Virus record (IMG/VR): IMGVR_UViG_3300033475_000114
Span: 1 to 30,933 of that record
DNA: 30,933 nt
Strand: one strand, 5' to 3'
Source: a virus
Taxonomy: Duplodnaviria > Caudoviricetes
Shown here: in pieces, positions 1 to 30,933 of the stretch
Layout of the letters: every line of letters starts with the position of its first letter
Numbering within the stretch: position 1 is the stretch's first letter
Made by a program: the position numbers and the translations under genes
Notes under the pieces: model-generated
The model's database searches: none
The model's input: the letters and a program-made list of their open reading frames with translations, nothing else
What the model was told of the DNA's origin: nothing

Positions 1-59
1 AGACGCAGGCTCTTGGCCGCTTCGATTGATCGATGTAAATTGTCAGGACGCTCGTTCAT
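1..59 (-). CDS. 5' end of a truncated early gene (MNERPDNLHRSIEAAKSLR...), possibly Gp157-like
   Basis: ATG overlaps the TGA of 56..217 (ATGA); runs off the window; family guess is weak. Confidence 0.45.
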   Translation of the reverse strand, partial: MNERPDNLHRSIEAAKSLR

Positions 60-217
60 GCTACTTTCTCCATCTCGATCGAAACCAAGCTCAGTTCTTG
101 CTCGAACTGCATCTCGTCAGCGATTTGATTTATCTGCCGCGCTCTCTCGGGGCCCTTGAGCGCCCAAAGGGCTTGCCACTCTTGAAGCAAGCGGTCTGCG
201 AACTGCTGGGAGGTCAT
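56..217 (-). CDS. Hypothetical early protein, 53 aa (MTSQQFADRLLQEWQALW...)
   Basis: Read manually (below ORF-track cutoff); TGATG-coupled upstream and ATGA-coupled downstream. Confidence 0.7.
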   Translation of the reverse strand: MTSQQFADRLLQEWQALWALKGPERARQINQIADEMQFEQELSLVSIEMEKVA

Positions 218-585
218 CAGACAGCCTCCCGCATCATGTCGCGCTTCATGTCGGCGTATTCGTCACGGGCGACTTCGCGATCTTCTTCGATCTGATCGCT
301 GACAGCGCTGGTCACGTTGTCGTACCATTCATACTGCAGGCGATGAGAAATGATCTGTGCGATCGCGTCGGGAGCTGGGATAAAGACCCAAGGGCTCTTA
401 CCGGCCTTCCGCTCTGCAGAAGTTATCCGCTTATACCCTTCAAGGCAGATCGAGTTGGCAACGATGCTCCAATCCCCATCGCGGCTGTATTCGATCTCAG
501 CCGATCCATTGATGAGGCCACCCTCAATGTCGCCGGAGAGGTGAAGCGGAACTTCGTCAAACTTGTAAATAAACGTGTTAGCCAT
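217..585 (-). CDS. Hypothetical early protein, 122 aa
   Basis: GAGGAG Shine-Dalgarno upstream; coupled to the next gene. Confidence 0.8.
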   Translation of the reverse strand: MANTFIYKFDEVPLHLSGDIEGGLINGSAEIEYSRDGDWSIVANSICLEGYKRITSAERKAGKSPWVFIPAPDAIAQIISHRLQYEWYDNVTSAVSDQIEEDREVARDEYADMKRDMMREAV

Positions 586-597
586 CTGTCCGTCTCC

Positions 598-762
598 TCA
601 AAGAACCCGAATGCCGCGCGCTTCGCAGAACTCACGGGCGCTCTGCTCGTCGGCGTAGAAGCGCTCGCCAACGAGGAACGAGCCGTGGCTCAAATAGCGG
701 AGGAGGAAGGAGCCCTTGCGGGTCGGGAGGATCTGGCCGGTGCCGAGGGTGAGGGGTTTCAT
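598..762 (-). CDS. First gene of the leftward (PL) operon, 54 aa (MKPLTLGTGQILPTRKGSF...EFCEARGIRVL)
   Basis: Read manually; GGAG SD, GC-rich third codon positions, directly downstream of the OL operators. Confidence 0.7.
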   Translation of the reverse strand: MKPLTLGTGQILPTRKGSFLLRYLSHGSFLVGERFYADEQSAREFCEARGIRVL

Positions 763-796
763 CTTCCATCTCCGGTGCGTCGGTTGATGGGATAAG

Positions 797-847
797 TATC
801 ACCACAAGTGATATTCGAGCGCAAGCAAAAAATCACTCAGGGTGATG
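797..847. promoter_or_regulatory. OL operators (tATCAC-cacaa-GTGATa 797-813; ATCAC-tcagg-GTGAT 832-846) overlapping the leftward promoter PL
   Basis: Two perfect ATCAC-N5-GTGAT palindromes; minus strand reads TTGCGC-18 nt-GATACT across the first one. Confidence 0.8.
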
Positions 848-866
848 AAATTCTGTGGTGCAACGC

Positions 867-887
867 AAAAAACCGCCCGAAGGCGGC
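867..887 (-). terminator. Intrinsic terminator of cI
   Basis: Minus strand GCCGCC-TTCG-GGCGGT followed by a T run, just after the cI stop. Confidence 0.85.
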
Positions 888-910
888 TCAGAACCGTGTT
901 TTAGGAGTGG

Positions 911-1264
911 TTAGCCGCCAGTTCCGGTCTTGGTGACGGTCTTGGCGAGCTCGACGATCATTTGGCGTTCGCCTGGCTTGGCGTTGTCCCAGATCGACCA
1001 GATTGCCTCATCATCCATCGGATTGCGCATCAGAAGGCTCGCCACGTCCGTCTGCAGGGCGTGAGCGATGGCCTCGAGCGTTTCCTGGGTGTAGCCGCGC
1101 TTGCCGTTCTCCAGCATGGAGAGGTGGCTCTGGGTCATCTCGAGCCGATCGGCAAGCTGTTCCTGGGTCAGGTTCCGGAAATCGCGCCATTGGGCAATAT
1201 AGGTCCGGCGGAACCGGGCCGGCTTGGGGTGCGGTCTGACGTGTTTTCGAGGCGGCTGTGCCAT
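911..1264 (-). CDS. cI: CI-like XRE/HTH repressor, ~117 aa, no S24 peptidase domain
   Basis: HTH_3 pattern IAQWRDFRNLTQEQLADRLEMTQSHLSMLENGKRGY; divergent from cro; start placed at MAQPP because the 1339 start lies inside the operators. Confidence 0.9.
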   Translation of the reverse strand: MAQPPRKHVRPHPKPARFRRTYIAQWRDFRNLTQEQLADRLEMTQSHLSMLENGKRGYTQETLEAIAHALQTDVASLLMRNPMDDEAIWSIWDNAKPGERQMIVELAKTVTKTGTGG

Positions 1265-1318
1265 ACCGGAATATGAGCGCGGAGCTATATCAATGACCAT
1301 CGACGCAGAGTCATAAAA

Positions 1319-1352
1319 ATCACTTGCAGTGATTATCACTCTCCGTTATAAG
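1319..1352 (+). promoter_or_regulatory. OR operators (ATCAC-ttgca-GTGAT 1319-1333; ATCAC-tctcc-GTTAT 1335-1349) and PR promoter
   Basis: Same motif as OL; TTGCAG (1324-1329)-17 nt-TATAAG (1347-1352). Confidence 0.8.
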
Positions 1353-1357
1353 GAGGC

Positions 1358-1576
1358 ATGGCTAAGACCGAAAAGACCCACCCCATGTTCTTTTGGCGCA
1401 AGGCGAACGATCGTTCCCTGCAGTCCGTGGCCGATGAATTGGGATGTACGCAGTCCTTCCTTTCCCAGATCGAGCTCTATGAAAAGCAGCCGTCGTTGAC
1501 CATGGCCACGCGCTTGTGTCGCGTGACCGGGATTCCGGTGGAGCAGTTCGCTCGGAATGTGGAGGCCGCTCAATGA
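1358..1576 (+). CDS. cro: Cro-like HTH regulator, 72 aa
   Basis: HTH: WRKANDRSLQSVADELGCTQSFLSQIELYEKQPS; divergent from cI. Confidence 0.9.
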   Translation: MAKTEKTHPMFFWRKANDRSLQSVADELGCTQSFLSQIELYEKQPSLTMATRLCRVTGIPVEQFARNVEAAQ

Positions 1577-1845
1577 ACCTTTCGGTTCTCGCTTTGGGCA
1601 ACGACCTCCGGCGCCCTGGAAGCCTCGTCGGCGATCTCGAGCAATCTTTTGCCGATCGCCCTGATCTTCGCTGGCGTCGCAACGTCGGTGTGGTCCAGCT
1701 TCGCCTTTCCCTGAAAAATCTTGCACACGTACATGCGAACAAGTCCGTCTTCCAGGATTTCGTAAGATGGAATGGAATGCAGCACGCATTCCGGCACTTC
1801 GACAAAATCGTCGAATGTCTCTCCAATCACTTTGCTCATTTCCAA
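1570..1845 (-). CDS. Hypothetical protein convergent with cro (89-91 aa)
   Basis: Globular-looking sequence, G-rich SD-like element upstream, AT-rich tract at ~1905-1925; ATG start at 1839 is an alternative. Confidence 0.65.
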   Translation of the reverse strand: MEMSKVIGETFDDFVEVPECVLHSIPSYEILEDGLVRMYVCKIFQGKAKLDHTDVATPAKIRAIGKRLLEIADEASRAPEVVAQSENRKVH

Positions 1846-2138
1846 TTGCCCCAGTCCCAGTCACACACCGCGCCGGTGCGAGGACATAAGACCACATCGG
1901 GACCATTTCTAAAAATAAAATATTACCGCTCTGACACAATTCGATTCCGTGATGCGTCATGTGCCGCACTGAAACAGACTCGCGCGTTATCGCGCCCTTC
2001 AATCGTTCATGATGTCGCAGTGTCCGCCCGCGCTCTACGTAATTCGACGGGGTTGCGCGAACGAAAATCCACTCTGGAAAAAGTTGCAAGCGCGCATTCT
2101 TTGAGCTGTCACGCATTGGTTGTGTCTGGAGCGCTGAC

Positions 2139-2234
2139 ATGACGTGGTGGCGCCTCGCACTCTCGATCTTCTTCGTTATGCAGATTCCGACAGCAATGCT
2201 GATCGGTCGATCAATTCGATGGGGGGTGAAATGA
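2139..2234 (+). CDS. Small membrane peptide, 31 aa (MTWWRLALSIFFVMQIPTAMLIGRSIRWGVK)
   Basis: Read manually; GGAG SD; stop overlaps the ATG at 2231 (ATGA). Confidence 0.6.
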   Translation: MTWWRLALSIFFVMQIPTAMLIGRSIRWGVK

Positions 2235-2431
2235 GCAATTCAGGATTGAGCAATTCGAACGGCGGCGGCATCGGATTTGCGGGGCTGCTCACCATCGCTT
2301 TTATCGTCCTTAAGTTGACGCACTACATCGATTGGTCCTGGTGGTGGGTTTGGTCGCCGGTGCTTATCTCGGTCGCTGTCTTCTTCTTGGTGGTCATTCC
2401 GATCGCCATTGTGGCGGCGATAAAGTCATGA
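2231..2431 (+). CDS. Two-TM phage membrane protein (Fragile-X-F/TMEM185-like signature), 66 aa
   Basis: GIGFAGLLTIAFIVLKLTHYIDWSWWWVWSP motif typical of this phage family; ATGA-coupled on both sides. Confidence 0.8.
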   Translation: MSNSGLSNSNGGGIGFAGLLTIAFIVLKLTHYIDWSWWWVWSPVLISVAVFFLVVIPIAIVAAIKS

Positions 2432-2661
2432 GCAGGGAAGCCGATACGCGGCTGGACAAGTTCGGCTTCCCTGCCTTTCCCGCGGGGGCACGACGGGAAA
2501 TCTATATCCCTTCAGCCTTTGGTGTAGCGCCGCTCAAACGCTCGGAGCTGAGCCAGGCGCTGATCGACGGCGCGGCGGTGTTCTGCTGGCTCATTCTCAT
2601 TTGCGCCGGAGCGGTCGCTGTTTTCGGTTCTTTCGCTGTCTGTCTTTTCGTGAGGCTCTGA
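2428..2661 (+). CDS. Hypothetical protein with C-terminal TM helix, 77 aa
   Basis: ATGA coupling at 2428; hydrophobic C-terminus; competes with antisense ORF 2512..2751. Confidence 0.55.
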   Translation: MSREADTRLDKFGFPAFPAGARREIYIPSAFGVAPLKRSELSQALIDGAAVFCWLILICAGAVAVFGSFAVCLFVRL

Positions 2662-2782
2662 AAAGCACGCCTTTAATAAGTTCGCGATCCTTTCGGCGGC
2701 CAGGCCGATCGGTTCGAAAGTCAAAGGGTCATTATCGTTGCTGTGATCCATGCCTGTCAGAAAACAGCATGGGGTTGCACAA

Positions 2783-3202
2783 GTGGAACCAGAAATTGTC
2801 CGGAAGTCGCCAATGAATCCTTCGTCAACCGCTGCCTTAACCAGAGAAGCCGCTTGCTACTTGGTCAAACAAGCCGAGTACAAGACCGGCTCCAGAATGG
2901 CAGCCTATGAGATGGTGGCATCAACCGTGGGCACGTCAGCGAGTTGGTTGCGTAAATTCCTCGCAGGCCGAGAAGCAAAAGAGCCTGGGTGGACCACAGG
3001 GTGGAACATTCTCGATCAGTACCGCCGGGTTTGTAGTCGCGTCGAAGCAGAGGTCGAGTTGGAGCGGACCAAGAGACTAGCGCTCAAAGGGCAAATCGAT
3101 GCGATTACTGCGACTTTTGACCGAATGGTGGAGCGAGCGGCGCTTGAGGAAGCAGGACGAGCGCCGGCTGAAAATGCTTCAGGACATGCAGGAACACCAT
3201 AA
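2783..3202 (+). CDS. HTH-like regulator at the cII position
   Basis: AYEMVASTVGTSASWLRKFL resembles an HTH, followed by a coiled coil; start uncertain (2750/2783/2813). Confidence 0.65.
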   Translation: MEPEIVRKSPMNPSSTAALTREAACYLVKQAEYKTGSRMAAYEMVASTVGTSASWLRKFLAGREAKEPGWTTGWNILDQYRRVCSRVEAEVELERTKRLALKGQIDAITATFDRMVERAALEEAGRAPAENASGHAGTP

Positions 3203-3385
3203 ATGGCCGCAGTGAATCGCCTCCCTGTCTTCGTGAGCGATCACGCGGCCGGCATGATGATTGCGCTTTGGTACGCCAAGAAAAATACGAACGAGATCGC
3301 GAAGGCGCTTTCGATTCCTGAATATGAAGTCGCCAACCGACTTCCGATCTTGCGGGCGCGTCACAAGCAGATGCGCGAGAGTTGA
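3203..3385 (+). CDS. Small HTH protein (GcrA N-terminal/sigma region 4-like), 60 aa
   Basis: ALWYAKKNTNEIAKALSIPEYEVANRL; abuts the upstream stop. Confidence 0.6.
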   Translation: MAAVNRLPVFVSDHAAGMMIALWYAKKNTNEIAKALSIPEYEVANRLPILRARHKQMRES

Positions 3386-3404
3386 GTAACTAGGAGGCGG
3401 GGAA

Positions 3405-3929
3405 ATGGTTGCAATTGGATCTGAAGATTACGTCGCCGCGCGGAATCGCAAATCGTGCAAAGCCCTTTTGCATTTGTTGGAATTGCATCATGGTGCTGAG
3501 GAAGTCGCTTCGCAGCCTGTCGAAGTCATCGAGCCCGAACCGATCCCAGCGCCCCCCGTGGAATTGCCTAACGGCTCCGTCCCGGCTTTCAACGCCTTCC
3601 AGGCATGGATTGACAAGTTCGAGCCGCTGCCTGCGCCGACCTATCCCACGATTCACAAGATCAAGCGCTGTGTAAGCGAGCATTTCGGTATCACGGTTCC
3701 CGAAATAGATTCCGATCGTCGGATGAAGAGGGTGGTTAGACCTCGCCAAATCGCGATGTACATCACCAAGAAATTAACACCGCGATCGCTCCCGGATATC
3801 GGCCGCAAGTTTGGCGGCAAAGACCATTCGACGGTGCACCATGCCGTGCACAAGATCGAGAATCTCGTCGAGCATGACGCCGGCTTCGCGGGCGAAATTT
3901 CCATCCTGATGGCAAAGGTGCAGACATGA
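3405..3929 (+). CDS. Protein with DnaA C-terminal (domain IV) DNA-binding domain
   Basis: SDRRMKRVVRPRQIAMY...SLPDIGRKFGGKDHSTVHHAVHKI is the Bac_DnaA_C signature; GGAGG SD; no AAA+ domain. Confidence 0.92.
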   Translation: MVAIGSEDYVAARNRKSCKALLHLLELHHGAEEVASQPVEVIEPEPIPAPPVELPNGSVPAFNAFQAWIDKFEPLPAPTYPTIHKIKRCVSEHFGITVPEIDSDRRMKRVVRPRQIAMYITKKLTPRSLPDIGRKFGGKDHSTVHHAVHKIENLVEHDAGFAGEISILMAKVQT

Positions 3930-4075
3930 AAACGATAGCCGAACAGTACAGAGAGACGCTCGAACGCGCCCGCAAGTGCAAGCCGCGCTCGGAGCGGAAA
4001 ACGCTTCTGACCCGGAAACTGCGGGATCTGATGACCCGGCGGCTGCGTGCCGAGCTGCGGAAGAAAGCGGCGTAA
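3926..4075 (+). CDS. Small basic protein, 49 aa (MKTIAEQYRETLERARKCKPRS...RKKAA)
   Basis: Read manually; ATGA-coupled upstream and TAATG-coupled to the MTase. Confidence 0.75.
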   Translation: MKTIAEQYRETLERARKCKPRSERKTLLTRKLRDLMTRRLRAELRKKAA

Positions 4076-4662
4076 TGGCTGGTTTAGCATCGGGAACGGG
4101 AAACAAGGCTGCTCCGCTAAGTCAGCGGAAGGACGATCTTTATGAGAGTCCTCCCGAGGCGGTTACAGCGCTTCTCCGTGTCGAGAAGCTGCCAGAGGTC
4201 ATCTGGGAGCCTGCATGCGGCCCTGGCGTCATTGTGCGCGGTCTGAGGGGTGCCGGTCATCAGGTCTATGCAACCGATTTGGTGGATTATAGCTCACCGG
4301 ACCAAGATCAAGCCGGTTGGGATTTTCTGCTCGAGCAGCAATTGCCGATCGGCGTTCAGGCTATCGTGACGAACCCGCCGTTTAAGAACGCACAAGAGTT
4401 CGTTGCCCACGCGCTGCATCTGTGTCCGAGGGTGGTCATGCTTCTCAGGCTTGCTTTCCTGGAGAGCGATCGGCGCACGCCAATTCTTGATACCGGACAT
4501 CTCGCCCGCGTTCACGTCTTTCGTAAGCGGCTCCCGATGATGCATCGGCACGGATGGGAAGGGAAGCATTCCAACAGCGGAATGGCCTTCGCCTGGTTCG
4601 TGTGGGACCGCCACCATTCAGGACCGACCGAGCTGCATCGCCTCTCTTGGGAGACGGCATGA
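4075..4662 (+). CDS. Orphan DNA amino-methyltransferase (N6-adenine type), 195 aa
   Basis: DDLYESP, motif I WEPACGPG, catalytic motif IV TNPPF, AWFVW; start at TAATG 4075. Confidence 0.88.
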   Translation: MAGLASGTGNKAAPLSQRKDDLYESPPEAVTALLRVEKLPEVIWEPACGPGVIVRGLRGAGHQVYATDLVDYSSPDQDQAGWDFLLEQQLPIGVQAIVTNPPFKNAQEFVAHALHLCPRVVMLLRLAFLESDRRTPILDTGHLARVHVFRKRLPMMHRHGWEGKHSNSGMAFAWFVWDRHHSGPTELHRLSWETA

Positions 4663-4901
4663 TCACCCGCGCCCTCAAGTTTGTTCGGTTCGACCGGATT
4701 GAAGACCATTTCCGCCAAGGCTGGATGGTCTCATTTCCGAACGCTCCAATGCACCACCACCACTACAGCATAGAAATGAAATGGATCTGCCCTTGTCCTG
4801 TTCCGGGTGGATTCGGAAAGTCCAGTAGCAACCGCGTTCCCGCAGCATCACAAACCGAGAGCGCAAATGAGCGAACCGAAAGCAGGCGACAACCAGCTTA
4901 A
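4659..4901 (+). CDS. Hypothetical protein with HHHH and CPCP, 80 aa
   Basis: ATGA-coupled to the MTase stop. Confidence 0.6.
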   Translation: MITRALKFVRFDRIEDHFRQGWMVSFPNAPMHHHHYSIEMKWICPCPVPGGFGKSSSNRVPAASQTESANERTESRRQPA

Positions 4902-5109
4902 GTCGATTGTTTCCAGGATCAACACGCTGGAGGATGAAAAGAAGACCATCGCCGAAGACATCCGTGACGTTTACGCGGAGGCCAAAGGGAATGGTTTTAA
5001 TCCGGCCGCGCTACGTGTGATCGTCCGCAAACAGCGCGCCGACGCCAAGAAGGCTGCCGAGCTCCAGGTTGACGTAGACGCCTATATGGCGGCCTTGGGA
5101 ATGATTTGA
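4867..5109 (+). CDS. gapR: GapR/DUF2312 nucleoid-associated protein, 80 aa
   Basis: QLKSIVSRINTLEDEKKTIAEDIRDVYAEAKGNGF...LRVIVRKQ...YMAALGM matches the DUF2312 consensus. Confidence 0.92.
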   Translation: MSEPKAGDNQLKSIVSRINTLEDEKKTIAEDIRDVYAEAKGNGFNPAALRVIVRKQRADAKKAAELQVDVDAYMAALGMI

Positions 5110-5894
5110 TGGCCGGTATTGGTCATCTCATCGAACGCATGATCGCGGCTGGCATCTCTCCGGGGGACGCCGGCGCGATCGCGGCTGAGATTTATGCCGC
5201 GGGCGTGGCTTCCGCCTCTGTGCGTTCGGCTGGCGCCGAGAGAACGCGGCGTTGGCGTGAAAATAAAGCGTCACAACGTGACGCTAATCGTCACCAAACG
5301 TCACACTGTGACGCGGAGACTGAAGCGTCACCAATCGTCACAGAGCGTCACAAACCGTCACAATGTGACAATGGCGTTGTTTTGCATAGAGATACTAATA
5401 TTAAAAATAGTAAGAGGCAAAACAGCGATCGACCGTCACGCGGTACACGCATCGATCCGAATTGGATGCCGAGCGAAGCTGACAGGCTGACGGCTCGGAA
5501 CGAAGGGTTCACCGACGCCGAGATCGACCGAGAAGCACTTCGCTTCCGCGATTACTGGGTGGGGCGAGCTGGATCAGGCGGTGTGAAGCTCGATTGGGCG
5601 GCTACATGGCGCAACTGGGTGCGGACATCGGCCGAAAAGCTCGGCAAGACGCCAATACGGCCGGATAGCGCAGCCGTGGAAACTTCGCTGTACCTCGCTA
5701 GATCCGGCAGCGAAGAGCTAGACGCCTGGGATGCCTACACGAAGCAGAGGACTGGCAAGACGCTGCCGCGCAACCGCGACGGTCACTGGCGCGTGCCTGC
5801 GCGTTGGCCGCCTGGCTACACTCCGCAGCCGGCGAAGACGTTCCAGATCCCGGATCTTAGAATGCAGACAATTCCAGCGGGGAAAATCCAATGA
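5109..5894 (+). CDS. Phage replication initiator-like protein (DnaT-like C-terminal FRDYW...DWAATWRNW)
   Basis: AERTRRWRE motif, low-complexity linker carrying iterons, RGTRIDPNWMPS and KLDWAATWRNW motifs; TGATG-coupled. Confidence 0.8.
   Translation: MAGIGHLIERMIAAGISPGDAGAIAAEIYAAGVASASVRSAGAERTRRWRENKASQRDANRHQTSHCDAETEASPIVTERHKPSQCDNGVVLHRDTNIKNSKRQNSDRPSRGTRIDPNWMPSEADRLTARNEGFTDAEIDREALRFRDYWVGRAGSGGVKLDWAATWRNWVRTSAEKLGKTPIRPDSAAVETSLYLARSGSEELDAWDAYTKQRTGKTLPRNRDGHWRVPARWPPGYTPQPAKTFQIPDLRMQTIPAGKIQ
5268..5415. repeat. Iteron array plus AT-rich tract: putative replication origin
   Basis: CGTCAC at 5269, 5289, 5299, 5326, 5336, 5346, 5356; inverted GTGAC(G/A) at 5278, 5308, 5365; then AT-rich ~5378-5415. 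Confidence 0.85.
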
Positions 5895-6412
5895 CGGCTT
5901 TGGGGACAATCGTGAGCAAGCGCAATATCCAGGAATCGGCTTGGTACATCGCTATCACCAATCCGAACTGCCATCGGCGCGCCGAAGGTGGTTTGGCCGA
6001 TCTGGGCTATCCAGCCTTCTGGCCGAAGCTGCGAAAGTGGGTTTCCCACGCTCGCACGAAGGTGCCGAAGGAATACCCGATCTTGGGCCGGTATCTGTTC
6101 GTGGATGTCCCGGACGGCAATTTCTGGGCGGTGCGCAACGTCAACGGGATCGAGGGATTGATCACGGATCAAGACGGTGCGCCGGCCGAAATCCCCGAGC
6201 GGATTGTTTGGCAGTTCCGTGAGCGCTACATGCGCGGGGAATGGGATATGGTTGCGAGCAATCCCGTGCCTGTCGGCGCTCGCATTCAGATCATGGAAGG
6301 CGAGTTTGCGGATTTTCTGACCACGGTGCGCCGGCGCCATCGCGGCAAGCTCGAATTCCTCGCCAACGGGAAATTCTATCAGACGCACGAAAGCAACGTG
6401 AGGGCGGCATGA
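5891..6412 (+). CDS. NusG-family (NGN+KOW) transcription antiterminator at the Q position
   Basis: WYIAITNPNCHRRA...GYPAFWP...YPILGRYLFV...VNGIEGLI and KOW-like VGARIQIMEGEFADF. Confidence 0.88.
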   Translation: MTALGTIVSKRNIQESAWYIAITNPNCHRRAEGGLADLGYPAFWPKLRKWVSHARTKVPKEYPILGRYLFVDVPDGNFWAVRNVNGIEGLITDQDGAPAEIPERIVWQFRERYMRGEWDMVASNPVPVGARIQIMEGEFADFLTTVRRRHRGKLEFLANGKFYQTHESNVRAA

Positions 6413-6642
6413 TCGTTGAGATCGAGAAGACCACGATAGAACATCCTACCCGCAAGGAAGCCGTCAATTTTGCGCTTGCTGAAGCTGTGAGGCGCATTGA
6501 ACGCCTCGAAGGCAATGATCTTTATCGACGCGCCTGGGCTCGAGCTGCGCTCCTTATCAAAAACATGATGGTTGAGTTTAACACTCCGATAATAGCAACT
6601 CCGGAACAAATCAGTTCTAACTCATCTCGGCCGGTCGCATAG
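6409..6642 (+). CDS. Hypothetical protein, 77 aa
   Basis: ATGA-coupled to the NusG-like gene. Confidence 0.6.
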   Translation: MIVEIEKTTIEHPTRKEAVNFALAEAVRRIERLEGNDLYRRAWARAALLIKNMMVEFNTPIIATPEQISSNSSRPVA

Positions 6643-6644
6643 CT

Positions 6645-6720
6645 TTCACCCGCCGGGTGGCTTGTGTCTTGGCGTTTCCTCCCTGAACTTGCCCGCGGCC
6701 AACGTCGCGGGTTTTTCTTT
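6645..6720 (+). ncRNA. suhB/MmgR/GsrN (alpha-r8)-like small RNA element ending in an intrinsic terminator
   Basis: Hairpin CACCC-gcc-GGGTG, then GGCG-TTTCCTCCCT-GAACTTG, then CCCGCGGC-caac-GTCGCGGG-TTTTTCTTT; 5' end approximate. Confidence 0.7.
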
Positions 6721-6729
6721 GGACTTCCC

Positions 6730-6927
6730 ATGCTCGCAACCCTGATAGCGCTTCTCTGCGTCGGCTCCGACTGCCAAGAGCATATCCTGGGCCAGTATCA
6801 GTCGATGGATTGCCAAGTGCATGGGCAGGCATACGCGGCCGATTGGATCGGCAAGAACGAACCAGCGGCCAGACTGGAGCGCTTCAAATGCGTTCCTCCA
6901 GACTACAAGCGCGCGATCGGCCTCTGA
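6730..6927 (+). CDS. Small Cys-containing, probably exported protein, 65 aa
   Basis: Hydrophobic N-terminus MLATLIALLC, four Cys; resembles small Rhizobiales proteins with C..C...SM.C...W...C spacing. Confidence 0.65.
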   Translation: MLATLIALLCVGSDCQEHILGQYQSMDCQVHGQAYAADWIGKNEPAARLERFKCVPPDYKRAIGL

Positions 6928-7007
6928 GGCCATTTAGCCCGCTTTTATTCCGCCTCTACGCCTCAGACCTAGCAGAAGCCGTCCACGAATTAGCTCGAGA
7001 GAGACAG

Positions 7008-7514
7008 ATGGGAAGCCAGGCTGCTCTGCGAGAGGCGCTCGGCCGAAATGACATCGAAGTCCGGTTCGGTGATGGAAAGCAGTACGTGACGATGGATGAC
7101 AAGACCGTGGAACTGAGCGCGAGCGCTTCGCCGGCTGAGGTTGCGCAGGCTCTTGATCTGTCCAAGCCGCCGGTTCCTGCTCCGTCGCCGGCGCTGATAC
7201 CGCAGGTTCAGATCCTGACGCCGATGACTTCGGCTCAGGCTGCGGCGCCCGCAAAGCCGGTCAAGACCGTTCCGGCACCTGGGAGCTTCGCCGCGAGCAT
7301 CCGGGCGATCGTGAACGAAGCTCGCGATGGGCTCCAGCAAGCTCGCTCAGACTGCGTTGCCCAAGTGCGTGAGGCCGTGGGCGAACTGCAAGCCGTTACG
7401 GCTCAGACCAAGCAGGTTGGTAGCTCCATGGTCAAATCGATCAAGGATGAAACCGCCGCGGCTCTCGCAGAACTCGGCCAGATAAGCAACATGCCGCCGG
7501 AGGATGCCCAATGA
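7008..7514 (+). CDS. Hypothetical late protein with Pro/Ala linker and helical C-terminus, 168 aa
   Basis: GAGAGAG upstream of ATG 7008; ATGA-coupled to the next gene. Confidence 0.75.
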   Translation: MGSQAALREALGRNDIEVRFGDGKQYVTMDDKTVELSASASPAEVAQALDLSKPPVPAPSPALIPQVQILTPMTSAQAAAPAKPVKTVPAPGSFAASIRAIVNEARDGLQQARSDCVAQVREAVGELQAVTAQTKQVGSSMVKSIKDETAAALAELGQISNMPPEDAQ

Positions 7515-7753
7515 GGCTGACCGTCGATGCTCGCAAGGCTCTCAGTGGCAGTGACTTCGCCGGGCCCGATCGCAGTTTCCCGACCGAGGACAAGGACCAC
7601 GCCGAAGCCGCACTGATGGACGTCGGGCACGACAAGAAGCTGACCGCCTCCGAGAAGGCGACCGTTCGACGGAAAGCCAAGGCTAGGCTCGACGAAAAGA
7701 ACGACCGGGATTTGCACGAATATCTCGGCAAAACCTACGGGAGGAAGAAGTGA
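7511..7753 (+). CDS. Small late protein (DUF6582-like) with scaffold-like C-terminal peptide, 80 aa
   Basis: LTVDARKALSGSDFAGPDRSFPTEDKDHAEAAL; GGAGG SD; C-terminus DRDLHEYLGKTYG. Confidence 0.8.
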   Translation: MRLTVDARKALSGSDFAGPDRSFPTEDKDHAEAALMDVGHDKKLTASEKATVRRKAKARLDEKNDRDLHEYLGKTYGRKK

Positions 7754-7789
7754 CGCCCGCAAGTAATTCAAATGTTTGAGTAATAAAAT

Positions 7790-8086
7790 ATGGCGGGACG
7801 CCCAGCAGGATCACAGAACAAGGACAAGCCATTTCGGGATGCAATCCGAATGGAAGCGGCGCTGGCTGAGAGCGGCGAAGAGTCGCCGGCTAAGCCGGGT
7901 TCGCTGCGTTGGATCGCGCGGCAATTGCTTGTGCGCGCTGGCACTGAGACCGCTGCGGCGCATGAGATTGCGGATCGGCTCGACGGTAAGGCCGCTCAGT
8001 CTGTTGAGATGTCGGGCGGCTTGAGCATCACTCATGAGGAAGCGTTGAATGAGCTTGACGGACCGGGAACGGACGATCAGGCGTAG
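7790..8086 (+). CDS. terS: Terminase small subunit (putative)
   Basis: GRPAGSQNK N-terminus, EIADRLDGKAAQSVE; overlaps the TerL start. Confidence 0.75.
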   Translation: MAGRPAGSQNKDKPFRDAIRMEAALAESGEESPAKPGSLRWIARQLLVRAGTETAAAHEIADRLDGKAAQSVEMSGGLSITHEEALNELDGPGTDDQA

Positions 8087-9596
8087 GCTGCGTGACGATT
8101 TCAGGCATTACGCATCCAAGTGTCTCAAGATCCGGACAAAGGCCGGAAAGATCGAGCCGCTCGCTCTCAACCAGGCGCAGCTTTATTTGCATGGCCGGCT
8201 TGAAGCACAACGACAGCGAACCGGTAAAGTTCGCGCGCTCGTTCTGAAAGGACGGCAACAGGGCATCTCGACCTATATCGGCGGCCGATATTACTGGCGC
8301 GCGTCGCATAGCAAAGGCGTCCGGGTGTTTATCCTGACGCATGAGCAGGACGCGACGAACAATCTGTTCGGGATGGTGGAGCGATATCATTCGCACTGTC
8401 CTGATCTGGTCAAGCCTGTGACCGGCGCTGCGAACGCCAAAGAGTTGAGTTTCGAGGCGCTGGAGAGTGGCTACGCGGTCGGTACAGCAGGCGCAAAGGC
8501 AACGGGGCGATCTCAGACCGTTCAATTGTTTCACGGCTCTGAGGTGGCTTTCTGGCCCAATGCGAAGACGCATTTTGCTGGTGTCGTTCAGGCCATTCCG
8601 GATCTGCCGGGAACTGAGATCGTCCTGGAGTCGACGGCGAACGGGCTCGGCGGCGAGTTTCACGAGCGCTGGCAGCAAGCCGAGAGCGGAAATGGCGACT
8701 ACGAGGCCATTTTCATTCCGTGGTTCTGGGACCCAGGTTATCGGCGCGAAGTGCCGCAGGATTTCAGGCTTGATGAAGAAGAGCAGGCCTATGCCGACGC
8801 TCACAAGCTCGATCTCGAGCAAATGGTGTGGCGTCGGGCGAAGATTGCGGAGCTGAAAGATGGCCTCCTCTTCAAACAGGAATATCCTGCGACGGCTCAA
8901 GAAGCCTTCCAGCTTACGGGTCATGATAGCTTCATCAAGTCCGGCCGAGTTCTTGCAGCTCGTAAGCTCAGTTGCGAAGGGATTGGACCGCTCGTCATTG
9001 GAGTCGATCCGGCGCGCTTTGGAGACGATCGCTTTTCCATCGCCTGGCGCCGAGGTCGACAGGTCAGCAAAGTAGAGAGCAGGGGCAAGATCGATACCGT
9101 TCAGGGTGCGAACTGGATCAAGCAGGTTATCGATACTGATAAGCCGGCTCGTGTGTTCGTGGACGTTGGCGGTGTTGGCGCTGGCGTTGTTGATATCCTG
9201 CATTCGTGGGGTGGCGTTTATCTTGAGGCAGTTACGCCGATCAACTTCGGGTCAGAGCCTCAAGAGCCGACCGTAATCCTGCCTGATGGCACGAAATCAG
9301 CGGGTCCTCGGAATCGGCGCGCCGAAATGTGGTCGCGCTCGCGGGATTGGCTGGATGAGCCGGGCGGCGCTGACATTCCGGATTTGGATAGCCTGCAGGC
9401 CGATGCTTGCGGGCCGGGTTATTCCTACGACGTAAACCAGCGGCTTCTCTTGGAAAGCAAAGAACACATGCGAGCTCGCGGTATCAGGTCGCCAGACGAT
9501 TGGGATGCGATCGCGCTGACGTTTGCGGAGCCTGTGCATGAAGAGGTTGCGCGGCCGGTGCGTCAGCGTCGCGTCGGCGGCTGGATGGGCGCCTGA
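8049..9596 (+). CDS. terL: Terminase large subunit
   Basis: Walker A LKGRQQGIST, FHGSEVAFW, ESTANG, nuclease IGVDPARFGDD, SPDDWDAIALTF. Confidence 0.97.
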   Translation: MSLTDRERTIRRRLRDDFRHYASKCLKIRTKAGKIEPLALNQAQLYLHGRLEAQRQRTGKVRALVLKGRQQGISTYIGGRYYWRASHSKGVRVFILTHEQDATNNLFGMVERYHSHCPDLVKPVTGAANAKELSFEALESGYAVGTAGAKATGRSQTVQLFHGSEVAFWPNAKTHFAGVVQAIPDLPGTEIVLESTANGLGGEFHERWQQAESGNGDYEAIFIPWFWDPGYRREVPQDFRLDEEEQAYADAHKLDLEQMVWRRAKIAELKDGLLFKQEYPATAQEAFQLTGHDSFIKSGRVLAARKLSCEGIGPLVIGVDPARFGDDRFSIAWRRGRQVSKVESRGKIDTVQGANWIKQVIDTDKPARVFVDVGGVGAGVVDILHSWGGVYLEAVTPINFGSEPQEPTVILPDGTKSAGPRNRRAEMWSRSRDWLDEPGGADIPDLDSLQADACGPGYSYDVNQRLLLESKEHMRARGIRSPDDWDAIALTFAEPVHEEVARPVRQRRVGGWMGA

Positions 9597-11851
9597 TGGC
9601 CGGCGAATACCAGGACCAGGTCAACAAGGCTGACGGCGACGACAAGCCGAAGTCCGATTGGCCCGAAATCCACAAGGAAGCTCTGCTTGAATACGAGCGT
9701 GACTACGCGCGCGAGCAGGGCAACATTGAGGATGCTTACGAGGATCTGCGCTTCCGCCGCGGTCGATTGAATGATCAGTGGGATGCGCTGGCGCTAGAGG
9801 CTCGCAAGGGTCGCCCCTGCCACGTCGTCAACAAACTCCCGCAGTTCGTTCGTCAGGTGACGGGCGATATGCGGCAGTCTCGCCCAGGCATCAAAGTTGT
9901 TCCGGTCGACGATGGTGCCGATGTCGAGACGGCAGAAGTCCGCGCCGGCATGATCCGGTATGTCGAGAACCGATCCAAAGCGAAGCACATTTACACGACC
10001 GGTGCCGACAGTCAGGTGACTGCAGGCATCGGCCATTGGGCTGTCACGACCGAGTACGCCAACGCTGGCACGTTCAACCAGGAAATCCGGATCATCGGCA
10101 TCGAGGATGGCGTGTCCGTCGTCTGGGATGCGGATTCGGTGCTGCCTAACCGGTCTGATGCTGATCATTGCTTTGTGCCGAACGACATCACGCGCGCGAA
10201 GTTCAAGAGGCAATGGCCGAACGCGGTTCAAAGCGGATTTGACACGTCGCTGTGCGGCTCGGGATCGACCAGCTATTTCGACAACTGGCACCATGATGAC
10301 TATATCCGCGTAGTCCAGTATTGGAAGAAGAAGCCGCTTGTCCGCACCTTGGCGCTCATGCCGGATGGTTCGATTGAGGATCTGACGGACCAGATCAAGG
10401 ACGCGCCAGAGGATCAGGTCAAAGCGGGATTGCAGTGGCTCACCACGCAAAAGGGTGCGCGCGTCGAGCAGCGCGATAGCTATTCGATCTGCCGCTATCT
10501 GATCACGATGGCAGAAGTGCTAGAGGAATCGGACTGGCCCGGAATGCACATTCCGATCGTCCCGGTGATCGGTGAGGAAGTGCGCGTCGGGCGCGATGTC
10601 TACCGTCATGGCATTGTCCGGTATGCCCGCGATCTTCAGCGGATGGTCAACTATTACGCCTCGGCCGAAACGGAGGTGATTGCGCTACAGCCGAAGGCCC
10701 CCTGGATCGGCACCAAGAAGCAGTTTCAGGACCGCTATGATCTTTGGGAAACGGCCAATACCGAACCTCATCCGTTTCTGGAGTATACCCCCGATCCGCA
10801 AGCGCCAGGACCGCCGCAACGTGTTCCGCCTCCCGTTCCGTCTCAGGCTGTCCAGGCCGGCTCACTGAACGCCGCCAACGACATGAAGGCCGTTATCGGC
10901 ATTTACGACGCGAGCCTTGGGGCCAAATCGAATGAGACCAGCGGCGTTGCGATTGCCCGCCGGGATCAGCAAGGCGATACAGGTACGTTCGTCTACCACG
11001 ACAACTTCGCGCTGGCGATCGAGCGCACGGGAGAGATCGTCAACGATCTGTTTCCTCATATCTACGACACGCAGCGCACCATTCAGATTTTGGGCGACGA
11101 TGGTCAACCGAACATGGTACAGATCAATAAACCCCAGATCATCGACGGGGTTAACAAGATCCAGCACGACATGTCGTCCGGCTCCTATGACGTCGTGATG
11201 GAGCAGGGGCCGTCTTACGCTACCAAGCGCGAGCAGGCGCAGGATGGCATGACCGAGTTCATTCGGGCGTTCCCGCCGGCCGCGCCGCTGATTGGCGACA
11301 TCTATGCCAAGAGCATGGATTGGCCGCACGCTCAGGAGATCGGAGAGCGGCTCGAGGAAGCGCTGCCGCCCGCGATCAAGGCTAAGCTGCAGGCCGAGCG
11401 CGCGGAGAAGGATCAGGTTGCCGGCAAGCCGCCTTCGCCTGAAGCGCAGCAGCAGACTATGCAGCAACAGCAGGCTGAGCAAGAGGCGGCGCAGGCCAAG
11501 TCGCTGCAGATGAACGAGCTCAAAGCAAAGGCGGATGAGGCGGAGGCCAAGGCCAGAAAGGCTGTCGCCGAGGCAGACAGAGCCGAAGCCGAAGCCAAAC
11601 TGATGACGCAGCGGCTTGCGGCTGCACACATGGACGAATTGCGCACCATCGAGGCCAACACGCACGACCAAGCCCGCGGGCATGTTCAGCACCGTCAAGC
11701 CACAGCGCACGCCCAGGATAGGCATGCGGTCGACATGACACGGCAGGGGCTGGCCGAGGCCCGAGCGCTTCAGCAGGCATCACAGGGCGCCGAGCAGCAT
11801 CAGGCGACCATGCAGAACGCAACTCAGCCGGAGATGGCTGACGCAGAGTAA
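9596..11851 (+). CDS. P22-like portal protein
   Basis: 751 aa directly after TerL; GIVRYARDLQRMVNY, SNETSGVAI, YDTQR, GPSYATKR; Q/A-rich coiled-coil C-terminal barrel. Confidence 0.93.
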   Translation: MAGEYQDQVNKADGDDKPKSDWPEIHKEALLEYERDYAREQGNIEDAYEDLRFRRGRLNDQWDALALEARKGRPCHVVNKLPQFVRQVTGDMRQSRPGIKVVPVDDGADVETAEVRAGMIRYVENRSKAKHIYTTGADSQVTAGIGHWAVTTEYANAGTFNQEIRIIGIEDGVSVVWDADSVLPNRSDADHCFVPNDITRAKFKRQWPNAVQSGFDTSLCGSGSTSYFDNWHHDDYIRVVQYWKKKPLVRTLALMPDGSIEDLTDQIKDAPEDQVKAGLQWLTTQKGARVEQRDSYSICRYLITMAEVLEESDWPGMHIPIVPVIGEEVRVGRDVYRHGIVRYARDLQRMVNYYASAETEVIALQPKAPWIGTKKQFQDRYDLWETANTEPHPFLEYTPDPQAPGPPQRVPPPVPSQAVQAGSLNAANDMKAVIGIYDASLGAKSNETSGVAIARRDQQGDTGTFVYHDNFALAIERTGEIVNDLFPHIYDTQRTIQILGDDGQPNMVQINKPQIIDGVNKIQHDMSSGSYDVVMEQGPSYATKREQAQDGMTEFIRAFPPAAPLIGDIYAKSMDWPHAQEIGERLEEALPPAIKAKLQAERAEKDQVAGKPPSPEAQQQTMQQQQAEQEAAQAKSLQMNELKAKADEAEAKARKAVAEADRAEAEAKLMTQRLAAAHMDELRTIEANTHDQARGHVQHRQATAHAQDRHAVDMTRQGLAEARALQQASQGAEQHQATMQNATQPEMADAE

Positions 11852-11876
11852 TTCCGGCGCTTAGACGCTGGTTGGC

Positions 11877-11901
11877 AGCCGTCCGAAAGGGCGGCTTTTT
11901 T
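11877..11901 (+). terminator. Intrinsic terminator between portal and scaffold
   Basis: AGCCGTCC-GAAA-GGGCGGCT-TTTTT. Confidence 0.85.
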
Positions 11902-11915
11902 CATGGGTAAAACAG

Positions 11916-12755
11916 ATGGGCGACCAGGATACGCTGGCGGCAACGCCGGGCGATACGACCAATGATGCACCGATCAATGACGGCTTCATCGACCTCGATG
12001 CTCAGACCGAACCGGCGGCCGAGACGACCGACGATGAAGGCCAAAGCCAGGAAACCGAGCAGACAGAACAGTCTTCCGGTGAAGAAGACAAGCCCAAGAA
12101 ACTGAGCGGCGCCGCGCGAGCCAAGCTCCGCGAACAGCGCCTTTTGAACGAGCTTTCCGCTCGCGATCGCGAGCTTGAAGAACTTCGGCGCGCACAGCCG
12201 GCGAAAACCGCCAGCGACAGCGCCGATAAACCGCCGCGTGAGGAAGACTTCAACGGCGACTTCTTCGCCTATCAGACCGCCAAGACGGCCTATGAGGCTG
12301 GCAAAGCGGCGGCCGAAGCAGTCGAAAAGCGCTTAGGCGCCCGTGAACAGACCGAACGACAGGCAAAGCAGACCGAAATCGCTCGGGAGCGCGACGTTGC
12401 GCATCTCGAACGGGTCGAAGACGCGCGCGAGGTTATCGCGGACTTCGATCAGGTCATGAAGGGTATGGACGGCGTTCAAGTTCGCCAGGACGTGATCGAC
12501 GAGATCAAGTCGTCTGAGAACAGCGCTCTCCTTGCGTACCACCTCGCAAAGAATCCCGACAAGCTCAACGCACTGAACAGCATGAGCGGACGCGAGCTGG
12601 CCCGAGAAATGGGACGGCTGGAAGCCACTGTGAAGATGCCGGAAGCGAAAAAGGCAACAACCGCTCCCGCTCCTTTATCCCGCCCGAAAGGCGGCGCCGC
12701 GCCACGCAGCCAGGATGCTGATCTAGCGGCTTATCTCAAGCGCACATACGGCTGA
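11916..12755 (+). CDS. Capsid scaffolding protein
   Basis: Acidic disordered N-terminus, coiled coil, KPPREEDF, LAYHLAKNP, TTAPAP; lies between portal and coat. Confidence 0.88.
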   Translation: MGDQDTLAATPGDTTNDAPINDGFIDLDAQTEPAAETTDDEGQSQETEQTEQSSGEEDKPKKLSGAARAKLREQRLLNELSARDRELEELRRAQPAKTASDSADKPPREEDFNGDFFAYQTAKTAYEAGKAAAEAVEKRLGAREQTERQAKQTEIARERDVAHLERVEDAREVIADFDQVMKGMDGVQVRQDVIDEIKSSENSALLAYHLAKNPDKLNALNSMSGRELAREMGRLEATVKMPEAKKATTAPAPLSRPKGGAAPRSQDADLAAYLKRTYG

Positions 12756-12793
12756 GATCCAGCGGGAGCCTTTCCGAGAAGGAATAGGCTTCA

Positions 12794-14026
12794 ATGTCCA
12801 ATACGACCCTCAGTGCGGCGATCATTGCGAAAGCAGCGGTCGGCATTCTCGAAAACGAACTCGTCATGGCGAACGCGGTTTACCGCGGTTACGAGGACGA
12901 GTTCGACAAGAAGATCAACGGCTATACGGTCGGTGACACCATCACCATCCGCAAGCCGACCGACTTCACCGTCCGTAACACGATCACCGCCTCAGCGCAG
13001 GACGTGACGGAAGGCAAGCTCAGCCTGCAAATCAATAAGGTCGCGGGCGTCGATTTCAAGTTCACCTCGCAGCAGCTGACCCTGAACATCGCGGATCTGT
13101 CGGAGCGCGTCATTCGGCCGGCGATGATCCAGATCGCCAACCAGATCGACATCGACGTGATGTCCCTCTACAAGGACATTCCGCAGTGGGTCGGCACTCC
13201 CGGTACTTTGGTTCAGTCCTTCGCAGGCTTTGCCAAGGGCACGACCAACCTCGACCAGCGTTCGGTTCCTCAGAACGGCCGCTCGGGTGTCTTGGCGCCC
13301 GCGGATTACTGGGCGATGGCCGGCAGCCAGACGGCTCTCTTCCAACCGCAGATCGGGCAGAATGCGTATCGGAACGGCAAGGTCGGCAATGTCGGCAATG
13401 TCGAAACCATGATGTCGCAAAACGCGCCGACCTTCACGGTTGGCCCGATGGGCGGCACGCCGCTGGTTAATGGCGCAAGCCAGAACACCACCTATGACAC
13501 GACCGGCGTCAACACGCAGTCGCTGATCACGGATGGCTGGACGGCTTCTGCAGCGTCTCGCGTCAAGAAGGGCGACGTTTTCACGCTCGCCAACGTGTAC
13601 GACGTCAATCCTGTCACCAAGGCGACGCTGCCGTTCCTCAAGCAGTTCGTTGTGACGGCGGACGGCTCTTCGGACGGTTCTGGTAACCTGACCTTGACGA
13701 TCGCTCCGCAGATCATCACTTCGGGCGCGTTCCAGAACTGTTCTGCGGCTCCTGCTGACAACGCTGCGCTGACCTTCGTCGGCACTGCGGGCACTGCCTA
13801 CACGAACAACCTGATCTTCAGCAAGAACGCCTTCGCGCTCTGTATGGTGCCGATGGTTCGGCCGCCTGGCTCCGTTGACTGCTCGCGTCAGAGCAAGAAC
13901 GGCATCAGCGTTCGCGTCATCCCGTACTATGACGGCACGAACGATGTGAGCAACTGGCGACTGGATTGTATCTACGGCGTTCAGACCATCGACCGGCGCC
14001 TTGCGGTTCGCCTTAGCGGTACCTAA
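12794..14026 (+). CDS. Major capsid protein (P22 coat/gp5 family)
   Basis: GDTITIRKP, FTSQQLTL, IRPAMIQIANQID, KKGDVFT, AFALCMVPM, RLDCIYG. Confidence 0.95.
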   Translation: MSNTTLSAAIIAKAAVGILENELVMANAVYRGYEDEFDKKINGYTVGDTITIRKPTDFTVRNTITASAQDVTEGKLSLQINKVAGVDFKFTSQQLTLNIADLSERVIRPAMIQIANQIDIDVMSLYKDIPQWVGTPGTLVQSFAGFAKGTTNLDQRSVPQNGRSGVLAPADYWAMAGSQTALFQPQIGQNAYRNGKVGNVGNVETMMSQNAPTFTVGPMGGTPLVNGASQNTTYDTTGVNTQSLITDGWTASAASRVKKGDVFTLANVYDVNPVTKATLPFLKQFVVTADGSSDGSGNLTLTIAPQIITSGAFQNCSAAPADNAALTFVGTAGTAYTNNLIFSKNAFALCMVPMVRPPGSVDCSRQSKNGISVRVIPYYDGTNDVSNWRLDCIYGVQTIDRRLAVRLSGT

Positions 14027-14043
14027 CGCATCCTCCCAAACTC

Positions 14044-14075
14044 AGCGGCGTCCTATGGGGCGTCGCTTTCCTTTT
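14044..14075 (+). terminator. Intrinsic terminator after the coat gene
   Basis: AGCGGCGTCC-TATG-GGGCGTCGCT-TTCCTTTT. Confidence 0.8.
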
Positions 14076-14086
14076 GAGGGTTAACG

Positions 14087-14494
14087 ATGCCCAAAACCCG
14101 CGCCGAACTCATCAATCAGTGCTTGACGAACCTTGGCGTTATTGCCGAAGGGCAGTCGATCGACGCTGACCTGGTGCAGAAGATGGACGGCATTGTCGAT
14201 CCTGCTATAGCCGAATTGGCCTCGCTCGATATCTATTACGTTCAGGATGCGGGCGAGCTGGGGCCGGCTGATGGCGCGATCGAGGATAGCGCGTTTCTGT
14301 CGGTAGCGGCTTATATCGCCAATGCTGCTTGCGCGGCGTTCAACCTGCCGGCAGATCAGAAGCTCCAATCGCTAGCATTGCTGGCAGAGCAGAAGCTGCG
14401 AACGCTCGCAGCGCCAGCACGCACCTTGCGGACCTTGCGGGTTGATCCGGCTGTCAGCCGGCGGTTCTGGCCTTATCGGGGCGGCTTCTTTTGA
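14087..14494 (+). CDS. Head-to-tail adaptor (P22 gp4 position)
   Basis: Position; ELINQCLTNLGVIAEGQS helical N-terminus typical of adaptors; GAGG SD. Confidence 0.7.
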   Translation: MPKTRAELINQCLTNLGVIAEGQSIDADLVQKMDGIVDPAIAELASLDIYYVQDAGELGPADGAIEDSAFLSVAAYIANAACAAFNLPADQKLQSLALLAEQKLRTLAAPARTLRTLRVDPAVSRRFWPYRGGFF

Positions 14495-15912
14495 AAAAGC
14501 CTATTCCGTTTCCGGTTCAGACCGCACCTGGCGCGAAGTCGCAGGAATCCGGCGGCCGGATCATCAACGGCTATGCGGATGCGTTAGGAGCGCAGGCGCC
14601 GAGCCAGACGGTCATTCGCCGCGGGCCCGGATTGGTGAATTTCGGAACGTCGGCGAGGTCCGGTTTCCGCGGTTCGATCCTGGTCAATGATGTCCTGTAT
14701 GTCGCCTTCAGCGGCAAGCTGGAGAAATGGAGTTCGGCCGGCGGCGCGTCGACCAGCATCGGCAATCTGAACGGCACCAAGCGTGGCTTTTTCGCGGCCA
14801 ACAACAATACGACGCCGGATCGCGTGTTTGTCGATCCTGATGGCAATATCGCGGTTTTCACGGAATCGTCCGTTACGAACTCCTATCCGGATGCCGATCT
14901 TCCATCGGTCAACTCGGTCGACTTCCTCGACGGCTATCTGGTTTTCACGACGGGCGACGGGCGCGCGTTTGCAACCGATCTTAACTCGACGTCGGTTAAT
15001 TCGCTGTCCTTTGGCAAGGCTGAGGCCAAACCTGATGGCTTGGTGCGGGTGGTCGCGTGGGGCGGTCGCCTGTTGTTCATGGGCAACGAGACGATTGAAG
15101 TCTGGACGGATGCGGCGACTGTTCCGTTCCCGTTCGCGCGCAGCAATGTCATTCCGCGTGGCCTCGCTGGCCCTTACTGCGTCTCAGGCTATGAGGACGG
15201 CTTTTCGCGGGGGCCGATCTTCGTCGGTGATGACAACTGCGTCTATGCGCTGGAGGGCTACACGCCAACCAAGGTTTCGACCACTGATCTGGATGGCCTG
15301 ATCGAGGCCGTCACCGACAAGACGACGCTCGAGGCTACCTCGTTCATGGCGAGGGGTCATGCGTTTTGGCAGTTGTCTTGCCCGGCGTGGTCATGGGTTT
15401 TGGATATCTCGACCTCGCAATGGTTTCAGGCTGACAGTTACTTGCAACTGCGATCGCGGCGCGCCGGCGCGATCAACGCCTATTCCATGTGGCTGACCGG
15501 CGACACCCAGACCGGCAACCTGCAGCAGATCATCACGTCCGCCAATGATGAGGTAGGAGATCCGCTCAGGCTCAGGATCGAGAGCGGCCCGGTGATGAAT
15601 TTCCCGGGTGGAACTACGGTCGGGCGCGCTGATTTCTATTTCGTCACCGGTGTTGGCATCGCGACGGGCCGTGACCCTGATCAAACCGATCCGGACGTCG
15701 AAATCTCGTGGTCGGACGATGGTGGCTTGACCTGGAGCAATCCGATCTTGCGCAAGCTCGGCCGTCAGTCAGAACCGAAACAGCTTATCTCCCTCGTGTC
15801 CTGCACGGGCCGCACGGGCTGGGAGGGGCGCCGCTGGCGGCTTGATGTCTCCTCGGCTGTCTATGGCGCGTTTCTGTTTGGCACGATGTCCGACGATCCA
15901 AGGGCTGTCTGA
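14491..15912 (+). CDS. Tail hub / packaged-DNA stabilisation protein (P22 gp10-like)
   Basis: 473 aa beta-rich; FLDGYLVF, AEAKPDGLV, ETIEVW, TGVG, ISWSDDGGLTWSN; TTG start overlapping the upstream stop. Confidence 0.88.
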   Translation: MKKPIPFPVQTAPGAKSQESGGRIINGYADALGAQAPSQTVIRRGPGLVNFGTSARSGFRGSILVNDVLYVAFSGKLEKWSSAGGASTSIGNLNGTKRGFFAANNNTTPDRVFVDPDGNIAVFTESSVTNSYPDADLPSVNSVDFLDGYLVFTTGDGRAFATDLNSTSVNSLSFGKAEAKPDGLVRVVAWGGRLLFMGNETIEVWTDAATVPFPFARSNVIPRGLAGPYCVSGYEDGFSRGPIFVGDDNCVYALEGYTPTKVSTTDLDGLIEAVTDKTTLEATSFMARGHAFWQLSCPAWSWVLDISTSQWFQADSYLQLRSRRAGAINAYSMWLTGDTQTGNLQQIITSANDEVGDPLRLRIESGPVMNFPGGTTVGRADFYFVTGVGIATGRDPDQTDPDVEISWSDDGGLTWSNPILRKLGRQSEPKQLISLVSCTGRTGWEGRRWRLDVSSAVYGAFLFGTMSDDPRAV

Positions 15913-16118
15913 TGGCTAGATTTCGCATGCTGACGCCGGATGCAGTGATCATCGATCCTAAGACCGGCAGGTTTACCGAAAACGGTTACGACCTTTTCAA
16001 AGGACTTGAGCGGCTCGGCTTGATCGACCTGGCCGACGTCGATCCCACGGCACCCACTAATGGGCAAGTACCGGTGTTTAACTCAACGACGGGCCTATGG
16101 AAGGCTGGAGCTAACTGA
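15912..16118 (+). CDS. Short tail protein at the needle (gp26) position, 68 aa
   Basis: TGATG-coupled on both sides; IIDPKTGRFT N-terminus and fibre-type DLADVDPTAPTNGQVPVFNSTTGLW motif. Confidence 0.75.
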   Translation: MARFRMLTPDAVIIDPKTGRFTENGYDLFKGLERLGLIDLADVDPTAPTNGQVPVFNSTTGLWKAGAN

Positions 16119-16813
16119 TGGGCAATATTTTCACCGACTTGTTCTCGACCGGGCCGGCTGATCAGGCTGCGGCTGATGCGAAGGCTGGTTACAATACCGG
16201 CGTTTCGAATGCGAACGAGACTCTTGCCGAAGGCCGCAACGCAGCAAATAACTATTACCAAGAAGCCTACGCGCCATTCTCCAGTCTCATCAGTTCGACC
16301 GGGCAGGGTTCGCAGGCGTATGCGGATGCCACGGGTGTCAACGGAACGGCGGGACTGCAGCGAGCGCAGGCGATCTATCAGGCTGATCCTGGCTACAATG
16401 GCGGGTTGACGACTGGCATCGATCAGGTCATGCGGACGAATGCGGCGGCTGGCAATCTCGGAGGCGGCAACAACAGCGCTGACGAAATCAAGTTCGCGAG
16501 CGACTACGACAACCAGAAATACAACCAATACGTATCGTCGCTCGCGCCTTATCTTGGCGCTAACCAGAGTGCGGTCAGCGGCGCGGCGGGTGTTCTCGGT
16601 AACCAGGCCACGACCGATACTGCAATCGCAGGCCAGCAAGCTCAGAACAACTACAATGGCGCGGTGGGGGCGGGGAACGCGCAATCTCAGGCCGATCTAG
16701 CGCCATATCAGGCATCATCGAACTTCTGGAGCGCGCTGACCGGTCTCGGGCAGATGGCGCTAAAGGCTACTGGCGTCGGCGGCTATGCGCCTTCAGTCGC
16801 AAAGGCTGCCTAA
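16118..16813 (+). CDS. DNA ejection/pilot protein (gp7 position)
   Basis: A/G/Q/N-rich, YAPF, DPGY, YNQYVSSL; synteny. Confidence 0.75.
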   Translation: MGNIFTDLFSTGPADQAAADAKAGYNTGVSNANETLAEGRNAANNYYQEAYAPFSSLISSTGQGSQAYADATGVNGTAGLQRAQAIYQADPGYNGGLTTGIDQVMRTNAAAGNLGGGNNSADEIKFASDYDNQKYNQYVSSLAPYLGANQSAVSGAAGVLGNQATTDTAIAGQQAQNNYNGAVGAGNAQSQADLAPYQASSNFWSALTGLGQMALKATGVGGYAPSVAKAA

Positions 16814-18292
16814 ATGGTCGACATCGCGATCCCGCAAGTCAACTTCTACTCGATGTTGTCGGGCCTGGGTGACACATTGCAGGCGAACCGCGTTGCGCAG
16901 GCCAAGAAGGACGCTTTTGCGGCTGCGACCACGCCGGGCCCAGACGGCAAGATCGACTACGGTAAAGCCATTCTCGGCCTAGCACAGGCTGGCGATACGC
17001 AGTCGGCCGCGCTTCTTTCGGCAACTCAGAACCATCAGGATACCCTAAAGCAACAGGCGATCGAAAACGCGCGCGCGGCCCAAGCTGCGGCTACAGCCAA
17101 TCAGCATTTCCAGATGAGCTATGCTCTGCAGAAGCGCGCGGCTGATCGGGCGGACGAAACCCCGCTCGACAAAGCTAATCAGCGCGTTAACGTGTTGAAG
17201 GCGAACGGTATTGATCCAGCCTCTCCCGAAGGGCAGAACTATGTGCTGACGGGTACCTATACCAACAGCGCGCCGAAGAATTTCGTAAAGGGGCCCGATG
17301 GAAGCTATGCGCCCATTCCCGGCGGCCCGACCGATCCGGCTTATCTCGGCGCTGTTGCGGCAGCCAAAGCCAAGGCGCAGTCGGACGTTCCTGGGGGGCT
17401 CTCGCTCAATCCGATCTACGCCAAGGATGCCGATGGGAACACAGTTCTGCTTCAGCCTGGAAAGAATGGCGTTGCGGTACAAAGCAAGCTTCCTGAAGGC
17501 GTTACACTCAACGGCGTTGACGATGAAACCTTGCGGGCCGATGCTGCGCGCCTCAACGCTGGCGATCCTAATGTTCTGAAGAAATATTCAAACAAGGGAC
17601 AGGGCCGCGTCGATCTGCTTCGCCTCAACAACGAGGCAAATCGGCAGCGGGTCGCGGCCGGACAAGACCCGATCGATATTACGCAGAACTATATAACCAC
17701 GCAGGGCGATGTCGCGCGCGAGCGAACCTCCGGCACGATGGAAGGGCGGATGGCGCCAGCTTCGATTGAAGCGCAAGGCGCCTTTAAGATTGCGCAGAAC
17801 TCGCTAGATAACCTTTGGCGCACCAATAACGTCCCGCTTAATCGTTTGCTGCAAATGGGCGAGGCAGCGACTAGCAATCCAGAGCTAAAGGCTGCCAAAG
17901 TCGCGACGAATACAGCCGTGATGACGTATTCCCGCGCCATTGCCCCAACTGGCGTTGGTACCGTGGATGCTCAGCAGCATGCCCGCGATATCCTCGATAG
18001 TGCGGACGGACCCGAGGCTACGAAGGCCGCCTTCGCGCAATTGGCTCGCGAAGTCGATATGGCGCATGCATCTCCTGGAATCGCGCGGCAATACTTCGCT
18101 GCAGCTCGAAAGGCGCGGCTCGAAGGCAAGCCAATGCCGGAAATGCCGCAATATCAGCCTGCACAGCCTCCCGCTCTTCAGCCGCCGCCGGCAGCAATCC
18201 AGGCCCTAAAGCAAGACCCTCGGCGCGCGGCTGACTTTGATGCATACTATGGCGCCGGATCGGCCCGAGCCGTCTTGACCGGCGGGCGCTGA
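16814..18292 (+). CDS. DNA ejection protein (gp20 position)
   Basis: Helical A/Q-rich protein, PIPGGP motif, C-terminal FDAYYGAGSA; synteny. Confidence 0.7.
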   Translation: MVDIAIPQVNFYSMLSGLGDTLQANRVAQAKKDAFAAATTPGPDGKIDYGKAILGLAQAGDTQSAALLSATQNHQDTLKQQAIENARAAQAAATANQHFQMSYALQKRAADRADETPLDKANQRVNVLKANGIDPASPEGQNYVLTGTYTNSAPKNFVKGPDGSYAPIPGGPTDPAYLGAVAAAKAKAQSDVPGGLSLNPIYAKDADGNTVLLQPGKNGVAVQSKLPEGVTLNGVDDETLRADAARLNAGDPNVLKKYSNKGQGRVDLLRLNNEANRQRVAAGQDPIDITQNYITTQGDVARERTSGTMEGRMAPASIEAQGAFKIAQNSLDNLWRTNNVPLNRLLQMGEAATSNPELKAAKVATNTAVMTYSRAIAPTGVGTVDAQQHARDILDSADGPEATKAAFAQLAREVDMAHASPGIARQYFAAARKARLEGKPMPEMPQYQPAQPPALQPPPAAIQALKQDPRRAADFDAYYGAGSARAVLTGGR

Positions 18293-20469
18293 TGGCAAAT
18301 TTTTTCGCGCAATTCCATGACGATCCGCCAGAGGCGGCTCCTGCCGGAGATGTTACGCCGTCAAACTATTTCTCGCGGTTTCATCCTGATGGTCCTCCGA
18401 GCACGGCCGCGCCTCAGGCGGTTCCTGGCCAAAATGGCGCTCCCACGCGCGTCATCATGGATATGACACCCAAGAAACCAGATCACGGTGTCGTTGATGC
18501 CGCTGCGCGAGGTGTGGCGCAAGGCGTGACAGCCAATTTCGGTGACGAAATCCGTGGCCTAATCGAAGCCGGCGGAGCCAACCCAGACGACCCCGCGAGC
18601 GTCTATAAGCTGATCTCGGGCGCTCTGAAATATTGGGGCGGCGATAAAGACGCCAAGAAGCGATATGACGATGCCGTTGCGCGTGAGCGTGAGCTTGATA
18701 AGACGGCAGAGGAGCAGCACCCGGTAGCCTCGACGCTGGGCAATGTCGCCGGTGCCGTAGCGCTCCCGGTTGGTGCCGGCGTCGGCGCGGCCACACTGCC
18801 GGAGCGTATTGCGATCGGCTCTGGCGTAGGTGCTGCCGTGGGAGGCGCTGCGGGAGTCGGTGAGGGGCAGGGCGCGACGGACAGCATTGCGAAGGGCATC
18901 ACAGGCGCCGGAATCGGTGGGCTCCTGGGAGGCGCGGCGCCGGCAGTAGTTGAAGGTGCAGTTCAGGGCGCCCGCGCGGTAGCTCAGCCGATCGTCAACA
19001 CTATTCGCGGCATTCGTGATCCCGAGGGGGAGGCCGCGCGTAGGGTGGCGCTTGGTATCCAGCGGGACATACAGACCGACCCGCAGGCCGCATCCCGCCT
19101 CACACCGCAGGAGTTTACCCAGAACGTACAATCCGGCGGTCCCGCGACCGTTATGGATCTCGGTGGCGAGACGACGCGCGCGCTGGCGCGGTCCGCCGCG
19201 AATACTTCGCCAGAAGGTCGCGCCGTGCTCAACCGGGCGATCAATGATCGGTTCGAGGGACAGTCGGATCGGGTAACAGGATGGCTCAACCAGAATTACA
19301 ATCACCCGGACGCTTTCCAGCTCGAAAAGGCCATTCGAGAGGAAGGCAAGAAGGCCAACGGGCCGGCCTATCAGCGTGTCATGGCGGCGCATCCAGTCGT
19401 CAATGTGCCATCCGAAATCACCGATCGCCCCGCCGTCGCACAGGCGATGAAAGATGCCGTTTCGCTGGCGAAGAACTATGGCGAAAAGCTGCAGGGCGAA
19501 CCTGAAGTCAAGACGATCATTTCGGGACCGGGATACCATATCGCAGACGATGTTCCTAACTCGGCCAAAACCAGCCTACGCTATTGGGACTATGTCAAAA
19601 AGGCATTGGATGCGCGGATCGAGGGCGCGAAACGCCGTGGCGGCATCGAGGATCTGAACAGCAAGCAGAAGGCTGACTTCCGAGGGCTTGTCGACGCGCG
19701 CAATGCCCTGGTCGATCATTTGGACTTCGTTGCTCCTGAATATGCCCAGGCGCGCGCTGGCGCCGCGGCCTATTTCGGAGCCGAAGACGCGCTCGATGCC
19801 GGCCGCAAGATACTCACATCAAAGATGAAGAATTCGGAGATCGCGTCCGGCCTCGCAAAGATGACGCCCGGCGAGCGAAAGCTGGCTCAGGATGGGTTTG
19901 TCTCGGAATATGTCTCAATGCTGCGCGAGCAAGGCGATCGCCGCAGCGTCTTGAACAAGATTGCTCAGTCCCCGGCCGCGCGTGAGCGCATCGCAATGGT
20001 GCTCGGAAAAGCGAAGGCCGATGAGCTAGAATCGGTCCTGCGCGTCGAAGGAGTCATGGATCTTGCCAGGGGAGCAGTGCAGGGCAATTCAACGACAGCG
20101 CGGCAATTGGCGGAACTCGGGCTTGCCGGCGGTGCTGGCCTGGCAACCAACGGCGACTTTTCGAACTTGCACCCGTCCGCATTGATGAGCGCGGCACTCG
20201 TTTATGGCGCCGCGAAAGGCCACGGAAAGATTAATGAAGCGGTATCGCGAAAGGTCGCGGAGCTTTTAACCTCGAACAACCCGCGGATACTGCTGCGGGG
20301 CATTCAGATGGTCGCAAAGAACAATCAACTCTTCAGCGCTTTGCGCCGGGCTGATCAGGGGCTTGCTCGAGCGGGGGCCAACCAAGCTCCCGTTGCGCCG
20401 GCTCTTCAAGCGATTGGCATAAGCCGCGCCGACGATCAGCCAGACGTTCCACGGCCACCAGGCCAGTAA
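18292..20469 (+). CDS. Large DNA ejection protein (gp16 position)
   Basis: N-terminal NFFAQF/NYFSRF repeat, Gly/Ala hydrophobic segments, GNSTTARQ; synteny. Confidence 0.75.
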   Translation: MANFFAQFHDDPPEAAPAGDVTPSNYFSRFHPDGPPSTAAPQAVPGQNGAPTRVIMDMTPKKPDHGVVDAAARGVAQGVTANFGDEIRGLIEAGGANPDDPASVYKLISGALKYWGGDKDAKKRYDDAVARERELDKTAEEQHPVASTLGNVAGAVALPVGAGVGAATLPERIAIGSGVGAAVGGAAGVGEGQGATDSIAKGITGAGIGGLLGGAAPAVVEGAVQGARAVAQPIVNTIRGIRDPEGEAARRVALGIQRDIQTDPQAASRLTPQEFTQNVQSGGPATVMDLGGETTRALARSAANTSPEGRAVLNRAINDRFEGQSDRVTGWLNQNYNHPDAFQLEKAIREEGKKANGPAYQRVMAAHPVVNVPSEITDRPAVAQAMKDAVSLAKNYGEKLQGEPEVKTIISGPGYHIADDVPNSAKTSLRYWDYVKKALDARIEGAKRRGGIEDLNSKQKADFRGLVDARNALVDHLDFVAPEYAQARAGAAAYFGAEDALDAGRKILTSKMKNSEIASGLAKMTPGERKLAQDGFVSEYVSMLREQGDRRSVLNKIAQSPAARERIAMVLGKAKADELESVLRVEGVMDLARGAVQGNSTTARQLAELGLAGGAGLATNGDFSNLHPSALMSAALVYGAAKGHGKINEAVSRKVAELLTSNNPRILLRGIQMVAKNNQLFSALRRADQGLARAGANQAPVAPALQAIGISRADDQPDVPRPPGQ

Positions 20470-20496
20470 GAAAACGCCAACGCAGTAGATCAACAG

Positions 20497-20524
20497 GGCC
20501 GCTCGCAAGGGCGGCTTTTTCTTT
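20497..20524 (+). terminator. Intrinsic terminator before the fibre module
   Basis: GGCCGCTC-GCAA-GGGCGGCT-TTTTCTTT. Confidence 0.85.
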
Positions 20525-20533
20525 GAGGCCTCA

Positions 20534-21565
20534 ATGATCTTCAAACGTCTCACCGTCGCGCTCGCGGCGCTCTTTGCGCTGGCTGGACCTGCCTTCGCCT
20601 CGGGCACCATACCATTCAGCCTGTCCCAGCAGTTCGACCAGTTCGGCAAACCTCTGGCGGGATGCCTATTCTACACAATCCAGGCGGGTACGACCAGCAC
20701 CCCGCAAAACGCCTTTCAAGATAGTGCGTTAACGATTCCGCTTCCGAACCCGCAGACTTGCGACGCGGCCGGCCGTTTGCCTCAGATGTTCCTGGCCGAC
20801 GGGACAATCAAGGTCCGGCTGACTGACAAGAACGGAACCGCAATTCTGGTTGTCGACAATATCCAGGTTGTCGGCGCGTCGTCCGGCTCAGGTGGTGGCG
20901 GCACGGTCGATCCGACCACGATCCTCGCCACGGGTGACATCAAGGTTACCTACGGCACCGGCACGATTTCAGGATTTGTCCGAGCCAACGGTCGCACGAT
21001 CGGATCTGCGAGTTCAGGCGCAACTGAGCGAGCCAATGCTGATTGCCAAGCGCTCTTTGAGGATCTCTGGGATGCTGATGCGAACCTAACCGTCTCCGGT
21101 GGTCGAGGAGCGACAGCGGCAGCGGATTGGGCCGCAAACAAGCAGCTAACATTGCCGGACATGCGCGGCCGCACAATCGCCGGCCTTGATGATATGGGCA
21201 ACACGGCTGCGGGAAGACTTACATCGACCTATTTCGGAGCAACTCCTACCCTTCTGGGTGCTGGAGGCGGCGCACAGAACCACACGCTCAGCGCTTTCGA
21301 GATTCCTCAAATTCTCTCCACCAATGAAGGCAACACCACCATCAGTGGAAATACGTCTGGTATTCCTTCGGGAGATCAGGGTCATAGCACGACTGGTGGT
21401 GGCAACATCAACGTTGATACTTATGAAAATCCAATAAACCAAGGCTACGCGGTTACATCCACTCTCGGGACTCATACGTTGGATATCCGATCGGATAACA
21501 CCGGCGGCCAGCCGCATTCGATCGTTCAGCCTACAATGCTCGCCACCATCTATATCAAGCTCTGA
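20534..21565 (+). CDS. Tail fibre/appendage protein with virion-attachment N-domain and tail-collar-like domain, preceded by a signal peptide
   Basis: QQFDQFGKPLAG...AGTTSTP...NPQTCDAAGR; GFVRANGRTI, LPDMRGRTIAG, GGGAQNHTL, GGQPHSIVQPT..YIKL; N-terminus MIFKRLTVALAALFALAGPAFA. Confidence 0.85.
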   Translation: MIFKRLTVALAALFALAGPAFASGTIPFSLSQQFDQFGKPLAGCLFYTIQAGTTSTPQNAFQDSALTIPLPNPQTCDAAGRLPQMFLADGTIKVRLTDKNGTAILVVDNIQVVGASSGSGGGGTVDPTTILATGDIKVTYGTGTISGFVRANGRTIGSASSGATERANADCQALFEDLWDADANLTVSGGRGATAAADWAANKQLTLPDMRGRTIAGLDDMGNTAAGRLTSTYFGATPTLLGAGGGAQNHTLSAFEIPQILSTNEGNTTISGNTSGIPSGDQGHSTTGGGNINVDTYENPINQGYAVTSTLGTHTLDIRSDNTGGQPHSIVQPTMLATIYIKL

Positions 21566-21574
21566 GGGCTCGCG

Positions 21575-21916
21575 ATGTCCATCACCCTCAACAGCGCTCA
21601 GCCGAATAACGCAGACTGGAAAACGCAATTCCAGTTCACGGATGGCGAAACGGGCGACCTGATCGATTTCACAGGCGCCGATATCGAAATCGTGGTTCGA
21701 GATCATGACCGTTGCCATCGGATCACGGCATCGACAGACAACGGTATGATCTCGATTATTTCGGCCGGTGTCTTTGAACTCGACGTTCCCGCGAGTTCGA
21801 TGGAGTGCTTGCGGCCGGGAAGCTATGAAATTGGCGGTGTCTACCAGTTGAACGGCGAAACGATCTCGCTGTTCACCGGCTCGCTCTCGATCATCAACGG
21901 GGTTGCGCGCCTATGA
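21575..21916 (+). CDS. Ig-like tail adaptor (BppU N-terminal-like)
   Basis: FTDGETGDLIDFTGADIEIVVRD...STDNGMI...LRPGSYE...LFTGSLSIINGV. Confidence 0.65.
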   Translation: MSITLNSAQPNNADWKTQFQFTDGETGDLIDFTGADIEIVVRDHDRCHRITASTDNGMISIISAGVFELDVPASSMECLRPGSYEIGGVYQLNGETISLFTGSLSIINGVARL

Positions 21917-22467
21917 CGACGCCCCTTCTCAAGATCAAGATATTCCCTAAGCCGGTCATCAAGGGGAAGATGGATGTCCGTTTCCCGGCGAATGTCCAAA
22001 CCAAGAACTTCCTGACGGTCGATCGCTCGAACGGGGTTTATACGTTCGATGTAGATTATTCCGTCTTAGAAGAGATAACATCGTTTGATCCAAGCCAAGA
22101 GCTGATTGCGGTCCAAGGTCGTTCCGGTATTTGGAATCTCCTCAGTCTGGCGACCTTGTTTTCTATCACGACGCAAACTGAACAGCACATAACGAGTGCT
22201 GGGCCGGTCACGATAACTAACACTGCCGGCATCGTTCGCGTCGATCAAACGGTCGGCGCGCCCATCACTCTAACGTTGCCTTTAGCGTCGGACAAAACCT
22301 GTCCTGTGTTGATCGCGGATTGGAAAATGGACGCTGGAACCAACAATATTACGTACGAGACTTCCGGCAGCGACACGTTCCCCGGCGGTCTTACAAGCCG
22401 AAAACTTCGCGCAGATGGCGCGAGCGTATTTCTCAGGCCGATACCTGGAGTTGGCTACGCGCTATGA
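21913..22467 (+). CDS. Tail fibre-associated adaptor protein
   Basis: C-terminal ITLTLP...LIADWKMDAGTNNIT...GSDTF beta domain common in fibre proteins; ATGA-coupled. Confidence 0.7.
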   Translation: MTTPLLKIKIFPKPVIKGKMDVRFPANVQTKNFLTVDRSNGVYTFDVDYSVLEEITSFDPSQELIAVQGRSGIWNLLSLATLFSITTQTEQHITSAGPVTITNTAGIVRVDQTVGAPITLTLPLASDKTCPVLIADWKMDAGTNNITYETSGSDTFPGGLTSRKLRADGASVFLRPIPGVGYAL

Positions 22468-23909
22468 ACTGCCTCCATAAGCTTCTTCTCGCGGCTGCTT
22501 CGGCAGCCTTTTTTATTGCGCCCATCCAAGCGCAGAACGCGGGCACGGTTACGAACCATGCCTTTGCGATCGGTGCCGGCTCCGGCAACGACGGCTATAC
22601 GTCGCTTCTCTGCACATCAGCCCAGCTCGCCGTAGGACAGGCATCCGCTGATCCAATCTGCCAGACAATTACGGGCGATGTGACGATATCGGCGGCCGGC
22701 GTCACGGCGATCGGATCGACCGTCGTTCATTCGTCGATGCTTAATGCTGACGTGTTTTCGACTGCGCATAGCTGGAGCGGGCAGCAGACCTTTACCGCGC
22801 CCGTGCTCGGCACGCCCGCTTCTGGCACTCTGACGAACGCCACGGGCTTGCCAATTTCGACGGGCGTTTCCGGCCTCGGTACTGGCGTTGCGACGTTCCT
22901 TGGCACCCCAAGCAGCGCAAACCTTAAGACCGCTGTGACGGATGAAACTGGATCTGGATCGCTCGTCTTTGCGTCCTCGCCAACTCTCGTAACTCCAGCC
23001 CTTGGCACTCCGTCCTCCGGCGTTCTGACCAATGCAACCGGTCTCCCGATCTCAACTGGCGTAAGCGGGCTTGCAACGGGCATCGCGACGTTCCTGGGAA
23101 CGCCATCAAGCGCCAATCTGCGCGCAGCATTGACCGATGAAGTCGGGACCGGCGCGGCCTATTTCGTCGGAGGTGCGCTCGGAACGCCTGCTTCCGGCAC
23201 GGCAACTAACCTGACAGGTCTCCCTCTAACGACTGGTGTTACGGGGACGCTTCCAAAGGCAAATGGCGGCCTTGGTGCTACCACGCTCAGTTCTGCGCTC
23301 GACACTGAATTCAGCGCGACACAAGGAAGCGTCCTTTATCGTAACGCCACGCAGTGGGTAGCGTTGGCTCCCGGCAGCGCGGGTCAATTCCTCACGACCC
23401 AAGGAACCGGTGCGAATCCAAATTGGTCATCTGGTGGCGCCGGAACTGGTACGGTTACTTCGGTCACATGCTTTGGAACGGCAATCACTGCGTCTGGTAC
23501 CTGCACGACAGCAGCAACCAAGTCGGATCAACAGACCGGAACCAGCACAACCGCTGTAGTTACGCCATCGATTCAGCAGCAGCACCCCAGCGCCGATAAG
23601 GCAGCTGGCTACTTCACCGTAGCAAGTGGAGTCGTTACCAGTAAATATATGTACAACGCGTCTGTGGCGAGAAGCTCTAACGGCATCTTTGTCATCACCT
23701 TCACGACGCCGTTCGCGAATACGAACTACGGTTGTGTAGTGACTCCTGAAATTAACGGATCAACGACCGATGGTGCGTTCGCGTTTGTATTGCCGAACGC
23801 TACCGTAGCGCGGACCACGACACAGGTTCAGATCCGCTTCGTCAATCAGCCGATGACGGCCGCGACCGATCCACTAGGCGCCGATTTCAGGTGTTTCGGC
23901 GATCAGTAA
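22464..23909 (+). CDS. Tail fibre protein with internal repeats and signal peptide, 481 aa
   Basis: Start at ATGA 22464 (MNCLHKLLLAAASAAFFIAPIQA); G/T/S/A-rich; GSVLYRNATQW...GQFLTTQGTGANPNW; C-terminal NGIFVITFTTPFANTNY domain. Confidence 0.85.
   Translation: MNCLHKLLLAAASAAFFIAPIQAQNAGTVTNHAFAIGAGSGNDGYTSLLCTSAQLAVGQASADPICQTITGDVTISAAGVTAIGSTVVHSSMLNADVFSTAHSWSGQQTFTAPVLGTPASGTLTNATGLPISTGVSGLGTGVATFLGTPSSANLKTAVTDETGSGSLVFASSPTLVTPALGTPSSGVLTNATGLPISTGVSGLATGIATFLGTPSSANLRAALTDEVGTGAAYFVGGALGTPASGTATNLTGLPLTTGVTGTLPKANGGLGATTLSSALDTEFSATQGSVLYRNATQWVALAPGSAGQFLTTQGTGANPNWSSGGAGTGTVTSVTCFGTAITASGTCTTAATKSDQQTGTSTTAVVTPSIQQQHPSADKAAGYFTVASGVVTSKYMYNASVARSSNGIFVITFTTPFANTNYGCVVTPEINGSTTDGAFAFVLPNATVARTTTQVQIRFVNQPMTAATDPLGADFRCFGDQ
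22796..23260 (+). repeat. Coding tandem repeat in the fibre shaft (two ~64-aa units plus a partial third)
   Basis: LGTP[AS]SG..TN.TGLP..TGV occurs three times; ATFLGTPSSANL..A.TDE.G twice; boundaries approximate. Confidence 0.85.
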
Positions 23910-23934
23910 CCGCTGAAAAGAGATCAAGTCTCGC

Positions 23935-23959
23935 GCCGCCTTCGGGCGGCTTTTTCTTT
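23935..23959 (+). terminator. Intrinsic terminator before the lysis genes
   Basis: GCCGCC-TTCG-GGCGGC-TTTTTCTTT. Confidence 0.88.
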
Positions 23960-23975
23960 GAAAAGGGACCATCAA

Positions 23976-24488
23976 ATGGTTGACCAAGCTCCTCCGTGGC
24001 TGACTTGGGCTCGCAAAGAGATCGGTCAGCGAGAATTGCCAGAAAATCGCGGCCCTGTGATCCGGAGATATATCGCCCTGGCTCACTGCGGCGCCGAGGG
24101 AGAGCCCTGGTGTGCGATATTCTGCAACGCCGCTCTTGAGGCAAATGGTATCCCCGGAACGCGCTCTCCGGGCTCTCAGTCCTTCCGCCATGACGCCAAC
24201 TTCGTGCAGCTCGCCGGGCCGGCGCTCGGCGCTATCACGGTCTATTGGCGCATCTCGAAATCCTCCGGCCTCGGTCACGTCGGCTTCTATGAAGGCGAGG
24301 ACGGGCACGGCTACATCAACACGCTCGGCGGCAATGAAAGTGACATGGTCAGAGAGGAGCTATTGAATCCTCACGGCGCGACGTTCGGCCTGGTCGGCTA
24401 CTACTGGCCCAAGTCTGTGCCGCTGCCTGCGATCGGCAAGCTGCCTTTACAGGTCGCAGCCTCGATCGGCTCGGGCAAGGTCACCTGA
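23976..24488 (+). CDS. Endolysin, NlpC/P60-CHAP type (TIGR02594-like)
   Basis: PPWLTWARKEIGQRE, EPWCAIFCN, GHVGFY, LGGNESD, YYWP. Confidence 0.88.
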   Translation: MVDQAPPWLTWARKEIGQRELPENRGPVIRRYIALAHCGAEGEPWCAIFCNAALEANGIPGTRSPGSQSFRHDANFVQLAGPALGAITVYWRISKSSGLGHVGFYEGEDGHGYINTLGGNESDMVREELLNPHGATFGLVGYYWPKSVPLPAIGKLPLQVAASIGSGKVT

Positions 24489-24489
24489 C

Positions 24490-24642
24490 ATGCTCAATAT
24501 TCTCTGTCTGCTCGCCGGCTTCCTGATCGGCTGGTGCCTGATCGGCTCTGTCATCGTTTTCGTCATTCCCGAAGGCCAATGGGCCGGCGTCCCTCGCTGG
24601 CGCGCAGCCCTGACTTGGCCTTTGGCGTTCGTTCAAGAGTAA
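24490..24642 (+). CDS. Small membrane protein, 50 aa (MLNILCLLAGFLIGWCLIGSVIVFVIP...WPLAFVQE)
   Basis: Read manually; starts 1 nt after the endolysin stop; one TM helix. Confidence 0.6.
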   Translation: MLNILCLLAGFLIGWCLIGSVIVFVIPEGQWAGVPRWRAALTWPLAFVQE

Positions 24643-24694
24643 CCGTCGCGCGACGGCCTCGCGCACCTAAGCATCACATCGTTGGAGAATTTAA

Positions 24695-24946
24695 GTGTGG
24701 AACTCTAACACTTTCCACAACGCGGCGAATATTGCCAGCCTGCTTCTTGCGGCCGGCACCGCTGCGTTGCTCGCCTCTGGCTGCAGCCAGTCTGCAACCG
24801 GAGTTTTCGACTGCTCGCATTCCTGGATCAACCCGACCTACACCACGGTAGCGATCGGCGTCCTCCAGGCGGCAAAGCTCACCGTCAACATGGTTCGCGA
24901 CGGCCTTGGCGGTCTCGTGAAGCCCCAGCCTCCGGTTTTGAAATAA
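24695..24946 (+). CDS. Holin-like two-TM protein
   Basis: GGAG SD, GTG start; two hydrophobic segments flanking a C-x9-C loop; lysis cluster position. Confidence 0.65.
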   Translation: MWNSNTFHNAANIASLLLAAGTAALLASGCSQSATGVFDCSHSWINPTYTTVAIGVLQAAKLTVNMVRDGLGGLVKPQPPVLK

Positions 24947-24955
24947 GGAGATATC

Positions 24956-25351
24956 ATGCGCAAACATCTTGCCGCAGTGCTCGTGCTCGGCTTGGCTCTC
25001 GGCGGCTGCGCTTCCGAGCTGCAGAAGCTTAAAACCGTCTATTCGGTCGTCACCGATACAACGGTTTCGCCGTCCACAATCATCGTGGCGGCCAACTCAT
25101 TCGATGCACTGGAGGCGACGGCAACGCAGTACCTGACCTATTGCAAGGCCAATCTGTCGACCTCGGCCTGTTCAGCCGACAATCGCCGGACGGTCATCAA
25201 GGCAGTCCGCGCCGGCCGAGCGGCGCGCAATCAGCTTGAAACCTACGTCACCAACAACACTGCGGCGCCGAGCGCGATCTACAACGCCCTCGTTGCTGCG
25301 ATCAACACCCTGAACACTTCTGCCGCTGCTACCACGGGAGCCTCGAAATGA
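24956..25351 (+). CDS. Lipoprotein, spanin candidate
   Basis: MRKHLAAVLVLGLALGG-C lipobox; AAGGAG SD; helical body. Confidence 0.8.
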   Translation: MRKHLAAVLVLGLALGGCASELQKLKTVYSVVTDTTVSPSTIIVAANSFDALEATATQYLTYCKANLSTSACSADNRRTVIKAVRAGRAARNQLETYVTNNTAAPSAIYNALVAAINTLNTSAAATTGASK

Positions 25352-25644
25352 CCGCAGCACTTACCGCCGTCCTCGCTCTCATTGAGCAGATTCTGCCGCT
25401 TCTCGGTTCGAGCCAGGCCAACCTGATCGCCTCGATCATCGATGCCCTGACCAAATGGCTCCCGCTGATCATTCAGGAAGTTTCGGCGCTATACACGCCG
25501 GTAAAGAACATCATCGAGGCGCTGTCAGCCAATCCGGCAACGACTGCCGATCAGCTCGCCACGCTGCAGCAACTCGACGCCCAGGTCGATACGGCTTTCG
25601 AGGCGGCGGCGGCTGCGGTCGATCCTGACGCGCCTGCGGCCTGA
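25348..25644 (+). CDS. Amphipathic helical protein, putative lysis accessory
   Basis: ATGA-coupled to the lipoprotein; Leu/Ala/Ile-rich. Confidence 0.75.
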   Translation: MTAALTAVLALIEQILPLLGSSQANLIASIIDALTKWLPLIIQEVSALYTPVKNIIEALSANPATTADQLATLQQLDAQVDTAFEAAAAAVDPDAPAA

Positions 25645-25771
25645 AACAAGACGGCCCGGCTCGACGTTTGCAGACGCTGAGCCGGACCTAACCCTCTCAA
25701 CGCGTAATAGGCGTCAAACAGGGCTGGGAAATTCCTAGCGCGCAATCGTTAACAGGCTGGGAATTCTTGGA

Positions 25772-26143
25772 ATGGATAATTCGACATTAGCCGTGATCTT
25801 TGCCGGGGCGACGTTTGCCATGCTTATTGGGCAGCGGATCTTTGGCGGCGGCTGGAACTTATCGAAGAACCTTCAAGCCGTCGAGGCAAGGCTCATGTCC
25901 GAGATCAAGGAATCGAGGGCGGAAATCGAAGGGCGTCAAGAGACGGTCGCTCACGACTTCGGCGAGACGGTTGCCGCCCTCAAGGAGCATGTTCGCCAAG
26001 TCGAGTTTCATATTCGAGACAACTACATCCGAAAGGATGATTTTGTTGTTCATATGAAGCAGCATGACGATCTGTTGCGGGTGAACTTCGCGAGCCTGAA
26101 CTCACGGCTCGAGCGCATCGAAAAGCACCTCGACAGCAAATAA
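25772..26143 (+). CDS. N-terminal TM plus coiled-coil protein (lysis-associated)
   Basis: TM ~6-25; NYIRKDDF...RLERIEKHLD. Confidence 0.75.
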   Translation: MDNSTLAVIFAGATFAMLIGQRIFGGGWNLSKNLQAVEARLMSEIKESRAEIEGRQETVAHDFGETVAALKEHVRQVEFHIRDNYIRKDDFVVHMKQHDDLLRVNFASLNSRLERIEKHLDSK

Positions 26144-26166
26144 TCTCATCATCATAGGAATTTGTA

Positions 26167-26565
26167 GTGCTAAAAACCGTCCTTGCGGCGGCGCTGGCTG
26201 TATTGTGCCTCGCGTCGAACGCCGAAGCTCGGCCTCGGCATCATCATCGGCATGTTGCCACGTTTGGGCGCGTTGTAGCCCATCCTATCGGATGCCCGCC
26301 AGTCTCATTCTGCGGCTGCGGGGCTGCTGTTCGTGTATTCGGTCATTCCATCCGAAAGCTCTGGCTAGCCGCGAACTGGTTTCACTTTCCACGCACCGCC
26401 CCAGCTCCGGGTATGGTCGCCGTGCGCCGGCATCATGTCTTCGTCCTTGAAGCTCGCCTCGGGCGAGGTGTCTGGCGCGTCTACGACGCCAATTCCGGCC
26501 ATCATCTTACCCGCGTTCACGCGCGCTCAATTGCAGGCTTCGCAATCGTCAACCCGTTTGGCTGA
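26167..26565 (+). CDS. Secreted CHAP/papain-fold-like peptidase (putative)
   Basis: Signal peptide ending AEA; FCGC, LAANW, APGMVAVRRHHVFVL, YDANSG give a Cys-His-Asp/Asn order; AGGA SD, GTG start. Confidence 0.7.
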   Translation: MLKTVLAAALAVLCLASNAEARPRHHHRHVATFGRVVAHPIGCPPVSFCGCGAAVRVFGHSIRKLWLAANWFHFPRTAPAPGMVAVRRHHVFVLEARLGRGVWRVYDANSGHHLTRVHARSIAGFAIVNPFG

Positions 26566-26579
26566 TCCCAGCCCCTAGA

Positions 26580-26680
26580 ATCGGCTTCGGCCGATAGTCG
26601 GCGGGGCCTGTTGCCCCTGTTCGACGCCCTCCCTGAAGACTTGGCCCGGCTCTCGAAAGAGAGTCGGGCGTCCTTTTGTT
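26580..26680 (+). ncRNA. Second structured RNA element with CCCTCCCT core and terminator
   Basis: ATCGGC-TTCG-GCCGAT; GTCG..GGGGC-ctgtt-GCCCC..CGAC; CCCTCCCTGAAGACTTG; GCCCGGCTCTC-GAAA-GAGAGTCGGGC then CCTTTTGTT. Confidence 0.55.
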
Positions 26681-26796
26681 ACGAGGACATTTTTGGTTAA
26701 ACTAGAGATATGTGCAATGTGCGTTGGTCCCATTGACACCAGAAGGTTGTGAGCGTACTCGGAATCCCCTTCTGGAGGGGGCGTGCCCTGCACTGA

Positions 26797-28077
26797 ATGT
26801 CCGTATATAACTCGATTGAAACGCACTCAGCGTACAAGTCGACCTTTCCACGCATAGCGCCGCTGGCAATGACTATAGTCGCCGCCTTCCTTTTGGCTGC
26901 GCTATTTGTCTTTATGCTTGCCCAGCCATTCGAGCGCACGGACGATCTTTTATGGCTGGATAAGCTCAGAACCGAAAGCTGGGCTTCCATGCCATTTGTT
27001 GCGGCATGGGAGGCTACGAGCAACTTCTATCGTCCTGTAGCAGAAGCGGTTCTTAAATTATGCTTTGACGGATTCGGGCTTGATCCGGTGCCGTACCGCT
27101 TCGTTCAACTGGCGCTGCTTCTTGCTCTTATAGGCGTCTGCTATTCTTTCCTACGAAAGATTGGCACTTCACGCGAAGCAATTCTCATAGTTCCCGTGTT
27201 CTTCATCGGATCTCCGTTCATTAACGGATCGATCATATGGCTTGCAGAAATACCTCATGTGATGGTTCTGCTGTGTTTTGCGGGAGCCCTTCTCGCGCTT
27301 GTCTCGGACTTCTCCGAGAACAAAAAGCTGATTATCTGCTGCTCATGCCTCTTTATAGCGATGTTGAGCAAGGAGAATGGCTTAGCGCTCGCCGCCTTGG
27401 TCATTTACTTTTTGCCTACGTCAATTAGGTGGCGAGCCATCATAGCGTTTGCTGGTTTTGTTTTATGCTACTTTGCTGCGCGATATCTCGTTCTTCAGCA
27501 TATTGCGGGAAGTCCATCTGAGGATGTTGGCTATTTCTTTAACAGCCTTTCTCCCAAAGAGGTTCGGAGTCAATTTCCTGGCGCCAGCATCATTTTTCTT
27601 TACGGATACAACGTGTTGGCACAGGTTGCCGCGCTCTGGTTTCGCATCACAAAATGGGGACTGGTGATCCACGAAAGGTACTACGAAGTAGCGCTACACG
27701 CCGCGTGTACTGCCATCATCGTTTCCTGGTTATGGTCGAGACGGAACATAGATCGTGTGACTGCCGTCATCCTCGTCGTCGCGCTATTCGGCGTTATTTT
27801 TTCCTACGCCTACGCGAGAGATAGGCACCTTGCTCTCCCAGCGTTGGCGTATGGGCTCTTGCTGGTGACCGCTGTCGATCGCCTTAGTGTTTCGTGGCGA
27901 CAGTACGCGATTTTATTCGTCTATATTGCATGGTCAGCGCAGGCTGCGATCCAGATTATAGACTTGCACCGCAGCGTGGTAGACCAAGACAGATTTTATG
28001 AACGCAATTTGACGCCTGCTAATGATATGGTTCAGCAGGACATTTGGTCTGCAGCAAGATCATGGGCGACACAATAA
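26797..28077 (+). CDS. Polytopic membrane protein, GT-C-type glycosyltransferase-like moron
   Basis: Many TM helices; DD after TM1, FYRP, LSKE motifs; visibly AT-richer codons; start may be 26869. Confidence 0.7.
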   Translation: MSVYNSIETHSAYKSTFPRIAPLAMTIVAAFLLAALFVFMLAQPFERTDDLLWLDKLRTESWASMPFVAAWEATSNFYRPVAEAVLKLCFDGFGLDPVPYRFVQLALLLALIGVCYSFLRKIGTSREAILIVPVFFIGSPFINGSIIWLAEIPHVMVLLCFAGALLALVSDFSENKKLIICCSCLFIAMLSKENGLALAALVIYFLPTSIRWRAIIAFAGFVLCYFAARYLVLQHIAGSPSEDVGYFFNSLSPKEVRSQFPGASIIFLYGYNVLAQVAALWFRITKWGLVIHERYYEVALHAACTAIIVSWLWSRRNIDRVTAVILVVALFGVIFSYAYARDRHLALPALAYGLLLVTAVDRLSVSWRQYAILFVYIAWSAQAAIQIIDLHRSVVDQDRFYERNLTPANDMVQQDIWSAARSWATQ

Positions 28078-28095
28078 GCTGTCCTTGAACGTCTT

Positions 28096-28375
28096 TCATC
28101 GGACAATCCTGTAAGCCTTCACCCGCTTCTTCCTCGGGCTCAATTTCGGATCTGGCTTACCCGCATTCAAAGCTCTCAGCATGCCAATACGAGCGTGCAG
28201 GATCGTCCCGGCGTCCCTCAGCCGCCATCAAGACAGCCTCTGCTGCAGCCTGCCATTCTGGACGTTCTCTGGCCTTCCCAAGGGCCATGATGTAGTTGCC
28301 GGCTCCCCTCAACGTCTCGATCGATCGTCCATCAGGCAGGAGAATCGGGTCATCGAAGGCGCGGGACCAGGTCAC
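28096..28375 (-). pseudogene. Bradyrhizobium-type hypothetical gene with a +1 frameshift (or sequencing error)
   Basis: MTWSRAFDDPILLPDGR..TL..AG.YI...PEWQAA continues in another frame as HARIGMLRALN...RKKRVKAYRIVR; span 280 nt = 3n+1. Confidence 0.7.
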
Positions 28376-28587
28376 TTGTCATGCAGCTTCGTGACGAGAA
28401 GGCTCTGCCGGTACTCTGGATCTGTACAATAGCGCTCAGCTTCCGCGCGTCGCCCCGGTGAAAAGTGCTGAACCGGAATCCCGTTACAGGTCACGGTCCA
28501 CCAATCTCCCGGCGGCCCATGGGGCTCTACCTTCATGGGGACGACTTCATAGGCTTCGTTCGGGTCGTTTTCGGGATCGATCGGCAT
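28372..28587 (-). CDS. Hypothetical protein, 71 aa
   Basis: GGGGA SD; stop overlaps the next GTG start. Confidence 0.65.
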   Translation of the reverse strand: MPIDPENDPNEAYEVVPMKVEPHGPPGDWWTVTCNGIPVQHFSPGRRAEAERYCTDPEYRQSLLVTKLHDK

Positions 28588-28807
28588 TCCCCATGATTCC
28601 GCCGGGGAGGCTGGGGGTCAAGACTTGGGCAGATGCACTTTTGCGCGCGTCATGACCGGCGTCCGTCAGCTTAAGCTTGCCGCCAAATCCGGCGGTGACA
28701 AGCTGGTCGGCTAGAGCTTGACGAAGCTGTTCATTCCAGCCTTTCGGAGGCTGGCGCCACCCCATTACATTCACGAGGCCAAGGAACTTAATCAACTTCT
28801 CATCCAT
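28547..28807 (-). CDS. Hypothetical protein (winged-helix-like LKLTDAG), 86 aa
   Basis: AGGA SD upstream; same strand as neighbours. Confidence 0.6.
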   Translation of the reverse strand: MDEKLIKFLGLVNVMGWRQPPKGWNEQLRQALADQLVTAGFGGKLKLTDAGHDARKSASAQVLTPSLPGGIMGNADRSRKRPERSL

Positions 28808-28949
28808 CTTTTCGAGTCCTACTTTCTAAGATCAATGTCCCATCTTCCAGGCAATCGCCACAACGATCAGGACGAGCATGCAGATGATTGTGCGGCGGCC
28901 GATGCGGTTCAAGGGACTGCCTGTTCACTCAGGGAATGCGTCAGGTGGC

Positions 28950-29144
28950 TTAAAGCTTCCACAGGAAGTCAAATACGCCGGCTTGCGAAGCGGGAGGCGG
29001 AACGCCGTCTCTCACCTCCTGAACGATTCCCCACCAAACCCATGCTGGCGGCGTCGAGCCAGCGCCCCAGCCGTGAGCCTGGGCACGAAGGAAAACATGG
29101 TCGCGTCCGACTTGATCAATTGCCGCTTCTAGTTCGTGGTCCAT
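28950..29144 (-). CDS. Hypothetical protein, 64 aa
   Basis: Strong AGGAGAGG SD. Confidence 0.7.
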   Translation of the reverse strand: MDHELEAAIDQVGRDHVFLRAQAHGWGAGSTPPAWVWWGIVQEVRDGVPPPASQAGVFDFLWKL

Positions 29145-29169
29145 GGTCGTCCTCTCCTGGCTTATGAAC

Positions 29170-29370
29170 TCAAACCGTTATCCGCCACCAAAGGACGCCG
29201 CCCCAGCCTGAGGCGAACGCAGCTCCAGCCCATTTGAAATAGATGTCTTGGAGCCGGAAAGCCTCATCGCTGATCCATGATGGCTGCTGAAGAAATTCCA
29301 CTTGATAGTAGCCATAAAAGACGAAGCAGATCGCACTGATTACAAGTAACAAACGTGTCGTCTTAGGCAT
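29170..29370 (-). CDS. Two-TM membrane protein, 66 aa
   Basis: AAGGAG SD; hydrophobic ends. Confidence 0.7.
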   Translation of the reverse strand: MPKTTRLLLVISAICFVFYGYYQVEFLQQPSWISDEAFRLQDIYFKWAGAAFASGWGGVLWWRITV

Positions 29371-29393
29371 CGCGATCTCCTTGCGTTAACTAT

Positions 29394-29864
29394 TTAGGTG
29401 TGAGCAGGCATAAACGCCTGCCGTAGAGCTCGGGCATCCCATAGCGCATTGTGTTGGACGGCGCCTGGCAGATCTGTGGGATAGGCGTCGATCCTGATCA
29501 TCTGGAATTGCAGCCGCTGAATGCTCACCATTTCCCCAGGGCCTGTAATGATCGCCTGACAGAAATAGCGGATATCGTCAGGCCAGTCTGCAATGACGGT
29601 AGGCGTCTTGTCGTCGCTGAGAAACCACTGAATAGCCCGGCCGAACTCGTCAGGTTGGATCATGATGGGGTCAGCGTTGCCGGCGCGCAAGATTGGGATG
29701 ACGTTTTCCTTCACCCATGCGCCGGGCCTGTCGCAGTGGGTGGCGACATACAGCTCTCGATCGCCTTCCTCGCTGATCAAGGCTAGGCTGATCAGGTCCC
29801 CGCCGAACTCGTTGAACTCGGTATCAAGAAAATATCGGGTCATGGGTTTAAGCTCTCTGCTCAA
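29394..29864 (-). CDS. DEDDh 3'-5' exonuclease (Rv2179c/RNase AS-like)
   Basis: YFLDTEF, LISLALI, WVKENVIP, ADWPDD, HNALWDA. Confidence 0.88.
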   Translation of the reverse strand: MSRELKPMTRYFLDTEFNEFGGDLISLALISEEGDRELYVATHCDRPGAWVKENVIPILRAGNADPIMIQPDEFGRAIQWFLSDDKTPTVIADWPDDIRYFCQAIITGPGEMVSIQRLQFQMIRIDAYPTDLPGAVQHNALWDARALRQAFMPAHT

Positions 29865-30109
29865 GATCGCCAGTTCATGACGCCGGGTATTCTGTGCTTC
29901 GATTGCAGCTCTTCGTCGGTCGGTTCATCGCCCTCGACGACAAGGAAACCCTCACGATCGCGAACCTTTCTGGCTGCCACGATAAGCTCGTCCATTAGTG
30001 GGTCGCTGTGGCCGCCTTCTTTCGATGTATCAAGGTCCGCGAGTTGGCAGACAGGCTCGATCAAATCGTCTATCTCATCCGATGGAAAATAGTCTGAAAG
30101 CGTCGTCAT
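29861..30109 (-). CDS. Acidic hypothetical protein, 82 aa
   Basis: GAGGA SD; coupled to the exonuclease gene. Confidence 0.7.
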   Translation of the reverse strand: MTTLSDYFPSDEIDDLIEPVCQLADLDTSKEGGHSDPLMDELIVAARKVRDREGFLVVEGDEPTDEELQSKHRIPGVMNWRS

Positions 30110-30132
30110 TTGCGTTCCTCGGTCATCAGTGT

Positions 30133-30345
30133 CTAAGGGGTCGGCTTGCCGGTCTCTAAATCGACTTGATCATCAGCGGTCCACTCGACACGAACCCCTC
30201 CGTCAGGTGTCATAGACCAACAAGTGTCGTCAGTGTCGCCGACATATTGCGGGCGCTGCAGATCCTTTTCCTTCATCCACCAGATCAGGACTTCTCGAAT
30301 GTCCCGTTGGCTAAACGAATAGCTACGTCGGATGCTTCGGTTCAC
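30133..30345 (-). CDS. Hypothetical protein, 70 aa
   Basis: GTGA overlap with the stop of 30342..30644; GGAG SD. Confidence 0.65.
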   Translation of the reverse strand: MNRSIRRSYSFSQRDIREVLIWWMKEKDLQRPQYVGDTDDTCWSMTPDGGVRVEWTADDQVDLETGKPTP

Positions 30346-30644
30346 TGGCGATCTCCATTCGAGAGCGGCGACCAATCCATCCAATCGCGCCGCGGGAATC
30401 GGCTGCCGAAGGGCGACCAGTCCGACCGGCGTTCCTCAACAAACCGCCATTCCAAATCATCAGGCCGCACGTCATAGGCCGTCAGGATGCGATCCTTGGC
30501 GCCTTCCTCGTGGTCGGCCATGACGGCTGCGCAGATAGTCGGGGCATCATCGCTGCTTCGATAGCCGCTTTTCCACCAAGGCGACGTCAGTTCGAAGCCG
30601 CCCAGGTTCTCGGTATGATACCAGCTAACCCAAAATGGTTTCAT
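30342..30644 (-). CDS. Trp-rich hypothetical phage protein, 100 aa
   Basis: FWVSWY, PWWKSGY, ICAAVMA, EWRFVEE...DWSPF..RFP..DWM. Confidence 0.8.
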   Translation of the reverse strand: MKPFWVSWYHTENLGGFELTSPWWKSGYRSSDDAPTICAAVMADHEEGAKDRILTAYDVRPDDLEWRFVEERRSDWSPFGSRFPRRDWMDWSPLSNGDRQ

Positions 30645-30656
30645 GGTCGCAGCTTT

Positions 30657-30896
30657 CTACTGAGGATGACGAAGGCGTTTGCGATCGATCTCGCGAATGG
30701 TCGTCCATCCAAAGAAAAGCTGGATGCGCTCCCAATAGGTCAACCAGTGCAAGCCGGCGTCGGACGTGTACAGAAGCGGCCCGTCGATGTGCTTCCAGTT
30801 GACCTTGGGCTCGATTCCGGCCGGATAACCTACGCCGTTCTCGTAGACGTATCCGGGACGCTGCAAGCTCGGGTCGCTAACGATGTGAATGCTCAT
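30657..30896 (-). CDS. Hypothetical protein, 79 aa
   Basis: AAGGAG SD upstream. Confidence 0.7.
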   Translation of the reverse strand: MSIHIVSDPSLQRPGYVYENGVGYPAGIEPKVNWKHIDGPLLYTSDAGLHWLTYWERIQLFFGWTTIREIDRKRLRHPQ

Positions 30897-30933
30897 GTGT
30901 TCTCTTCTCCTTGGTGTGTCAGGGCGTCAGGAC

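Follow-up and report, generated by a model that had tools for sequence, protein, structure and literature searches.

Why should two genes in the fibre module of a tailed phage begin with what look like cleavable Sec signal peptides? Tailed phages are taught to build all virion parts in the cytoplasm and to involve the envelope only for lysis, and the module considered here, part of a 30,933-nucleotide stretch of viral DNA (the window), places such a signal on the first and the last of its four genes. In our assessment the best explanation, with a probability of about 0.68, is that the two proteins are exported by Sec, fold with disulfides in the periplasm and attach to the particle at lysis. 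The features needed for the argument, with genes named by their first position, are as follows.

5891..6412, + strand: NusG/RfaH/UpxY-type antiterminator candidate (UpxY, E 4.7e-11, below the family cut-off) that would read through late terminators
14491..15912, + strand: P22 gp10-like tail hub (PF11134, E 5e-7; phrog_578), the expected cytoplasmic binding site of 20534
20495..20518, + strand: intrinsic-terminator-like hairpin (10-bp stem, T-run) at the end of the ejection-protein genes, upstream of the module
20525..20528, + strand: GAGG ribosome-binding site of 20534, 5 nt upstream of the ATG
20534..20599, + strand: 22-residue Sec/signal peptidase I-type signal, predicted cleavage AFA/SG, carried by 154 of 195 relatives
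20600..20875, + strand: P22 gp9-type head-binding domain (residues about 23-114) with Cys44 and Cys76, from profile, fold search and Cys covariation
20906..21565, + strand: tail-collar or T4 gp10 C-terminal-like part of 20534 (Atlas feature, Gp10_C, phrog_8763)
21575..21916, + strand: signal-less Ig-like adaptor (BppU_N-like) with Cys47 and Cys78 (model pLDDT 94; fold match)
21913..22467, + strand: signal-less fibre anchor with an XD1-like C-terminal domain (about 90-184), the predicted dock for 22464 (profile, complex model)
22464..22532, + strand: 23-residue Sec/signal peptidase I-type signal, predicted cleavage IQA/QN, in 31 of 32 family members
22493..22514, + strand: terminator-like hairpin (6 bp, UUCG loop) and T6 within the 22464 signal-coding DNA
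22533..23909, + strand: mature distal fibre, comprising a docking N-terminus with Cys50/Cys66, shaft, Cys336/Cys347 and tip with Cys424/Cys477
23935..23950, + strand: intrinsic-terminator-like hairpin between the fibre and lysis genes

The 343-residue product of 20534-21565 begins MIFKR-LTVALAALFALAG-PAFA/SG, and what a sequence-only reading had described for it is present: an n/h/c-type leader with a putative signal peptidase I site, the GAGG element, and no in-frame start between leader and attachment domain, the next ATG, GTG or TTG being codon 82 (TTG) or 85 (ATG), within the head-binding domain. A comparison of homologues, proposed in that reading, divides 195 non-redundant relatives into 154 signal-bearing and 41 signal-less proteins, proportions that are not prevalences because the relatives were gathered with a signal-bearing query. 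The 41 begin exactly at the cleavage site, and the motif at which they start sets that site independently for an analysis of the -3/-1 pattern. Position -1 is Ala, Gly or Ser in 152 of the 154 signals, -3 is Ala, Val, Ser, Cys or Thr in 151, -2 is never Ala (0 of 154), -4 is Pro in 62, and the frame, a basic n-region and the A-x-A are kept across the 154 sequences. No start codon is found at the mature start of any signal-bearing gene. On the tree of the family the signal state switches at least 13 times, and one locus (L003) has a broken signal together with a new GAGG and GTG at the mature start.

The distal gene, 22464-23909, encodes 481 residues and starts in an ATGA overlap with 21913, the coupling that had been proposed. 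Its signal, again as described, has a putative signal peptidase I site, and its survival in all but one of the 32 family members answers the same homologue check; the predicted mature N-terminus is QNAGTV. The repeat shaft of 22464 is common to signal-less fibres, and its tip domain matches the tail fibre family phrog_11355 (E 2e-4); a homologue search with the tip domain returned nothing except itself. Like 20534, the 22464 leader combines a basic n-region, an uncharged h-region and an A-x-A c-region. An n/h/c rule of our own, a heuristic and not SignalP, was positive for 57 of 100 relatives in the 20534 family, for all 21 in that of 22464 and for none of 334 control sequences related to 12 nearby late genes outside the fibre and lipoprotein classes; in the gene-chain listing it wrongly flagged three beta-strand N-termini of the anchor type (L069, L108, L118). 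Relatives of the tail hub carry a signal in 0 of 75 cases. Lipoprotein, Tat and SAR leaders were rejected for both proteins on the +1 residue (Ser/Ala or Gln), the lack of a conserved RR and the conserved A-x-A. Twelve loci with frameshifted, ambiguous or non-ATG starts were left out before counting (L003, L010, L014, L015, L019, L042, L080, L092, L102, L114, L124 and L133), L033 (an unrelated motif match) and L118 (a 77-residue anchor fragment) were removed, and 16 duplicate loci were dropped from the locus-level counts; P0062, P0110 and P0119 (proteins) and L151 (a fibre) were assigned as signal-bearing by eye. In the genome scan a single-protein query found 0 loci and a profile 48.

The cysteines follow the signal. 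Cys44 and Cys76 are both present in 133 of the 154 signal-bearing relatives of 20534, both absent from 21 and never single; of the 41 signal-less relatives none has both, four have one and 37 have neither. Signal-less L085, L104 and L111, nested within signal-bearing rows, have one Cys left. The unpaired control Cys171 has no such link (67 of 154 signal-bearing versus 24 of 41 signal-less). With tree correction, nine independent pairs for Cys44/Cys76 give 5.6 in the same direction and 0 in the opposite one (median p 0.031), and Cys171 gives 0.3 versus 3.0 (p 0.25). The fibre has Cys3 within its signal and, as had been noted, six cysteines in the mature chain (50, 66, 336, 347, 424 and 477), and two of the pairs then proposed do co-occur across relatives: Cys50 and Cys66 are both present in 24 of 31 signal-bearing fibres, both absent from seven and single in none, with neither in signal-less L093, and Cys424 and Cys477 are found in six of six other signal-bearing tip domains, with neither in signal-less L094. 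Per 100 residues, 27 signal-bearing fibres have 1.55 cysteines and 29 signal-less fused ones 0.42, rows that are not independent; an even Cys number was rejected as an export marker, being non-discriminating (24 of 27 versus 20 of 29). Since 21 of the 154 signal-bearing relatives of 20534 lack the pair, disulfides cannot be the sole reason for export. The signal-less adaptor 21575 also has its Cys pair in 30 of 40 cases beside signal-bearing genes versus 2 of 30, an association that is not significant under tree correction (p 0.125 and 0.5; too few pairs) and is not explained by export alone; shared ancestry could drive part of such links. Together, the cleavage pattern, the signal-less relatives that start at the site and the signal-dependent Cys pairs support the proposal of export with disulfide folding. 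From these patterns we strongly infer Sec export of 20534 and 22464, and we infer their cleavage and disulfides.

The module had been described as bounded by two terminators, and terminator-like sites indeed lie at 20495-20518 and 23935-23950. A third such site, overlooked earlier, is the hairpin at 22493-22514. Hairpins of this type at or below -10 kcal/mol are found in 23 of 31 relatives versus 4.8 +/- 1.8 expected from synonymous shuffles, 94.4% of the cells in their alignment are paired, with 5 double changes, and the fibre Phe codons TTT:TTC are 48:11 in codons 11-22 versus 171:314 elsewhere. By these sequence measures the GC-rich hairpin and U-run is kept beyond protein-coding need and is terminator-like, and its concealment in fibre signal-coding DNA is new here. 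An origin of the 20534 signal from an intergenic terminator is not supported: terminators inside the signal and upstream of it show no significant mutual exclusion (p 0.16), and the distance from T-run to mature start (mostly 29 nt versus 20-25 nt) also speaks against it.

As a protein, 20534 would anchor the arm on the particle. Its head-binding domain gives profile matches to 9vyg (E 1e-9) and 7eeq (E 1e-8) in the PDB, and ranks 1-6 of the fold search with its model (pLDDT about 90, residues 30-110) are all head-binding domains, including Sf6 7sg7 (Z 9.6, rmsd 2.9, 85 aligned), P22 8tvr (Z 9.4, rmsd 2.3, 84 aligned) and Pam1. The C-terminal part scores 0.95 as an Atlas feature to Collar PF07484 clusters, Gp10_C is detected in five of 63 family members, and 20534 matches the tail protein family phrog_8763 (E 2e-52); a whole P22-like tailspike was rejected, the beta-helix glycanase body being absent and the C-terminal part collar/gp10_C-like. 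It is a single gene after the ejection genes of a P22-type portal/coat/hub module, and neither the window nor any of 58 signal-bearing loci and five complete genomes has a second P22-type head-binding gene. Neither 21575 nor 21913 has a recognizable signal, as had been stated from the sequence. The best fold match of 21575 is the T5 tail-tip chain 7qg9_R (Z 11.3, rmsd 2.3, 107 aligned), its fold also matches TP901-1 BppU (4v96/3uh8), and BppU_N is detected in four of 55 family members (best E 0.006); PDB sequence searches with 21575 and with 22464 gave noise only. Readthrough of the 20534 stop codon, which would export the adaptor and is in frame in the window, was rejected on the 39 adjacent signal-bearing loci, whose frames 0/1/2 number 17/9/13.

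The anchor 21913 has a weak profile match to the XD1 domain of CBA120 TSP4 (7rfv residues 101-164, E 0.0017). Anchor and fibre are fused in relatives such as P0156 and Pam5 gp18, and in 21 of 22 loci with a short anchor gene the next gene bears a signal. A complex model of 22464 had been suggested, and one of the mature fibre N-terminus on signal-less 21913 predicts docking with a score of 0.89 versus 0.00 for the best of three controls. The mark used here, which 116 of 157 solved pairs and 2 of 215 mismatched ones attained, is only roughly applicable; the two proteins are also the two parts of a split gene, and pairs of that kind tend to pass. At least 96% of the contacts recur between runs, the partner pLDDT is 93 and the predicted interface involves fibre residues 24-29 and 38-47. 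The model points to a contact between 21913 and 22464, and hub, 20534, 21575 and 21913 probably follow one another in that order.

Receptor binding by a protein with a Sec signal and periplasmic disulfide folding is the case for pIII of M13/fd, which stays anchored in the membrane by its C-terminus and joins the particle as it is extruded, with no lysis. The mature 20534 and 22464 sequences, in contrast, show no hydrophobic anchor and look soluble, and they belong to a cytoplasm-built tailed phage; the filamentous route was rejected on the missing C-terminal anchor and the P22-type head, hub and lysis genes. The head-binding fold of 20534 is common to the tailspikes of P22 (gp9), Sf6 (gp14), Pam1 and Pan3 (8tvr, 7sg7, 7eeq, 9vyg), and P22-type tailspikes occupy the same position, after three ejection genes; in Sf6 the tailspike attaches to the tail hub, and no factor is added after it (PMC9728967). 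Those four chains begin at the domain without a leader, whereas 20534 is offset by about 21 residues, and the domain bears a collar module and three-gene arm in place of a beta-helix enzyme. All eight cysteines of the native P22 tailspike are reduced (PMC3357383). The arm can be likened to CBA120 TSP1-4 and G7C gp66/gp63.1, where a receptor-binding trimer docks on another's T4 gp9/gp10-like module. In CBA120, docking takes place at XD2/XD3 and XD1 serves as a spacer within the chain (PMC8825819), whereas in 21913 the XD1-like domain is terminal and is itself predicted to be the dock; the available part of that paper does not mention export.

An isolated podophage, Pam5, has an orthologous cassette, gp16-gp17-gp18 (ON014757). 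Pam5 gp16, the orthologue of 20534, lacks both the signal and the Cys pair that 20534 has, and gp18 joins anchor and spike in one 536-residue signal-less chain that is split here into 21913 and the putatively exported 22464. Both gp16 and gp18 are marked as found by mass spectrometry (PMC9382816 Table S2); the adaptor gp17 and the signal-bearing gp19 and gp20, unrelated small proteins, are not marked in virions (PMC9382816). Of 50,697 records, 20534 matches eight, of which Pam5 is the sole full-length match, and the search gave no isolated phage carrying the signal-bearing form; 21913 and the 22464 N-terminus have 0 matches in the same set. Signal-bearing forms do occur in cultured lysogens: Rhodopseudomonas sp. 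B29 (L017) has both signals, and Bradyrhizobium sp. C9 (L007) has the signal-bearing anchor.

Could the leaders be untranslated terminator regions that merely read as Ala, Leu and Phe, with the true start downstream? The hairpin and T-run under nucleotide-level selection do encode the hydrophobic core of the fibre signal, and a similar element lies in 21 of the 58 signals of the 20534 family. Yet seven of 31 fibre signals keep the n/h/c form without a terminator, none is called in the window's own 20534 signal, and the missing start codons at the mature start, the conserved frame, n-region and A-x-A and the Cys pairs that track the signal make this account very improbable. Export could alternatively be real and leaky, with a late cytoplasmic share assembling conventionally and the exported share being surplus or a free decoy. 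Genes without the signal stand in the same slot and the state has switched repeatedly, so cytoplasmic assembly works in the 20534 family, and the start regained in L003 and the signal-bearing proteins without the Cys pair also fit. This possibility, which we consider unlikely, is opposed by a Cys pair that never occurs without a signal and decays to a single Cys upon signal loss, by the strict -3/-1 pattern without an internal start, and by the fibre's first mature residues, 24-29, lying within the predicted interface.

Quite unlikely, too, is that the exported proteins never reach virions and serve as envelope-bound or released receptor-masking decoys, adhesins or lysogenic-conversion factors. 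There is a precedent in Bdellovibrio, which exports signal-bearing, trimeric, phage-fibre-like MAT fibres, a case in which such folds can mature after export; these fibres, which share a beta-rich N-domain and an S74 chaperone, are adhesins of the bacterial surface and not virion parts (PMC10769870). The unmarked signal-bearing gp19 and gp20 of Pam5 would also agree. However, the phage would then be without a tailspike anchor, neither protein shows a membrane anchor, lipobox or autotransporter part, the late operon carries the genes where P22 has gene 9, and the fibre retains a predicted dock for a cytoplasmic protein. Given the sole head-binding gene, the Pam5 virion orthologue and the predicted fibre docking, joining of the virion by 20534 and 22464 is favoured over a decoy or adhesin role.

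Assembly across two compartments would then proceed as follows. The module would serve a P22-like soil podophage as its branched arm for host recognition, running from the hub (14491) through 20534 (exported), 21575 and 21913 (both cytoplasmic) to 22464 (exported, the tip). Its first and last links would likely pass out of the cytoplasm through host Sec, acquire disulfides as they fold in the periplasm and snap onto the cytoplasm-built particle once lysis breaks the inner membrane; such a four-link chain, alternating between compartments, has to finish within the lysing cell, a demand that counts against the scheme. Export would be an optional trait of each gene, repeatedly gained or lost, and the likely gain would be more stable fibres through oxidative folding and fibres kept apart from assembling heads. 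The signal-embedded terminator probably limits fibre synthesis unless suppressed by ribosomes translating through it or by the late antiterminator. The full picture, with heads, hub and adaptors made in the cytoplasm, a disulfide-bonded spike and fibre in the periplasm, lysis as the step that completes assembly and turns on host recognition, per-gene gain and loss of export and a terminator that meters Sec load, has in our view slightly better than an even chance of being right. The parts all have known folds, and the novelty would lie in the route: no title or abstract on exported tailed-phage fibres or terminators inside signal-coding DNA was found in a search that most subscription literature lies outside, and the accessible part of PMC3556154 holds nothing relevant to exported tail fibres or signal-embedded terminators.

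If this is true, common temperate phages of Bradyrhizobium and related soil Alphaproteobacteria would finish their virions across the inner membrane, with Sec, signal peptidase and the Dsb system as host factors for phage infectivity and lysis timing tied to virion maturation. Such fibres would need different expression for study, and the same gene with and without its signal, in cultured lysogens, offers a natural experiment.

The window is the 30.9-kb virus record of a P22-like podophage, as identified by family and profile searches of its genes.

Genes of the podophage, by start coordinate in the window
8049, terminase
9596, P22 portal
11916, scaffold
12794, P22 coat
14087, adaptor-sized gene
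14491, gp10-like hub

The hub is followed by a 68-aa gene, three ejection-type genes, the module (20534, 21575, 21913 and 22464), a CHAP/TIGR02594 endolysin-like gene and membrane proteins. Since near relatives of 20534 occur in the genomes of Bradyrhizobium, Rhodopseudomonas, Rhodoplanes, Afipia and other Hyphomicrobiales, the host probably lies within this order. The early region encodes a protein with a DnaA C-terminal helix-turn-helix domain (3405-3929; PF08299, E 3e-28). Family searches returned no match for a lysis-type cluster at 24695-26143 (24695, a two-helix membrane protein; 24956, a lipoprotein with lipobox LALGG↓C; 25348, amphipathic; 25772, a membrane-anchored coiled-coil), for a late-region gene at 26167-26565 that opens with a signal-like sequence (MLKTVLAAALAVLCLASNAEA) and encodes several cysteines along with a His/Arg-rich stretch, or for a 426-aa protein with multiple membrane spans at 26797-28077, downstream of a strong terminator, whose layout we take to resemble that of a surface-polysaccharide-modifying glycosyltransferase.

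Residues 23-114 of 20534 are a tailspike head-binding domain, matching 9vyg and 7eeq in sequence with an offset of ~21 residues that equals the leader in length. In a fold search with the 20534 model (pLDDT ~90 in this domain, 64 overall), the first six rows are all head-binding domains.

Head-binding domains matched by the 20534 model
Pam1: Z 11.3, rmsd 7.6, 96 aligned
Sf6: Z 9.6, rmsd 2.9, 85 aligned
P22 (three rows): Z 9.4, rmsd 2.3, 84 aligned; Z 9.3; Z 9.3
Pan3: Z 8.8, rmsd 2.5, 80 aligned

The remainder of 20534 is collar/gp10_C-like, and its place in the gene order is that of P22 gene 9. It is the only head-binding-domain gene in the window, and a single such gene is likewise found in 58/58 signal-bearing loci (36 of these with at least 5 kb on either side) and in 5/5 complete genomes tested. 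Table S2 of PMC9382816 marks Pam5 gp16, a signal-less 20534 orthologue, as detected by mass spectrometry.

The sequence features that the sequence-only reading named for the module, Sec signals on 20534 and 22464 among them, were all found again in the window. Signals were called by our own n/h/c rule; it was positive in 57/100 relatives of 20534, 21/21 of 22464, 2/2 of the lipoprotein 24956 and 0/334 of 12 other tested late genes, and in a separate listing of gene chains it gave three false positives, all at anchor-type N-termini. Among the best 120 protein matches to 20534, 117 have a signal, and the other 3 begin where it would be cleaved. Pooling of proteins and loci, removal of 12 ambiguous or frameshifted loci and 90% identity reduction gave 195 rows. 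Whether the signal is conserved, a question raised by the sequence-only reading, has a divided answer: 154 of these homologues carry it and 41 lack it, in a sample skewed to signal-bearing forms by its signal-bearing query. In the 154, position −1 is A/G/S in 152, −3 is A/V/S/C/T in 151, and Ala does not occur at −2; 150 of the leaders are 19-23 residues long. A FastTree tree, weakly supported in its deep branches, shows at least 13 changes of signal state, and the signal is a module, present or absent among relatives. Anchor and fibre signals vary independently, two loci (L020, L111) pairing a signal-less anchor with an exported-type fibre and three (L009, L056, L078) a signal-bearing anchor with a fibre lacking a signal; predicted export of the two genes is thus independent. 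At L003 a stop interrupts a signal remnant, a new GAGG and GTG stand at the mature start and the Cys pair is absent, which looks like signal loss caught in progress. Frameshifts or stops in or just past the signal-coding stretch upstream of the 20534 orthologue are seen at L003/L080 and at L010, L092, L102 and L114; those other than L003 may stem from misassembly or from prophage decay.

The Cys44/Cys76 pair of 20534 goes with the signal. Both residues are present in 133 of the 154 signal-bearing rows, neither in 21 and a single one in none; none of the 41 signal-less rows has both, and 4 have one alone. The starred tree branches give 9 independent pairs, 5.6 the same way and 0 opposite (tree-corrected median p 0.031, range 0.031-0.125). 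The control, Cys171, is not linked to the signal (67/154 signal-bearing versus 24/41 signal-less; on the tree, 0.3 the same way and 3.0 opposite). Positions 44 and 76 are probably adjacent in this domain, as expected of a transthyretin-like/CnaB fold. In contrast to this signal-linked pair, every cysteine of the native P22 tailspike is reduced, according to PMC3357383. Of 31 signal-bearing members of the fibre family, 24 have Cys50 and Cys66 together, 7 have neither and none has just one; Cys424/Cys477 occur in 6/6 other signal-bearing tip domains and are absent from signal-less L094. There, a 184-aa signal-less ORF (~3091-3640) upstream of the spike gene, without the tip-domain Cys pair, seems to link a small protein in the needle position with a 22464-type tip domain.

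Inside the 22464 signal-coding DNA, at 22493-22514, a 6-bp UUCG hairpin is followed by six T. Hairpin and T-run at ≤−10 kcal/mol are found in 23/31 relatives versus 4.8 ± 1.8 expected from synonymous shuffles, and at −7 kcal/mol in 24 versus 13.1. In this stretch Phe is encoded 48 times by TTT and 11 times by TTC; elsewhere in these genes the counts are 171 and 314. In the 24 relatives chosen for having the hairpin, pairing holds in 94.4% of cells and 5 double changes are seen (0/500 shuffles, a control that relatedness of the sequences can beat). The excess is weaker in 20534-family signals (21/58 versus 9.3 ± 2.5), and the element occurs at 8/189 starts of neighbouring genes; by eye, a 6-bp hairpin with a decayed T-run is seen at 20554-20575 in the 20534 signal-coding DNA. 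The element does not account for the fibre signal, because seven fibre signals persist without it. The element is likely an attenuator, which would be bypassed via a NusG/UpxY-type antiterminator (5891) or a ribosome coupled through the ATGA overlap.

Beyond the anchor, 21575 is an Ig-like BppU_N-type adaptor by family profile, model and fold search, its best fold match being a 139-residue T5 tail-tip chain, which we take to be the fibre-collar protein p132. Relatives of 21913 come in two forms. One, seen in 29 rows of at least 300 aa, is fused into a single chain with a long fibre or spike that lacks a signal, and includes P0156, which shares the shaft repeat of 22464, and Pam5 gp18, marked as present in virions (PMC9382816, Table S2). 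The other is a short chain of 160-190 aa, and in 21/22 loci a signal-bearing fibre comes next; the exception is L093, where the N-terminal motif is shared but both signal and Cys pair are missing. The 21913 C-terminal domain weakly matches CBA120 TSP4 residues 101-164 (E 0.0017), described in PMC8825819 as XD1, a spacer there, whereas in 21913 it ends the chain and is a predicted dock. The complex of 22464 with 21913 that the sequence-only reading proposed to model, built from three 21913(60-184) and three 22464(24-105) chains, scored 0.89 versus 0.00 for the best control, with contacts agreeing ≥96% between runs and partner pLDDT 93. The score mark is reached by 116/157 solved and 2/215 mismatched pairs, a calibration that only roughly suits this job, and the two proteins are halves of a split gene, pairs of which tend to pass such scoring. 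The modelled interface comprises fibre residues 24-29, the first mature ones, and 38-47; sequence searches of the PDB found no solved complex of this kind.

Judged from their sequences, 20534 and 22464 are very probably exported and cleaved. Spike and fibre would then join the virion at, or shortly following, inner-membrane breakdown, much as proposed before; we put the overall probability of this at about 0.68. Such late attachment is consistent with the binding of P22 spikes to finished heads in extracts. It is also consistent with Sf6, whose tailspike is the final factor added according to PMC9728967. Against virion joining counts that no isolated phage with the signal-bearing form turned up among 50,697 records, as does the case of Pam5 gp19 and gp20 (L133, 9960-10765). 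These two small genes, next in line after the tail spike and unrelated to the module proteins, encode a signal and Cys residues and bear no virion mark in Table S2 of PMC9382816. Assembly at lysis is also weighed down by the signal-less adaptor 21575 (21575-21916), which has a Cys pair at 47 and 78/80. This pair occurs in 30/40 loci with a signal-bearing 20534 versus 2/30 without, an association not significant after tree correction; it may be oxidised at lysis or reflect ancestry.

No title or abstract that we found describes tailed phages that export their tail fibres, though such a case might be contained in subscription papers or supplements. Filamentous-phage pIII is one of the two nearest cases. 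The other is the MAT fibres of Bdellovibrio (PMC10769870). The window contributes a comparison, inside one family, of forms with and without the signal, a sole head-binding anchor that bears a predicted export signal, a docking model of the fibre on 21913, and a terminator-like element within signal-coding DNA.
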